From contig CALFLU010000103.1 in assembly GCA_937880125.1 (NCBI GenBank), positions 1 through 63,925 on the forward strand: a stretch of DNA of 63,925 bases, in the 5' to 3' direction. This stretch comes from an uncultured Eubacteriaceae bacterium (GTDB lineage Bacteria; Bacillota; Clostridia; Eubacteriales; UBA1433). The notes beneath the pieces were generated by a model that saw only the letters and a program-made list of their open reading frames with translations, did no database searches and was not told where the DNA came from. Below, one piece after another: positions 1-63,925 of the stretch (positions are counted from its first letter, which is position 1; each line of letters opens with the position of its first letter). Made by a program: the position numbers and the translations under genes.

Positions 1-59
1 ATTCGAACTCGCGACCCTCGCCTTGGCAAGGCGATGCTCTACCACTGAGCCACTTTCGC
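1..59 (-). tRNA. tRNA-Gly(GCC), 3' part cut by window edge
   Basis: Reverse complement reads GCGAAAGTGGCTCAGTGGTAGAGCATCGCCTTGCCAAGGCGAGGGTCGCGAGTTCGAAT. It shows the D-arm GCTC/GAGC, anticodon stem TCGCC/GGCGA with loop TTGCCAA (anticodon GCC), and T-loop TTCGAAT. The 3' acceptor half lies outside the window. Confidence 0.9.
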
Positions 60-101
60 ATAGATACTGTGATAGATATTATACACTTATTATTATTTTT
101 T

Positions 102-656
102 TCAAGCTCTGTTTAAGATTTTTGCCATTGCTGCTATCTCTTCCAGTGCCTTTGTGTCCTCCCTGCTGCTGAGTGTATCGGTTCCCAGTGACATGGCGCT
201 TGCTAATAGGTCTGCACCGACTTCTTTAAGAATCAATCGTGCCACGGCTACTGCATGCTTGGTCCCGCCATCCCCGCCACCTGTCAAAATCAGCGCACCT
301 TTCTTGGGCACAACAAACGGCTCAATGTTTCGAAATTTTCTCGCGGCGTAATAGCGTTGAAAGCGACTTGCCACACAGAGCAGCGGTGCGCTCAAACCCA
401 TAAACTGCATCGGCGAAGCGAGAACAATATGATCGCTTTCTTCAATATCCTTATAAATCTCCTGCATCGCATCATCAATGCTGCAACCGTCATTTTTCCA
501 GCAATAGCGGCAGTCAATGCAGGCAGAGGCGGCGCTGTCATAGGCAAATACGATTTTGCTTTCTCCATCCAGTTTACGAACCAACTCTTCCACCAGATAA
601 GACGTATTTCCCATCTTTCGCGGCGAGCCGTTTAATATCCATGTTTTCATCTGCAT
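102..656 (-). CDS. NAD(P)H-dependent FMN reductase / iron-sulfur flavoprotein family (flavodoxin-like fold)
   Basis: 184-aa ORF. N-terminus MKTWILNGSPRKMGNTS is typical of FMN-reductase/flavodoxin_2 proteins, and there is a Cys cluster CIDCRYCWKNDGC. An alternative start at M3 (650) is possible. Confidence 0.7.
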   Translation of the reverse strand: MQMKTWILNGSPRKMGNTSYLVEELVRKLDGESKIVFAYDSAASACIDCRYCWKNDGCSIDDAMQEIYKDIEESDHIVLASPMQFMGLSAPLLCVASRFQRYYAARKFRNIEPFVVPKKGALILTGGGDGGTKHAVAVARLILKEVGADLLASAMSLGTDTLSSREDTKALEEIAAMAKILNRA

Positions 657-873
657 TTCTCTCTTTTAAATAATTTCATCAGCAAAAACAAACGTTTTCA
701 ACATCAAAATTGTGGTATGATAATTATAGTACTACACTTCAACGGTTGCAACTATTCCCGCATAAAACAAAAATTTTGTTTTACATTTATTTTACACAGA
801 CCTTACACTGCATGATATTTGCTGCACATCTTATGGTTTATAATATACGAATAAGAAAAAAGAGAGGGCATCG

Positions 874-1773
874 ATGACTTACGCCGTAATAGATATCGGG
901 TCAAACACCATTCGCACCAGCGTTTATGCCGTAACCGGCATGGCCTTTCAGCCGCTGTTCAGCGAAAAAATTATCGCAGGACTTGCCAACTACATTCAAA
1001 ACGAAGCATTAAATGAGGAAGGAATTTATCGCCTTTGTGATGCTTTGGATCAGTTTCAAAAAATGCTGCAGCGTGTCGGCGTTTCTTCTATTGGTGTTTT
1101 TGCCACGGCTTCTTTACGCAATATCAAAAACACCCACGCCGTTTTGCACACCGTCGAGGAACAAACGGGCTTTGTTATCGACATCCTTGACGGCGAAGAC
1201 GAAGCCATGCTCGACTACTACGGCATGCTGCATAATCTCAAAGCCTCCCAGGGAGTGCTCTTTGACATTGGCGGAGCCAGTACCGAAATTGTGGCTTTTG
1301 ATGATGACATGCCCTACCTTGCAAAAAGCGTACCCATTGGCTCGTTAAATTTATACACCAAATATGTAGCCGATTTTCTGCCTTCAAAGCAAGAACAAAA
1401 ATCCATTGACAAGCATATTCGTCATGAGCTGAAAAGCATTCGCTTTAATGCCATTCCCAACACCCAAAACATCATCGGCGTCGGCGGCACCACCCGTGCC
1501 GTGCTCAAGCTTGTCAATGCACTCGCTGCCCTACCTCGCGACAACTGCACCATCCACGCAGATCAGCTTTTTTTGCTTCGAGATACCCTCAGCGACAACA
1601 ATCAAACGGCACGCAAACTCATATTGCGCAATTGCCCGGATCGGATTCATACGCTTATTCCCGGTCTTTTTATCATTATGCAACTGATGGATAACCTGCA
1701 GGCAAACAGAATCACCATCAGCAAATACGGCGTCAGGGAGGGCTATTTATGGCAGAGAATGCTAAACCGTTAA
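874..1773 (+). CDS. ppx: Ppx/GppA family phosphatase (exopolyphosphatase-like)
   Basis: 299-aa ORF with the N-terminal ASKHA motif AVIDIGSNTIRTSVY and DIGGASTE. It sits directly upstream of ppk and overlaps it. Confidence 0.8.
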   Translation: MTYAVIDIGSNTIRTSVYAVTGMAFQPLFSEKIIAGLANYIQNEALNEEGIYRLCDALDQFQKMLQRVGVSSIGVFATASLRNIKNTHAVLHTVEEQTGFVIDILDGEDEAMLDYYGMLHNLKASQGVLFDIGGASTEIVAFDDDMPYLAKSVPIGSLNLYTKYVADFLPSKQEQKSIDKHIRHELKSIRFNAIPNTQNIIGVGGTTRAVLKLVNALAALPRDNCTIHADQLFLLRDTLSDNNQTARKLILRNCPDRIHTLIPGLFIIMQLMDNLQANRITISKYGVREGYLWQRMLNR

Positions 1774-3902
1774 CCCCGCGAGATATCAGTTACACCCAAC
1801 ACCGCGAACTCAGCTGGCTGCGATTTAACCAGCGTGTTTTGGAAGAAGCCGTTGATGAGAGCGTTCCTCTTTTAGAGCGTCTGAAATTTATTTCTATTTT
1901 TTCGAGTAATTTGGACGAATTTTTTATGGTGCGCGTTGGCAGCCTCTTTGATTTATCCACAATGACACCCAATGCCATTGACAACAAAACCGGACAAACC
2001 CCCTCTCAGCAGCTGGACGCTGTGTTTGAGGTGATTCCCCCGCTCATTGCATTGCGCGATCAAATCTATCATCTCGTCAGCAGCGCCCTGCGCGATGTGG
2101 GCATTTTTGATTTGCAGATGGACGAATTGACAAAGCAAGAATTGAAGTTTGTGGAAAAGTATTATCAAAATTTTATTCAACCCATCCTCTCCCCGCAAAT
2201 TATTAATGCTTTGCACCCATTTCCGCATCTACCGAACAAAATGCTGCATATTGCCGCACTGCTTCATGATGAAAACAACAACCCCTCACTGGGTCTCATT
2301 CCTGTCCCGGCTTCTTTGCCTCCCTATATTCACCCCCTCGACCAGCCTGATAAAATCGTTCGCATCGAAACTATTTTACTCGCCCATGTGTCTGATTTAT
2401 TCGGCATTTATACACCGCAAAGCAGCAACGTCATAGCCGTCACGCGAAATGCCGATATCAGTTTTGATGAAGAAAAATTCGACGATGACGAGGAATTGGA
2501 CTATAAAAACCATATGTCAAAGCTTTTAAAAAAACGCGGTCGCCTTGCCCCTGTGCGCTTGGAAATGCAGGGCGAAAACCGTGCATTGTCTCAAATTTTA
2601 TCTCAACGGCTCGATTTAGAAGAAAAACAGGTGTTTTACAGCACTTGCCCACTTACAATGAAATATGTTTTTTCGCTGTATTCCGAGATTTCTCCGCACC
2701 TGCTTTGGAATCTTGTCTACCCTGCCTATACGCCAAAATATCCCTCTTACTTAAATCCCGCACTCTCCACGACCAATCAAATTGTGCAGGGAGATATTTT
2801 CTTAAATTATCCATACGACTCTATGGAGCCTTTTTTGCAGCTCCTCAAAGAATCTGCCGCAAACCCTGATGTTTTGTCGATTAAGATCACCATCTATCGT
2901 CTGGCGTCCAACTCCATCGTTGCGCAGCAACTGTGTATTGCCGCCGAAAACGGCAAAGACGTCACCGTTCTCATTGAGCTGCGCGCGCGGTTCGACGAAG
3001 CACACAACATTTCCTGGGCTGAGCGCATGGAGCAAGCAGGCTGCCGTGTCATTTATGGCATGGGCGGTTTTAAGTGCCATTCCAAGCTGTGCTTAATTAC
3101 GCGTAAAGAAAAAGGACAGCTTAAATATATTACGCAAATCGGCACAGGCAATTATAACGAAAAAACATCCGAACTCTACTCGGATTTCAGTTTGATGACT
3201 GCCAACGAGGCCATCAGCAAAGACGCCATTGCATTTTTTCAAAATATGCTCATCGGCAACCTAAACGGCAGCTATGAACATCTGTTGGTTTCCCCTGTTT
3301 CCATGAAAGCTTCTCTCCTTCGTTTTATGGACGAAGAAATCAGTAAAGGGCCCGAGGGGCGCATTATTATCAAAGCCAATTCTCTCACAGAGCGAAGTGT
3401 CATTGATAAATTGGCGCAAGCCTCGCAAGCCGGAGTAAAAATCGATCTTATTTTGCGCAGTATTTGCTGTATTCGCCCGGGCATTGCGGGCAAAACCGAC
3501 AACATCGCCGTTACAAGCATTGTCGGCAGATTTTTGGAACACGCTCGCGTCTATTGTTTTGGCACCGGCGAAGATGTGAAGTTGTATATTTCTTCGGCGG
3601 ATATGATGACGCGCAACATCACAAGACGCGTTGAGGTGGCATGCCCGATTCTCAACCCCGCCATCAAAGAATGGTTACTTTCTTTTTTAAACCTGCAGCT
3701 CAGCGACACCGCGAAAGCGCGAAAATTGCTGCCTAATGGCACATACATTAAAAAACAAAGTGCACCTGAGCTCACCTCGCTCGACAGTCAACAATGGCTG
3801 ATGGATCACCGCCCTGCCTTTGGATTCTCAAAATCTGCTGCACAGCAGCCGCTTTCTCTTTGGCAGCGCCTGAAACGCTTTTTTTCATCCGACGACTCAT
3901 GA
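1749..3902 (+). CDS. ppk: polyphosphate kinase 1
   Basis: 717-aa ORF with RELSWLRFNQRVLEEA, LKFISIFSSNLDEFFMVRV and two PLD-like regions (HSKLCLI..., FLEHARVY). AGGGAGGG SD lies before the ATG. It overlaps the ppx 3' end by 25 nt. Confidence 0.92.
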   Translation: MAENAKPLTPRDISYTQHRELSWLRFNQRVLEEAVDESVPLLERLKFISIFSSNLDEFFMVRVGSLFDLSTMTPNAIDNKTGQTPSQQLDAVFEVIPPLIALRDQIYHLVSSALRDVGIFDLQMDELTKQELKFVEKYYQNFIQPILSPQIINALHPFPHLPNKMLHIAALLHDENNNPSLGLIPVPASLPPYIHPLDQPDKIVRIETILLAHVSDLFGIYTPQSSNVIAVTRNADISFDEEKFDDDEELDYKNHMSKLLKKRGRLAPVRLEMQGENRALSQILSQRLDLEEKQVFYSTCPLTMKYVFSLYSEISPHLLWNLVYPAYTPKYPSYLNPALSTTNQIVQGDIFLNYPYDSMEPFLQLLKESAANPDVLSIKITIYRLASNSIVAQQLCIAAENGKDVTVLIELRARFDEAHNISWAERMEQAGCRVIYGMGGFKCHSKLCLITRKEKGQLKYITQIGTGNYNEKTSELYSDFSLMTANEAISKDAIAFFQNMLIGNLNGSYEHLLVSPVSMKASLLRFMDEEISKGPEGRIIIKANSLTERSVIDKLAQASQAGVKIDLILRSICCIRPGIAGKTDNIAVTSIVGRFLEHARVYCFGTGEDVKLYISSADMMTRNITRRVEVACPILNPAIKEWLLSFLNLQLSDTAKARKLLPNGTYIKKQSAPELTSLDSQQWLMDHRPAFGFSKSAAQQPLSLWQRLKRFFSSDDS

Positions 3903-3916
3903 TTCGTTTGTATGCA

Positions 3917-3946
3917 TAAAAAAACGCCCAACCGGGCGTTTTTTTT
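3917..3946. terminator. bidirectional intrinsic terminator between ppk (+) and the DUF3021 gene (-)
   Basis: AAAAAAACGCCC-AACC-GGGCGTTTTTTTT: a GC stem flanked by an A-run and a T-run. Confidence 0.8.
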
Positions 3947-3956
3947 GTGAGCTACG

Positions 3957-4415
3957 CTATTGCTTTTCCGCTTGGATTTTTTGATTCGCTTTTTTGATTT
4001 TATTTCTGAGAACAAAATACATACACAACCAAATGACAAAATAGAGCGCGGCAAAAACACCGAAATAACTCAACAGGCTAAGCGGTGTACCCGCAACCCA
4101 CTTGGCGAGATACGCCACGGGTAAAATCGTTACCGAAACCAGGATAAAATGCACAATCGTTTGTTTCATGATATTCCAATGCTCAATTTCCCATATAAGA
4201 GAGCCGGCAGCTATCACAGCTCCTAAAACGCCGGTTAAACCATACTGCAACCATACCGCATTTATCTGGCTGCCCGCCTGCTCTGCAAGCGCAGGTACCA
4301 CAGGCGAATAAAAACCGTTTGCAAAGATGCTCGAAATAACCATCGTAATAGTATAGCCGATAAATACCCCCAAGGGAAATCCCAGCAGCGCACGCAGCGC
4401 GATTTGTTTTTTCAT
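3957..4415 (-). CDS. DUF3021-type polytopic membrane protein (partner of the LytTR regulator)
   Basis: The ORF has about 4 hydrophobic helices. ATG at 4415 is preferred because it follows GAGGTGA. It starts right after the stop of the upstream LytTR gene. Confidence 0.65.
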   Translation of the reverse strand: MKKQIALRALLGFPLGVFIGYTITMVISSIFANGFYSPVVPALAEQAGSQINAVWLQYGLTGVLGAVIAAGSLIWEIEHWNIMKQTIVHFILVSVTILPVAYLAKWVAGTPLSLLSYFGVFAALYFVIWLCMYFVLRNKIKKANQKIQAEKQ

Positions 4416-4425
4416 CTCTCTCACC

Positions 4426-4866
4426 TCAAATTCCTAAAATTTTCTTCAGCGCAGATATATATCTGCGCGAAACATAGGTAATGATATTTCCTTCCATTTC
4501 TACGCAAATTGTTCCGCTGAAGCTTAAATCAAAGCGCTTCACTTTTTTCAGATTGATGATTTCCGACTTGGATATTCTTACAAACACGTTTTTATCCAAT
4601 CTTTCTTCCAGCTCATAGAGCCTGAGTTTTACCGTGTATTCTCCCTCAGACGTCTGCACAAACACCCTTTGTTCCGATGCAAACACCCGTAAAATGTCCT
4701 CTTGTTCGATGAGTACCAGTGTATCGTCTATGTATCCCGCAACGGCCCGCATGGGCACATCAGCAATTTTTCTCATGATTTCATTGACTTCTTCGGTGAT
4801 TTGGGCTGTCAAAATCATGATTTTCATTTCTTTATAGTTTTCATCAATCTTAATTTCGATGTCCAT
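4426..4866 (-). CDS. LytTR-family DNA-binding protein (stand-alone, no receiver domain)
   Basis: 146-aa ORF. The C-terminal half (FVRISKSEIINLKKVKRFD...ITYVSRRYISALKK) matches the LytTR domain pattern. Confidence 0.75.
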   Translation of the reverse strand: MDIEIKIDENYKEMKIMILTAQITEEVNEIMRKIADVPMRAVAGYIDDTLVLIEQEDILRVFASEQRVFVQTSEGEYTVKLRLYELEERLDKNVFVRISKSEIINLKKVKRFDLSFSGTICVEMEGNIITYVSRRYISALKKILGI

Positions 4867-4992
4867 CTTTTTCCCCTTTGCACTTTCTGTCTGTACTATA
4901 CAAAATCCGCAAAAAAATATCCACCGCTTTTACATAAGCGGTCAAAAACTACCTGCAAACGGTCGATTTGCGCATGGATTTGATTCGGAAAT

Positions 4993-5020
4993 AAAAAAAC
5001 CGCCATAGGCGGTTTTTGCT
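4993..5020 (-). terminator. intrinsic terminator after the DegV gene
   Basis: ACCGCC-ATA-GGCGGT stem. On the minus strand it is followed by a T-run. Confidence 0.75.
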
Positions 5021-5023
5021 TTT

Positions 5024-5899
5024 TCAACCAAATCTTTCGCTTCCGAGATAAAAGATCGTCAGCAGACCCGGACCGCAATGTGCGCCGATAACCGTGCCCA
5101 AGCCCGTGATGGTCACACTTTCTACACCGTCAAATGTTTCGAGAATTTTATCGCGCATAAACTGTGCATCCTCTAAACAGTCCGCATGACGGATAAACAC
5201 ATCCTTGCCCGCAGGTTCCGAAAAATCTTTTTTCATATGCTCCAAAATGGCCAACAACGACGATTTTCGGCCTCGAATTTTTTCGGCAACCACGAGCTTG
5301 CCTTCGTTGGAAGTATACATCACCGGCTTCACCGAAAGCAATCCGCCCACCAACGCAGCCGCATTGGACACACGCCCACCGCGTTTGAGATAGTTTAAAT
5401 CGTCCACGGTAAACCGGTGCATTTCAGGCGGATTGGGAATTTTGTTGGACAATATGGTTTCATCAAAACTTTTGCCTGCATCTCGCAGTTTTACCATATT
5501 GTCCAACAAAATACCCAATCCGCCTGAAATGCACCTGGTATCCATCATATAAAACCGTTGAAGCGGGTATTCTTCTTTAATCTGCTTTTCGGCTTCCAGT
5601 GCATTGACGTAAGATTTGGTAATCTCACGAGACATATCCAGAAAAATAACGTCTTTACCTTTTTCCATCAATTGTTTAAAAAACGTGTAGTATGTATAGG
5701 TATTAATCATAGAGGTGGTAACAATTTCGCCTTGCCGCATGCGCTCATAAAGCTGCTGTTTGGTTTCTTCTTTGCAGTCATCTTCATAAACCACATCATC
5801 TATCATATACGTATAGCTGATAAAAGGTATTTCATTTTCCTGTAAATATTCCGCCGACATATCGGCAGTGGATGCAGTAGCAATAATAAATTCCGACAT
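5024..5899 (-). CDS. DegV family fatty-acid-binding protein
   Basis: 291-aa ORF of typical DegV length, with motifs IIATASTADM, GGLGILL and RGGRVS. Confidence 0.85.
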   Translation of the reverse strand: MSEFIIATASTADMSAEYLQENEIPFISYTYMIDDVVYEDDCKEETKQQLYERMRQGEIVTTSMINTYTYYTFFKQLMEKGKDVIFLDMSREITKSYVNALEAEKQIKEEYPLQRFYMMDTRCISGGLGILLDNMVKLRDAGKSFDETILSNKIPNPPEMHRFTVDDLNYLKRGGRVSNAAALVGGLLSVKPVMYTSNEGKLVVAEKIRGRKSSLLAILEHMKKDFSEPAGKDVFIRHADCLEDAQFMRDKILETFDGVESVTITGLGTVIGAHCGPGLLTIFYLGSERFG

Positions 5900-6368
5900 T
5901 TTATTATCCCTCTTTTTCTATAATTCCAATCACCGCATTATCATAACCCCATTCGGTTTTTATTTCAAGCGGCTCTTCTGTTATTTTAAAATATCAATCT
6001 TTAGTTTTTATTAAGCATTAAAATAATTTTAAAATTCTTCTCTTTTCCAATAACCAAAAACAACGCTTCAATGGCACATACATTTCACTGTACAGGCAAT
6101 GCTCTCCGCATGCACATTGAAAACCCCCTCAAGTGACCCTTGTGCCGCCTTTATTCAAGAACACCGTCATCATACTGTGTAATTTTGTATCACGCTATCC
6201 GAAAACATTCGTATAAGAATAAAGAGATTATGAAGATACTCTGCAGGGTATGTCTGCAATAAACGCTGACGCGATTCTCAATGAACCTATGAAATGAGAG
6301 CGTCCGCAATGACTGTTGCACTCTTCCCATAAAATCTTCCTATTCATGCCCTGTCTTGAGCGGGCAAG

Positions 6369-6680
6369 TCATCTTTTATGCCTTGCCATAACTGCAAGGG
6401 CAAGGCCATTCATTCCAGCGGCCAGGCCCGTCATGACAATGGCGGCGAACAAAAAACCTCCTGCTGTATCCGCAAGTGCCGACCAATCGCCGACAGCAAT
6501 TAAAAAATTTCGATAAAACATAACCAACAATAACGATATCAGGGCACACACAAAGCTGCCGAACACACAATAAATGCCCTGGGTGGTTTTTTTCTTGGCA
6601 AGCAGAAAAATTGCCGAAATCGATAATCCCCATGCCAATAAACCTAAGACGATACTCACCACATTCATACACGCATTCAT
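6369..6680 (-). CDS. small hydrophobic membrane protein, unknown function
   Basis: 103-aa ORF with 3 predicted TM helices. GGGAGGATGATAG-ATG gives a good SD. Confidence 0.55.
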   Translation of the reverse strand: MNACMNVVSIVLGLLAWGLSISAIFLLAKKKTTQGIYCVFGSFVCALISLLLVMFYRNFLIAVGDWSALADTAGGFLFAAIVMTGLAAGMNGLALAVMARHKR

Positions 6681-6800
6681 CTATCATCCTCCCATTTGTT
6701 GAGCGGTGTAAAACTTTTCTCCTGAAAATCTGATTTATCGTACTGTTAATTTTCATAAAATGCACCAAAAAAAGCTGACAAATTTCATGAAATATGTCAA

Positions 6801-6830
6801 CTTCATTTGGTGCGAGTGGCGATACAGGAC
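6801..6830. repeat. degenerate copy of the tRNA-Leu 3' end plus flank (att-like direct repeat, left copy)
   Basis: CTTCATTTGGTGCG (6801-6814) is identical to 9059-9072. It then continues AGTGGC-GATACAGGA versus GATGACAGGA in the tRNA. Confidence 0.6.
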
Positions 6831-7091
6831 TTTTTTAGAAAACGATAAAATCAATGTTTACAGGCACCAGATAGGCAGTGAATTCCTCAAATGACCCTAA
6901 TTTACAGATAGTAACGCCGTAGTTTTGAAAATCCTAGAATTTAAGTATTTTCCAAAATCCGGTCTTATTTAAATATTCACGCAAAATATAGCCTTTATCT
7001 TTCAAATATGTTGCCAAATAAGGCAAATATATCGCCAATTATATTGACACCAATAATGTCTTTAATTCGAAATACTCTTACATAATTTAAC

Positions 7092-8417
7092 CTATATACC
7101 CAAGAAAAAACTTGCGACTTCAAAATACACCAGCAAAACAAAAGTATCAACTATTGTGGTAATAAGCGGCCCCGCCATTATTGTAGGGTCTATTTTTATT
7201 TTGTCAGCAATTAAAGGCAGTATACCTCCTATGACTTTTGAAAGCACAACGGTTAGAAGCAATGTAATAGATACAGTCAGGTTTACCTGCATACTCACGC
7301 CATCTAAAATAAACATTCTAAACATATTGACAATGACGAGTGCCAATCCCGCAATTATCCCAATTTTAAATTCTTTAAAAATTACCTTGAATGACTCCCT
7401 ATAATTTACCTCACCCGAATAAAGAGCGGTTATGATTGTAGTTGACGACTGAGTGCCGGCATTACCTCCGGAATCCATCAGCATAGGTATATAGGCTGTC
7501 AAAATAACACTGGTCGCTAAAACCGCTTCATATCTCTGAATGATGAAACCCGTTAAAGTTGCAGTCAGCAGGCAAATGATCAGCCAGGTCGTCCTATCTT
7601 TCGCTATTTGAAAACTGGATTTTTCCCAATATAAATCATGAGAAGATTCGGTAATACCGTGAATATGAGCCAAATCCTCTTCATGTTCTTCATGCATGAT
7701 GTCTATCGCCCATTCGGTGGGAACAAGTCCGATCAACCTTCCTTCCGAATCGGTAACCGGAATTTCAGACAAATCGTATTTATACGCTATTTTAGCTACG
7801 ACCTCCCGGTCATCGCTTGCATATACACTTGCCGTAATCGGATATGAAATTTTTTTGATATCTTTATCCTTGTTTCTAAGAAGATCTGCCAAATAAACAT
7901 ATCCCGTAAGAATGAGCGATTCATCCGTTATCCAAATCTGTTCCAATCTATTGGCATCCAGGTCAGAGTCTAAAACTTTTTGTATAGCAACAGACGGCTC
8001 AATATTATTTTTAACAGAAAGGAAATTGACCGACATAATAGAGCCTACGCTCTCATCAGGATAACCTAATAGCTCGTTGATGATAGGGCGTCTTTCCTCA
8101 TCAATAAAATGATTCATCAGCTTTCTCACCATATTTGCGGGGAGTTCCTGAAGCGTATCGACTAATTCATCTTCATCGAGTTCCTTAATCAGAATCATTA
8201 TTTTTTCATCGGACAAGGACTCAATAATTTGAATTTTGTTTTTTTGGGGTAAAAGTGCAAATCCATCAGCCAATAAGTCCTTATCTAAAAGTTTTATACA
8301 AATAGCCAGCTCAGATTCCGACAGCTTTATAAGTTCTTCAGCTAAATCTACAGGGTTCAGATTATTAATTTTTTCCTGTAGCACTTGCAGTGCTTTTGCA
8401 TCATATCTCGTTTTCAT
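7092..8417 (-). CDS. mgtE: magnesium transporter MgtE
   Basis: The ORF has an N-terminal MgtE_N region, CBS pair and C-terminal TM domain (GNAGTQSS, PLITTIVD). ATG at 8417 follows GGAGG by 9 nt; the longer ORF start at 8438 is less likely. Confidence 0.92.
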   Translation of the reverse strand: MKTRYDAKALQVLQEKINNLNPVDLAEELIKLSESELAICIKLLDKDLLADGFALLPQKNKIQIIESLSDEKIMILIKELDEDELVDTLQELPANMVRKLMNHFIDEERRPIINELLGYPDESVGSIMSVNFLSVKNNIEPSVAIQKVLDSDLDANRLEQIWITDESLILTGYVYLADLLRNKDKDIKKISYPITASVYASDDREVVAKIAYKYDLSEIPVTDSEGRLIGLVPTEWAIDIMHEEHEEDLAHIHGITESSHDLYWEKSSFQIAKDRTTWLIICLLTATLTGFIIQRYEAVLATSVILTAYIPMLMDSGGNAGTQSSTTIITALYSGEVNYRESFKVIFKEFKIGIIAGLALVIVNMFRMFILDGVSMQVNLTVSITLLLTVVLSKVIGGILPLIADKIKIDPTIMAGPLITTIVDTFVLLVYFEVASFFLGI

Positions 8418-8448
8418 TTTTACATACCTCCTCATCAAAAACTGGGCA

Positions 8449-8488
8449 TAAAAATACCGCTCAGCTAACTTTTAGTCTAAGCGGTAAT
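8449..8488 (-). terminator. leader terminator immediately upstream of mgtE (attenuator)
   Basis: Minus strand reads UACCGCUUAG-ACUAAAAGUU-CUGAGCGGUA followed by UUUUUAU. It lies between the uORF stop and the mgtE SD. Confidence 0.7.
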
Positions 8489-8508
8489 TTAAGCATATAA
8501 AAATGAAC

Positions 8509-8619
8509 TTACCGATCCAAATGCATATTGCATGGATTTTGCAAGCTTAAAATTTTGCTCAGATTATCGCAAAGACTATTACTTACATAATTCCTACCAC
8601 TAGGGTCTCCCGAATCCAT
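8509..8619 (-). CDS. 36-codon upstream ORF in the mgtE leader (candidate leader peptide or small protein)
   Basis: AGGAGGTGA, then 5 nt, then ATG. Translation is MDSGDPSGRNYVSNSLCDNLSKILSLQNPCNMHLDR. It is below the 60-aa ORF-track cutoff, I recognise no homology, and expression is not proven. Confidence 0.35.
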   Translation of the reverse strand: MDSGDPSGRNYVSNSLCDNLSKILSLQNPCNMHLDR

Positions 8620-8662
8620 GCAATTCACCTCCTAAATTCTTAAAACTTATAACAACTATTAT

Positions 8663-8691
8663 ATTGTATCACTTAAAAATGAATAGCTCAA
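8663..8691 (-). promoter_or_regulatory. sigma-A-type promoter for the mgtE leader
   Basis: Minus strand reads TTGAGC, 17 nt, TACAAT, with TG upstream of the -10. Confidence 0.55.
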
Positions 8692-8984
8692 ATTTTGTGT
8701 CTCTTTATTACGTGGTTCAGAGTCTTGTTGATATCTGTTAATTATTATGACGTCCGCTATCATACATAGCACCGGGTAAGTTCCGGTGTATTTTGTCTTC
8801 GTCTTACATCATAATTTAGTCATATGAAGGGATATAGCTATGTATATAGAGTGTAAGATAGAAAGTAACCGTTTCGGTACAAAACAAAATGTTGATAACG
8901 GCGCTGCGGTGCTTACGCACCTCCTGCAGCGCCTGAGAGAATGACATTGCCCCAAAGGCAGAACATATACGCCTTTGGGGCTTA

Positions 8985-9043
8985 AATGAAAGAGACCCTT
9001 TCTCGGCTCACAAGCTAAGGCTTGTGGACTCGAGAAAGAGTCC
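8985..9043 (-). terminator. terminator hairpin downstream of tRNA-Leu
   Basis: A long hairpin (8994-9005 with 9031-9042, plus inner CACAAGC/GCTTGTG). On the minus strand it is followed by UCUUUCAUUU. Confidence 0.55.
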
Positions 9044-9058
9044 TTTTCATTTGCTTTT

Positions 9059-9083
9059 CTTCATTTGGTGCGGATGACAGGAG
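9059..9083. repeat. right copy of the att-like direct repeat (tRNA-Leu 3' end plus 7-nt flank)
   Basis: CTTCATTTGGTGCG-GATGACAGGAG, to be compared with 6801-6830. Confidence 0.6.
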
Positions 9084-9149
9084 TTGAACCTGCACGTCGT
9101 AGACACCAGATCCTAAGTCTGGCGCGTCTGCCAATTCCGCCACATCCGC
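9066..9149 (-). tRNA. tRNA-Leu(UAG), type II with long variable arm, encoded CCA
   Basis: Reverse complement is GCGGATGTGGCGGAATTGGCAGACGCGCCAGACTTAGGATCTGGTGTCTACGACGTGCAGGTTCAACTCCTGTCATCCGCACCA. The anticodon loop is CTTAGGA. Confidence 0.93.
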
Positions 9150-9174
9150 ATATATTGCCTGAAAAGGCTTTATC

Positions 9175-9203
9175 ATAGTAGCAAAAGAACTGTTTTTTGT
9201 CAA
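9175..9203 (-). promoter_or_regulatory. promoter for tRNA-Leu
   Basis: Minus strand reads TTGACA, 17 nt, TACTAT, about 25 nt upstream of the tRNA 5' end. Confidence 0.6.
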
Positions 9204-9216
9204 CAAAATTCCATGG

Positions 9217-9687
9217 CTAAAAGCTCCATATACGTCGGTCAAGCTGAGCATTTTCGCCTGCCATTTTTGCACCGATAATAAAAGCAACCAATAAAATACC
9301 ATGAACGGCAAGTGCTTGATAATTTTTTATGATAATCAACAAAGGCGTATCGGCCAACACAAAAAAGCACAGCCACAAAAACGCCCATCGCCGCTGCTTA
9401 TAAGCGAAAATTGCCAAAAATACCAAAACAGCCAACAACACAAAAAACAATGCAATCAACATAATACCCACACCCATCTCTTCATTGGCAACGGCACGAA
9501 ACCCATAGCTGTATAAAAGGTCAGGGATAATCACCCGCGCAAAAGCAAAATCGCGTGCCAATTTTAAGGTTGTCGAAAGCGCATTATAGGCCGTCATGGC
9601 AACAAGCACAAAGCCCGCCAAAGAAGCCAATGTAATATTTCTCGTATATTGCTTTTTCAATCTTTGATAATCGATACTACTCAGCAT
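9217..9687 (-). CDS. polytopic membrane protein, unknown function
   Basis: 156-aa ORF with 4 hydrophobic segments. It overlaps the 3' end of the upstream peptidase gene by 11 nt. Confidence 0.55.
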   Translation of the reverse strand: MLSSIDYQRLKKQYTRNITLASLAGFVLVAMTAYNALSTTLKLARDFAFARVIIPDLLYSYGFRAVANEEMGVGIMLIALFFVLLAVLVFLAIFAYKQRRWAFLWLCFFVLADTPLLIIIKNYQALAVHGILLVAFIIGAKMAGENAQLDRRIWSF

Positions 9688-10936
9688 GGATGTTTTTCCT
9701 TTGCATATAGTTTTCTATCTCGTCCGCTTGTTTTATGATCTCTTTTGTCAATACCTCGCAGCCGTCTTTTGTTACCAACACGTCATCTTCAATGCGAATG
9801 CCGATACCCAGTTGTTTTATGTACAAGCCCGGTTCAATGGTAATAATCATCCCTGCCGCCAGGGCTATGGTTTTATCCAGAGAATCATGGGCATCCAACC
9901 CCAGACTGTGGCCGATGGTATGGTAATAATAATTGCGCAACTCATCCTTTGATGTTAAAATTTCCAAATCTTTTAGACCGTTATAAAACACTTCCTGAGC
10001 ACACTGCTCAATTTCGGCAAAGCTAACACCTTCTTTGACGCAGGCAATGGCGCGTTCATTTGCCGTTAGAACAATATCGTATATTTTTCGTTGCATGTTC
10101 GTAAATTTGCCCCCGGCAGGAAACGTTCGTGTGACATCTGCACAATAATAATCCTTTGCCGCCCCAACGTCCGCAAGCACCAGCGCATCTTTTTCTATGA
10201 TGCTGTCGTTGCTGTCATAATGCAGCACCAGGCCGTTGGCGCCCGAGGCAATGATCGGCGAAAAGGACATGGTTGCATCGGCTTTGATAACTTCGTATGT
10301 AAATGCCGCCTCCAACTCTTTTTCGCTGATACCCTCGCGGCTGACACGCATCATATGCTTTATGCCCTTATTGGTCACTTCTGCCGCTTGGCGAATCAAC
10401 GCCACTTCATCCTCTTGCTTCACAGCCCGCAAAGGCATCATCATCTCACCGATGTGTTTTATTTGCAGATAAGGATATTTTTGCGACAATTCCTCGCTCA
10501 TTTTTCCCTGTGGCGAGGTATATGCTTTCCATGTCGTTGCACGCGGTGTGTTGATCCAAAGCGTTTTATGCTGATTTTTTGCCATCGCCGAAGCAAAATG
10601 ATGGTGAAATTGATCCAAATAAGCAATGTTTTCAATGCCGGACATGGCCGTCAATTCTTCTTTTGTATAGCGGTACCCTGTCCATTTTTCTTCCAATTCA
10701 TCTTTTCTGTATACAAAAAGTGTTTCTTTTACTTCTTTTTCTGTTTTCTCGACAAAATAGATAAAATCCGGCAGTTTTAATCCTGTCAAATAAAAAAAAT
10801 CTCTATCTGCTTCAAAAGCAAAATGCATATCCGCACTGGAAGCATACAGGGTATTGGCGTGCACCAGCGCAACACTGTTGTTTTCTATTTTTTCTTGAAA
10901 TTTTTGTCTGTTTCGTTTTAAAAAATCAATTTTCAC
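9677..10936 (-). CDS. M24-family Xaa-Pro aminopeptidase/dipeptidase
   Basis: 419-aa ORF with a creatinase-like N-domain and the M24 metal-ligand pattern (DVGAAKDYYCADVTRT, HTIGHSLGLDAHD, ITIEPGLY, IRIEDD). Confidence 0.85.
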   Translation of the reverse strand: MKIDFLKRNRQKFQEKIENNSVALVHANTLYASSADMHFAFEADRDFFYLTGLKLPDFIYFVEKTEKEVKETLFVYRKDELEEKWTGYRYTKEELTAMSGIENIAYLDQFHHHFASAMAKNQHKTLWINTPRATTWKAYTSPQGKMSEELSQKYPYLQIKHIGEMMMPLRAVKQEDEVALIRQAAEVTNKGIKHMMRVSREGISEKELEAAFTYEVIKADATMSFSPIIASGANGLVLHYDSNDSIIEKDALVLADVGAAKDYYCADVTRTFPAGGKFTNMQRKIYDIVLTANERAIACVKEGVSFAEIEQCAQEVFYNGLKDLEILTSKDELRNYYYHTIGHSLGLDAHDSLDKTIALAAGMIITIEPGLYIKQLGIGIRIEDDVLVTKDGCEVLTKEIIKQADEIENYMQRKNIHAE

Positions 10937-10940
10937 TTGT

Positions 10941-11567
10941 TTACTCCCAATAGTTAAAGTGTGTCAACTTTCCGTTCATCACATCATCAATGTCGATTAC
11001 TTTTAAAATTTCTCCGTCGTCTTTGTTGCACTCGGCAATCAATATACTCGCATTAGACATAATCGGACCTCTGTGCTCCTGCAATTCTTTGCCGACAATC
11101 GCAGCGGAAAGCGCCCAAATGGTCCCACCATGGGTTGTAAACAGGCAGGTGCCTTCTTGGCCGCGCATTTCATCGATATAGCGCTTTCGGTCAGCATAAA
11201 ACTCCAACCACATCTCGCCGTTGGGGTATCTGAAATCAAAAATGTTTTTTTTATATTCTTCCAGATCCACATTCAGTTTTTCAAATTCGTCAAAAGCCAC
11301 ACCTTCCATATCGCCAAAATTAATTTCGCCCAACCAGGGCATAATGTGCACATCTTGCTGCAGCTTTTTTCCCACTTCTTCTCCGATGTATTTTGACCTT
11401 AATATGGGGCTGGCATAAATGGCATCATACTCTGCCGTGCTCAAAAAATCAATCAGCGCTTGCGCCTGTTTGTGCCCGTGCTCCGTATAGGGTGAGTTTG
11501 TAACACCCACCAGTCTGTTTTCAAAATTGGCAACTGTTTGCGGGTGTCGTACCAAGATAAATCGCAT
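10941..11567 (-). CDS. histidine phosphatase family protein (phosphoglycerate-mutase-like)
   Basis: 208-aa ORF starting MRFILVRHPQT (the RHG-type catalytic motif), with a later TTHGGTI. Confidence 0.8.
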   Translation of the reverse strand: MRFILVRHPQTVANFENRLVGVTNSPYTEHGHKQAQALIDFLSTAEYDAIYASPILRSKYIGEEVGKKLQQDVHIMPWLGEINFGDMEGVAFDEFEKLNVDLEEYKKNIFDFRYPNGEMWLEFYADRKRYIDEMRGQEGTCLFTTHGGTIWALSAAIVGKELQEHRGPIMSNASILIAECNKDDGEILKVIDIDDVMNGKLTHFNYWE

Positions 11568-11663
11568 CGCATTGCTCCTATCAAATTTGTTCCATTATAG
11601 CACTTATTTCAAATTTTTAAAAGAAGTGTTATAATATGCTTTGACTTATAAGGAGGAATCAAA

Positions 11664-12983
11664 ATGGACTATGCCTCAGCGCTTGACTACATTCATTCAC
11701 GCAACAAATTCGGAATCAAATTGGGCCTTGACAACATCTCTGCACTGCTTGCCAGCATGGGTTGTTTGCAAGACGACCTCAGGTTTATTCATATTGCCGG
11801 CACCAACGGCAAAGGCTCCACCTCCAGCATGCTTTCCCATGCGCTTTGTGCCTGCGGTTACAAAACAGGTCTTTTTATTTCTCCCTATGTGGTCTGCTTC
11901 AACGAACGTATACAAATCAACAACGAATATATTCCCGATGCGCGTCTGGCAGAAATCACACACAGCCTCAGCAAGCAAATCGAATTTAATACACAACAAG
12001 GCATTGCGCCACCCTCGGAGTTTGAGCTGATTACGGCCATTGCCATACAATATTTTTACGAAGAAGGCGCAGATGTCATCGTATGGGAAACCGGCATGGG
12101 CGGCAGACTTGATGCCACCAATGTCATCAGCACGAATTTGCTGAGCATTATCACCTCCATCAGCCACGACCATAAGGAGCATTTGGGTCATGATCTGGCG
12201 CAAATCGCCTATGAAAAAGCTTGCATTATCAAGCCCGAAAGGCCTTGTGTGCTCATGCACCAGTCTGCCCTGGTCGAAAATGTCATCTGCAAAAAAGCCC
12301 TGGAACTCAATTCGGAGGTCTACATTGCTGATGAAGAGGATTTGCGCTTAATTGAGTCTTCCTACACCTATCAAAGCGTTCTCTACGATCAAAAACATCT
12401 CATTCGTCTTCCCCTTGCCGGGCAATATCAGCTGCGCAATTTGGCTTGTGTCATGAAAGCGCTGGAGCTTTTGCACGCTCAAGGCATCTATATCCAATTC
12501 AAAGTTGCCATCGAGGGCATCGAAAAAATGCAATTCCCCGGCCGTTTCGAGATATTATACCGCAATCCATTGGTGATAATTGATGCGGCACACAACGAAG
12601 AAGGTGTGCAAATGCTCAACGAAAATATCCGCTCTTTCTTTGAAGGCGTTGATGTGACTCTCTTTGTCGGCAAGCTTCGCGACAAGGATTTTTCCGACTC
12701 CTTTGCGGAACTGTTGCAAAACAAACAAACAATCTATACGTTAACACCTCCCAACGAACGCGCCATGAGCGCAGAAGAGTTAACGCAGTTTATCTCGGAG
12801 CATTATCATATTGCAACTACACCGATTGCCGTCGACTCTATTTGCCAATACATTGCTAACAACCCGAAAAACAAAACCGTTTATATCATAGCGGGCTCCA
12901 TCTATCTCATCAGTTCTGTTCGGGCATCTCTTTTGTCAGAGAAGTGCGCCCGCAGCATGCCTAAAGGCACTCTAACGAGGTGA
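11664..12983 (+). CDS. folC: bifunctional folylpolyglutamate synthase / dihydrofolate synthase
   Basis: 439-aa ORF with Mur-ligase P-loop HIAGTNGKGST, ETGMGGRLDATN and IIDAAHN. Confidence 0.9.
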   Translation: MDYASALDYIHSRNKFGIKLGLDNISALLASMGCLQDDLRFIHIAGTNGKGSTSSMLSHALCACGYKTGLFISPYVVCFNERIQINNEYIPDARLAEITHSLSKQIEFNTQQGIAPPSEFELITAIAIQYFYEEGADVIVWETGMGGRLDATNVISTNLLSIITSISHDHKEHLGHDLAQIAYEKACIIKPERPCVLMHQSALVENVICKKALELNSEVYIADEEDLRLIESSYTYQSVLYDQKHLIRLPLAGQYQLRNLACVMKALELLHAQGIYIQFKVAIEGIEKMQFPGRFEILYRNPLVIIDAAHNEEGVQMLNENIRSFFEGVDVTLFVGKLRDKDFSDSFAELLQNKQTIYTLTPPNERAMSAEELTQFISEHYHIATTPIAVDSICQYIANNPKNKTVYIIAGSIYLISSVRASLLSEKCARSMPKGTLTR

Positions 12984-12987
12984 TCGA

Positions 12988-13464
12988 TTGAAATTAAAAT
13001 CAGCAAACAAACTGTCTCGCTACCTTTCAAGTCTATCGGCTCAACAAAAGCGTCTTGCCCTTGTCAGCACGCTTTTGCTTTTGCTGGTGCTTGCATTGAT
13101 CCCTTTCGGCGTTGAGCAACTGCAACTGAAAAACACGCCCATCAAGCACATTATCAGCTTAGAGTATGTTGAATACGAAGGTGAGCCCTTTAACAGCATC
13201 ATCCTTGCACGGCGCTACAGCGAAGATGCCGCTTTGTTGTCCGAATTTGAAACCGCGCTGCATCAAAGTCGTGTGCGCCCCTATGACAAACAAAACAATG
13301 TCCGTGAAATATTAATTATCAGAACCGAAGATAAAACAATTTATGCCTACATTCAAAACAATCTCTTGGGACTCAATTATGGGCAAGTCAAACTGCATTT
13401 TTCCCAATTGACCCATTTTTTACAGCGACTGCCCGCCACGGAGCTGACCACAAAGCAAAAATAG
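12988..13464 (+). CDS. membrane-anchored hypothetical protein
   Basis: 158-aa ORF with a TTG start, one N-terminal TM segment, and no recognisable domain. Confidence 0.45.
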   Translation: MKLKSANKLSRYLSSLSAQQKRLALVSTLLLLLVLALIPFGVEQLQLKNTPIKHIISLEYVEYEGEPFNSIILARRYSEDAALLSEFETALHQSRVRPYDKQNNVREILIIRTEDKTIYAYIQNNLLGLNYGQVKLHFSQLTHFLQRLPATELTTKQK

Positions 13465-13530
13465 TTGTAATATCATTGAAATTATGGTATATTACTGTGA
13501 TAATGCGATACAACAAAAAGGAGAAAGCCC

Positions 13531-14889
13531 ATGTCTTTTAAGGTCGAAAAAATTGAAAACGGAACAGCAACCATAAAAATCGAAGTCTCTCCGGAAGATT
13601 TCGAAAAAGCAATCGCAAAGGCGTTTGCAAAAAACAGAGACAAATTTAAAATCGACGGATTTCGCAAAGGAAAGGTGCCGCGCCAGATGATCGAAGCCAA
13701 ATACGGCAAAGGGGTCTTTTATGAAGATGCCATGGACGAAGCGTTTCCCGAAGAATACCTCAATATTTTGGAAAGCGGAGAAGTCAAAGTCGCTTCTCGC
13801 CCTTATATGAAAAGCATCGACGAGGTTGGCAGTGACACCGGACTGAAAATAACGATTGAAGTGGCGTTGTTGCCTGAAGTGGAATTGGCCGAATACGAAA
13901 CCGTTAGTGTCAATGCACTCAAATACACGCCAAAAGAAAAAGACGTTAAAGAAGAGCTCGAAAAGATGCAGCAACAAAATGCGCGTCTGCTCTCTTCCGA
14001 TAAAGCAGCGAAAAAAGGCGACACGGTCGTCATAGATTTTGAAGGGTTTGTTGATGACGTGGCCTTTGAAGGCGGCAAAGCCGATAACTACGCATTAGAA
14101 CTTGGCAGCAAATCTTTTATCGATACCTTTGAAGATCAACTCATCGGCAAAAAAGCCGATGAAGCCGTTGATGTCAAAGTAACGTTCCCCGAAAATTATC
14201 AAAGCACCGATTTATCGGGAAAAGAAGCTTTGTTCAAAGTATTGATTCGCGAAGTAAAAGTCAAGGAACTGCCGAAAATTGACGATGAATTTGCACAGGA
14301 AGTCAGCGAATTCGACACTTTGGATGAACTGAAAAAAGATTTGAAAGCCAAAATCAAAACAAAAAAAGAACAGGAACTGCGTCAAACAGCACAAAACCTG
14401 GTAGTGGAAAGTGTCATTGATAAGGCAAATGTTGTCATTTCCGACTTAATGGTAAACGAGCGTGCCGAAGCTTACAAAAACGATTTGGCAAAACAGCTTC
14501 AATCCAACGGAATCGATCCTGATTTATATTTTGGAGACGGTACTTCCGAAGAAACCAAAGACATCTTCGAAAAAATCAAACAGGATGCCTATGACCGAAT
14601 CAAAGGCGAAGCCGTCGTAGAAAAAATGTTGGAAAAAGAAAACATTACCGTCAGCGATGAAGAATTTGAAAACCAAATTCAAAAATACGCCGAACTCTAC
14701 AAAGTAGACGCGGAAGAATTCAAAAAACGCATTGTCCCCGAAAGACTGGAGGCCATTCGCGAAGAGGCGAAGACCGCAAAGCTTTTAGACAAATTAATGG
14801 ACTATGTAAAAGTCGAAAAACCGGCAGCCGCTAAAAAAGAAAGCGCCGCCGAAACCAAAGAAAAATCCGACGAGGAAAACACGAAATAA
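13531..14889 (+). CDS. tig: trigger factor
   Basis: 452-aa acidic ORF starting MSFKVEKIENGTATIKIEVS, with a GFRKGKVP motif and an FKBP-type middle domain. It precedes clpP-clpX. Confidence 0.93.
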   Translation: MSFKVEKIENGTATIKIEVSPEDFEKAIAKAFAKNRDKFKIDGFRKGKVPRQMIEAKYGKGVFYEDAMDEAFPEEYLNILESGEVKVASRPYMKSIDEVGSDTGLKITIEVALLPEVELAEYETVSVNALKYTPKEKDVKEELEKMQQQNARLLSSDKAAKKGDTVVIDFEGFVDDVAFEGGKADNYALELGSKSFIDTFEDQLIGKKADEAVDVKVTFPENYQSTDLSGKEALFKVLIREVKVKELPKIDDEFAQEVSEFDTLDELKKDLKAKIKTKKEQELRQTAQNLVVESVIDKANVVISDLMVNERAEAYKNDLAKQLQSNGIDPDLYFGDGTSEETKDIFEKIKQDAYDRIKGEAVVEKMLEKENITVSDEEFENQIQKYAELYKVDAEEFKKRIVPERLEAIREEAKTAKLLDKLMDYVKVEKPAAAKKESAAETKEKSDEENTK

Positions 14890-14916
14890 ATAAGCCTCGT
14901 CACAAGAGGTGAACAC

Positions 14917-15504
14917 ATGAATATGAATTTAGTACCTATGGTCGTTGAACAAACGGGACGCGGCGAGCGATCCTATGATATTTTTTCACGCCTTCTCAAA
15001 GAGAGAATCATCTTTTTAACAGGCGAAGTCAACGACACCAGCGCCAGTTTGATAGTAGCTCAACTGTTGTTTTTGGAGGCGGAGGATGCTTCCAAAGATA
15101 TTAACTTGTATATCAACAGCCCCGGAGGCTCCATTTCTGCGGGATTTGCTATCTTTGACACCATGAACTATGTCAAATGCGATATTTCAACCAACTGCAT
15201 TGGTCTTGCCGCATCCATGGGCGCATTCTTGCTCAGTGCAGGCACAAAAGGCAAAAGATATGCCCTGCCCAATGCGGAAATTATGATTCATCAGCCCCTT
15301 GGCGGAGCACAAGGGCAAAGCACCGACGTACAAATCTATGCGCATCGGTTGTTGCGCATGCGTCAAAAATTAAATGAAATTTTAAGCGAAAAAACAGGAC
15401 AGGATATCGAAATTATCAGCCGTGATACCGAGCGCGACAATTTTATGAGTGCACAGCAAGCATTGGAATACGGCTTGATCGACAAAATCCTGACGCACCG
15501 ATAA
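14917..15504 (+). CDS. clpP: ATP-dependent Clp protease proteolytic subunit
   Basis: 195-aa ORF with [15 protein letters not shown], the catalytic [11 protein letters not shown] and IMIHQPLGG. Confidence 0.96.
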
Positions 15505-15528
15505 GCCACAGCCGGGAAAGGAATCAAA

Positions 15529-16872
15529 ATGAAAGATATTTGCAGTTTCTGCGGCAATCAACAAACCGAGGAAATTGATATCATCTCCAGCGGCAAAGCT
15601 TCTATTTGTTCGGAGTGTATCTTAAAATCCACTGAGATATTGCTTCATGAACGCAATGCGGCTTTTATACGCGGACTGAGCAATCTGAAATCCAGACGTA
15701 CTTTTATTGATGAAGCAGATAAAAGCTACGGCATAGACCACAAAACAGATTCTGCCGATGCCGCAAAGCGAAAGCTTCCCAAACCGCGCGAGATTAAAGC
15801 CTACCTCGACGAATACGCAGTCGGGCAAACCGCTGCCAAAAAAACGCTTTCTGTGGCTGTCTATAACCACTACAAACGCATTTTCATGGCAGAGCAGGCC
15901 GGTGATGTGGAGATCCAAAAAAGCAACGTTCTTTTGCTTGGCCCCACAGGCAGCGGCAAAACGCTTCTTGCCGAAACACTGGCAAAAAAACTCAATGTGC
16001 CTTTTGCGGTAACCGATGCCACTTCGCTTACCGAAGCAGGCTATGTGGGCGAAGATGTAGAAAACATTTTACTCAAGCTCATCCAGGCCGCAGACGGCGA
16101 TATCGAAGCCGCTCAACGCGGGATTATCTATATCGACGAAATTGATAAAGTATCCCGCAAAAGCGAAAATGCTTCCATTACGCGAGATGTCAGCGGAGAA
16201 GGCGTGCAGCAAGCACTGTTAAAAATTTTGGAAGGCACCACGGCCAATGTGCCGCCCCAGGGCGGACGCAAGCACCCCTATCAAGAGTTTTTGCAAATCA
16301 ATACAAAAAATATCCTTTTCATTTGCGGCGGCGCCTTTGACGGACTTGAAAAAATCATTCAAAAGCGTGTCGGCAAAAAAGGAATGGGATTTGAATCCGA
16401 CATCGAAGGCAATCAAAAGAAAAACAAGGGCGACTTGTTGTCTCAGGTAATGCCTGTGGACATTATCAAATACGGCTTGATTCCTGAATTGGTGGGGCGT
16501 ATTCCCGTCATTACCGCTTTGGATGAGTTGGATTTGGATACACTGCTGAAAATTCTCAAAGAACCCAAAAATTCTTTAACAAAGCAGTATAAAGCCTTGT
16601 TTAAAATCGACGGCATCGAACTTGAATTTGATGAGGACGCATTGACAGAAATTGCGCGCCTGACCTACGACAGAGGGCTGGGAGCTCGCGGTCTGCGCGG
16701 TATTATAGAAAGCGTCATGCTGCCCGTGATGTATTCTCTTCCTTCCGAAAAAAATGTGACCGAGTTTCGCGTTGACAAGGCACTGGTGGAGGCAAACGCC
16801 CCCGAATCCGCAAAAGCGGCAGCTGCTCTTGATGCAACCGCAGCAAAAATCGATCAAAAAAATGTCAGCTGA
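15529..16872 (+). CDS. clpX: ATP-dependent Clp protease ATP-binding subunit ClpX
   Basis: 447-aa ORF with an N-terminal zinc ribbon CSFCG...CSEC, Walker [18 protein letters not shown] and GARGLR. Confidence 0.96.
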
Positions 16873-16898
16873 ATCCGTTGAAAACGCATAACGAATCC

Positions 16899-16934
16899 AA
16901 AAGCTGCCGACACTATGTGCGGCAGCTTTTTTGT
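16899..16934 (+). terminator. intrinsic terminator after clpX
   Basis: AGCTGCCG-loop-CGGCAGCT followed by TTTTTT. Confidence 0.85.
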
Positions 16935-17064
16935 TTTCAAACTCATATTACGCTATAAAATGCAGATTTTTTTAGCACCGTCAATCTTTTTAGTTTTACG
17001 GATTGTCTTGCCCTTTGTTACAGATTTGATATAATATGTAAATCTCTTTCAGAAAGGCACCTCT

Positions 17065-17988
17065 ATGAAGATCGAAAAACGCAATATGATTTTGGCGGAT
17101 ATCGCAATTGTCCTGGTCGCTTTTATCTGGGGAAGCGGCTTTGCCGGCAACAAAATTCTTCTCAATGACGGCATGCACCCCATTCAGCTCATCGCTGCAC
17201 GGTTTGTGATTGCCACGATTCTTCTCTCCATCATCTTTTTTAAAAAATTAAAGGCCAACTTACATTCATTTTTGCCTGGTCTGCTCATTGGCGCGGTGCT
17301 GTTTGTCAGCTATATGCTGCAAACCATCGGCCTCAAATATACCACGGCAAGCAACAACGCTTTTTTGACCAGCATCTATGTCATCATCGTTCCTGCTGTT
17401 GCTTATTTTATCACCAAACGAAAACCGGATATTTTTAACCTTATTGCCGCCTTTTTGGTGCTCATCGGCATTGCTTTTTTGACCGTTGACTTTTCTAATT
17501 TTTCGATCGGCCAAAGTGTTACCTTTAAAGGGGATATGATGACGCTGCTGTGTGCTGTTTTTTATGCCTTACAAGTCACACTCATTGCTCACTATGCCCA
17601 AAAGCATGATCCTGTCGTATTGGCCATTGTGCAAATCGCCGTGGTGGCCGTTCTCAGTACGATTTGTGCATTGATCTTTGAAGGTACACACATGACCGTC
17701 ACAAGCAGCGGCATTGCCATTTTGTTGTATTTGGCGCTGATTGCCACCGCCGTTTGTTTGGTTTTGCAAAACGTTGCACAAAAATATACGACACCCACCC
17801 ACGCGGGATTGTTGATGAGTTTGGAAAGTGTCTTTGGCACACTGCTGGGTGTGTTGATTATGAACGATAAAATCAACGGACAAATGGGATTCGGCTTTTT
17901 TATTATTTTTATTGCTCTTGTTATCGCCGAAACCAAACTTTCCTTTTTGAAAAAAAACCTGCCCCCACAAAATCAAAAAGAAGCTTAA
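17065..17988 (+). CDS. EamA/DMT-family transporter
   Basis: 307-aa ORF with about 10 TM segments arranged as two EamA-like halves. Confidence 0.8.
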   Translation: MKIEKRNMILADIAIVLVAFIWGSGFAGNKILLNDGMHPIQLIAARFVIATILLSIIFFKKLKANLHSFLPGLLIGAVLFVSYMLQTIGLKYTTASNNAFLTSIYVIIVPAVAYFITKRKPDIFNLIAAFLVLIGIAFLTVDFSNFSIGQSVTFKGDMMTLLCAVFYALQVTLIAHYAQKHDPVVLAIVQIAVVAVLSTICALIFEGTHMTVTSSGIAILLYLALIATAVCLVLQNVAQKYTTPTHAGLLMSLESVFGTLLGVLIMNDKINGQMGFGFFIIFIALVIAETKLSFLKKNLPPQNQKEA

Positions 17989-18008
17989 TATCTTCTTTTT
18001 TAATCAAT

Positions 18009-18058
18009 AAAAAAAGCAGGTCGGTTGCCAATGGCAAATACCGACCTGCTATTTTTTC
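18009..18058. terminator. bidirectional terminator between the EamA gene (+) and the dehydratase gene (-)
   Basis: AGCAGGTCGG...CCGACCTGCT is a 10-bp stem flanked by an A-run and a T-run. Confidence 0.85.
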
Positions 18059-18088
18059 TCAGAACATATTCTTTGTTGAACCTATCTG

Positions 18089-19783
18089 TTATTTCAAAAA
18101 TTGTTTGATGTCCAACACGCCGCCTTTGTCGGCACTCTTTGCCAGTGCTGCGTAGCGAGCCAAATAGCCTTCCAATTGTTTGGGCTCATACTTCCATTCC
18201 GCCTTGCGTTTTGCCAGTTCTTCATCGGAAACATGAAGCGTCAGCTTTTTGTTAATGACATCAACGGTAATATCATCGCCGTCTTTGATTAAGGCAATAG
18301 GTCCGCCCAACGCGGCCTCAGGGGATACATGTCCCACAAAGCAGCCGTTGTTGGTACCCGAAAAACGCCCGTCGGTCACAAGGGCTGTGGTTTGTGCCAG
18401 ACCCTGCCCATACAGCAGCTTCATCGGTGTATACATTTCACGCATACCCGGTCCGCCTTTGGGGCCTTCATAACGAATAACCACCACATCACCGTCTTTG
18501 ATTTTCAGCGCTTCCAACGCCAAGGTGCAGTCTTCTTCGCTGTCAAAACAAATGGCTTTTCCTGTAAACTGGCGCACTTCTTCGGCAATGGCCGCCGGTT
18601 TTGCAACCGCGGTGTCCGGTGCCAAGTTGCCGCGCATAATGGCTACGCCGCCAAGGGTGCTGTGCGGATTATCGAGCGTGCGAATCAAGTCGTCATTGGG
18701 TGCATACATATACACATAGTTATCGATATTTTCGCCCATGGTGTCTGCCGTTACCGTCATCACATCGAGGTTAAGCTTGTCTTTGATATGAGACATTACT
18801 TTGGGTATGCCCCCTGCTTTGTAAAAATCTTCCATGTCGTATACAAGCGAGGAGGGATTCACGCTGGCAATATGCGGCACCAAGTCGCTTTGTCTGTCAA
18901 ATTCTTCCAACACTTTGTCGGTATCAATACCCAGTTCATAAGCAAGCGCCGGCAAGTGCAATACCGCGTTGGTGCTGCCGCCTGTGGCCATGCAAACCGC
19001 AATGGCGTTTTGAATGGATTCAAAGGTCAGTATCTGTCGTGCCGTAATGCCTTTTTGCACGAGTTCCACAATTTTTTCTCCCGATTCCTGTGCAGAACGG
19101 AATCGCTCGGCATAAACCGCAGGAATCAGCGCGCCGCCCGGCAGCACCATACCCAAGGCTTCCGCCAAACAACACATGGTGTTGGCTGTACCGTAAAATG
19201 CACACGAACCGCAAGTGGGGCTCACCACGTCAATCAGATTATCCAAATCTTCCTGGGTGATTTTGCCTGTTTGCAACATGCCCATGCCTTCCGTCACTGC
19301 CGTGCCGTCTGCCTTCGCTTTTTTGCCAAAGGGAGGTCCTCCCAGCATCGGGCCGCCCGGCACGATGATAGAAGGAATGTTGCACCTTGCCGCTGCCATG
19401 AGCATAGCAGGTACAATTTTGTCACAGGAACCCAGCAGGACAATGCCGTCCAGCTTATGGGCGCGTATCATGGTTTCGATGCTGTCTGCAATAATTTCTC
19501 TGGAGGGTAAAATAAAGTACATGCCTTCATGTCCCTGCGCAATGCCGTCACAACATGCAATGGTGCCGAATTCCACGGCACTGCCGCCGCCGCGATAAAT
19601 ACCTTTTTTTACAAATTCCGCAACTTGTCTCAAATTATAGTGCCCGGGCACAATTTCATTAAAGGAGTTTGCTATGCCGATAACCGGTCTTTTTAAGTCG
19701 TCTCCGCTCATGCCCATACTGGAATACAGCGGTTTTCCTAAAATATCGTCGACCATTGCCTTTTGTTTATTATCTTTTTCCAT
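18089..19783 (-). CDS. ilvD: IlvD/Edd-family dehydratase, paralog 1 (dihydroxy-acid dehydratase-like)
   Basis: 564-aa ORF with [50 protein letters not shown] and TDGRFSG. Confidence 0.85.
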   Translation of the reverse strand: MEKDNKQKAMVDDILGKPLYSSMGMSGDDLKRPVIGIANSFNEIVPGHYNLRQVAEFVKKGIYRGGGSAVEFGTIACCDGIAQGHEGMYFILPSREIIADSIETMIRAHKLDGIVLLGSCDKIVPAMLMAAARCNIPSIIVPGGPMLGGPPFGKKAKADGTAVTEGMGMLQTGKITQEDLDNLIDVVSPTCGSCAFYGTANTMCCLAEALGMVLPGGALIPAVYAERFRSAQESGEKIVELVQKGITARQILTFESIQNAIAVCMATGGSTNAVLHLPALAYELGIDTDKVLEEFDRQSDLVPHIASVNPSSLVYDMEDFYKAGGIPKVMSHIKDKLNLDVMTVTADTMGENIDNYVYMYAPNDDLIRTLDNPHSTLGGVAIMRGNLAPDTAVAKPAAIAEEVRQFTGKAICFDSEEDCTLALEALKIKDGDVVVIRYEGPKGGPGMREMYTPMKLLYGQGLAQTTALVTDGRFSGTNNGCFVGHVSPEAALGGPIALIKDGDDITVDVINKKLTLHVSDEELAKRKAEWKYEPKQLEGYLARYAALAKSADKGGVLDIKQFLK

Positions 19784-19819
19784 CCTTGTTTTCCTTTCTC
19801 ATTAAACGTATTTTCGTTC

Positions 19820-21505
19820 TTATTCCAACACGCCGCCTTTATCGGCTGATTTTGCCAACTTTGCATAGCGTGCAAGGTAACCTTTTGTCTTTTTCGGTTC
19901 ATATTTCCAGGATTTTTTGCGTTCGGCCAACTCTTCATCCGACACATCCAGTGTCAGGCTCTTGTTGATGACATCAATGGTGATTTTATCTCCGTCTCTA
20001 ACCAGCGCAAGGGGTCCACCCACCGCGGCTTCAGGCGATATATGCCCCACAAAGCAGCCGTTGTTAGTGCCCGAAAAACGCCCGTCGGTAATCAGCGCCG
20101 TGCAAGTTGCCAATCCCTGGCCGTTTAAGAATTTCATGGGCTGATACATCTCGCGCATGCCCGGTCCGCCCTTGGGGCCTTCGTAGCGAACAACTACCAC
20201 ATGCCCGGGTTTCACTTTCAACGCTTTTAGCGCTTCAGAGCACTCTTCTTCGCTGTCAAAGCAAATAGCCTCTCCCGTAAACTGACGCACTTCTTCAGCG
20301 ATCGCTGCGGGTTTTGCCACGCCGCTGTCAGGCGCCAAATTGCCGCGCATGATGGCAAGACCACCCAGGGTGCTGTGCGGATTGTCAATCGTACGCACCA
20401 AATCATCGTCTGCGGGATAAGCAAATCTGTATTCGTCCAGGTTTTCTTCCATGGTTTTGCCTGTTACAGTGAGCGCATTTGGCTGGATGTATTGTTTAAT
20501 ATTTTGCATAACTTTCGGCACGCCCCCTGCTTTATACCAGTCTTCCATGTCCCAAACATTGGACGCAGGATTGACTGTTACAATAACAGGCACCAGCGAG
20601 CTTTGTCTGTCAAATTCTTCCAACACTTTGTCAGTGTCCATGCCCAGCTCATATGCCAACGCACACAGATGGATTACCGCATTGGTGCTGCCGCCCGAGG
20701 CCATGCACAATGCGATTGCATTTTGAATGGCTTCAAAGGTGAGTACCTGTGTGGAAGTAATGCCTTTTTTGACCAATTCCACGATTTTTTCGCCCGAAGC
20801 CTGCGCGGCGCGAAAACGCTCTGCATACACGGCCGGTATCAACGCGGAACCCGGCAGGGAAAGACCCAGCGCTTCTGCAATGGCGCTCATGGTATTGGCC
20901 GTGCCATACATGGAGCAAGAGCCGCAGGTGGGCATTGTCAGCATGGCAAGGTTGCGCACTTCCTGTTCAGTTGCTTTTCCCACTTGCATCATGCCCATGG
21001 CTTCCGTAAACGCCGTGCCGTCTGTTTTTTGTTTTTTACCGAATGCGGGACCCCCGAGCATCGGTCCGCCGGCAACAAAAATCGTGGGAATATCAACCCT
21101 GGCTGCTGCCATGAGCATACCGGGAACGATTTTGTCGCAGGAGCCGAGCATAATCAGCCCATCCAAACGATGTGCTTTGACCATAGTCTCGATGCTGTCG
21201 GCAATGACTTCTCTGGAAGGAAGTACATAAAAGTTTCCTTCGTGTGCCGAAGCCACGCCATCACAGCAGGCAATGGTACCAAATTCCACAGCGGTGCCGC
21301 CGCCGCGATAAATACCTTTTTTTACAAATTCCGCTACTTGTCTCAGGTTCATATGCCCCGGAACAATTTCATTAAAGGAGTTCGCTATACCGATAATCGG
21401 CCTTTTAAAGTCTTCTTCCGAGCAACCATATGCTCCCAAAAACATCAAGTTGTTCAAATCTTCAATTTTTTCGGCAGAAAAATTTGGTTTGTATTCTTTT
21501 TCCAT
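19820..21505 (-). CDS. ilvD: IlvD/Edd-family dehydratase, paralog 2 (tandem duplicate)
   Basis: 561-aa ORF, collinear with paralog 1 and roughly three-quarters identical by eye. It carries the same family motifs. Confidence 0.85.
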
Positions 21506-21716
21506 AAATAACCTCCGTCTTTATATTCTGTGCTTATTTCATTATACTATAATCCTAAAACGAACAACAGCACTTTCTGCATGAATTCTTCAAATCATCT
21601 CTACTGATGTATTCGGAAAACTTTATTAAGATTTAATATTTAAATAATGTATTTTTAATTAAAATCGCGTATACTGACATCATGAACAGTTTACTGTTCG
21701 ATAGGAAATTGATAAA

Positions 21717-21965
21717 ATGAAGGGAATTAATCCATCGATGAAAAAAAGATTATATAAAGACAAGTCCACCGGTTTTTTTGCAGGTGTTTGCTCTGGAATC
21801 GCCCAATATTTTGATATTGACCCCACCTTTGTGCGTATTTTATGTGTATTGCTCGCACTTGTAAGCTTTTCTTTGGGCGCTATACTCTATATCGTTCTCA
21901 TCTTTATCCTACCCGATAAGTCCGAGATCGGCTTTACGGATTATGATATTAAAGATGATAAATAA
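21717..21965 (+). CDS. PspC-domain membrane protein
   Basis: 82-aa ORF with RLYKDKSTGFFAGVCSGIAQYFDIDPTFVRILCVLLAL, the PspC domain pattern, plus one TM segment. Confidence 0.8.
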   Translation: MKGINPSMKKRLYKDKSTGFFAGVCSGIAQYFDIDPTFVRILCVLLALVSFSLGAILYIVLIFILPDKSEIGFTDYDIKDDK

Positions 21966-21979
21966 CACCGCCACAAAAT

Positions 21980-22008
21980 AAAAAAACAGACACAGCGTCT
22001 GTTTTTTT
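21980..22008 (+). terminator. intrinsic terminator after the PspC-domain gene
   Basis: CAGAC-ACAGC-GTCTG followed by TTTTTTT. Confidence 0.7.
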
Positions 22009-22013
22009 GTGTC

Positions 22014-22382
22014 TTGGGCATGATTTCATTGACTAATAGCCTGATTGCTGATAAAATGAGTCGAATAAAAAATTATCGCAAAACACATGGAGGCTTTCAG
22101 GTGGAAGGATATTTAAAATGGGCAAAAGCACTCAAAATAGGATTTTATGTTGCAATCCCCATTAACATTGCAATTTTAGTTTATACCATCTATTCAAAAA
22201 ATTTCTCTAATCTGTTGATACTGCTCATCACCGTCATTTTTACCGTATGGATGAAAGTACAAAGCAAACAGATGGTGGAAATTTACAACAAAAACCCCGA
22301 CGGTGAAGTTGTGGATTTGTTGTACTTAAAATATAAAGAGCGCGAATACATCAAAGCACAGAAAAAAAATAAGAAAAAATAA
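22014..22382 (+). CDS. small two-TM membrane protein, unknown function
   Basis: 122-aa ORF (TTG start, or ATG at 22020) with a lysine-rich C-terminus. The SD is weak. Confidence 0.4.
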   Translation: MGMISLTNSLIADKMSRIKNYRKTHGGFQVEGYLKWAKALKIGFYVAIPINIAILVYTIYSKNFSNLLILLITVIFTVWMKVQSKQMVEIYNKNPDGEVVDLLYLKYKEREYIKAQKKNKKK

Positions 22383-22391
22383 TTCATATTT

Positions 22392-22419
22392 AAAAAGAGG
22401 CATTTAGCCTCTTTTTTTA
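22392..22419. terminator. bidirectional terminator between convergent genes
   Basis: AAGAGGC-ATTTA-GCCTCTT flanked by A and T runs. Confidence 0.75.
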
Positions 22420-23577
22420 TCAGCGATAACTTTTTTGCTCGTCTGTCAATTCAACTCGATATTCACACTTTTGAACAACATATTCAAATGTTTCGCCGGT
22501 CTCCGGTTTTGTTGCCAAATTTCGTTGCTCCGAAAAGAGAATAGTGTCTTCTCCGCTCCAAACAACTTTTCGGCTCGACAAACGAATATCGGATACCAGC
22601 CTTATATTTGCAATGCCGTTCTTTAAATCCACCAACCCAAGGTGAATTGTGCTTGCACCGTCCTTTGCTCGTTCAATATAGACTGCCTTGTTTCCCGACG
22701 GAGAAAAAAATACGTTTTCCACCAACCCGCTCTTCAAATAAGTTTTTCTGTTTTGGTGAATGTTATAGGAATATATTTGACTTCCGCCTTCTGCTTTGGT
22801 GATATAGACAATGGTTGCCGTTTCTTCGTTTGCATCAAAATCTTCTGTTGTCGAATCAATGGTTTTCATTTTTTTATTGGTAATGTCAATTACATGCAGC
22901 GGTGTCTGTTTGGTTTTTTGATTTTCGGAAAGACACACAACAAGTTGTGATTGAGGAAAAAAGCAGACTTTTTTAACCGAAAGCCTCTCGCCCAAATCAA
23001 ATATGATTCTCTTTTCTCCGGCGGCGTTTGCCAGTACAATTTTTCCGTCCTGCGTGCCATAGATCGTCTCTTCGCCGGCACGGCTGATTTCGGTGCTTAT
23101 TTTATCATCAGCGCCCGCAATACTCACTGTCTTTGAATTGTCAATCGTGGTATACATCAGCTCTCTGCGCTGACGCGCATCACTGCTTACATAAAATACA
23201 CCGGCCATGTCCTTTGCAAAACAGGCGCTGATGTGGTTGGTCAAATCAAAATTGAATACGCTCGTTTGTTTCGTGGATACATTATATAAATTGACGCTCA
23301 TATATTTTTTGCCGGCATCAATGCCCGTTTGAATGTCTGATTGCATGGGAAGGGTCACCAAATAATTGCCGCTGGTTTGATCCACGTCATAGATAATGCC
23401 GGGGCAAACTTGCTCATAAGAAACAATATTTGCCTGATCAATCGAAGTGGAGGTTGCAATTTGTGTTCTCTCCACTAAGATAGGAATATCCCGTTTAATA
23501 TAAAGCTTTGTATGCACTGTGCTGAGCACTGCTGCCAGTGCCACCACAATCAAAATAACCGAAAAATACTTTTTCAT
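22420..23577 (-). CDS. membrane-anchored extracytoplasmic protein (beta-rich, possibly propeller-like), accessory to the two-component system
   Basis: The ATG at 23577 lies 1 nt after the kinase stop. N-terminus MKKYFSVILIVVALAAVL acts as signal or anchor. The repetitive beta-strand-like sequence has no recognisable catalytic motif. Confidence 0.55.
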   Translation of the reverse strand: MKKYFSVILIVVALAAVLSTVHTKLYIKRDIPILVERTQIATSTSIDQANIVSYEQVCPGIIYDVDQTSGNYLVTLPMQSDIQTGIDAGKKYMSVNLYNVSTKQTSVFNFDLTNHISACFAKDMAGVFYVSSDARQRRELMYTTIDNSKTVSIAGADDKISTEISRAGEETIYGTQDGKIVLANAAGEKRIIFDLGERLSVKKVCFFPQSQLVVCLSENQKTKQTPLHVIDITNKKMKTIDSTTEDFDANEETATIVYITKAEGGSQIYSYNIHQNRKTYLKSGLVENVFFSPSGNKAVYIERAKDGASTIHLGLVDLKNGIANIRLVSDIRLSSRKVVWSGEDTILFSEQRNLATKPETGETFEYVVQKCEYRVELTDEQKSYR

Positions 23578-23578
23578 T

Positions 23579-25390
23579 TTATATCTCTTCCTTTTCCAGC
23601 ACACTGTGCTTTGTAGGCAAAAGAATACTCACCAAGGTTCCTTCATTGTCTTTACTGCTTAAAATGACTTCGCCTCCGTGCTTTTCAACAATTTGTTTGA
23701 CGATCGACAGTCCCAAACCCACGCCTCCCTTTTCACGGCTTCGCTCTTCATCCACCCTGTAAAAGGCCTCAAAGACATTGCCGATCATGTTTTCGGGAAC
23801 CCCCATGCCGTAATCGCGAATATCAATGCGCACATATTGATTGACAACACTTGCCGCCACATTGATTCTGCTTCCCTCATAAGAATATTTAATGGCATTG
23901 TCCAGCACATTGATAAACACCTGCTTAATGCGGTCATAATCGCCTAAAATCGGCGGAATGTCTGTTGCGGTGTAAATGATATTGATCCCGTATTTTAAGC
24001 TCTTAATTCGCATGGCTTCAATGACTTCGCTCAATACATCATCTACATCCATATCGCTAAACACCATATCAAAATCCAATTTTTCATACTTATTAATAAC
24101 CAGCACATCATCAACAAGCCGCAAAAGCCTCTGGGCTTCTTTGCCTATGGTTTCCAGTGCCTTATTGGTAATTTCGACATTTTGTGTGCCGCGGCGATTT
24201 AGCATATCCGCATAGCCGATAATCGTTGTAAGCGGTGTTCTCAATTCATGCGAGATGCTGCTCAAAAACTTATTTTGTTCCTTGACAATCTTTTTGTCCT
24301 TTGTAATATCGCGAATAATGACAATGACATCCACACTCTCCACTGCTTCACCAGCATATTTTGCAACAACATAAAGATTTTTATCCGCATATTCAATTTC
24401 TTTATAAACCGTTTCTTCTGTTGCGCGCAGCAACATCACCAGCTCTTCCACTTCGCCGAGCATAGACAATTTGATGTTTTGTTTTTCAACGCCGCCGTAG
24501 CCAAGCAGCGTCTGTGCGCTGTCGTTTAGCGTAATTACCCGATTGTTTTCGTCAATGGCAAGCACACCGCTTTCAATATTGCTCAGCATCAGCGTAAGCT
24601 CGGCCTGTTTTTCTTTATAATCGTCAATGCGTTTGGTAATTTCATCTGCCATCTTATTAAAATTGCTCTTCAACAGATTAATTTCATCTTTTGATTTAAA
24701 AATCACAAAACGCTTCGATAAATCTCCCTCACTCATGTCCGCGCTCATTTTTGTAATATCCGTGATCGGCGCAATCAAATTGTTGTAGGTTACCAACAAA
24801 ATCATCACGATAATCAAGATGGCTATCAACGTCGCAACCGCAAATATTTGCGTGACATACGCAATCATTTGGTCCATCATACTCATGGGATATAAATTAC
24901 GAATAATGCCTACAACCTTGTCGTCAATGACAATGGGCATCGAATACATTACAAAATTGTTTCCTGCCACTTCGCTGTAAATGTAAGCATCCTGCTTTGA
25001 GTTTAAAGCCGAAAAGGCATCGGCATAATACTGGGAGGCATCGCTGCCCAACGTGCCCATGTCCACCACGCTGCCACTGTCTGCAATCAATAAACCTTTG
25101 GAATTAAAAATCTGCACCCGTGAACCTGTCGTGATTTGATATCTCTCGGCAAGATACAGTGCATTTTCTTCAAACAGCGTATCCAACGCTGCGGCGCTAC
25201 TCTGATTTTGCAGCAAAAATTGTTTTGTGGAGGCACTGGTTTCATCGGCATACTTGCCCAACGTGGCAAGTGCACTGTTAACGGAATACCTCTCCATTGC
25301 ATTGATGATAAAAACACCCGCCAACAACATACATACAACAAAAATAATCAGGTTGTATAAAATCATTCGCAGGCGAAAACTGATGCGCAT
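23579..25390 (-). CDS. sensor histidine kinase (2 TM, HAMP, PAS-like, HisKA, HATPase_c)
   Basis: 603-aa ORF with H-box SISHELRTPLTTIIGYADML, N-box VLDNAIKYS and G-boxes DYGMGV, GGVGLGLSIV. Confidence 0.9.
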   Translation of the reverse strand: MRISFRLRMILYNLIIFVVCMLLAGVFIINAMERYSVNSALATLGKYADETSASTKQFLLQNQSSAAALDTLFEENALYLAERYQITTGSRVQIFNSKGLLIADSGSVVDMGTLGSDASQYYADAFSALNSKQDAYIYSEVAGNNFVMYSMPIVIDDKVVGIIRNLYPMSMMDQMIAYVTQIFAVATLIAILIIVMILLVTYNNLIAPITDITKMSADMSEGDLSKRFVIFKSKDEINLLKSNFNKMADEITKRIDDYKEKQAELTLMLSNIESGVLAIDENNRVITLNDSAQTLLGYGGVEKQNIKLSMLGEVEELVMLLRATEETVYKEIEYADKNLYVVAKYAGEAVESVDVIVIIRDITKDKKIVKEQNKFLSSISHELRTPLTTIIGYADMLNRRGTQNVEITNKALETIGKEAQRLLRLVDDVLVINKYEKLDFDMVFSDMDVDDVLSEVIEAMRIKSLKYGINIIYTATDIPPILGDYDRIKQVFINVLDNAIKYSYEGSRINVAASVVNQYVRIDIRDYGMGVPENMIGNVFEAFYRVDEERSREKGGVGLGLSIVKQIVEKHGGEVILSSKDNEGTLVSILLPTKHSVLEKEEI

Positions 25391-26092
25391 CTAATGTTTC
25401 CTCATTTTATATCCGATACCAAATACTGTCTCAATGTATTTTGCATTTGTAATGTCTTCAATTTTTTTGCGGATTCTTTGTATGTGCATGTCAATGGTTC
25501 TGCTGGCACCAACCCCTTCATATTCTTTCCAAACAGCTCCTACAAGGTCTTCTCGCGTGAAAACCTTGTCCAAGGAACGCATAAACAATTCCAGCAAATC
25601 AAACTCTTTTGGCGTCAGATGAATTTCTTTTCCCTTGACCAGGGCACTTCTGCCAATGACATTGATTTCAATGTCTCCGTTTTGCAAAATATGCTCCGCT
25701 AAACTTTTTTGTTCTGCTTCATTCTTGGTACTGCTGCGACGCAGCAATACCTTTATACGTGCCAACAATTCTCGCATGTCAAAGGGTTTGGTGATGTAGT
25801 CATCCGCCCCAAACTCCAAACCCAATACCTTATCCACAATATCTGTTTTGGCTGTGAGCATCAACACAGGAACATCACTGACGGCAGTAATTCTTTTGCA
25901 AATTTCGAATCCATTCATCCCCGGCAGCATAATATCCAGCAAAACCAGATCCACCTCTTCACTCTCAAAGGCTTTCAACGCCTCCAAGCCGTCATTGCAG
26001 GTAACCACCTCATATCCCTCAAATTCAAGCTCCATCTTCAACAATTCACAAATATTTACTTCATCATCCACAACTAAAATTTTCTTATTCAT
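25391..26092 (-). CDS. OmpR/PhoB-family response regulator
   Basis: Start MNKKILVVDDE follows a GAGAGGA SD. The receiver domain has the DLVLLDIMLPG aspartate, and there is a winged-helix C-terminus (RTIDMHIQRIRKKI, GIGYKM). Confidence 0.92.
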   Translation of the reverse strand: MNKKILVVDDEVNICELLKMELEFEGYEVVTCNDGLEALKAFESEEVDLVLLDIMLPGMNGFEICKRITAVSDVPVLMLTAKTDIVDKVLGLEFGADDYITKPFDMRELLARIKVLLRRSSTKNEAEQKSLAEHILQNGDIEINVIGRSALVKGKEIHLTPKEFDLLELFMRSLDKVFTREDLVGAVWKEYEGVGASRTIDMHIQRIRKKIEDITNAKYIETVFGIGYKMRKH

Positions 26093-26189
26093 ATCGTTCC
26101 TCTCAGCCCGAGTGCGTTTGAAATAATTATACACCAATTTTGCGGATTATCAAAGACAATCCGCGCAGTTGCGCCGCTCCTTTTGTGCT

Positions 26190-26232
26190 TTAAAATAAAA
26201 TGAGAGGCACATAGCTGCTTTGTGCCTCTCGC
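26190..26232 (-). terminator. intrinsic terminator after the FAD-dependent oxidoreductase gene
   Basis: GAGAGGCACA...TGTGCCTCTC stem. On the minus strand it is followed by AUUUUAUUUU. Confidence 0.75.
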
Positions 26233-26244
26233 TTGGTTTTCGAC

Positions 26245-27666
26245 TTATTTTTCTTGCGCCATCAATCGTCTTCCCATTTTGACCCCCATGGCCGAAGCCA
26301 TCATAAGCCCTCTTGTCCACCCGCTGGAATCGCCCAAACAATACAAATTTTCAATGTTGGTGCTCAAGTGCTGATCCATTTTAATGCGATTGGAATATAG
26401 TTTTATTTCCGGCGCATACAGCAATGTCTCACTGCTTGCAAATCCGCTTACCACCATATCCATCGCTTGGATAAAGCTTAAAATATTCACCAAAGTCCGA
26501 TAGGGCAGGGCTGCGCTGATATCGCCTGCAACAGCGTCTTTCAGCGTTGGTTGCACGTTGGACTGACTCAACTCCTTTTGCCAAGTTCTCTTGCCGTCCA
26601 AAATATCACCATAGCGCTGCACAAGAATCTGGTCATTGCCGAGCATGTTCACCAATTTTCCCACCATTTGCGCATAGGCAATGGGCTCATCAAAGGGTAT
26701 CGAAAAATTGTGGCTGCACAAAATGGCCAGATTGGTATTTTCCGATTTAAATTCTTTATACGAATGTCCGTTGACCAAGGCCAATCCGTCGTCGTAATTT
26801 TCCTGACTGACAAAGCCGCCCGGGTTTTGACAAAACGTGCGCACTTTATTTTTGAAAGGTTTTGGATAACCGATCAATTTTGGCTCATAGAGCAATTCAT
26901 TGACTTCTTCCATGATTTCATTGCGCACTTCCACACGCACGCCAATATCCACCGTCCCCGCCTGATGCCCGATTTTGTGCACACGGCACATTTGTTCCAA
27001 CCAATCCGCACCTTTGCGGCCGGCTGCAACAATAATGTGATCTGCGGTGTATATCTCTTCCGCCACAGCGCCTTTTTTTCCCTTTGCATCTGTTACGACA
27101 ACGCCTGTGCATATTCCGTCATCAATAATCAGGTCTTTGCACAATGTGTTGAATTTAATTTCGACATTGTCATGACTTAACAAATAATTTTGGATCTTCT
27201 GATAAATTTGATGTGCTTTTTCGGTTCCCAAATGCCTAATGGGACAATCCACCAACTTGAGTCCTGACTGGATGGCTCTGCGGCGAATGTCTTTTATTTT
27301 TTCAGGATTATCAATGCCTTCCACACGCGTCTCTGCGCCGAATTCCAAGTAGATTTTATCTGTATAATCAATAAGGGCCTGTGTTTCCGCTTCTCCAATC
27401 AGCGCCGGCAGATCCCCGCCCACTTCATAACCCAGCGACAATTTGCCGTCCGAAAACGCCCCTGCACCCGAAAATCCCGTGGTAATGTGGCAGTAAGGCT
27501 TACACTTTACGCACTGTGTTGTCTTTGCCTTCGGGCAAGACCTTTTGTCGATGGAAGCGCCCTTTTCGATCATCAAAATCTTTTTATCCGTATTATGGCG
27601 CAACATTTCCAGCGCGGTAAAGATGCCTGCGGGACCCGTCCCTACAATCAAAATATCATATTTCAT
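26245..27666 (-). CDS. FAD-dependent oxidoreductase of unknown substrate (COG2509-like)
   Basis: 473-aa ORF with an N-terminal dinucleotide fold YDILIVGTGPAGIFTA and a C-terminal GDSSGWTRGLMMASAMG. Confidence 0.75.
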   Translation of the reverse strand: MKYDILIVGTGPAGIFTALEMLRHNTDKKILMIEKGASIDKRSCPKAKTTQCVKCKPYCHITTGFSGAGAFSDGKLSLGYEVGGDLPALIGEAETQALIDYTDKIYLEFGAETRVEGIDNPEKIKDIRRRAIQSGLKLVDCPIRHLGTEKAHQIYQKIQNYLLSHDNVEIKFNTLCKDLIIDDGICTGVVVTDAKGKKGAVAEEIYTADHIIVAAGRKGADWLEQMCRVHKIGHQAGTVDIGVRVEVRNEIMEEVNELLYEPKLIGYPKPFKNKVRTFCQNPGGFVSQENYDDGLALVNGHSYKEFKSENTNLAILCSHNFSIPFDEPIAYAQMVGKLVNMLGNDQILVQRYGDILDGKRTWQKELSQSNVQPTLKDAVAGDISAALPYRTLVNILSFIQAMDMVVSGFASSETLLYAPEIKLYSNRIKMDQHLSTNIENLYCLGDSSGWTRGLMMASAMGVKMGRRLMAQEK

Positions 27667-27724
27667 AGCATTTCCTCATTTCTTCTGATGCTTCGCATCA
27701 GCTTAGTGCCATGTCTTATTGCGC

Positions 27725-27766
27725 AAAAAAATATCGCAAACGCTACTGCAGCTTGCGATATTTTTA
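27725..27766 (-). terminator. intrinsic terminator after rplL
   Basis: ATATCGCAA...TTGCGATAT is a 9-bp stem. On the minus strand it is followed by a T-run. Confidence 0.8.
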
Positions 27767-27774
27767 AACAGCAA

Positions 27775-28164
27775 TTATTTTACTTCTACGCTTCCGCCGA
27801 CTTCTTCGATTTTCGCTTTCATGTTTGCTGCTTCTTCTTTTGTAGCTGCTTCTTTGATGGTTCCGGGCGCATTATCCACCAAGTCTTTTGCTTCTTTCAA
27901 TGCAAGACCGGTCAATTCTCTTACAGCTTTTACAACTTTCAGTTTTTCTGCGCCTGCACTTGTGAGCACAACGTCAAATTCTGTTTTTTCTTCTTCTTCA
28001 GCCGCTGCTGCACCACCTGCTGCAGGAGCTGCCACTGCTGCCATTGCAACAGGCGCTGCTGCGCTTACGCCAAATTCTTCTTCTAAGGCTTTTACCAATT
28101 CAGAAAGTTCCAATACGGAAATGCTTTTAATTTCTTCAATCAATTTTTGTACTTTATCGCTCAT
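27775..28164 (-). CDS. rplL: 50S ribosomal protein L7/L12
   Basis: 129-aa ORF with an Ala-rich hinge and C-terminus [22 protein letters not shown]...VEVK. Confidence 0.97.
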
Positions 28165-28216
28165 TTTTTATTCCTCCAAATAAATTTCTTTTATTTCATA
28201 TATTTTTTAATGACTT

Positions 28217-28753
28217 TTATGCGCTTTCCTGCTGTTCTTTTTGTTCTTTAATGGCATTGAGTGCCACGGCCAAACCTCTGATATTGCCGTTTAGTACATT
28301 GGCCAATCCGGCGATCGGGGTATTTAAGCTGCCGAGCATTTTTGCAACCAACTCTTCTTTCGGCGGCAAAGCGGCAAGTTTCTCCACTTCGTCGGCGCTC
28401 ATGACCTTTCCGTCTACATAGCCTGCTTTAATTGCGAGCACCTTGTTTTCTTTAATAAAGGTACTGAGCAGTTTTGCAGGTGCTATGGGGTCGCTCTCAC
28501 TGACAGCAATGGCAATGGAGCCGATAAAATGCTCGTTTAAGTCTCCGCATCCTGCTTCTGTCGCAGCCAATCGAGCCAAGGTGTTTTTGTACACTTTATA
28601 TGAGACATCCGCTTCTCTGGCCTTGTTGCGCAACAACGTAGCCTTTTCAACACTGATGCCTTTGTAATCTACCAACACTATACTTTGTGCCGTGGTAAAT
28701 TTTTGACTGATTTCTTTGACAATTTCTTTCTTGTTCTCTAAATTCGCAGACAT
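28217..28753 (-). CDS. rplJ: 50S ribosomal protein L10
   Basis: 178-aa ORF placed between rplA and rplL, with the L10 pattern VLVDYKGISVEKATLLRNKARE. Confidence 0.95.
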   Translation of the reverse strand: MSANLENKKEIVKEISQKFTTAQSIVLVDYKGISVEKATLLRNKAREADVSYKVYKNTLARLAATEAGCGDLNEHFIGSIAIAVSESDPIAPAKLLSTFIKENKVLAIKAGYVDGKVMSADEVEKLAALPPKEELVAKMLGSLNTPIAGLANVLNGNIRGLAVALNAIKEQKEQQESA

Positions 28754-28884
28754 TTTCTCCCTCCTTTACTTCGAAATAAAAAAACTCTTTTTGCAGACGT
28801 GGCAAAAAGAGTTTGTAAGAAGCGCTCTCTTGTTACCTCGGCAGGATTTACCTTTTTACCTGCTGTCTGCGGTATAACAAAATC
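28754..28884 (-). promoter_or_regulatory. rplJ-rplL 5' leader with terminator hairpin (L10-leader-type autoregulatory attenuator)
   Basis: Minus strand reads ACUCUUUUUGC-CACGUC-UGCAAAAAGAGU followed by UUUUUUUA (28777-28813), preceded by a structured segment. Position and architecture fit the Firmicute L10 leader. No covariance-model test was run. Confidence 0.55.
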
Positions 28885-28913
28885 AGTATATAGGATTCAT
28901 TCTGACTTGTCAA
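28885..28913 (-). promoter_or_regulatory. promoter of rplJ-rplL
   Basis: Minus strand reads TTGACA, 17 nt, TATACT. Confidence 0.65.
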
Positions 28914-28938
28914 TCTTTTCCTTTATTTTGCGCAAATA

Positions 28939-29628
28939 TTAATAGCGCGAAACGTTGATTTTTACGCCCGGTCCCATTGTGCTTGTCAGAGTAACATTGC
29001 GGAAATATTGCCCTTTGGCTGCAGCGGGCTTTGCTTTTCTCACCGCATCAATGAGCACGTCAATGTTTTCGGACAATTTGTCGTTTTCAAAGCTTGCTTT
29101 GCCCACGGGAACGTGAATGATATTTGTTTTATCCAGTCTGTATTCCACTTTACCGGCTTTAATGTCGGCAACCGCTTTGGCAATATCCATCGTGACGGTT
29201 CCGCTTTTGGGGTTTGGCATCAGCCCTTTCGGTCCAAGTACACGACCGATTTTACCCACAACACCCATCATGTCGTTTGTGGCAACCGCCACGTCAAATT
29301 CAAACCAGTTTTCTTTTTGAATTTTTTCAACCAATTCTTCGCCGCCCGCAAAGTCTGCACCTGCATCCAGCGCTTCTTTGACTTTGTCGCCTTTGGCGAA
29401 AACCAATACGCGAACCACTTTGCCTGTGCCGTTGGGCAACACCACAGCGCCTCTGACCTGCTGGTCTGCATGACGTGAGTCTACACCCAATTTGATGTGC
29501 ATCTCAATGGTCTCGTCAAATTTTGCCGTTGCATTTGACTTGACAAGGGCAATGGCTTCACTCAAGTCGTAAAGTTTTGTTTTGTCAACATTTTTGACTT
29601 TTTCTAAATAGTTCTTTCCTCGTTTCAT
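28939..29628 (-). CDS. rplA: 50S ribosomal protein L1
   Basis: The ATG at 29628 is preceded by GGAGGATAAA. The product starts [10 protein letters not shown]... and has [11 protein letters not shown]. The longer ORF start at 29670 was rejected. Confidence 0.95.
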
Positions 29629-29687
29629 TTTATCCTCCATGTGGTAAATTTCGGCATAAGCCTCCCACAAAATTCACTTCACTGCAA

Positions 29688-30113
29688 TTAGTCTTCTACA
29701 GTAACACCCATGCTTCTGGCTGTTCCGGCTACCATACGCATCGCCGCTTCCATGGACGCAGCATTCAAGTCGGGCATTTTTATTTTTGCAATTTCTTCCA
29801 GTTTTGCTTTGCTGATTGTAGCCACCTTTTGTTTGTTGGGAACCGCTGAGCCGCTTTGCAGATTCAACTCTTTTTTAATTAACACGGCCGCAGGCGGTGT
29901 CTTAACCACAAACGTATAGGAGTGGTCTTGATAGACGGAGATGACTACCGGTGTAATAATGCCGTCCAAATCAGAAGTTCTCGCATTAAACTGTTTGCAG
30001 AAATCCATAATATTAACACTGTGCTGACCGAGTGCCGGTCCTACCGGCGGAGCCGGTGTGGCCTTGCCGGCCGGTATTTGCAATTTGATAAGTCCTATTA
30101 CTTTTTTTGCCAT
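29688..30113 (-). CDS. rplK: 50S ribosomal protein L11
   Basis: 141-aa ORF starting [31 protein letters not shown]. Confidence 0.97.
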
Positions 30114-30142
30114 TTTTTATCACCTCTAAAAATCTGTTGGTA

Positions 30143-30664
30143 TTAATTTTTCGCTATTTGAGAATATTCAAGTTCAACAGGGGTTTCACGACCGAACATG
30201 GAAATATTGGCTTTGATTTTCCTTTTTTCCATGTTGACTTCTTCAACGTTCCCTGAAAATCCTTCAAAGGGTCCTGCCAGTATGGTAATGCTGTCTCCCA
30301 CACGCACATCCAACGACGGCGGCATCTTTTCTTTGATGCCTAAAGAGCGCAGTTCATTGGAAGAGAGTGGTACCGGCTTGCTGCCCGGTCCCACAAACCC
30401 TGTTACACCGCGGGTGTTGCGCACCACATACCAACTTTCGTCGGTTAAAATCATCTTAACAAGAACATAGCCCGGAAACACCTTTTTCATGACCAGCTTG
30501 CGCTGGCCGCCTTTGGTTTCTTCCACTTCATACATCGGCACAAACACTTCTTCTATTAAGTGATGCATGCTTCTGCTTTCCACCGCTGCTTCAATACCGT
30601 CTTTGACTTTGTTTTCATATCCTGAATAGGTATGCGCTACATACCATTTTGCTTCGCTATCCAT
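30143..30664 (-). CDS. nusG: transcription termination/antitermination factor NusG
   Basis: 173-aa ORF with WYVAHTYSGYENKV and a KOW segment GDSITILAGPFEGFSGNVEEV. Confidence 0.95.
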   Translation of the reverse strand: MDSEAKWYVAHTYSGYENKVKDGIEAAVESRSMHHLIEEVFVPMYEVEETKGGQRKLVMKKVFPGYVLVKMILTDESWYVVRNTRGVTGFVGPGSKPVPLSSNELRSLGIKEKMPPSLDVRVGDSITILAGPFEGFSGNVEEVNMEKRKIKANISMFGRETPVELEYSQIAKN

Positions 30665-30688
30665 AAATGCCTCTCCTGTCTTCTTTCG

Positions 30689-30922
30689 TTACAGAATCAA
30701 CGATGTCAACGCGCCAAAGATCGAATCCCCCGCCCAAAATATCAGGGTCATAATGGCTACCAAGCCAAAAACAACGCCCGTGTGTCGCAAAAGTTCTTTC
30801 GGGGTCAGCCAAGTGATTTTTTTGACTTCACTCCACATCCCTTTAAAAAACTTTGCAATGCGCTGCGGCATGTTTTTCAGCCTTTGTAATCTGCTGTTTC
30901 TTTTTACCGGAGTTTTGCTCAT
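30689..30922 (-). CDS. secE: preprotein translocase subunit SecE
   Basis: 77-aa ORF with FFKGMWSEVKKITWLTPKEL and a C-terminal TM helix. It lies between rpmG and nusG. Confidence 0.88.
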   Translation of the reverse strand: MSKTPVKRNSRLQRLKNMPQRIAKFFKGMWSEVKKITWLTPKELLRHTGVVFGLVAIMTLIFWAGDSIFGALTSLIL

Positions 30923-30932
30923 TTAAACAACC

Positions 30933-31082
30933 TTACCTTGTTTCTTTGTGTGGCGTGTGTTTTTTGCAAAATTTGCAATATTTTTCAAGCTCAATTCTGT
31001 CCGGGTCATTTTTCTTGTTTTTATTTGTTGCGTAATTTCTTTGTTTGCATTCCGTACATGCCAAAATGATATTGACTCTCAT
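30933..31082 (-). CDS. rpmG: 50S ribosomal protein L33 (zinc-ribbon C+ form)
   Basis: Not in the ORF track because it is under 60 aa. Minus-strand translation is [49 protein letters not shown], preceded by a GGAGGAACTACC SD. Confidence 0.9.
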
Positions 31083-31151
31083 GGTAGTTCCTCCATATTT
31101 GCTGCATTTTTCGGCACTAAAAAAAGGCCTCTGCCTTTTTTCTGTGAAGTG

Positions 31152-31180
31152 AGTATATCAAATCTATCCAAAAATTGCAA
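31152..31180 (-). promoter_or_regulatory. promoter of the rpmG-secE-nusG-rplKA cluster
   Basis: Minus strand reads TTGCAA, 17 nt, TATACT. Confidence 0.55.
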
Positions 31181-31244
31181 TGCTATTTTATCAAAAAACC
31201 TTTGTTTTGTCATATTTTTTCGATATTTCTGCATTCTTTTTGTC

Positions 31245-31280
31245 TCATAAAAGAAGCAGACACCTTAAAAGGTGCCTGTC
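31245..31280 (-). terminator. intrinsic terminator after the amidohydrolase gene
   Basis: Minus strand reads CAGGCACC-UUUUAA-GGUGUCUG followed by CUUCUUUUAU. Confidence 0.6.
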
Positions 31281-31297
31281 CGCCCTTTTGCTTTGCC

Positions 31298-32449
31298 TTA
31301 ACCGAATACCTTTTTACCCTCTATATAGGTTGCAACAACCCTGCTGCGCACATCAAAGGGGTCTCCCTCTATGACAACAAAGTCTGCATCTTTTTCAATT
31401 TCAATACTGCCTATGCGCTCATCCACGCCCAATATTTGCGCAGGATACAGCGTAATGGCTCGCAACGCCTCTGACTCACTCATTCCTTCACGTATGGCCA
31501 ATGCTGCACAAATAATCAAGTGCTGAATCGGAATCACAGGGTGATCTGTTGTCAGGGCCATTTTCAGACCTTTCTTGTTGAGTACCACCGCTGTGCGAAA
31601 GGCTTTGTTGGTCAGTTCCACCTTTGAACGACTGGTGAGGGTGGGGCCTATAATAACAGGATAATTTTCTCTGTACAAAATATCGGCAATCAACTCTCCG
31701 TCCGTGCAGTGTTCAATGGTAATATCCACATCAAATTCTTTTGCTATGCGAATCGCCGTCAAAATATCATCCGCACGATGGGCATGCACTTTCAGCGGAA
31801 TTTTTTTATCCAATACCGGAAGCAATGCCTCTAATTTCATGTTAAACGGCGTAGTGGCCGCGCTGCGTGCCAGCGATTTCTTCTTTGCATATTCCCCGGC
31901 TTCGCTCAACGCCTGGCGCAAAAGCGCAGCGGTACCCATGCGAGTGCTCGGCAATTTTTTATCTTTTCCGTAGACACGTTTGGGATTTTCACCAAAGGCG
32001 CATTTCATGGCAACCGGCTCTTTTACTACCATTTCGTCAATACATCTGCCAAATGTTTTATAAGCCACAAAGCTGCCGCCCAACACATTGGCGCTGCCCG
32101 GCCCTGCCGCCACCGCCGTAACCCCTCCCGAAAGCGCGTCTGTCAGACCTGCCTCCAGCGGGTTAATGGCGTCCAGGGCACGCAAATGCGGTGTCACAGG
32201 ATCCGTTGCCTCATTGGTGTCTGCCCCCGGCGCGCCGATGCATTCTTCTTCAATACCCAAATGCGTATGCGCATCAATAAAGCCGGGCAACAAATTACAT
32301 CCCTGTAAGTCTATTTCCGTTGTTCCTTCAGGCGGAATAATATCTTTTCCCACCGCCTTAATTTTGCCCTTTACAACAAAAACTTTCCCGTTTTCAATGA
32401 CTTGCCCTGCTGCTGTATACACATTACAATTATGAAAAAGTTTGAACAT
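31298..32449 (-). CDS. metal-dependent amidohydrolase family protein (substrate unknown)
   Basis: 383-aa ORF with the HxH motif GFIDAHTHLG, later VHAHRADD and a C-terminal EKDADFVV. Confidence 0.8.
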   Translation of the reverse strand: MFKLFHNCNVYTAAGQVIENGKVFVVKGKIKAVGKDIIPPEGTTEIDLQGCNLLPGFIDAHTHLGIEEECIGAPGADTNEATDPVTPHLRALDAINPLEAGLTDALSGGVTAVAAGPGSANVLGGSFVAYKTFGRCIDEMVVKEPVAMKCAFGENPKRVYGKDKKLPSTRMGTAALLRQALSEAGEYAKKKSLARSAATTPFNMKLEALLPVLDKKIPLKVHAHRADDILTAIRIAKEFDVDITIEHCTDGELIADILYRENYPVIIGPTLTSRSKVELTNKAFRTAVVLNKKGLKMALTTDHPVIPIQHLIICAALAIREGMSESEALRAITLYPAQILGVDERIGSIEIEKDADFVVIEGDPFDVRSRVVATYIEGKKVFG

Positions 32450-32515
32450 TTTTTCCTCCCTGTCAACTTAAGCGTCCCCGCAGGCAAGAGCTGTCTACAG
32501 ACACCTGGCATTGGT

Positions 32516-33397
32516 TTAAATATAACATATTACATCGTTGAAATCAATTTTATTCTTTGCGTAAAGCATCGACACTTTCGACTTGTCTTCGATAGGAATC
32601 CACACCTCCGCCAAGGCTTTATATTGGCTTTCCAGCTTATTTACCGTGAGCCACCGCGCAAAAATATCATCAACGGGCTTTAGTCCCACATCCTTCATAT
32701 AGTCCAGCACCGGTTTGAGAATCTCGTTTGTCAATTCCTCTTTTGAAGAGATTTCAATCACCGCATAAACACATGTGCGCGGCTCAATATAGGACACAAA
32801 TCGGTCTTCTTTAATCTGCAACCGCTTGGCGTCTTCAGCCAATATGCACTGTGCACCGATAAAGTCTTTGGCAGTGACATCATCCAAAAACAGCGCCGTA
32901 CAAGGAAATACATTGGGAATTTGGCACCACTCGCTCAACATTTTCTTCACCTCAGGGTGATCCGACATCTCATATTCCTTTTGAATATAGAGCATATACA
33001 TGGCCGGTCTTTCCGTGACAAGGTATCTTCCCGCATTTTGTTGTACAAATTCCATGCGCGACTTAAAATATTTCAGTCCGTTCAATACGATTTTCAATCG
33101 TTCTATTTCGGTCTCTACTTCCTTTCCCCGCTTATCCAGTTTCTCGATCAGATGCTCCGAGGAATCGTCTTTTAAGATATCTACGATCTCATTTACCGCA
33201 AACCCGTATTCTCTATACGCGCGTGTCCTCAATAACAAAACAATATCCCAGGCATCATAGCTGCGATATTGATTTTCTTCGACACGTGCCGGCAAAATAA
33301 GTCCTTTTTTTTCATAATAGCGAATCGCTTGCGACGTTAAGCCCAGTATTTTTGCCACATAATTGATTTTGTATTTATTGATAAGCCCTCTCAGCAT
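32516..33397 (-). CDS. MerR-family transcriptional regulator with a C-terminal effector-binding (GyrI-like) domain
   Basis: The N-terminal HTH is YKINYVAKILGLTSQAIRYYEKKGLI. The ATG at 33397 has the best SD spacing; the ORF could extend to 33415. Confidence 0.8.
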   Translation of the reverse strand: MLRGLINKYKINYVAKILGLTSQAIRYYEKKGLILPARVEENQYRSYDAWDIVLLLRTRAYREYGFAVNEIVDILKDDSSEHLIEKLDKRGKEVETEIERLKIVLNGLKYFKSRMEFVQQNAGRYLVTERPAMYMLYIQKEYEMSDHPEVKKMLSEWCQIPNVFPCTALFLDDVTAKDFIGAQCILAEDAKRLQIKEDRFVSYIEPRTCVYAVIEISSKEELTNEILKPVLDYMKDVGLKPVDDIFARWLTVNKLESQYKALAEVWIPIEDKSKVSMLYAKNKIDFNDVICYI

Positions 33398-33549
33398 GAT
33401 CATTTCTCCTGTCATATGTATTTAGTATTAGACGCGATAATTAGATTATAGCATACGTTTGCAAAAAACATCCTTAAATATTATATTCAATTATGCAGCC
33501 TTGTCAGCAAAATAATTTATCTTTTTCAATATTTTGCGTTAAAATAGCG

Positions 33550-33578
33550 TTGACTTTAAAACGGTTTTAACGTATATA
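33550..33578 (+). promoter_or_regulatory. nfnAB promoter with a palindrome in the spacer
   Basis: TTGACT, 17 nt, TATATA. The spacer contains the perfect inverted repeat TTAAAAC-G-GTTTTAA (33556-33570). Confidence 0.55.
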
Positions 33579-33639
33579 CTATTTGATGTAGCAAAATATG
33601 TTAAAAAAATATCATTTAATTTAAAGGAGTGAGACATCC

Positions 33640-34479
33640 ATGTATAAAATCTTAAAAAAGCGCGACTTAAACGAAAGCAACGTGCTTATGGAAATCGAAG
33701 CACCACGTGTTGCGAAAAAAGCACTGCCCGGCCAATTTGTTATTATCAGAGTTGACGAAGACGGCGAACGTATTCCTCTGACCATTGCAGGTCTTGATTT
33801 GGAAACAGGCGGCGTTCGTGTCATTTTTCAAAAGGTCGGCTATTCCACAACCCTTTTGGGCGAAAAAAACGAAGGCGACTACATCAGCGACTTCGCAGGT
33901 CCTTTGGGCAAACCCACCGATTTTGAAGATTTCAAAAAGGTAATCGTTGTTGGCGGCGGCCTTGGCTGCGCCATTGCTTATCCCATCGCCAAAGCACTTT
34001 ACGACAAAGGCGTTGAAGTAGACTTGGTTGTTGGCTTTAAAACAAAAGACTTGATCATTCTGGAAGACGAAATGAAAGAAGCAGCCACACGCCTGCACAT
34101 TATGACAGACGACGGCTCTTACGGCAAAAAAGGCTTCACAACAGACGGGCTGGATGCCATTTTGGCTGAAGATCCCAACTATGACGCCGTGTTTGTATTC
34201 GGTCCTCCGATTATGATGAAATTCATTGCGCAAGTTACAAAGAAATATGACGTTAAAACCATTGTCAGCATGAACCCCATTATGATCGACGGCACAGGCA
34301 TGTGCGGCGGATGTCGTATCACAGTAGGCGGAGAAACAAAGTTTGCTTGTGTCGACGGTCCGGACTTTGACGGCCACTTGGTGGATTGGGACGAATTCAT
34401 GCGTCGTTCTGCAATGTACAAAGAACAAGAATCCGAAGCAATGGAAAAACATAAATGTAGAATGGAAGGTATGAGCTAA
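33640..34479 (+). CDS. nfnA: NfnA-type subunit: sulfide/dihydroorotate dehydrogenase-like FAD/NAD-binding protein with a [2Fe-2S] site
   Basis: 279-aa ORF with PGQFVIIRVDE, GGGLGCAIAYP and C-terminal GMCGGCRITVGGETKFACVDGP. It is paired with the gltD-like subunit. Confidence 0.85.
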   Translation: MYKILKKRDLNESNVLMEIEAPRVAKKALPGQFVIIRVDEDGERIPLTIAGLDLETGGVRVIFQKVGYSTTLLGEKNEGDYISDFAGPLGKPTDFEDFKKVIVVGGGLGCAIAYPIAKALYDKGVEVDLVVGFKTKDLIILEDEMKEAATRLHIMTDDGSYGKKGFTTDGLDAILAEDPNYDAVFVFGPPIMMKFIAQVTKKYDVKTIVSMNPIMIDGTGMCGGCRITVGGETKFACVDGPDFDGHLVDWDEFMRRSAMYKEQESEAMEKHKCRMEGMS

Positions 34480-35879
34480 TGGCCGAAAGAAACATGTCCC
34501 CCAACAAAACCCCGATACCGGAGCAAGATCCGCAACTGAGAAATAAAAACTTCGAAGAAGTGGCACTCGGTTACACGGAAGAAATGGCAGTAAGCGAAGC
34601 TGCAAGATGCTTGCAGTGCAAAAACAGACCCTGCGTAGCGGGTTGCCCTGTCAATGTGCAAATCCCCGAATTTATTGATCTGATTGTGAAAAAAGATTTC
34701 GCAGGCGCTTACAAAAAAATCAAAGAAACCAATTCACTCCCCGCTGTATGCGGCAGAGTTTGCCCGCAAGAAACACAATGCGAAGCCAGATGTGTTCGCG
34801 GAATCAAAGGCGACAGCGTAGGCATTGGCCGTCTCGAACGCTTTGCAGCAGACTGGGCAATGAAAAACTTAGATGAAAAAGCAGAAGCCCCGAAAAGCAA
34901 CGGACACAAAGTTGCCGTTTTGGGCGCAGGCCCTGCAGGTCTCACCTGTGCAGGCGACTTGGCAATGTTGGGCTATGATGTGACCATCTTTGAAGCATTC
35001 CACAAAGGCGGCGGCGTGCTGGTTTACGGTATCCCCGAGTTTCGTCTGCCAAAAGCAATTGTTCAAGCAGAAATCGACAAATTGATTGAAATCGGTGTAA
35101 AACTTGACACCAATATCTTAGCAGGTAAAGTTGTCAGCATTCCCGAACTCTTCGAAGAAGAAGGTTTTGAAGCTGTATTTATCGGCACCGGCGCAGGTCT
35201 GCCCATGTTTATGGAAATTCCGGGCGAAAACCTCAACGGCGTATTTTCTGCCAATGAGTTCTTGACACGCACCAACCTGATGAAAGCTTACAGCGAAGAA
35301 GCTGCAACACCGATGATGAAATTCAGCAAGGTTGCTGTTGTAGGCGGCGGAAACGTTGCCATGGACTCTGCTCGTTGCGCACAAAGACTCGGTGCTGATA
35401 CGGTATACATCGTTTACCGCAGAAGCATGGAAGAAATGCCTGCCAGAAAAGAAGAAGTTCATCATGCAATCGAAGAAGGTATTGTTTTCAATATCCTCAC
35501 AAACCCCACACAAATCATCGGTGACGAAAAAGGCTATGTCAAAGGCATCGAATGTGTGGAAATGGAATTGGGCGAGCCGGATGCTTCCGGCAGAAGACGT
35601 CCTATTGCTAAAGAAGGCAGCGAATTCGTTTTAGATGTTGACGCGGTTATCATGGCACTTGGAACCAACCCCAACCCCATTATCAGCGACAACACACCGC
35701 ACCTGGACATCAATAAAAAAGGCTGTATTATTGCCGACGAAGAAACAGGCGCAACATCACTGCCCGGCGTTTTCGCAGGTGGCGACATTGTTACAGGTGC
35801 AGCAACGGTTATCCTCGCTATGGGCGCAGGAAAAGTTGCTGCAGCAGCCATGGACAAATACATCCAAGAAAAAAAATAA
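34479..35879 (+). CDS. nfnB: NfnB-type subunit: NADPH-dependent glutamate-synthase-small-chain-like oxidoreductase
   Basis: 466-aa ORF with Fe-S Cys motifs CLQCKNRPCVAGCPV and CGRVCPQETQCEARC, and two dinucleotide folds VAVLGAGPAGL and VAVVGGGNVAMD. The start overlaps the nfnA stop. Confidence 0.88.
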   Translation: MAERNMSPNKTPIPEQDPQLRNKNFEEVALGYTEEMAVSEAARCLQCKNRPCVAGCPVNVQIPEFIDLIVKKDFAGAYKKIKETNSLPAVCGRVCPQETQCEARCVRGIKGDSVGIGRLERFAADWAMKNLDEKAEAPKSNGHKVAVLGAGPAGLTCAGDLAMLGYDVTIFEAFHKGGGVLVYGIPEFRLPKAIVQAEIDKLIEIGVKLDTNILAGKVVSIPELFEEEGFEAVFIGTGAGLPMFMEIPGENLNGVFSANEFLTRTNLMKAYSEEAATPMMKFSKVAVVGGGNVAMDSARCAQRLGADTVYIVYRRSMEEMPARKEEVHHAIEEGIVFNILTNPTQIIGDEKGYVKGIECVEMELGEPDASGRRRPIAKEGSEFVLDVDAVIMALGTNPNPIISDNTPHLDINKKGCIIADEETGATSLPGVFAGGDIVTGAATVILAMGAGKVAAAAMDKYIQEKK

Positions 35880-35891
35880 ATTAAATACATC

Positions 35892-35925
35892 AAAACAAAA
35901 GACCGCGCTTGCGGTCTTTTGTTTT
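35892..35925 (+). terminator. intrinsic terminator after nfnB
   Basis: GACCGC-GCTT-GCGGTC followed by TTTTGTTTT. Confidence 0.85.
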
Positions 35926-36148
35926 GCGTTGAAGCGCATCATCGCGCCGATATCATTGTTTTAGTCTGCCCTGCAATGTAACATATTTTCAATATTTTTA
36001 TCTCCGATCCTTTTATGAGCTATTCATTGCAAATCAACACTGCATCCGCTGATAATTTCTTGTATGCTCTCGACCATAAATAAAACGGCCGCAACAGTTT
36101 AAATAATCTCCTCGCAGCCGTAACCCTTTTTTTGAACTTTAGCGTTTC

Positions 36149-36487
36149 CTATGACGATTCTTCTTTGTTTGCCCTTTCATCAACCACACCTCCCTCCAGT
36201 ACCGTGCGTCTTTTTACAAATTCCTCATGGCTTATTTCTCCCTGTGCATATCGCAGCCGCAACACACGCATGGCATCGTCTTCCTGCACCCTGTTATTTT
36301 GCTGAGCCGATGTACTTTTCATCGTTGCCTGACCCTTTAACAATTTTATGGCGATGACAATCACAGCAATCACCACCGCAACCGCAAAAATCGCCCCTAT
36401 GATGTGCCAAAGTCCGAATCCCATTCCCGACATATTTTGTCCGCCACCTGCCCAACCTGACATTTTGTTTGCACCATAATTCATCAT
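36149..36487 (-). CDS. SHOCT-domain membrane protein
   Basis: The C-terminus LRLRYAQGEISHEEFVKRRTVLE matches the SHOCT pattern. There is a Gly-rich N-terminus and one TM segment. The MMNYG start is preferred over the ORF start at 36568. Confidence 0.6.
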   Translation of the reverse strand: MMNYGANKMSGWAGGGQNMSGMGFGLWHIIGAIFAVAVVIAVIVIAIKLLKGQATMKSTSAQQNNRVQEDDAMRVLRLRYAQGEISHEEFVKRRTVLEGGVVDERANKEESS

Positions 36488-36703
36488 GTATTCAATTTTC
36501 CTTTCTGTTTTTCTTTTATGGATAATATTGTTTGTTTTGATTATGCTGTTTATTTGTGTCTTTTTCATGGCACAACTGTAAAAAAATCAGGATATTCATG
36601 AAATCGAAAGCCTCTTTGCAGCCAGAGCTCACCTTGCGTGATGTGGATTGTTGCAATTTATGCTATACTATAACCGTAATTTTAAAAACAGGAGCTGTCA
36701 AAG

Positions 36704-38071
36704 ATGAATACACTCTATGAAAAAATCGGCCTTTTTGTCCCTGAAATTCTTCTTCCCGCAAAGGACATTGATTTGTCTGCATGGTCTGTTGTCGCCGTGG
36801 ATCAATACACTTCGCAACCTGAATATTGGCAACAAACCGCAGCACAAAGCGCCCAAAAACCTTCCACCTTGCATATGGTCCTGCCTGAAATTTATTTGCG
36901 CCCGCAAGGCAACGAAGAGCAAATCAAAACCATCAATGCAACCATGGCAGACTATTTGTCTAAAGGCATTCTGCGCAAAATGCAGCCCGGCTTTGTGCTG
37001 ATTGATCGCGCCACTCCCATCAACCCCTCCAGAAAGGGGCTGTTGGTGGCACTGGATTTGGAGCAATACGATTTTTCTCCCGCTTCGCAAAGCCTGATTC
37101 GCGCAACCGAAGGCACCGTGTTGGACCGTCTTCCCCCTCGTGTAAAAATCAGGCAAGACGCTCTTCTTGAGATTCCTCATATTTTGATGCTTATTGACGA
37201 CCCCGATAAAACAGTCATTGAACCTCTCTTTCATCATATCGATTCTTTTGAGAATATCTACGATTTCGATTTAATGCAAGGCGGAGGTCACTTGACAGGC
37301 TGGTTTATCAAGGACTCTTCTTTGCTGAACGGTGTTGCTGATGCACTGGCAACGCTTGCTTCACCGACACATTTTCAAAGCCAATACGGATTAGACGACA
37401 CAAAAGGCGTATTACTTTATGCCGCAGGCGACGGCAATCACTCCCTCGCCTCCGCCAAAACCCATTGGGAAAATATCAAGCGCTCCGCCGAATATGATTC
37501 AAATACTTACCACCCTGCCCGCTATGCCTTGGTTGAATTGGTAAATATTCACGATACGGGCGTTATTTTTGAGCCTATTCATCGTGTTGTGTTTAATGTT
37601 CCCATTTCTTCTTTTCTCTCAGACGTTGCCGAGGAGGGTGTCGATATTTTGCAATTCGACAGCCAAACGGCAATGAACAAAGAATTAAAACACCTGCAAG
37701 CTACAGCTCAATCCAACAAAGACAGCAATGCGCCTATGCAGCTTATTCCCTTTGTTACAGCCCAAACACACGGCATCCTCATCTTTGCCACGCCCACACA
37801 CACGTTAGCCGTAGGCAGCCTTCAGCAACTGTTGGATCGTCTTCATGACAAATACAGTGACATGGAAATCGACTATATCCACGGCAACGACGTCGTCGAA
37901 AAATTGGCGTCAAAAGAAAACAACATCGGCTTTTTTCTGCCACCCATGCATAAAAACGATCTTTTTAAGACCATTGCCAAAGACGGTCCTCTTCCGAGGA
38001 AAACCTATTCCATGGGTGAAGCGGAAGAAAAAAGATATTACCTCGAAAGCCGTCTGATTAAACCTCATTAA
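36704..38071 (+). CDS. DUF1015-family protein (conserved, function unknown)
   Basis: 455-aa ORF. Its length and the start pattern (LFVPEILLPAK...DLSAWSVVAVDQYTS) resemble DUF1015 proteins as I remember them. I recognise no catalytic motif. Confidence 0.55.
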   Translation: MNTLYEKIGLFVPEILLPAKDIDLSAWSVVAVDQYTSQPEYWQQTAAQSAQKPSTLHMVLPEIYLRPQGNEEQIKTINATMADYLSKGILRKMQPGFVLIDRATPINPSRKGLLVALDLEQYDFSPASQSLIRATEGTVLDRLPPRVKIRQDALLEIPHILMLIDDPDKTVIEPLFHHIDSFENIYDFDLMQGGGHLTGWFIKDSSLLNGVADALATLASPTHFQSQYGLDDTKGVLLYAAGDGNHSLASAKTHWENIKRSAEYDSNTYHPARYALVELVNIHDTGVIFEPIHRVVFNVPISSFLSDVAEEGVDILQFDSQTAMNKELKHLQATAQSNKDSNAPMQLIPFVTAQTHGILIFATPTHTLAVGSLQQLLDRLHDKYSDMEIDYIHGNDVVEKLASKENNIGFFLPPMHKNDLFKTIAKDGPLPRKTYSMGEAEEKRYYLESRLIKPH

Positions 38072-38121
38072 TCCTCAGAACTTATTAATTGCATCACGGT
38101 GCTTGCGCCCAATGCAACCAA

Positions 38122-38153
38122 TAAAAAAGACACCCTGCGGTGTCTTTTTGTTT
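38122..38153. terminator. bidirectional terminator between the DUF1015 gene (+) and rpsI (-)
   Basis: AGACACC-CTGC-GGTGTCT flanked by an A-run and a T-run. Confidence 0.85.
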
Positions 38154-38156
38154 GTA

Positions 38157-38546
38157 TTAACGTTTTGAGAATTGCGGAGCTCTTCTCGCTTTTTTCAATC
38201 CGTATTTTTTTCGTTCCGTCATTCTTGAGTCTCTTGTCAAAAATCCGGCTTTTTTCAATTCAGCCTTCAATGTGTCGTCAGCTTGCACCAACGCACGCGA
38301 AAGACCATGTTTGATGGCACCTGCCTGCCCGGTAAATCCGCCGCCTTTGACATTTACAAATACGTCATATTTGTTAAGCGCATCGGTAAGAGCAAGCGGT
38401 TGTTTTGCAACAACTTTCAAGGTTTCCATTCCAAAATAGTCATCAATATCTCTTTTGTTAATTGTGAAGTCGCCTTTTCCGGGGCGAAGAATCACACGTG
38501 CGATTGATTTTTTTCTGCGGCCTACAGCCATAAATTGTTCTGCCAT
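38157..38546 (-). CDS. rpsI: 30S ribosomal protein S9
   Basis: 129-aa ORF with [10 protein letters not shown]... and C-terminal [12 protein letters not shown]. Confidence 0.97.
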
Positions 38547-38559
38547 GTTTGCTCTCCTC

Positions 38560-39003
38560 CTATGCCTTTATTTCCAATTTTTCGGGTTTTTGTGCTGCGT
38601 GAGGATGCTCGCTTCCAGCATATACTTTCAGCTTCTTATACATCTGTCTTCCAAGCGTGTTTTTCGGCAGCATTCCTTTGACTGCTTTTTCCACAACAAA
38701 TTCAGGTTTTTTTTCCATGAGCACCTTATATTGCGTAGATTTAAAACCGCCCGGATACCCGGAATGTCTATGATACATCTTTTGTTCTGCCTTCTTGCCG
38801 GTAAGCACGATTTTATCCGCATTGATAATGATGACATAATCACCTGTATCCAAATGAGGTGTGTAGTACGGTTTGTTTTTACCGCGCAAAATACTTGCTA
38901 CCTGCGTAGCCATTCTACCCAGCGTCAAACCTTCTGCATCAACCACATACCACTTTTGGTCAATATGTTCCGGCTTGGCAATTGTCGTTGTTTTCGTTAA
39001 CAT
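38560..39003 (-). CDS. rplM: 50S ribosomal protein L13
   Basis: The ATG at 39003 follows GGAGGAATTC. The product has [26 protein letters not shown]. Confidence 0.96.
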
Positions 39004-39069
39004 GAATTCCTCCATCGATTGGTATTATTGACATTCCCGGGGCATTGGGAATATATAATGCCAACGTAT

Positions 39070-39098
39070 ATTTTATAAAATTAATGTTTCATTGTCAA
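39070..39098 (-). promoter_or_regulatory. promoter of rplM-rpsI
   Basis: Minus strand reads TTGACA, 17 nt, TAAAAT. A short hairpin-forming leader follows. Confidence 0.55.
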
Positions 39099-39113
39099 TA
39101 TATACTTGTGCTT

Positions 39114-39848
39114 TTAATAGATGATTTTTTTTAAATATAACCCCCAGGGCGGAAGCGTGGGTCCCGATAGTGTTCGATCCTTTTTATTTAAAATTTCTCC
39201 TATGTCATTGGGGTTAATTTTTCCGATCCCGCAATAAAAGAGCGTTCCGGCAATAATGCGCACCATGTTATATAAAAACCCGTTTCCCGCTACCTCGATG
39301 ACAATCAATTCACCCGACTTTTCCACGGTCAATTCATAAATCTCACGTTCAAAGCTTCGGCACTGGCTGCCCGCCGCACTCATTGCCGAAAAGTCGTGCC
39401 TTCCCACCAAGTGCGTTGCTGCCTGCTGCATCAAGGCCAAATCAATGTATGCAGCATAATGATATGCACGCCGCAAATAAAAAGGCGAAAGCACACGGCG
39501 GTTATAGATTTGATAGCGATATGTTTTTTGTTTTGCACCAAATCGGCTGTGAAATTGACTGTCTCGCTCAAGTGCCTCAACAATGCGAATGTCTTGAGGT
39601 AGTGCACTGTTGAGCGCGTCGGAAAATTTTTCTATGGGGATTTTGGACACCGTAAAAAAATTCGCACATTGTCCAAGGGCATGCACCCCTGCATCGGTGC
39701 GTCCCGCACCGATAATGGACAACTTTTCTCCGACAATGGCTTCAAGCGCTTCTTCAATTTTTTGCTGAACAGAGATGCCGTTAAGCTGCCTTTGCCAGCC
39801 GCAATAGGCGCTGCCGTCATATTCTATGATGATTTGCACGTTGCGCAT
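39114..39848 (-). CDS. truA: tRNA pseudouridine(38-40) synthase TruA
   Basis: 244-aa ORF with IEYDGSAYCGWQRQ and the catalytic GAGRTDAGVHA. Confidence 0.95.
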   Translation of the reverse strand: MRNVQIIIEYDGSAYCGWQRQLNGISVQQKIEEALEAIVGEKLSIIGAGRTDAGVHALGQCANFFTVSKIPIEKFSDALNSALPQDIRIVEALERDSQFHSRFGAKQKTYRYQIYNRRVLSPFYLRRAYHYAAYIDLALMQQAATHLVGRHDFSAMSAAGSQCRSFEREIYELTVEKSGELIVIEVAGNGFLYNMVRIIAGTLFYCGIGKINPNDIGEILNKKDRTLSGPTLPPWGLYLKKIIY

Positions 39849-39869
39849 AGAGCCGTCTCCTCACCTTGT

Positions 39870-40691
39870 TTATTGAATGGGAATGCGCATTAAAGGCAAA
39901 AATCTGCTGGCAATAATCATGGCCACCATCACCGCTGTTATGATATAAGCAATTTTGTCGTTTTTATCATACTCCAACTCGTACAGGCGTGTTCTGTTAT
40001 TCCCGCCTCTGTAACATCTTGCCTCCATTGCCATGGCAAGCTCATCTGCCCGTTTAAAGGACCCTATAAAAAGCGGCACCAAAATCGGCACAATATTTTT
40101 CGCTTTTTTCAAAATTCCACCGGTTTCAAAATCAGCCCCGCGCGCCTTTTGCGCTTTCATGATTTTATCCGCCTCTTCCATCAATGTCGGAATAAAGCGC
40201 AGTGCAATGGTCATCATCATCGACAACTCATGGGCATAACTGCGCACCCCGGGAATCACCTTCATGCAATATTCCATGCCGTCAGTGAGTGCAATGGGTG
40301 AGGTGGTCAGTGTCATCAGCGATGTGCCGATAATCAGCAATGTCAAACGAATAGCCATAAAAGCGGCATTAATTAACCCCGCATCCGTCACCTTCAAAGC
40401 GCCGATTCGCAACAGCACATTGCCCGGCGTTACAAACACATTTAATATGACTGTTATCAAAATAATAATTAAGATTGCTTTGACGCTTTTAAAAACAAAT
40501 TTCAGCGGAATATTGGACATGGCAATCAAAAATCCGAGAAACGCCACACCCAGCGCATAGCCTACATAGTTGTTGGCAAAAAATAAAATAATGATATAGA
40601 CAAACGTATAAACAATCTTGGTGCGCGGGTCCAAATCGTGTATCTTTGATTGAACGGGATAGTATTGACCGATGGTTATATCTTTAAACAC
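39870..40691 (-). CDS. ecfT: ECF transporter transmembrane (T) component
   Basis: 273-aa polytopic ORF with the conserved ARG motifs (QKARGADFE, AMEARCY). It follows the two ecfA genes. Confidence 0.9.
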   Translation of the reverse strand: MFKDITIGQYYPVQSKIHDLDPRTKIVYTFVYIIILFFANNYVGYALGVAFLGFLIAMSNIPLKFVFKSVKAILIIILITVILNVFVTPGNVLLRIGALKVTDAGLINAAFMAIRLTLLIIGTSLMTLTTSPIALTDGMEYCMKVIPGVRSYAHELSMMMTIALRFIPTLMEEADKIMKAQKARGADFETGGILKKAKNIVPILVPLFIGSFKRADELAMAMEARCYRGGNNRTRLYELEYDKNDKIAYIITAVMVAMIIASRFLPLMRIPIQ

Positions 40692-41554
40692 GGCTTGCCC
40701 TCCCCGCTTTTTAACGCGCGCAAAATATCTTCTTTTGCTTCTTCCGGCATGAAAATTTTGTCATCTACATCCAACCCGGCTTTTTTCAATGCCCGCATCA
40801 AATATAAAATATCCGGTGCACTCAGTCCTATTTCGTCCAGCTTTTCAACCTGTGTAAAAACCTCCGCAGGCGGTGCATCCATCAAAATTTGTCCTTTCGA
40901 CATGACAATGACGCGGTCTGCCAATGTTGCAACTTCGTCCATGTTATGACTGACCAGCACGACGGTTGTTTGCTGTTTTTCGTGCAACTGATTGATGCTG
41001 CGAAGAATGTCTTCTTTGCCGTAGGGGTCTAAGCCCGCAGTGGGCTCGTCCAAAATCAAAATTTCCGGTTTCATCGAAAGCACCCCTGCAATGGCCACAC
41101 GGCGCATTTGCCCGCCCGAAAGTTCAAAAGGTGAACGCTCTTTGTAGGTATCAAAATCCAAGCCCACCACTTCCATGGCGTCCTTGACACGATTTTCAAT
41201 TTCTTCTTCCGTGAGCCCCAGGTTTTTGGGACCGAAAGCAATATCTTTGTAAATGGTTTCTTCAAAAAGTTGATGTTCCGCATATTGAAACACAAGTCCC
41301 ACTTTTCTGCGCAATGCCAGTTTGTCACCCTTCGCACCCGACATTTCCACGCCGTCCACCAAAACACTTCCTTGTGTGGGCGTCAACAATCCGTTCAGAT
41401 GTTGAATCAACGTGGATTTACCGGACCCCGTGTGACCGATAATGCCGATAAATTCATCCTTCTCAATGGAAAAATGAATATCTTTTAATGCGGCAAATTC
41501 GAATGGTGTTCCCTGTGCATAAATATGTGATACATCAATCAGCTGGACGGACAT
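40676..41554 (-). CDS. ecfA2: ECF transporter ATPase EcfA2
   Basis: 292-aa ABC ATPase with [22 protein letters not shown] and ILILDEPT. Confidence 0.9.
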
Positions 41555-42375
41555 AAGTTTTTCACCAGCTCATCTACCGTTAAAATACCCTCCGGTATTG
41601 CGAGTCCTTCTTTTTTTAGTTGGTGGGCAAGATTGGTGATATTGGGTACATCCAAAAAAACCGATTGCAGTTCTTCAACCCGTGCAAAAACTTCTTTTGG
41701 TGTTCCTTGCATCAAAATATCCCCTTGATTCAACACAACCACACGATCTGCCTCGACAATTTCTTCCATATAATGCGTGATGTAGACCACGGTTGTATTG
41801 TTTTCTTTATTCAACTGCTTGATGCACGCCAGCACTTCTTCTCTGCCGGAAGGATCCAGCATTGCGGTTGCTTCGTCGAATATAATACACCGCGGTTCCA
41901 TGGCCAATATGCCCGCTATGGCAATTCGTTGTTTTTGTCCGCCGGAAAGTTGATGGGGTTTGCGATCTTTAAACTCGCTCATACGCACCTTTTCCAGCGC
42001 CTCATCTACACGTTTTCGTATCTCTGAGGGCTCCACGCCCAGGTTTTCAGGGCCAAAGGCCACGTCTTCTTCCACAATGGTGGCAACAATTTGGTTGTCG
42101 GGATTTTGAAACACAATGCCTGCCTTTTGCCTAATTTCCCATATCATGTTTTCGTCTTTTGTGTTCATCCCGTAAACAAAAATATCCCCTTTTGTGGGCA
42201 TAATAATACCGTTGATCAATTTTGCAAGAGTGCTTTTGCCACTGCCGTTATGACCAATGATGCCGACGAATTCACCTTCATAAATATCCAGGCTCAAATC
42301 GTATATCGCTGTGATTTCTTCTTCGTCGCGATCATATTTATATTGTAAGTTTTTTATTTCAATCGCCTTTTGCAT
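41539..42375 (-). CDS. ecfA1: ECF transporter ATPase EcfA1
   Basis: 278-aa ABC ATPase with [22 protein letters not shown] and CIIFDEAT. It is the first gene after rplQ. Confidence 0.9.
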
Positions 42376-42384
42376 TATGGTTAC

Positions 42385-42424
42385 CTGTTTTAAGAAAGAG
42401 AGGAGTAGCTTTGGCTACTCCTCT
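42385..42424 (-). terminator. terminator/attenuator hairpin at the end of rplQ
   Basis: Minus strand reads AGAGGAGUAGC-CAAA-GCUACUCCUCU followed by CUUUCUUAAAA. The rplQ stop codon lies in the stem. Confidence 0.65.
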
Positions 42425-42786
42425 TTCGCTGCTATCGCACTGCTCTCTGTTAATCTGAGGATTGCCATTTCCGCGCCATCCCCTTTTCTAGTCCCCAATT
42501 TATAAATGCGCGTATATCCGCCTTCTCTTGCTGCATTGGCCGGTGCAATTTCCGTGAAAAGTCTGGTTACGACTTTTCTGTCGGTAATATAGCCCAGCGC
42601 CTGGCGTTTTGTGTGCAATGTATTGCGCTTTCCGAGTGTAATCATTTTCTCTGCGATTTTCCCTGTTTCTTTTGCCCGATCAAGTGTCGTGGTAATTTCT
42701 CCATATCTGAAAAAATCTGTTACCAAATTTCTCAGCATCGCTTTTCTTTGATCGGAAGGGCGTCCTAATTTTTTATATCCTGCCAA
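42415..42786 (-). CDS. rplQ: 50S ribosomal protein L17
   Basis: 123-aa ORF with [16 protein letters not shown]. Confidence 0.96.
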
Positions 42787-42801
42787 TTTTTATCCCTCCT
42801 C

Positions 42802-43752
42802 TTATTCGTCACTCTGCTTAAATTTCAGGCCCATCTCAGCCAGTTTTTGTTTTATTTCACTTAAGGATTTTCTGCCCAAGTTGCGAATCTTCATCATCTC
42901 ATCTTCTGTTTTTTCTGTCAGTTCAGAAACATAATTGATGTTTGCGCGTTTTAAGCAGTTGTTGGAGCGTACGGAAAGTTCCAACTCTTCGATGGACATT
43001 TCCAGAACTTTTTCTCTCTTGTTTTCGTCTTTTTCGACCAAAACTTCCATCTCGCCTACTTCGCTTTCCAAATTGATGAACATTTTTAAATGATCATTTA
43101 ATACTTTGGCAGCCAAAGAGATGGCGGCATTGGGCGTAATGGTTCCGTTTGTCCAAATTTGAATGCTCAATTTGTCAAAATCAGTTACATTGCCCACACG
43201 CGTGTCCTGAACCGTAAAGTTTACCTTTTTAACAGGTGTAAAAATAGAGTCCATTGGCAGCGTGTCGATGGTGTCTTTTAAGTCTTTGTTTTTATCCGCC
43301 GGCACATAGCCCCTGCCCTTGGCAATGGTCAGCTCAATGTTGAGCTCCCCTTCTTCGGTCAGTGTGGCGATATGAAGGTCTTTATCAACAATTTCTACAT
43401 CCGAGCTGATTTCAATATCGCCGGCCTTAACTTCGCTCTCGCCTTTTGCTCTGATGTAGGCGGTGGCATATTCTTCTTCACCCAGCATTTTTATTGCCAG
43501 TTTTTTGAGATTCAAAATAATTTGAACCACGTCTTCTTTTACGCCGGGAATGACCGAAAATTCATGCAAAACACCGTCAATTTTAACTTTGCTCACGGCT
43601 GCGCCGGGCAGCGAGGAGAGCATAATACGGCGAAGTGAGTTGCCCAGCGTAATGCCGTACCCTCGTTCAAGAGGTTCTACAACAAACTCTCCGTAGGTGC
43701 CTTCTTCATTTAAATTCTGTATTTCTATTCTTGGTTTTTCGAATTGAATCAT
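42802..43752 (-). CDS. rpoA: DNA-directed RNA polymerase subunit alpha
   Basis: 316-aa ORF with [27 protein letters not shown] and C-terminal domain [16 protein letters not shown]. Confidence 0.97.
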
Positions 43753-43792
43753 TCTACCCCTCCGTATTCTTTTTTTCTTTGATGGGGTCTGA

Positions 43793-44419
43793 CTACTTAG
43801 AGTAGTACTCTACGATAAGATTGTCTTTGATCTCAAGGCCAATATCTTCACGTGTCGGCATTGCAACAACTTTACCGGACATTTTTTCATAATCCGCATC
43901 CAGCCATTTCGGGAGAATTCTTCCCGTTGCCGCTTCTGCCAGGATTTTAAATTTCGGGCTCTTTTTGCTGTTGTCTTTCACAGCAATGCTCATGGATTCT
44001 TTGACCAAAAACGAAGGGATATTTACTTTCTTTCCGTCGACCAAAAAATGTCCGTGCAAAATAAGCTGGCGTGCTTCTTTTCTCGAAGAAGCAAATCCCA
44101 GTCTATACACCACATTGTCCAGTCTGGATTCCAAAATTCTCAAAAGGTTTTCGCCGGTAACGCCGGGTTGTTTTTCCGCCAGTGTAAAATAGTTGCTGAA
44201 CTGCTTTTCCAAAACGCCGTAAAATCTTCTTGCCTTTTGTTTTTCGCGCAGCTGCATGCCGTATTCGCTTACTTTTGTGCGTCTGTTTCCGTGCTGACCG
44301 GGTGCTGTCTTGCGACGATCCAAGGCACATTTCACAGAATAGCAGCGATCACCCTTCAAAAAAAGTTTCTGTTGTTCTTTCCTGCACAATCGACAGGAAG
44401 CATCTATATATCTTGCCAT
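43793..44419 (-). CDS. rpsD: 30S ribosomal protein S4 (Cys4 zinc-finger form)
   Basis: The ATG at 44419 gives [31 protein letters not shown]. The upstream extension to 44467 was rejected. Confidence 0.95.
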
Positions 44420-44436
44420 AATTTCAATCCCTTTCC

Positions 44437-44832
44437 TTATACTCTTCTGCGCTTGGGCGGTCTGCAACCGTTGTGCGGAATCGGCGTTACATCCTTAATG
44501 GAAGTAATGTCCAATCCTGCCGCTTGCAGGCTACGAATAGCGCTTTCTCTGCCGGATCCAGGACCCTTAACAAATACGTCTACCGTTTTCAGGCCATGCT
44601 CCATTGCGCGCTTTGCAGCTTCTTCAGCCACAGCCGATGCCGCAAAAGGCGTACTTTTTCTGGAGCCTTTAAACCCCATTTCGCCTGCGCTTGCCCAGGA
44701 AATTGCATTGCCTGCAACATCCGAAATGGTCACAATGGTATTATTAAAACTCGATTTGATATGCGCCTGTCCGCGCTCGATATTCTTTTTAACTTTTTTT
44801 CTTCTTGTTTTAACCGTCTTTTTTACTGCCAT
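44437..44832 (-). CDS. rpsK: 30S ribosomal protein S11
   Basis: 131-aa ORF with [18 protein letters not shown] and C-terminal [13 protein letters not shown]. Confidence 0.97.
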
Positions 44833-44847
44833 TATAGCCGCTCTCCT

Positions 44848-45216
44848 TTACTTTTTCTTTCTTCCGACAGTCTTTTTGGGTCCCTTGCGTGTTCTGGCAT
44901 TTGTCTTTGTCTTTTGTCCGCGCACAGGGAGCCCTTTTCGATGTCGCATGCCTCTATAACAGCCGATTTCCATCAAACGTTTTACGTTTAATTGCACTTC
45001 ACGTCGCAAATCGCCCTCAACAGCATATTCTTGATCGATCAGCGCTCTTATTTTGTTAACTTCGTCTTCCGTTAAGTCCTTGATCCTGGTATTGGGATCC
45101 ACGCCCGTTTGAGCAAGTATATTTTGAGATGTTTTTTTGCCTACTCCATAAATATAAGTAAGCCCAATTTCAACTCGTTTATCTCGTGGTAAATCTACGC
45201 CGGCTATTCTCGCCAT
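44848..45216 (-). CDS. rpsM: 30S ribosomal protein S13
   Basis: 122-aa ORF starting [26 protein letters not shown]. Confidence 0.97.
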
Positions 45217-45334
45217 CAGCAGTTACACCTCCATTTAAAAATTTAAAATTATTTTGTCTTATTTTTATTTTATATATAGAAAACAAGGTTAGTATAGATA
45301 CTCAGCCGCACCTTGTTTTTCTTTGCGAGCAAAA

Positions 45335-45683
<349 letters not shown>

Positions 45684-45687
<4 letters not shown>

Positions 45688-45986
45688 ATATCGCTCTTTT
45701 CATCTCCCTTATCTTTATCTTCTCCGTTTTGCACGGCGATTTTTTTTCTGATTGCGTGGTTTGTCAAGTTGCCTTGAATGATTTGCTGAAGAATGTCTTC
45801 AAATATTGTGTTGCTCTTCGACAAATGCTTTATTTTCTTTTTCTTAGGCTTTTCAACTTTTCGCATTTTGCCGTCTGCCAAAAGAACATAGTCTTCATCG
45901 ATAACTTCTACGACAACCATCCAGCGATTTTTGTCTCTCCCGGCGAGGGGTTTTACCAGTTGTCCAATTGATAAATACCGTAACAT
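45684..45986 (-). CDS. KOW-domain RNA-binding-like protein of unknown function, between map and infA
   Basis: 100-aa ORF. The N-terminus [22 protein letters not shown] is a KOW-like motif, followed by [13 protein letters not shown] and an acidic tail. Its stop overlaps the infA start by 4 nt. Confidence 0.7.
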
Positions 45987-46002
45987 TATAATTATACCTT
46001 AT

Positions 46003-46752
46003 CTAATGACCCATTGTCAAAATTTCGTATGTGTCCGATTTTATCAGCAGTGTATGTTCATAGTGCGCCGAAAGTTTATTGTCCAGTGTCACCGCCGTCC
46101 ATCCGTCATCCAGCACCCTTACTTCGTGTGTTCCCTGGTTTACCATAGGCTCAATGGCCAGTGTCATATTTTCTCTTAATACCACACCTCTGCCTGCTGT
46201 GCCATAATTGGGAATAGACGGACTCTCATGCATCGCCGAACCAATACCGTGTCCCACATAGTCTCTCACAATCGAAAAGCCGTTTGCTTCCACATAAGCT
46301 TGAATTGTATGTGAGATGTCTCCCAACCTTGCTCCGGCTTTGGCATATTCAACACCTTGCCAAAAACTTTGTTTCGTCACGTCTATGAGACGCTGCGCCT
46401 CCGCAGAAACTGCCCCTACCGGATAAGTGTTTGCCGCATCGCCAAAGTAGCCTTTGTAAATTGCGCCAATGTCCACACTTACAATATCCCCTTCCTTCAA
46501 CACTCTCGTGGAAGGAATCCCGTGAACAATCTCCTCATTGATCGAAATACAGACAGAAGCAGGATAACCCTGATAGTGCAAAAAGGCCGGTGTGCAGTCG
46601 TGGCTTCTGATAACCTCTTCCGCAATTTTATCCAATTCCAAGGTCATTATCCCCGGTCGAATATTTTCTGCCACCGCTTGGTGGGCCAGTGCCGTTACCT
46701 TTCCCGCTCTTCGCATCAAGTCAATTTCTCGTTCTGATTTGATCGTGATCAT
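46003..46752 (-). CDS. map: type I methionine aminopeptidase
   Basis: 249-aa ORF with metal ligands in DIVSVDIGA, GHGIG and TLAIEPM. Confidence 0.96.
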   Translation of the reverse strand: MITIKSEREIDLMRRAGKVTALAHQAVAENIRPGIMTLELDKIAEEVIRSHDCTPAFLHYQGYPASVCISINEEIVHGIPSTRVLKEGDIVSVDIGAIYKGYFGDAANTYPVGAVSAEAQRLIDVTKQSFWQGVEYAKAGARLGDISHTIQAYVEANGFSIVRDYVGHGIGSAMHESPSIPNYGTAGRGVVLRENMTLAIEPMVNQGTHEVRVLDDGWTAVTLDNKLSAHYEHTLLIKSDTYEILTMGH

Positions 46753-47394
46753 CTATTTTAAAGCGCTTTCTATGTCGTGTGTAACATCTTTGATGTCTTG
46801 CTGTCCGTCAATGTTGATGAGTACATTTTTTTCTCGATAATATTCTGTCAACGGATGCGTTTTTTCTTCATATTCAACCAGTCTTTTTTTCACGGTTTCT
46901 TCTGAATCATCAGCGCGTTGATAGAGTTCTCCGCCACACTCGGTGCACTTGTTTTCGGCCTTGTCATCAAGGTATTTTATGTGTGTCGTGGCGCCGCAGT
47001 TTTTGCACACCCTGCGCCCTGTGATGCGTTCCGTCAAAATCGAAAAATCCACTTCGATATTGATTACCGCATCAATTTTTTTGCCCATTGCATCCAGCGT
47101 CTCTTCCAACGCCTTTGCCTGGGTAATGGAGCGGGGAAAGCCGTCCAACATAAAACCCTTTTGCACATCAGGCCATGTGAGCCTGTCGGCTATCAGTTCT
47201 ACAACCACTTCATCCGGCACCAAAAGCCCTTGATCCATGTAACCTTGTACTTTCTTGCCCAAGGCAGTGCCTTCTTTTACATTGCTTCTGAAAATATCTC
47301 CCGTTGAGATATGCGGTACTTTTTTAAGCTGTGTGATAAACGCCGCCTGCGTGCCTTTGCCGGCACCGGGAGGTCCTAACAAAATAATATTCAT
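46753..47394 (-). CDS. adk: adenylate kinase (Cys4 lid form)
   Basis: MNIILLGPPGAGKGTQA, with lid CKNCGATTH...CTECGGEL. The ATG at 47394 has the best SD spacing. Confidence 0.96.
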   Translation of the reverse strand: MNIILLGPPGAGKGTQAAFITQLKKVPHISTGDIFRSNVKEGTALGKKVQGYMDQGLLVPDEVVVELIADRLTWPDVQKGFMLDGFPRSITQAKALEETLDAMGKKIDAVINIEVDFSILTERITGRRVCKNCGATTHIKYLDDKAENKCTECGGELYQRADDSEETVKKRLVEYEEKTHPLTEYYREKNVLINIDGQQDIKDVTHDIESALK

Positions 47395-47409
47395 CCGCAT
47401 ACACCTCCT

Positions 47410-48666
47410 TTATTTCAGAAAACCTGAATAATTTCTCATTAATAATTGCTGTTCCAATTGCTTTACGGTATCCAGCGCAACACCCACTACAATCAAAAGA
47501 CTGGTTCCCGAAAACTGCAAGTTGATGCCCATGGCATTGCCCAAGAAAATCGGCAACGTGGCAATTACTGCCAAAAACAGACCGCCTGCCATTGTCAGTC
47601 GATTCATAGCTCTTTTGATATAGTCAGCGGTGGGCGCTCCGGGTCTGATTCCCGGTATAAATCCACCGTATTTCTTTAAGTTGTTTGCCACGTCATGCGG
47701 ATTAAACACCGCACTGGTATAAAAGAACGTGAACAAAATAATAAACAAAATATAAGTAATGGTCGAGGTGACGCCGCCCCATTTAAAGGCTTCCGCCATC
47801 CATACAAAAAATCTCGAGTTGGGGAAAAAGCTTGCCAAAATGCTCGGAAACATCGTCAAAGAGCTGGCGAAAATAATGGGAATTACCCCGGCTTGGTTCA
47901 TGCGGAGCGGTATTGACGTATTTCGACCGCCATACATTTTTCGTCCCACCACGCGCTTTGCATACTGCACAGGCACTTTTCTCTGCCCTTCGGTCACCGC
48001 TACAATGGCTATGATTGCTGCGATTACAAAGACAATTGCGCCAATTAACATAAACACAGACAGTGTTCCGTTTTGCAAATACTCGTAAGTGGTCACAAAC
48101 AATGCCGGAATGCGCGATACGATGCTGGCAAAGATAATCAGCGAAATACCGTTCCCGATACCTTTTTCCGTAATTTCTTCACCCATCCACATCAACAGCG
48201 CCGTACCGGCTGTTATCGTAATGCCCACAATGGTTCTTGTAAGCAACGTATCGGGAACCAACAGGTTTCGATAGCCGATAACCAACCCCAACGCTTGAAT
48301 CAGGGCCAAACCCATGGTCAAATAACGCACATATTGTGTGATTTTTCGTCTGCCGTCTTCTCCGGACTGCTGCAGCCTCTGCAATGAAGGAATTACCATT
48401 GTCAACAGATTCATAATAATGGATGCGTTGATGTACGGTGTAATGCTCATTGCAAAAATGGTAAAATTGCTGAAGTTTCCGCCTGATACAATATCCATCA
48501 ATCCGAACATGCCGTTTCCTTTTACGATTGATGCCAATTGCGCTTTGTCAATATAGGGCACGGGAATAAAGCTGCCCGCTCTATAAATCAAAAGCATCAC
48601 AATCGTAAAAATGATACGTCTTCTGGTTTCGGGAATTTTCCAGGTATTCTTCAGGGTCTCGAGCAT
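47410..48666 (-). CDS. secY: preprotein translocase subunit SecY
   Basis: 418-aa ORF with 10 TM segments, in the conserved position between rplO and adk. Confidence 0.96.
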   Translation of the reverse strand: MLETLKNTWKIPETRRRIIFTIVMLLIYRAGSFIPVPYIDKAQLASIVKGNGMFGLMDIVSGGNFSNFTIFAMSITPYINASIIMNLLTMVIPSLQRLQQSGEDGRRKITQYVRYLTMGLALIQALGLVIGYRNLLVPDTLLTRTIVGITITAGTALLMWMGEEITEKGIGNGISLIIFASIVSRIPALFVTTYEYLQNGTLSVFMLIGAIVFVIAAIIAIVAVTEGQRKVPVQYAKRVVGRKMYGGRNTSIPLRMNQAGVIPIIFASSLTMFPSILASFFPNSRFFVWMAEAFKWGGVTSTITYILFIILFTFFYTSAVFNPHDVANNLKKYGGFIPGIRPGAPTADYIKRAMNRLTMAGGLFLAVIATLPIFLGNAMGINLQFSGTSLLIVVGVALDTVKQLEQQLLMRNYSGFLK

Positions 48667-49110
48667 TTAGACCACCTCAGCCTTTCCACCGGCTGCCTGA
48701 ATTTTTTCTGCTGCACTCTTGCTGATTTTGTCCGCCACCACTGTCAGAGGAACGTTGATTTCGCCTCTGCCCAGGATTTTGATTCCGTCATAATTATTTT
48801 TCACGATTCCTGCGTCCACAAGAACCGCTTCGTTAATTTCTGTTCCTTTTTCAAATACATTCAGCTGCTCTACATTCACAATTGCATAAATGGTTTTGAA
48901 TCGTTTGTTCGTAAAGCCTCTTTTGGGAAGTCTTCTCGCCAAAGGCATTTGACCGCCTTCGAAACCAACGCGCACTTTGCCGCCCGAACGCGACTTTTGT
49001 CCGTCTTGTCCTCTGCCGGCCGTTTTACCCAGTCCGCTGGCTGTTCCTCTTCCTTTTCTTGTTTTCGGTGTCTTTGAGCCTTCTGCAGGCTTTAATTGAT
49101 GCAACTTCAT
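48667..49110 (-). CDS. rplO: 50S ribosomal protein L15
   Basis: [22 protein letters not shown]..., with the ATG 8 nt after GGAGG. Confidence 0.95.
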
Positions 49111-49122
49111 CAGCCACACCTC

Positions 49123-49314
49123 CTATATTTCTTCCACATCCAGCATAAAACTGACTTTTTCAATCATTCCTCTTGTTTGCGGAGTATCTTCTTTGATTAC
49201 ACTGCTGCCGATTTTGCTCAATCCAAGAGCCTGAAGGTTCGCAATTTGATTTTGGAGCCTTCCGATTTTGCTCTTTCTTAACGTAATCTTCAGCTGTTTA
49301 TTTGTTTTTTTCAA
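49123..49314 (-). CDS. rpmD: 50S ribosomal protein L30
   Basis: 63-aa ORF with [16 protein letters not shown], placed between rpsE and rplO. Confidence 0.92.
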
Positions 49315-49326
49315 TTTCGCACACCT

Positions 49327-49830
49327 CTATTCCAGGATTTCTGATGGATGCTTTCCTCTTCTGCCGGCTACTTCTTCCACTGTTGTCAGTGCACGCAGTC
49401 CCTGCATTGTAGCTGCAACCATGTTGTTGGCGTTGTTGGAGCCCAAGGATTTGGTTCGAATATCCTTTACGCCTGCCAATTCCAATACCGCACGAATCGG
49501 ACCCCCGGCAATAACACCGGTACCTTTTCCTGCCGGCATCATCAGCACTTTTCCCGCGCCGAATCTTCCAATGACTTCATGTGGTATCGTTGTTTTGACC
49601 ATGGGCACCTTAATCATGTTTTTCTTTGCGTCTTCAATGCCTTTTCGAATCGCCTCGGGAATTTCAACAGCTTTTCCCGTTCCCACGCCTACATGACCGT
49701 TTTCGTCTCCCACAACCACCAAACAGCTGAAACGAAAGTTTCTTCCGCCTTTTACCACTTTGGTAACCCTGTTGATCTGAACAACTCTTTCTGTTACATC
49801 CAAAGTTGTCGCATCTATTTTTTCACTCAT
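49327..49830 (-). CDS. rpsE: 30S ribosomal protein S5
   Basis: 167-aa ORF with [20 protein letters not shown]. Confidence 0.97.
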
Positions 49831-49843
49831 GTGTTTTCCTCCC

Positions 49844-50212
49844 TTAGAAATTCAGTCCGGCTTCTCGCGCGCCGTCTGCAAGTTCTTTGACTCTGCCGTG
49901 ATAGATATATCCGCTGCGGTCAAAAACAACCGTCTCAATGCCCTTATCAATCGCCTTTTGCGCCACAGCTTTGCCCACTGCTTTTGCCGCTTCTTTTTTC
50001 GTTGCTTGTGCTATTTGATCCGCAACTTCTTTTTCTTTTGTCGAAGCCGCTACCAACGTTGTGCCGTTGATGTCATCGATGATTTGCGCATAGATATGTT
50101 TATTGCTTCGAAAAACATTCAGCCTCGGTCGCTGGGGAGTGCCGCTGATTTTGTTTCTTACACGGTAATGTCTTTTGCGTCTGTCTTTGTTTTTTTCCGG
50201 TTTTTTAATCAT
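49844..50212 (-). CDS. rplR: 50S ribosomal protein L18
   Basis: 122-aa ORF with [18 protein letters not shown] and C-terminal [19 protein letters not shown]. Confidence 0.97.
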
Positions 50213-50225
50213 ATTCTACACCCCT

Positions 50226-50765
50226 TTATTTTTTCCCTGTTTTTCCTTCTTTGCGTTTGACGACTTCGCCCGCATAGCGAATTCCTTTGCCTTTATAGGG
50301 CTCCGGCGGTCTTTTTTCTCTGATAATCGCTGCATAAGCACCCACCTTTTGCTTGTCAATGCCGGAAACGATGATTTTGTTGTTTCCTTCCATTGCGGTT
50401 TCAATGCCCTGCGGATCTTCCATTTCAACCGGATGCGAGTAGCCGAGGTTCAATACAAGTTTGTTGCCTTGCTTGCTTGCTCTGTAGCCTACACCGATAA
50501 TCTCCAACTCTTTTTTAAACCCGTCTTTGACACCCGTAACCATGTTTGCCAAAAGCATTCTCGAAAGACCGTGCAATTCACGCAGCTTCTTTTCGTCGTT
50601 TTCTCTTGTAACCGTAATTACTTTGTCTTTTTCTTCAAATTCAATTCCTTGAAAAAACGTTTGTTTCAATTCCCCTTTGGGTCCTTTTACCACAATGGTA
50701 TGTCCGTCTTTTTTGACTTCGACGCCGGCGGGAATCTCTATGGTCATTTTACCTATTCTAGACAT
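50226..50765 (-). CDS. rplF: 50S ribosomal protein L6
   Basis: 179-aa ORF starting [17 protein letters not shown], with [11 protein letters not shown]. Confidence 0.97.
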
Positions 50766-50784
50766 GTTATACCCTCCTTACGCC

Positions 50785-51183
50785 TTACCATACATAACAA
50801 ATGACTTCGCCGCCCAGACCGCTTTTGCGGGCTGACTTATCGGTCATAATGCCATTTGATGTGGAAATGATTGCAACCCCGAGTCCGTTCAACACTTTCG
50901 GCAATTCATCTTTGCCTGCATAGATTCTCAGCCCCGGTTTTGATATTCTTTTCAGTCCTTTGATGACTCTTTGTTTGTCATCGAGATATTTCAAACTTAC
51001 CGTAATCATGCCTTGCTTGTCGTCGTCTTTTACATCATACGACTTGATATAGCCTTCCTGTAACAGGATTTCAGCTATGGATTTCTTTATATTTGAAGAC
51101 GGTATCTGTACTTTTGTATGTCCCGCATTGTTTGCATTTCTTATTCTTGTCAGCATATCTGCGATCGGATCAGTCATTACCAT
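50785..51183 (-). CDS. rpsH: 30S ribosomal protein S8
   Basis: 132-aa ORF with [14 protein letters not shown] and C-terminal GGEVICYVW. Confidence 0.97.
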
Positions 51184-51210
51184 TTTTATTTGCCTCCTTT
51201 TCGGGTTTTC

Positions 51211-51396
51211 TTACCAACTGGCTTTTTTCACTCCCGGAATCTCACCTTTGTATGCCAATTCTCTAAAGCAAATTCTGCAAATGCCGAATTTGCGCAAGTT
51301 TGCATGAGGTCTGCCACATATTCTGCATCGCGTGTAAGCTCTTGTGGAAAATTTCGGTTCTCTTTGCTGCTTTAATTTCATCGCTTTTTTTGCCAT
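51211..51396 (-). CDS. rpsN: 30S ribosomal protein S14 type Z (zinc form)
   Basis: 61 aa: [61 protein letters not shown]. Confidence 0.95.
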
Positions 51397-51413
51397 CTCG
51401 CACACACTCCTTC

Positions 51414-51953
51414 TTATTTACTAAACGGCATTCCAAGCTGTTTTAACAACTCAAAAGACTCTTTGTCGGTCCTTGCCGTTGTTACAAACACTATGTCCAT
51501 GCCTCTTAATTTTTCGATTTTATCATAATTGATTTCAGGAAAAATCAATTGCTCTTTCACGCCAAGTGTGTAGTTGCCGCGTCCGTCGAATGCGTTGTTG
51601 TTCACGCCTCGAAAATCACGAACTCTGGGAAGCGCAATGTTAAACAACTTATCCACAAATTCGTACATCTTATCGCTACGCAACGTCACCTTTGCAGCAA
51701 TGTTCATTCCTTCTCTCAGCTTAAAGTTCGACACGGAGCGTTTAGCTTTGATGACAACAGGATTTTGTCCTGTTATTTGCGCCAGTTCCGCCACTGCCGA
51801 TTCCATCAACTTCGGATTGTCTTTGCAGTCTCCCAACCTCATGTTCACAACCACTTTTTCCAACTTCGGAACCTGCATCACATTTTGGTATGAAAACTCT
51901 GTCATGAGCGCTGGCATAATTTCATCTTTGTATTTATCTCTTAATCTGGCCAT
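51414..51953 (-). CDS. rplE: 50S ribosomal protein L5
   Basis: 179-aa ORF starting [16 protein letters not shown], with FPEINYDKI. Confidence 0.97.
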
Positions 51954-51971
51954 ATTGTCTCCTTTCGCCGA

Positions 51972-52298
51972 CTACTTGTCGAAAGTCTCACCGCATTTGC
52001 TGCATGCTCTGACTCTGCTGCCGTCTGTTAAAACTTTTTTGCCGGTGCGCACACCTTTTTTACACTTCGGGCAATAGAGTAGCACATTGGATGCGTGAAT
52101 GGTACCTTCTTGTTTAAATATACCGCTCTGTTGGTTTTCTTTTCGCGGTTTCATGTGTCTGGTGAGAATATTTATACCTTCCACCAACACTTTGTCATCT
52201 TTGGGGCTGGTTTGAATCACTTTTCCTGTTTTTCCTTTGTCCTTGCCCGCTATGACCATAACTGTATCATCTTTTTTCACGTGAAGTTTCTTTTGCAT
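51972..52298 (-). CDS. rplX: 50S ribosomal protein L24 (C-terminal CxxC...CxxC variant)
   Basis: 108-aa ORF with the KOW motif [21 protein letters not shown]. The C-terminus reads [29 protein letters not shown]. Confidence 0.95.
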
Positions 52299-52309
52299 AT
52301 TTTTCCTCC

Positions 52310-52678
52310 CTACAGTACTTCAGGAGCAAGAGATATGATCTTCATGAATTTCTTGTCTCTGAGTTCTCTGGCGACCGGCCCGAAAATACGCGTTCCTCTC
52401 GGCTGAAGGTCGTCTTTGATAATGACCGCTGCATTTTGGTCAAATTTAATATAGCTTCCGTCGCGGCGTCTTACTCCGCGTGTAGAGCGCACAACAACCG
52501 CTCTGACCACGTCACCTTTTTTAACAACACCACCCGGGGATGCACTTTTAACTGTCGCCACAATGACATCTCCGATGTTGGCGTATCTTCTTCTTGAACC
52601 GCCTAATACTCTGATACACAAAATCTCTTTTGCACCTGTGTTGTCGGCGATTTTTAATCTGCTCTCTTGTTGTAACAT
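52310..52678 (-). CDS. rplN: 50S ribosomal protein L14
   Basis: 122-aa ORF starting [27 protein letters not shown]. Confidence 0.98.
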
Positions 52679-52702
52679 CTTTTTTCCTCCTTGTGCATCA
52701 GT

Positions 52703-52957
52703 TTATTTGGCTTTTTCAACAACTTCCAACACACGCCATCTTTTGTCTTTGCTCAACGGTCTGGTTTCCATAATTCGCACGGTATCGCCGATTCCGCATT
52801 GGTTGGTTTCATCGTGCGCTTTAAACTTTTCTGTGCTTTTCACACGTTTTTTATAAACAGGATGCTTTGCAACTCGTTGTACAGCGACGACAATCGTCTT
52901 GTCCATTTTGTCTGATACGACTTTTCCGACACGTACTTTTCTATTCCCTCTCTCCAT
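52703..52957 (-). CDS. rpsQ: 30S ribosomal protein S17
   Basis: 84-aa ORF with [16 protein letters not shown] and LSKDKRWRV. Confidence 0.97.
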
Positions 52958-52973
52958 CTGCGTCTCCTCCTGT

Positions 52974-53177
52974 TTAAGCGTCCACAGTTTTCAATTCTCG
53001 CTGATGAAGAATTGTTTTTACTCTGGCATAATCTTTCTTTATTTCTTTAATACGCATGGGATTTTCCAATTGTCCCGTTGCCTGCTGGAATCTTAAGTTG
53101 AATAATTCGGCTTTAATGCTCGTCAACTGTTCCCGCAGTTCTTTATCCGTCATTTCGTGAAGTTCTCTTGCTTTCAT
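52974..53177 (-). CDS. rpmC: 50S ribosomal protein L29
   Basis: 67-aa ORF with [27 protein letters not shown]. Confidence 0.96.
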
Positions 53178-53608
53178 TATTCTTCACCACCCACTTCCAT
53201 TTCTTCTTTGGCAATGAATTTTGTCTTAATCGGCAGTTTGTTTCTTGCCAGTCGCATCGCTTCTCTGGCAATTTCTCCATCAACACCTGCCACTTCAAAC
53301 ATTACTCTGCCCGGTTTTACCACGGCTACCCAGTATTCCGGCGAGCCTTTGCCCGAGCCCATTCGTGTTTCAGCGGGTTTTTTGGTAACGGATTTATCAG
53401 GAAATATCTTAATCCATACCTTTCCGCCTCTTTTCATATATCGGGTCATTGCAATACGGGCCGATTCGATTTGGTTCGATGTAATCCAACCTGCTTCTAA
53501 AGCCACGATTGCGTATTCGCCATAAGATATTTTATTGCCACGAGTTGCTTCACCCGACATTCTGCCTCGATGCACTCGTCTGTATTTTACCCTTTTCGGC
53601 ATTAACAT
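53177..53608 (-). CDS. rplP: 50S ribosomal protein L16
   Basis: 143-aa ORF starting [17 protein letters not shown]. Confidence 0.98.
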
Positions 53609-53652
53609 TTCAGTTTCCTCCTAACGTATCTGCTTGCCTGTCAAACATCCAC

Positions 53653-54300
53653 TTATTCTTTGTCTTTCTTTTCTCCCAAAACTTCGCCCCGATTGATCCA
53701 TACCTTTACGCCGATTTTTCCATAAGTGGTATCTGCTTCGGCAAACCCAAAATCAATATCCGCACGAAGCGTTTGCAACGGCACGTTGCCTTCGCTGTAA
53801 TGCTCACTGCGCGCAATGTCCGCACCGTTCAATCTTCCGGCCACATTGGTTTTGATTCCTTCCGCGCCGCCCTTTAACGCCTTGCTGATGGCTTGCTTCA
53901 TCGCGCGTCGATACGACGTTCTCTTTTCAATCTGTTGTGCGATGGTTTCCGCTACCAGCTGTGCGTCGCAATCGATGTTTTTTACTTCCATGATGTTCAT
54001 GATAATTTCTTTGCCGGTCATAGCCTGAAGTTCTTTTTTCAATTGCTCAATGCTTTCGCCGCTTTTTCCGATGATCATTCCGGGTTTCGCCGTATAAATG
54101 AAAATACGAATTCTTCCGGCAAAGCGTTCGATTTCAACGCGTGAAATACCTGCTTTATATTGTTTTTCTTTGATATATTTTCTTACTTTGTTGTCTTCGA
54201 TTAACAGATCTGCAAAATCTCTGTCTTTCGCATACCATCTCGCATTCCAGTCTTTGATTACGCCTACTCTTAAACCGCGGGGATTAACCTTTTGTCCCAT
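53653..54300 (-). CDS. rpsC: 30S ribosomal protein S3
   Basis: 215-aa ORF starting [24 protein letters not shown]. Confidence 0.98.
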
Positions 54301-54313
54301 TCAACAAACCTCC

Positions 54314-54652
54314 CTATTCTCTTTCTTTCAGTACAACAGTAATATGTGTGGTTCTGTGGATAATCGGATTGGCGCGTCCCATTGATCCCGCCTTGTATCG
54401 TCTCATCATTTTTCCCTGATTGGCCGATACATGAAACACATATAAACTGTCAACATTCATATTATGGTTGTTTTCAGCATTCGCAGCTGCTGAATTGACA
54501 ACTTTTTTCACATAGTGAGAAGCGCGATTGTTGGATGTAAATTCTAAAATGTCTTTGGCTTCTTTCAGGTTCTTTCCTTTGATTAAATCGGTAACTCTCT
54601 TTACTTTGAGAGGCGAAATGCGCAAATGTTTTGCGGTAGCTCTTGCTTCCAT
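54314..54652 (-). CDS. rplV: 50S ribosomal protein L22
   Basis: 112-aa ORF with ATAKHLRISPLKVKRVTDLIKGK. Confidence 0.97.
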   Translation of the reverse strand: MEARATAKHLRISPLKVKRVTDLIKGKNLKEAKDILEFTSNNRASHYVKKVVNSAAANAENNHNMNVDSLYVFHVSANQGKMMRRYKAGSMGRANPIIHRTTHITVVLKERE

Positions 54653-54674
54653 TGATTACTCAGCTCCTCTCATC

Positions 54675-54953
54675 CTATCTCAATTTAGTTTTTCTGTCGC
54701 CTGCATGCCCTCTAAAAGTGCGCGTCGGCGAAAATTCACCCAGTTTGTGACCAACCATATCTTCTGTTACATAAACGGGAACATGTCTTCTTCCGTCATG
54801 CACCGCAAGGGTATGCCCTACCATTTGCGGGAAAATCGTGGAGCTGCGAGACCAGGTCTTCAGTACTTGTTTTTTTCCGGTCTCATTCATTTCCTCAACT
54901 CTTTTTAAGAGTTTGGCATCGACATAGGGACCTTTTTTCATACTTCTGCTCAT
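54675..54953 (-). CDS. rpsS: 30S ribosomal protein S19
   Basis: 92-aa ORF starting [12 protein letters not shown], with [16 protein letters not shown]. Confidence 0.98.
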
Positions 54954-54975
54954 TGTTATCTCCTTGCTCCTTTCA

Positions 54976-55809
54976 TTACTTCTCGTTTCTTCTTCTTACA
55001 ATATATTGGCTGGAAGGCTTGTTTTTCTTCCTTGTTTTATATCCCAAAGTGGGTTTGCCCCATGGTGTTACCGGTGCGGGTCTGCCAATGGGCGCTTTTC
55101 CTTCACCGCCGCCGTGCGGATGGTCGCAGGGATTCATAACAACCCCACGAACCGTCGGACGAAAGCCCATATGTCTTGTTCGGCCCGCTTTGCCGATGGT
55201 GATGTTTTCGTGTTCTACATTGCCCACTTGGCCAATGGTGGCACGGCATTCTTTGCGCACTTCGCGCACTTCTCCGCTGGGCATGCGCAGCGTGGCATAT
55301 TTTCCTTCTTTTGCCATTAACTGCACAAACACACCTGCCGAACGCGCCATTTGCGCGCCTTTGCCGGATTTTAATTCGATGTTATGTACCACTGTGCCCA
55401 CGGGAATATTTTCCAAGGGCAAGCAGTTGCCTACTTTGATATCGGCGCCTACACCGCTTTCGATTTTGTCGCCGACCTTTAACCCGTTGGGTGCCAAGAT
55501 GTATCTTTTTTCGCCGTCAGCGTAAAACAACAACGCAATATTGGCACTTCTGTTCGGATCATATTCAATGGCATTAACCGTAGCCGGCACGCCGTCTTTG
55601 TTTCTTTTAAAGTCTACAATTCTGTACTTTCTTTTTTCGCCGCCCCCTCTATGACGCACGGTGATTCTGCCATAGGTATTGCGACCGCCGTTTTTTGAAA
55701 GTTTCGTCACCAGACTCTTTTCAGGCTCTGTTTTTGTAATATCTTCAAACGAAGATACGCTCATTCCTCTTCTGCCCGGGGACGTCGGCTTATAATGTTT
55801 TATACTCAT
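54976..55809 (-). CDS. rplB: 50S ribosomal protein L2
   Basis: 277-aa ORF with [17 protein letters not shown] and [13 protein letters not shown]. Confidence 0.98.
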
Positions 55810-55833
55810 TATTCATTACCTCCCTTGTTTTGC

Positions 55834-56124
55834 TTACACATTTTCAAACAGCTTGATTTCTTTGCTGCCGGGGGTCAGCTTAATGATCGCCTTTTTCCAG
55901 CTCGCTCGTCTGCCTTGTGTACGCCCCATTCGTTTTACTTTTCCCTGCATGTTCATCACGCTTACTTTTTCAACTTGCACATCAAAAATTTCTTCAATCG
56001 CATCTTTGATTTGATACTTGTTTGCGTTTCTGTCCACTTTAAATGTATATTTTTTTTCTTCCGTTTGCATCATACTGCGTTCAGTAATCAGCGGTTTTAA
56101 AATAATATCGTGGGGATTATTCAT
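55834..56124 (-). CDS. rplW: 50S ribosomal protein L23
   Basis: 96-aa ORF with [10 protein letters not shown] and [22 protein letters not shown]. Confidence 0.96.
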
Positions 56125-56744
56125 TAGCTATACACCTCCTCGATTTTTTTCAAAGAGTCCACTGTCAATATCAAATAATCATATTTCAGCATGTCATAGG
56201 TGTTAATGGTATTGACTTGTGCCGTTTGCACAGCGGGAATGTTCTTTGCGCTGCGAATCACGTTTTCGTTCATGTTGTCAAGAACAATCAGCGCTTTTTC
56301 GGTGTTCAGTGTTTTGAGCACCGATGCCATTTCTTTTGTTTTGGCTTGAGTCAATTCCAGTTTATCGAGTACAATCAACTCATTCATATTGTATTTTGCC
56401 GAGAAAACGCTCTTCATCGCTAATCTTCTCATTTTTTTGTTAACATGTTGGCTGTAATCTCTCGGTTTCGGCGCAAAAATCACACCGCCACCCGCAAACA
56501 GCGGGCTTCGAATCGTGCCGGCACGTGCGCGGCCCGTTCCCTTTTGGCGCCAGGGTTTTCTGCCGCCACCGCGCACTTCCGCACGGGTTTTTGCAGACTG
56601 TGTACCTTGTCGTTTGTTCGCAAGCTGCGCCACAACCACTTGATGCACCAGCGCCTCGTTGGGTTCAATCCCAAATATTTCATCACTTAGCGTGACCTCA
56701 TCAACTTTTTCACCTTTTATGTTTAAAACATCAATTTTCGGCAT
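56124..56744 (-). CDS. rplD: 50S ribosomal protein L4
   Basis: 206-aa ORF with [24 protein letters not shown]. Confidence 0.97.
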
Positions 56745-56780
56745 TTTTTTCTCCTTCCTTTACGATGGACTTTCAGTATG

Positions 56781-57407
56781 CTATTTTACGGTTTCTCTTA
56801 CTGTAACGACGCTGCCCTTAAAACCGGGGATTGCACCTTTTACCAGCAATACGTTTTTGTCCACGTCCACCTTAACGACTTCAAGATTTTGAACCGTAGA
56901 GCGCACCGAACCCATCTGTCCGGGCAATTTCTTGCCTTTCCACACTCTGTGGGGGGTGGTCGCCGCACTCATGGCACCTGCTTTTCTGTGATATTTTGAA
57001 CCGTGTTTCATCGGCCCTCTGCCAAAACCATGTCGCTTAATTGCGCCCTGAAAGCCTTTTCCTTTGCTGGTTCCCGTAACATCCACATAATCGCCGGCTT
57101 CAAAGATGTCCACTTTTATTTCATCTGCCAAGTTATATTCTTCGGCATTTTCAAACTTCATTTCTCTGAGCACTTTTTTAGGCTCCACGCCTGCTTTTGC
57201 ATGATGTCCTTGCTGACATTTGTTGGTTCTGTTTACTTTTTTGTCTCCGTAGCCCAACTGAACGGCGCTGTATCCGTCATTTTCCATTGTTTTGATTTGC
57301 ACAACCGTGCAAGGTCCGGCTTTGATCACCGTCACCGGCACCATGGCGCCATCTTCCGTAAACACTTGCGTCATTCCTACTTTTGTTCCGATAATTGCTT
57401 TTTTCAT
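56781..57407 (-). CDS. rplC: 50S ribosomal protein L3
   Basis: 208-aa ORF with [16 protein letters not shown] and [11 protein letters not shown]. Confidence 0.97.
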
Positions 57408-57455
57408 GTAATTAATACCTCCTGATTAGCGGATTATTTTCACAAATAATCATAA

Positions 57456-57764
57456 TTACAGTTTGACCTCAATATCCACACCCGCCGGCAAATCCAATTT
57501 CATCAATGCATCTACCGTTTTTTGCGAGGGGTTGAGTATATCAATCAATCTTTTGTGTGTGCGAATTTCAAATTGCTCACGAGAATCTTTATACTTGTGC
57601 ACCGCTCTCAAGATGGTGATGACTTCCTTTTCGGTAGGAAGCGGAATAGGACCTGATACATCTGCGTTTGTTCGTTTTGCTGTCTCTACTATTTTCTTTG
57701 CTGATTGGTCAATCAGCATGTGGTCGTAGGCTTTGAGCCTGATTCTGATTTTTTGTGTTGCCAT
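57456..57764 (-). CDS. rpsJ: 30S ribosomal protein S10
   Basis: The ATG at 57764 lies 9 nt after GGAGG. The product starts [19 protein letters not shown] and ends AGVDIEVKL. Confidence 0.97.
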
Positions 57765-58102
57765 ACTTTGTTTCCTCCTCAAACTGTTCTGCTAGTTTTC
57801 GGAGCGATTGTCCTACACGCTGCCGGGTGTTCACCCGCTTTTTTTTGACTTATTTTGTGTAGTTTTTCATTCGCCCGATTGCTTTTGCGGACATACTCCG
57901 CGGAAATTACCCGCCGCAGCGGCAACCTTCCGCATCTTCGCATAATAGTGCAGCTTAAATAAGATATAATAAATTCACTCAAAATGCAAGCTTTTTTTTA
58001 TTTTTTACGGAAAAGTAAGCAGGAAAGGCGTTTTCGCCTATCCTGCCTAACAGATTGCTTATTATTTATACCCTATTTGATAACACATTTTCAAGTTTTT
58101 TA

Positions 58103-58438
58103 TCAAATATTTTCTTTTTCCAACACATCTTTTGCCGCTTCTTGCACAGCTTTAAGCGTTGTATCATACAGCGCCAGCATGGCTTTGCCTTTTTCAGTCA
58201 GCATTGATCCTTTCGCTCCGCACCTGACAATCAACTCAAAACCCAACTGTTGCTCCGTTTTTTTCAGTGCTTTCCAGGCCTTGCTGTAAGCCATGCCCAT
58301 TTCTTTGCTCGCTTGATTTAAAGAATGGTTTTTTTCAATGCCGCGCAGCAACTGCGCCGTGCCCGGCCCAAAGGCGGCGGAAAAATCTTCAGATGCCGAC
58401 AAGCACAACCGCACGGTTGCGGATAATTTTTTTGTCAT
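58103..58438 (-). CDS. ModE-N-terminal-type winged-helix regulator without Mop (molybdate-binding) domains
   Basis: 111-aa ORF. GTAQLLRGIEKNHSLNQASKEMGMAYSKAWKALKK...LTEKGKAMLALY parallels the E. coli ModE N-domain as I remember it (...SISQGAKDAGISYKSAWDAI...LTRYGQRLIQLY). The protein ends where the di-Mop domain would begin. Confidence 0.65.
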   Translation of the reverse strand: MTKKLSATVRLCLSASEDFSAAFGPGTAQLLRGIEKNHSLNQASKEMGMAYSKAWKALKKTEQQLGFELIVRCGAKGSMLTEKGKAMLALYDTTLKAVQEAAKDVLEKENI

Positions 58439-58448
58439 ATCGCTACCG

Positions 58449-59546
58449 TCATCGACTCAGCGCATTTTTCATCAGCGCATCATACATCTCCTGCGTTAAG
58501 TCGCAGTGATAGAACAATTTGTAGTGCCGTTTTGCTTCCTGGTACAAATCATAATCAAATTCTTCGGGATACAACAACTCGCCTAACCAAGTCATACCCA
58601 TATAGCGATTGACCGAGGGCGGAAAACCCAACCAGTTATAGGGTCCAAAGGGCACTTCATAATAATTTCCGCTTTGAATGGCCTTGAGGTTTTTCCAAAC
58701 CGCATCATCCTTTACCGTGGCATAAATACTACCCGGCGCAAAAATGATATAATCCGGATTCCATTGAATAATTTGCTCCATGGACACCTCGTTGCCGTTT
58801 CCTTTGCCGCTCACATTTTCAACCACTGCCATGTTGTTGGTCATCAAGTCAATAACTTCCCCATGAAACGACCCTTTGGCAATGACGTTTTGCCCCGATA
58901 CGCCCAGGCAATACAAAATGTTTACCTTCCCCGCTTCTCCGATTTGTTCCATGGTCTTTTTGGTTCCGGAATATATTTCTTCGCAATAGGCAGACAGTGT
59001 TTTTGCTTCTTTTTTCATGCCCAACAACTCACCCAATTTTTCATAAGCAGCCGGCATTGTCTCTGTTGTGGCCTCAATAAAAATGGTCGGAATCCCCACC
59101 TGATCCATAATCTTATCCATATCTTCCACAGTCGTCGCCTTTTTTTCACCGATATCAATAATCACCTGCGGATTTGCCGCCGCCAATACCTCCAGATTCA
59201 AATCCCCCGTGGCATAAAACTGTCCGAGTACAGGAAGATCCAGATATTTTTGGTCTATGTAGAGCTCCGCATCATTCGTCCATTTTCCTGTCAAGCCTAC
59301 GAGCTTATCAGGCGCCAACGAAAAAAGCACAATCTGTGACAGTGCCCCTGAGGGCGCTATGCGTTCGATGTTTTGTGGCAAATTTACGGTTCTGCCTGCC
59401 GAGTCCACGAATGCTATCGTTTTTTCACCCGATGGATCTGTCTTTGCCTGGCAAGCGCCAAGTGGCAGCACCATTGCCACCATCAAAACAATCGTTAGAA
59501 CTATTAACCCTATCTTTTTTTTCATTCTCCTGTTCTCCTTCTTCAT
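58449..59546 (-). CDS. ABC transporter substrate-binding lipoprotein, periplasmic-binding-protein type 2 (FecB/BtuF/siderophore-like)
   Basis: 365-aa ORF with a signal peptide and lipobox LPLGAC. The pattern RIAPSG...VLAANPQVIID...WNPDYIIF is typical of chelate-type SBPs. An alternative start is at 59525. Confidence 0.8.
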   Translation of the reverse strand: MKKENRRMKKKIGLIVLTIVLMVAMVLPLGACQAKTDPSGEKTIAFVDSAGRTVNLPQNIERIAPSGALSQIVLFSLAPDKLVGLTGKWTNDAELYIDQKYLDLPVLGQFYATGDLNLEVLAAANPQVIIDIGEKKATTVEDMDKIMDQVGIPTIFIEATTETMPAAYEKLGELLGMKKEAKTLSAYCEEIYSGTKKTMEQIGEAGKVNILYCLGVSGQNVIAKGSFHGEVIDLMTNNMAVVENVSGKGNGNEVSMEQIIQWNPDYIIFAPGSIYATVKDDAVWKNLKAIQSGNYYEVPFGPYNWLGFPPSVNRYMGMTWLGELLYPEEFDYDLYQEAKRHYKLFYHCDLTQEMYDALMKNALSR

Positions 59547-59548
59547 GA

Positions 59549-60328
59549 TTATTTTTCACCTCTCTTGGGTATACAAATCTGTGTTTGCCCATCGTGGGCA
59601 CCAACCATTTCCACTTCCGCTTGATACAAACGCCGCATCAATGCTTCGTCAACCACCTCACGCGGTCTGCCGTCTGCAATTTTTTTGCCTTCTTGCAGCG
59701 CAACAACCTTGTCTGCAAACAACAACACCTCATCGATGTGGTGGGTTGTCATAAAAATACAGTATCCTTCTTTCGTCAGTTGTTTTACTTGTTCCAGCAC
59801 GCGAAAGCGATTTCCGAAATCCAAGTTTGCCGTAGCTTCATCCATGATTAATATTTTGGCTTGTTGTGCCAGCGCCCGCGCAATCAACGTCAGCTGTCGC
59901 TCTCCGCCGCTGGTTTGCATAAAGCCCCTGTCTTTCAAATGCAACAGTCCCATTTTTTCCAGTGCTTGCAGAGCAATTTTTCTTTGCTTTTCTTTCGGCG
60001 AAGAAAAATTGGGCAGGCTGGCGATGGTTCCCATAATCGTCATATCCAGTACGCTGGAATTAAACATCGGTGTATGCAGCTGCGGAATGTAGGCCATTTG
60101 TTGCGCAAGCTGTTTTGCTGAAATGTCCTTAATACTTTTGCCGTCTATACATATTTTTCCTTCATAATCCGTGAGCAATCTGAGAATACAGCGCATTAAG
60201 GTGGTTTTGCCCACACCGTTGGGCCCAATCAGGCAAGTAAATTGACCAAACTGCAGTTCAAAAGAAATGTTTTCCAATATTTTTCGTTCACCATACCGAT
60301 AAGACAGTTCCATTACTTCCAGGCTCAA
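59549..60328 (-). CDS. ABC transporter ATP-binding protein (FecE/BtuD-like)
   Basis: The TTG start at 60328 lies 7 nt after GGAGG and overlaps the permease stop (TTGA). Walker A is GPNGVGKTT, the signature is TSGGERQLTLIARAL, and Walker B is ILIMDEAT. The 332-aa ORF extension was rejected. Confidence 0.85.
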   Translation of the reverse strand: MSLEVMELSYRYGERKILENISFELQFGQFTCLIGPNGVGKTTLMRCILRLLTDYEGKICIDGKSIKDISAKQLAQQMAYIPQLHTPMFNSSVLDMTIMGTIASLPNFSSPKEKQRKIALQALEKMGLLHLKDRGFMQTSGGERQLTLIARALAQQAKILIMDEATANLDFGNRFRVLEQVKQLTKEGYCIFMTTHHIDEVLLFADKVVALQEGKKIADGRPREVVDEALMRRLYQAEVEMVGAHDGQTQICIPKRGEK

Positions 60329-61347
60329 TATTGTTCCTCCTTTCTCGTCAACAAATACATAAAGAAAGGAGCGCCGATCACCGCAGTCAATATCCCAATC
60401 GGTATTTCCGTACTCAACGCATTGCGCGAAATGTTGTCCACACAAAGCAAAAACAGTGCACCGGTTACGAGCGAAGCCGGCAGCAGATATTGATAATTGT
60501 TGCCGACCATGCGTCTGCACAAATGGGGAATCACCAACCCCACCCAACCGATTACGCCGCTGACCGATACACTGGCAGCGGTCACAAGGGTTGCACAGAG
60601 TATCACCGTTACGCGCACGGCTTTTGTGTTTACCCCCATGGTTCTCGCTTCTTCTTCGCCCATAGTGAGTGCGTTAATCTGCCAGCGAAGCAAAAACAAC
60701 GGCACAATGCCGATGAGCATAGGCAGCAGCGCAAACTTCAAGTCGTTCAAACTCGTACTTGCCAGGCTGCCCATCAACCAATAGGTAATGGACGGCAGCT
60801 GGTCGGCAGGATCCGCCACCAACTTGAGATAAGACACTCCCGCGGTAAACAGCGAGCTGACCATGATGCCCGAGAGCACCAGGCCCAAAATGCGGTTTCC
60901 TTTTGTCTTGCGACTTACCAAGAAAACAAAAGCGACTGAAATCATGCCTGATACAAAGGCACCCAGCGCAATGGCGCCTCTTTGTGCAAAAAACATAATT
61001 GCAAGAGCCGCGCCAAAAGAAGCCCCCGCAGAGGTGCCCAAAATGTCGGGAGAGGCCATGGGGTTTTGAAAAATACCCTGGTACGACGCCCCGGCAACAG
61101 CCAGCGAAGCCCCTACCAAACAGGCTAGCACAATGCGCGGCAGGCGAACGCGAAACAAAATATCTTCCGCGCTGCTGTCCCAAAACGGCTCAACAGAAAA
61201 AAATTTCGACCCCAAAATTCCTAAAATCTCTTTGATGCGAATCGGGTATCTGCCCAATCCGAGCGAGACAATAAAAGCTGCAACCAACACCGCAAGCAAT
61301 AGGAAGATGAGAAATACTTTGCGATTTTCTTTTAGTTTTCGAGTCAT
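60325..61347 (-). CDS. ABC transporter permease, FecCD/BtuC family
   Basis: A polytopic ORF with about 9-10 TM segments. RLPRIVLACLVGASLAVAGASYQGIFQNPMASPDILG is the FecCD signature region. The ATG at 61347 follows GAGGA; the extension to 61425 was rejected. Confidence 0.85.
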   Translation of the reverse strand: MTRKLKENRKVFLIFLLLAVLVAAFIVSLGLGRYPIRIKEILGILGSKFFSVEPFWDSSAEDILFRVRLPRIVLACLVGASLAVAGASYQGIFQNPMASPDILGTSAGASFGAALAIMFFAQRGAIALGAFVSGMISVAFVFLVSRKTKGNRILGLVLSGIMVSSLFTAGVSYLKLVADPADQLPSITYWLMGSLASTSLNDLKFALLPMLIGIVPLFLLRWQINALTMGEEEARTMGVNTKAVRVTVILCATLVTAASVSVSGVIGWVGLVIPHLCRRMVGNNYQYLLPASLVTGALFLLCVDNISRNALSTEIPIGILTAVIGAPFFMYLLTRKEEQY

Positions 61348-61510
61348 ACATTCCTCGTCAATCTTATTATACTCAAGCGAGAATAATACTCTGTTCATTA
61401 TACAGAAATCGTTTGCACGCGTCAACAGCTTTTTCCTGCTTTTACGGCATGCAATACAATCAAACTGTATGCTATAATGAACGCATACCGATTAAACAAG
61501 GAGCCGTAAA

Positions 61511-62035
61511 ATGACGCATCTGTTCTTGGAAGGAGACAGCCAATCAGGCAAAAGCACCCTCATTGGTCGCTGCCTCGAAAAGCTTGGCATCTGCCCCGGC
61601 GGATTTCAAACGTATTTTTGCAATAGCGACCCCTCCCAGCCCCGCGCTTTGTATATGACTGCGGCAGGGTGTCAAAAAATAAAAAACGACGACAACATCG
61701 TCGCCTTGTTACAACCCTCTCTTCCTCCCCTTGTCTATAACCGCCGATTTGATGCCCTCGGCAAAAAATATATCGAAGACAGCAAGCCATGGGCAAAACT
61801 GCTCGTCATGGACGAGTGCTCTTTTCTGGAAAAAGACGCAACCGTGTTTCAGCAAGCCGTCTTAACTGCACTGGACGAGAACATCCCCATTCTCGGCGTG
61901 TGCCGCCCCGATAAAGCCCCTTGGACAAAGGCCATCGCCGATCATCCCAATGTTCGCATTTTATCCGTCACCCGCCAAAACCGCGAAGAGATGTTTCAAC
62001 GTGCTCTTGCCCATCTGAACGGTTTGATGACATAA
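61511..62035 (+). CDS. P-loop NTPase, THEP1/DUF2478-like
   Basis: 174-aa ORF with Walker A GDSQSGKST, Walker B LLVMDECS and GGFQTYF. TGCTATAAT (61470-61478) and AAGGAG lie upstream. Confidence 0.65.
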   Translation: MTHLFLEGDSQSGKSTLIGRCLEKLGICPGGFQTYFCNSDPSQPRALYMTAAGCQKIKNDDNIVALLQPSLPPLVYNRRFDALGKKYIEDSKPWAKLLVMDECSFLEKDATVFQQAVLTALDENIPILGVCRPDKAPWTKAIADHPNVRILSVTRQNREEMFQRALAHLNGLMT

Positions 62036-62038
62036 CTT

Positions 62039-63277
62039 CTACTCTGTCATTATTTTTCTTTTCGCTGTGTAATACGGTGCATGCCGCCGCCATTTTTCGG
62101 TATGCCAATGAATTTCAATATTGACGCCCCATCCCTTCTGCAAAATCACGTATTCCAACTCTTTTTCGATTACTTCTCTGTCCGCTTTGTCCGTCAGCAC
62201 GATATCGATCGTAACCCGCTTTTCTTGCCGCGCCACGCGATAATCCAACACGCCATCCCGAGTAAAGAGAACAGCGTCTAACGGGCTCATCTCATTTGAC
62301 ACCGCCTCACGCCGCACATTTTGCAATTTTTTCAACGTGCTGCCGCAGGCGCATGCCTGCGCGCTGATTTTTCCCTTATCCCCCGTGCGATAGCGAATCA
62401 GCGGCATCGCCTCATGACAAAGCGTTGTGAGCACGATTTCTCCTTCCTGTCCATCCCGCACCCAATTTCCTTTTTCGTCTGTAATTTCAATCAGCAAGTC
62501 ATTTTCACGAATGTGCATCCCGCTTTTATCGCCGCACTCCACCGCACCGCCCAGCCCGCTTTCGCTTAAACCGTAATGTTCTATCACATGCAGAGAAAAC
62601 CGCTCGTCAAGCTCCTTTTTCAAAAACGGCGGCGCGCTGTCCGCGCTGATGAGCACCGACTTCAGCGGAAGGCTTTTACCGATTTTATCGGCATAACGCA
62701 TCAGTGACAGCATTTTAAAAGGCATGGCAACAGCGCAGTTTATTTTTTTCTCTTCCACCAAACAAGCCAGAGCATCAAAGGTTTCATCCAAAGAGCACGA
62801 AAAGACCGCAACGTTTATGCGCTCCAACGCCCGTGCAATCAATGCACCCACGCTGTGCTCAGCATTTGCAGGCATCCACACCAGACATCTGTCACCTTCA
62901 GTTGCAATTTCTCTCAGCCCGCAGGCAAAAAAGTCCACGGTTTTTTCAATATCCTCTTCCGAAAAAAACAATCGCTTTGCCTGCCCCGTGGTGGCCGACG
63001 AATACATTGTAATCACTTTTTCAACCCGACTTTGCGATAAAAGCAGCATTTGCCGGTGGTTTGCCGTCAGTTGCCTTTCGCTCAAAAGCGCAACGGCCTG
63101 CATATCCGCAAGAGAATCCATACCTCCAGGCAGATAGCTATAATACGCGCTCTTTTCCTTGACTCTTGCAAACAATGCGTTGATTTTTTTTAGCTGCATT
63201 TCCTCAATGCTCGCTCTGTTCAACTCCGCGATTTCTTCCTTTTGTTGAATCCAATTGTCTAACACAGAGCGTCTCAT
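62039..63277 (-). CDS. PaaK / coenzyme-F390-synthetase-like adenylate-forming enzyme
   Basis: 412-aa ORF with ANL-superfamily motifs YSSATTGQAKRLFFS, EHYGLSESG and IRYRTGD, at about the size of PaaK-type ligases. Its ATG overlaps the upstream radical-SAM stop (ATGA). Confidence 0.7.
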   Translation of the reverse strand: MRRSVLDNWIQQKEEIAELNRASIEEMQLKKINALFARVKEKSAYYSYLPGGMDSLADMQAVALLSERQLTANHRQMLLLSQSRVEKVITMYSSATTGQAKRLFFSEEDIEKTVDFFACGLREIATEGDRCLVWMPANAEHSVGALIARALERINVAVFSCSLDETFDALACLVEEKKINCAVAMPFKMLSLMRYADKIGKSLPLKSVLISADSAPPFLKKELDERFSLHVIEHYGLSESGLGGAVECGDKSGMHIRENDLLIEITDEKGNWVRDGQEGEIVLTTLCHEAMPLIRYRTGDKGKISAQACACGSTLKKLQNVRREAVSNEMSPLDAVLFTRDGVLDYRVARQEKRVTIDIVLTDKADREVIEKELEYVILQKGWGVNIEIHWHTEKWRRHAPYYTAKRKIMTE

Positions 63278-63925
63278 TTTGCCGCCCCGCTGTTTCGATA
63301 CAGCGCTTTGCCGTTAAGTGCCGTCAAATTATACGCGCAGAAAGGAATGATTTTCTCCCCTGATGCCACACCCACCTTGCACTGTCTCAGTCGGTTTAAA
63401 TCCAGCGAATAGACATCTTGAAAAAACATCGCCGATATCATGAGTTTGTGCGTACTGCTGCGCTTTAAAAATGCATCTAAGGAGGCAAAGGCCTCGCTGT
63501 CATCGTCCTCTTTGCCTTGGTTCTCTTCGCTTGCCGACCACTGTTTTGCCACATATTTTCGCGATTTTTCAATGGTGGCATCACAGCAATTCCCTTTTTC
63601 TTTTTCCGCGGAGACGACCGTACCGTTTTCCATGATTACCACCGAGGCAAGCAGGGAGCAATAGGCGCTTTCCGCACCGCCCCCGGCAAAATATTCTTGC
63701 CTGATAAGCCCCCCTGTCTGTTTTTCTATTTCTCGCATAAGAAAGGGCAGTGTCAGCGGCCTGTCTGTCAAATTTTTCGGATAACGCCCAAAAAGACTCA
63801 CGGGCTGAAAGTGCACGCCCCTCACCGCAGGCATATGCTTTATCGCATAGTCGATAATATCGCCGATTTGATGATGGTTCACCCCGTAGACCAGCGTGGG
63901 CACCAGCACCACGCCCAGCCCGGCC
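63274..63925 (-). CDS. C-terminal part of a radical-SAM-type enzyme (N-terminus beyond the window)
   Basis: The reading frame is open to the window edge. GVNHHQIGDIIDYAIKHMPAVRGVHFQPVSLFGRYP and terminal ISAMFFQDVYSLDLNRLRQCKV...IPFCAYN resemble the C-terminal halves of Tes/MJ0619-type radical SAM proteins as I remember them. The CxxxCxxC cluster itself is not in the window. Confidence 0.5.
   Translation of the reverse strand, partial: AGLGVVLVPTLVYGVNHHQIGDIIDYAIKHMPAVRGVHFQPVSLFGRYPKNLTDRPLTLPFLMREIEKQTGGLIRQEYFAGGGAESAYCSLLASVVIMENGTVVSAEKEKGNCCDATIEKSRKYVAKQWSASEENQGKEDDDSEAFASLDAFLKRSSTHKLMISAMFFQDVYSLDLNRLRQCKVGVASGEKIIPFCAYNLTALNGKALYRNSGAAK

Follow-up and report, generated by a model that had tools for sequence, protein, structure and literature searches.

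Genes at the window edge

The window, the whole 63,925-nt stretch of DNA analysed here, ends in three open reading frames (ORFs), confirmed at the positions given by the first-pass annotation: a TrsS fragment, a ligase and an NTPase. The fragment, the C-terminal part of a TrsS-family radical SAM enzyme (63274..63925, minus strand; 216 codons plus a TGA stop), matches the NCBIfam model NF045646 and is open at the window edge. At 63274–63277 the plus strand reads TCAT, which is ATGA on the minus strand, so the ligase ATG and the radical SAM TGA share a 4-nt overlap (63274..63277, minus strand). The ligase gene (62039..63277, minus strand) encodes a 412-aa DVU_1553-family adenylate-forming enzyme with a PaaK fold. 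Convergent to it lies a gene for a 174-aa THEP1-type P-loop NTPase of the NTPase_1 family (61511..62035, plus strand). Only 3 bp (62036–62038) separate the two stop codons, so the absence of a terminator between them is trivial. Weak terminator-like hairpins lie within the opposing coding regions (62075–62089, plus strand; 61707–61683, minus strand, 11 pairs). Chance ORFs were rejected on the basis of the profile matches to NF045666 (E 3e-105), NF045646 (E 2e-72) and PF03266 (E 3e-18).

The edge-open ORF, the ATGA and the overlapping 412-aa ligase were found as placed in the first-pass annotation, as were the ligase motifs (SSATTGQAKR, HYGLSESG and RYRTGD) and the convergent NTPase 3 bp from the ligase stop. 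That annotation also called the families correctly: the radical SAM C terminus is of the Tes/'HMPTM' type, the ligase PaaK/F390-like and the NTPase THEP1-type. It had the edge ORF end at IPFCAYN, which is incorrect: 17 further residues follow that motif (...IPFCAYNLTALNGKALYRNSGAAK) before the stop.

The ligase belongs to the DVU_1553 family

The ligase matches NF045666 with 351.8 bits (E 3e-105) over model positions 2–329 of 331, above the curated equivalog cut-off of 300 bits. The RefSeq name given in the first pass, 'DVU_1553 family AMP-dependent CoA ligase', is thus correct. Family-invariant positions comprise S94, T96, G98, K101, R102, R295, Y296, T298 and D300, together with the HYG..E and RY.T.D motifs, and the C-terminal AKRK aligns with the invariant K406 and R407. 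The AlphaFold2 (AF2) model (pLDDT 88.5) has PaaK1 (PDB 2Y27) as its best Foldseek match, with a TM score of 0.76–0.77 over the full length; PaaK1 and BT_0428 are the closest solved structures. The P-loop, the hinge RYRTGD and the C-terminal catalytic (A10) lysine are all present. As judged from sequence and predicted structure, the gene encodes a complete adenylate-forming enzyme of the PaaK fold.

TrsS has the fold and metal sites of Tes

The edge ORF encodes the C-terminal half of TrsS, matching NF045646 over model positions 226–441 of 441 (E 2e-72) with only 244 bits against a full-length cut-off of 490 because the gene is cut by the window edge. The N-terminal ~233 aa, including the CxxxCxxC motif, lie beyond that edge. 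Two related loci supply full-length orthologues: that of L003 scores 563.6 bits, and that of L086 is 449 aa long, with 213 of its C-terminal 216 residues identical to the window fragment. The CxxxCxxC motif, invariant in 62 family members, reads CNLYCPVC in L003 and CNLQCPVC in L086, which makes it likely that the upstream gene has the radical SAM core on which the first pass made its reading depend.

Alignment of the 62 sequences identified four sets of invariant residues: C14/C17/C38/H41, C79/C83/C86/H89, C104/C108/C111 and C322/M401/C417/C431. The window fragment keeps C89, M166, C182 and C196 in such invariant columns, so that the C-terminal auxiliary-cluster ligands (3 Cys + Met) are present together with the IPFCAYN motif. 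Haft and Tolstoy (mSystems 2025) named TrsS, whose NCBIfam title, 'radical SAM (seleno)protein TrsS', allows cysteine. No in-frame TGA occurs in the window fragment, nor in the TrsS matches of 63 aligned loci; by its reading frame, the window TrsS is the Cys form rather than the Sec form.

The TrsS AF2 model matches the tetraether synthase Tes (GDGT-MAS, PDB 7TOL) with a TM score of 0.78 and 32% identity, the next fold reaching only 0.41; by phmmer, the match to 7TOL has an E value of 2e-81. Tes has metal sites with the ligand sets 3Cys+His, 3Cys+His, CX3CX2C and 3Cys+Met (PMC13459092). All four are mirrored by the TrsS invariant residues. TrsS is a radical SAM enzyme with the Tes/GDGT-MAS fold and all four of its metal-site ligand sets.

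The genes end a conserved molybdoenzyme cluster

The three window ORFs form the downstream end of a conserved ~10-kb cluster that, in anaerobic bacteria, accompanies MOP, a Desulfovibrio gigas-type molybdopterin (molybdenum) aldehyde oxidoreductase. The order is MOP, an NAD(P)/FeS/CCG oxidoreductase, DVU_1557 (a four-Cys protein), DVU_1556 (a methyltransferase), DVU_1555 (a C-GCAxxG-C-C, or CGC, protein), a MocA-like NTP transferase, TrsS and the DVU_1553 ligase. The related contig L086 (87% DNA identity to the window over 11.9 kb) extends past the window edge and shows the whole cluster immediately upstream, at the corresponding site next to the S10 operon. L003 also has the full set, all eight proteins matching the corresponding NCBIfam models, with bit scores of 1625 (NF045668, the MOP-type oxidoreductase model), 923 (NF045663), 87 (NF045645), 158 (NF045667), 153 (NF045669), 217 (NF045665, N-terminal half only) and 564 (NF045646) for the proteins other than the ligase. 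These two clusters bear out two first-pass suggestions: the link to molybdenum-cofactor genes is real, and most of the system lies beyond 63925.

Of the 51 species loci that extend 9 kb or more upstream of the ligase, all 51 have the CGC protein, 50 each have DVU_1557 and TrsS, 49 have DIC, 48 MOP and 47 the methyltransferase. The order of the genes does not change between Bacillota, Desulfobacterota, Campylobacterota, Chloroflexota, Acidobacteriota and Actinomycetota. TrsS lies directly upstream of the ligase in the window, L086 and L003, and at least 35 of 72 related loci, spread over several phyla, share the 4-nt overlap. The best 80 among 528 confirmed matches represent 80 species of at least six phyla, including abundant gut Clostridia; TrsS and the ligase each fall into thousands of protein clusters.

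Some loci depart from this scheme. L017 and L081 keep all cluster genes together except MOP, and L068 keeps CGC-MT-XdhC-TrsS-LIG-MocA/HD together with MOP and DIC absent within 10 kb. At six loci (L026, L028, L033, L038, L046 and L052) the ligase directly follows DVU_1555 with TrsS absent nearby; the TrsS–ligase pair is therefore not obligatory in cis.

The first pass had proposed an undescribed pathway. As a neighbourhood, it is already curated: NCBIfam has an equivalog or exception model for each core gene. With its protein families catalogued, the window copy is an ordinary, truncated member of a widespread system. We are nearly certain of this identity and context of the window genes.

Lineage-specific neighbours

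The NTPase matches PF03266 with 66.8 bits (E 3e-18; gathering cut-off 23.9 bits) and has Walker A and B motifs GDSQSGKST and LLVMDE, as annotated. Of the first-pass label 'THEP1/DUF2478-like', the NTPase_1 part stands; DUF2478 gave no match at E ≤ 0.01. The match to the NCBIfam equivalog PRK13695 reaches 42 bits, below its cut-off of 156. In the related-loci comparison, the NTPase is kept in L003 and L086, a 29%-identical NTPase_1 homologue follows XdhC on the same strand in L079 and L080, and the other loci lack it. Conservation of the radical SAM–ligase–NTPase trio, expected in the first pass, does not hold: among the well-flanked species loci the NTPase is found in 2 of 51, compared with 50 of 51 for TrsS.

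An importer operon follows on the minus strand, downstream of a near-consensus sigma70-like promoter (TTGACG-17-TATAAT, 61397..61425, minus strand; 11/12 matches, by consensus match only). It encodes a FecCD-family ABC permease (60325..61347, minus strand; PF01032, E 1e-92; gene calls in L001, L003 and L086), an ABC transporter ATPase (59549..60328, minus strand; PF00005, E 3e-31; a 259-aa gene call in L001) and a Peripla_BP_2 substrate-binding lipoprotein (58449..59525, minus strand; PF01497). The permease probably starts at the ATG at 61347, as called in L003 and L086. The PDB matches of the binding protein are 4PAG, 4OVK, 4HN9 and, fourth, MolA (3PSA; E 3e-10 over 98 residues), a molybdate/tungstate binder and its nearest characterised PDB relative. 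Binding proteins 33–46% identical to it flank the cluster in L008, L070 and L072. Beyond lies the gene for a 111-aa regulator with a ModE-N-terminal-like HTH (58103..58438, minus strand; PF00126) and no molbindin domain, scoring 47.6 bits with TIGR00637 (cut-off 98.5). Homologous HTH genes adjoin the ligase or ModABC in 13–18 other loci; ModABC or FecCD/BP2 importers recur with them at the cluster edge. The importer takes the position given to ModABC in other lineages and probably supplies molybdenum or tungsten; the metallophore modification proposed in the first pass found no support.

We regard the NTPase, the importer and the ModE-like regulator as probable lineage-specific additions. Whether they also work with TrsS and the ligase is finely balanced: that the NTPase, and perhaps the importer, is merely adjacent has a little less than an even chance. 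Of the 51 well-flanked species loci, 2 have the NTPase and 2 the FecCD-type importer; the NTPase is encoded on the other strand, and the importer has its own promoter-like site. A search of an index of 5.8 billion proteins found only three NTPase homologues, one of which has a different, uninformative context (L087). Against mere adjacency, the arrangement is kept in the window, L086 and L003, lineages whose ligases are 68% identical, the 29%-identical NTPase_1 genes of L079 and L080 follow XdhC on the same strand, and the same binding-protein subfamily lies by the cluster in Faecousia and Acidobacteria.

A proposed adenylation and radical module

Taken as a whole, the cluster is best explained by a coupled adenylation and radical C–H functionalisation module serving the molybdoenzyme, a reading to which we assign a probability of roughly 0.55. 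How the pair would act is more tentative and falls somewhat short of even odds. Made together by way of the ATGA overlap, TrsS and the ligase would act on one carboxylate-bearing small molecule. The ligase would form an acyl-adenylate and hand the acyl group to a thiol, either of CoA or of the Cys-rich DVU_1555 protein. TrsS would take a hydrogen from an unactivated carbon and, using its C-terminal auxiliary cluster as in Tes, form a C–C or C–S bond. The product may act as a cofactor or ligand of the molybdoenzyme, serve in its activation or be a dedicated co-substrate, rather than belong to a catabolic route. Where MOP lies elsewhere, XdhC, MocA-like and cysteine-desulfurase genes still accompany the pair, and the product of the pair therefore probably serves the molybdoenzyme. 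To our knowledge, no known molybdoenzyme maturation pathway needs a radical SAM enzyme or an ANL ligase after the MoaA step. Full-text locus-tag searches for DVU_1551–1557 and TrsS found no experiment, only DVU_1559 as 'aldehyde oxidoreductase'. The six loci that lack TrsS near the ligase count against the module, and so does the record of the D. gigas enzyme: it has been studied by crystallography for decades, a review names no extra prosthetic group, and the enzyme works even without the sulfido ligand (PMC10223205). A pterin or ligand modification would need to have been lost during purification.

A bolder version, in which TrsS, the DVU_1553 ligase, DVU_1556 and DVU_1555 build or repair a labile component of MOP-type enzymes as yet unseen (a prosthetic group, a ligand or an organometallic intermediate), strikes us as distinctly unlikely. 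Such a component could have been lost when the classical enzyme was purified in air.

Alternative functions of the cluster

The cluster could instead be a substrate pathway, with no role in maturation. MOP would oxidise a specific aldehyde to an acid, the ligase would turn the acid or a precursor into an acyl-CoA, TrsS and the methyltransferase would remodel the carbon skeleton, and DIC and DVU_1557 would carry electrons. This we consider unlikely, though a serious competitor. PaaK-family enzymes, the family of the closest solved structures PaaK1 and BT_0428, usually make CoA thioesters, and the next-best matches of the methyltransferase include the carboxyl O-methyltransferase BioC. In C. ljungdahlii, the MOP-DIC-4Cys-CGC genes have been described as a redox module with raised expression on syngas or H2/CO2 (PMC5640608). 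At one locus, L068, a family-III CoA-transferase and an enoyl-CoA hydratase are encoded between TrsS and the ligase; they fit ordinary CoA-thioester metabolism and speak against the pair model. The neighbourhood comparison found neither downstream acyl-CoA enzymes nor an organic-substrate transporter conserved among the other loci, and the company of MocA-like, XdhC and cysteine-desulfurase genes, also where MOP is elsewhere, argues against a substrate pathway. Some PaaK-fold relatives (NatL2, AjiA1 and ClxA), moreover, are deposited as AMP-ligases, and they are not known to use CoA.

Far less probable is a role of TrsS as a bacterial synthase of tetraether or membrane-spanning lipids, with the ligase activating the fatty acids to be coupled. 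TrsS is structurally homologous to GDGT-MAS over its full length and retains every metal site, and a part in brGDGT synthesis has been proposed for bacterial Tes homologues (PMC8941075). However, the full-length L003 TrsS scores 339 bits and the window fragment 119 bits with the Tes model NF045702, both below its cut-off of 450, and Tes residues 329–448 remain unaligned in the TrsS match to 7TOL. TrsS also lies within the molybdoenzyme cluster in 50 of 51 loci, gut Clostridia included, and Tes homologues were found in only 3 of 14 Acidobacteria that produce iso-diabolic acid (PMC13159169). The cluster is not a lipid synthase.

Nor is it a paa pathway: a phenylacetate-CoA ligase of aromatic catabolism, as the PaaK-like fold and the GenBank name of some members ('phenylacetate--CoA ligase family protein') might suggest and as the first pass had weighed, is effectively refuted by the PaaK models TIGR02155 and NF041878 (78 bits, cut-off 646, and 118 bits, cut-off 700, respectively, where NF045666 gives 352 bits with a cut-off of 300), the low identity to solved PaaKs and the MOP-cluster neighbours, with none of 85 related loci built around paa genes.

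Significance

Among conserved gene sets without a tested function, this cluster ranks with the more widespread, and it pairs a Tes-like radical SAM enzyme with an adenylating enzyme in a molybdoenzyme operon. We know of no other Tes-like radical SAM enzymes than those joining inert lipid tails. The role of the pair could revise how MOP-type aldehyde oxidoreductases mature or what their in vivo substrates are, and would give the C-GCAxxG-C-C family a function. For palaeoclimate-proxy genomics, it would show which 'bacterial Tes homologues' should not count as brGDGT synthases; were the labile-group version true, many of those used as brGDGT markers would be a molybdoenzyme-linked clade. The window itself adds a truncated, ordinary copy, with the THEP1-like NTPase and the FecCD-type importer as local peculiarities.

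Comparison with known systems

The closest known system is the NCBIfam 'DVU_1551–1557/TrsS' neighbourhood (NF045645, NF045646, NF045663 and NF045665–NF045669). The ligase passes its NF045666 model, the edge ORF aligns with NF045646 over the model's C-terminal half, and the L086 relative, with a near-identical TrsS C terminus, has every other member in canonical order. The window lineage differs in having a short MocA-like transferase without the HD domain, in lacking XdhC and cysteine desulfurase in the cluster, in adding the convergent NTPase and in replacing ModABC with the FecCD-type importer. XdhC, MocA and cysteine desulfurase make up xanthine-oxidase-family maturation sets, and such genes flank TrsS/ligase in many loci.

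With the PaaK family (PaaK1, 2Y27; BT_0428, 4R1L; NatL2, 6SIW; AjiA1, 6WUQ; ClxA, 9S3L) the ligase shares the two-domain fold and the A3, A5, A8 and A10 motifs, and with BT_0428 also a CxCG motif. It is only ~20% identical to these enzymes, its DVU_1553-type A3 loop, (T/S)S(G/A)TTGxAKR, lacks the usual proline, and it has no paa context. TrsS shares with Tes the rubredoxin-like site, the N-terminal cluster motif CPYDCGxCxxH, the CX3CX2C motif and the 3Cys+Met set with IPFC(A/T)YN; in the sequence alignment, it lacks a counterpart to some 120 Tes residues (329–448). Tes is an archaeal tetraether synthase, whereas TrsS is bacterial, encoded in a molybdoenzyme operon and translationally coupled to an adenylating enzyme.

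The importer, with its MolA-related binding protein beside TrsS/ligase, may be akin to the MolBC-A type II molybdate/tungstate importers. The NTPase resembles THEP1/AQ_1292 (PDB 1YE8) in its Walker A and B motifs, its size and its full-length match, and differs in being very divergent (E 5e-4 to 1YE8) and narrowly distributed among lineages. The proposed labile-group logic, finally, would resemble by analogy the Hcg pathway to the FeGP cofactor of [Fe]-hydrogenase, in which a radical SAM enzyme, a methyltransferase and a nucleotidyl transferase work with an enzyme that adenylates an acyl group and transfers it to a thiol.

A radical SAM protein and a PaaK-fold ligase at the window edge

Three open reading frames occupy the edge of the window. 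The edge ORF runs on the − strand from 63925, where it is open, to a TGA at 63274–63276, and encodes the C-terminal half of a TrsS-family radical SAM protein. Its stop overlaps the ATG (63277–63275) of the ligase gene (62039–63277, − strand, 412 aa) in an ATGA arrangement, and the ligase stop lies 3 bp from that of a convergent NTPase gene (61511–62035, + strand, 174 aa). The motifs SSATTGQAKR, HYGLSESG, RYRTGD, GDSQSGKST and LLVMDE are all found in these ORFs. The layout, overlap, convergence and motifs described in the first-pass annotation hold in the sequence, except that IPFCAYN is not the end of the edge ORF, which runs on for another 17 residues. Matches to Pfam (AMP-binding, E = 5e-13, for the ligase; NTPase_1, E = 3e-18, for the NTPase) and NCBIfam (NF045666, E = 3e-105, for the ligase; NF045646, E = 2e-72, for the edge ORF) exclude chance ORFs, and profile searches bore out the families proposed: a radical SAM C-terminus, a PaaK/F390-like ligase and a THEP1-like NTPase. 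The window spans the entire public contig, and the ENA copy (L001) breaks off at the same point.

The missing upstream part was supplied by two relatives, L086 and L003. L086, found via a protein (P0121) clustering with the window ligase at at least 90% identity, matches the window at 87% DNA identity across 11.9 kb, with 213 of 216 residues of the TrsS C-terminus identical. L003 belongs to an Eubacteriaceae MAG lineage, and its ligase is 68% identical to that of the window. Both loci encode, in order, a 907–908-aa Mo-hydroxylase, a 752-aa FeS/CCG oxidoreductase, a 73-aa DUF7479 protein, a methyltransferase, a C_GCAxxG_C_C protein, an NTP transferase, TrsS (449–451 aa), the ligase, the convergent NTPase, FecCD, an ABC ATPase, Peripla_BP_2, an HTH protein and rpsJ. 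The same S10 ribosomal-protein operon adjoins the cluster in each. In profile searches, the L003 proteins match NCBIfam models one for one: the Mo-hydroxylase matches NF045668 (molybdopterin-dependent aldehyde oxidoreductase, 1625 bits), TrsS matches NF045646 (564 bits versus 490), the NTP transferase matches NF045665 (DVU_1551) over its N-terminal half only, and the others match NF045663, NF045645 (DVU_1557), NF045667 (DVU_1556) and NF045669 (DVU_1555). The Desulfovibrio vulgaris aldehyde oxidoreductase is DVU_1559 in the literature.

TrsS resembles tetraether lipid synthase

The best NCBIfam family for the edge ORF is 'radical SAM (seleno)protein TrsS', followed by the tetraether lipid synthase Tes. 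The full-length TrsS proteins of L086 and L003 carry the CxxxCxxC radical SAM core as CNLQCPVC or CNLYCPVC; the window copy is cut before this motif. L003 TrsS matches GDGT-MAS/Tes (PDB 7TOL) with E = 2e-81 over residues 9–312 and 391–435, and an AlphaFold2 model of L086 TrsS superposes on 7TOL with a TM-score of 0.78 at 32% identity, the next fold being MoaA at 0.41. Across 62 family members, four sets of residues are invariant: C14/C17/C38/H41, C79/C83/C86/H89, C104/C108/C111 and C322/M401/C417/C431. The window fragment keeps the fourth set as C89, M166, C182 and C196. Tes combines a rubredoxin-like Fe with 3Cys+His ligands, an N-terminal cluster also held by 3Cys+His, the radical SAM cluster, and a C-terminal cluster held by 3Cys+Met, on which the initial radical formed from the substrate is trapped as an adduct with sulfur (PMC13459092). 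Given the shared fold and metal-ligand sets, TrsS is most likely a Tes-type catalyst that functionalises an unactivated C–H bond, but ~120 residues of Tes (329–448) are unaligned and the substrate region of TrsS therefore differs.

A variable loop of TrsS holds a CC or CCC motif (C113 and C114, GNCCDAT, in the window fragment; alignment positions 346–347 in L003) that is 82–85% conserved. We rejected it as a universal catalytic site because it is missing in a gut Lachnospiraceae group (L004, L006, L011, L013, L018 and L051). No internal TGA of the kind that would encode selenocysteine was found inside the TrsS matches of any locus examined, and the Sec position of the selenoprotein forms was not located in the aligned loci; an apparent stop at query positions 446–448 is the true TrsS stop overlapping the ligase start. 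On a 2.1-kb JGI contig with an identical ligase (L002, 2–734), the TrsS frame is called as two overlapping ORFs of 168 and 91 aa in different frames, probably owing to a frameshift or assembly error.

The ligase is a DVU_1553-family enzyme

The ligase scores 351.8 bits on the NCBIfam model 'DVU_1553 family AMP-dependent CoA ligase' (cut-off 300), whereas its scores on models for true PaaK, 78 and 118 bits, fall short of the cut-offs (646 and 700). Its C-terminal 90 residues are not seen by sequence profiles, and K406 and R407 are invariant in the family. An AlphaFold2 model (pLDDT 88.5) superposes over its full length on PaaK1 and BT_0428 (TM-score 0.76–0.77, ~20% identity), which indicates that these 90 residues form a normal small ANL domain. 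The P-loop had been called degenerate: the lack of the usual Pro is a trait of the whole family, (T/S)SGTTGxAKR, and only the change from Gly to Ala is particular to the lineage. Adenylation of a small protein by the ligase, as for a sulfur carrier, was rejected, as DVU_1557 and p92 have no GG tail.

A conserved module within a molybdoenzyme cluster

Scanning one genome per species, we confirmed 528 ligase relatives, kept the best 80 and placed the cluster proteins on these loci by tblastn. The best 80 of 528 represent Oscillospiraceae, Lachnospiraceae, Acetobacterium, Clostridium tyrobutyricum, Desulfosporosinus, Syntrophomonadaceae, Veillonellaceae, Desulfobacterota, Sulfurospirillum, Anaerolineaceae, Acidobacteriaceae and Actinomycetes. 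The order is near-invariant: aldehyde oxidoreductase (MOP), NAD(P)/FeS/CCG oxidoreductase (DIC), DVU_1557, methyltransferase (MT), C-GCAxxG-C-C protein (CGC), [NTP transferase/cysteine desulfurase/p92], TrsS, ligase, [XdhC–NTP transferase]. Where the locus extends at least 9 kb upstream of the ligase (51 loci), CGC is present in all 51, DVU_1557 and TrsS in 50 each, DIC in 49, MOP in 48 and the methyltransferase in 47; ModA is found in five, and FecCD and the NTPase in two each. The 4-nt overlap between TrsS and ligase recurs in at least 35 of 72 loci, the remainder mostly having gaps of <40 nt. Judged by these counts and the recurring overlap, the radical SAM–ligase pair is a core, co-translated module; the NTPase, proposed as its third partner, is not part of it.

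Gene identity, context and coupling are thus directly observed, and the catalytic motifs of TrsS and the ligase are intact. We propose that the ligase would adenylate a carboxylate and then pass the acyl group to a thiol, that TrsS would carry out radical C–C or C–S chemistry on the same molecule, and that the pair would work in service of the molybdoenzyme. This reading is favoured because the pair lies amid recognised genes for Moco maturation (MocA-like, XdhC, cysteine desulfurase), because it stays with them when MOP, or MOP and DIC, lie elsewhere (L068, L017 and L081), and because no acyl-CoA enzymes are conserved downstream. In the Syntrophomonadaceae locus L068, for example, CGC, MT, XdhC, TrsS, ligase and MocA/HD are together, with no MOP or DIC within 10 kb. 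That same locus also counts against the proposal, as genes for a family-III CoA-transferase and an enoyl-CoA hydratase separate TrsS from the ligase (6214–11227). So do six loci of Oscillospiraceae, Ruminococcaceae and Limivicinus type (L026, L028, L033, L038, L046 and L052), in which the ligase directly follows the DVU_1555 gene and TrsS is missing from the locus, and the D. gigas enzyme, for which no extra group is reported and which is active without the sulfido ligand (PMC10223205). Alternatively, the cluster could be a substrate pathway with acyl-CoA formation rather than a maturation system; we consider this unlikely, although worth keeping in view. No tandem duplicates of the structural genes were found within the flanks of single TrsS–ligase pairs. 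In C. ljungdahlii, MOP–DIC–4Cys–CGC sets look like a redox module and are induced on syngas (PMC5640608), the only functional comment that our literature search returned.

The NTPase, importer and S10 flank

In sequence, the NTPase is a divergent member of the THEP1/AQ_1292-type P-loop proteins. It is restricted to the lineage of the window, apart from a 29%-identical gene that follows XdhC in L079 and L080; a homologue search gave only three matches, in uninformative contexts. A FecCD/BP2 importer also adjoins the cluster in Faecousia (L008) and Acidobacteria (L070 and L072), with ModABC there in other lineages. The Peripla_BP_2 binding protein (58449–59525, − strand) shares 33–46% identity with same-subfamily proteins at L008 257–1261, L070 14558–15631 and L072 15284–16357. 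Among its PDB matches, MolA, which binds molybdate or tungstate for a type II importer, is the nearest characterised relative but ranks only fourth (E = 3e-10, 98 aa aligned). The importer may take up Mo or W and not a chelate. A promoter-like site close to consensus (TTGACG-17-TATAAT, 61397–61425, − strand) lies inside the TTG-extended FecCD ORF (60325–61425), translation of which probably begins at the ATG at 61347; with that start, the importer–regulator operon seems to be transcribed on its own, divergently from the NTPase gene.

Upstream of rpsJ (57456–57764) is an S10-Clostridia ribosomal-protein leader (RF03136, 57871–57946, − strand, 39 bits, E = 2e-5), which recurs in L003 and L086; in this lineage the S10 operon is therefore the immediate neighbour of the accessory cluster and importer. 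No Moco riboswitch was found in the window at 57000–63925 or in L003, L004, L008, L072 and L086. A purine riboswitch (RF00167, 45.7 bits) just 3′ of the L008 ligase (4733–4830, + strand) is followed by genes for a small membrane protein and a uridine-kinase-like protein and is apparently unrelated to the cluster. PADLOC gave no matches to defence systems.

Comparison with known systems

The resemblance to Tes matters for lipid genomics. Using BLASTP (e < 1e-50), Zeng et al. arrived at 456 'bacterial Tes homologues', which they counted as candidates for brGDGT synthases, citing a 32%-identical match in Edaphobacter; Acidobacteria are the phylum in which such homologues were proposed as brGDGT lipid synthases (PMC8941075). 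TrsS would probably pass a threshold of this kind, its E = 2e-81 being against M. jannaschii Tes and the query of Zeng et al. being MA_1486. It also lies inside the molybdoenzyme cluster in Acidobacteriaceae (Terracidiphilus; L070, L072 and L078). From this E-value and occurrence, part of the homologue set may be TrsS.

Curated NCBIfam models already cover every core gene, and the name TrsS is in GenBank (P0252). A review from 2026 credits TrsS to Haft and Tolstoy 2025; the 2022 SAO preprint by Haft deals with a different transporter and locus. Literature searches with the locus tags DVU_1551–1557 and 'TrsS' yielded a table in a selenoproteome review and references to DVU_1559, but nothing more. 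The first-pass interpretation thus holds in part. The system is of a known kind and an attractive open problem, and a copy cut by the window edge adds little to the catalogue. Compared with the catalogued cluster, this copy has a short MocA-like protein, lacks a cluster-encoded XdhC, and gains a THEP1-like NTPase and a FecCD-type importer with a ModE-N-like regulator.
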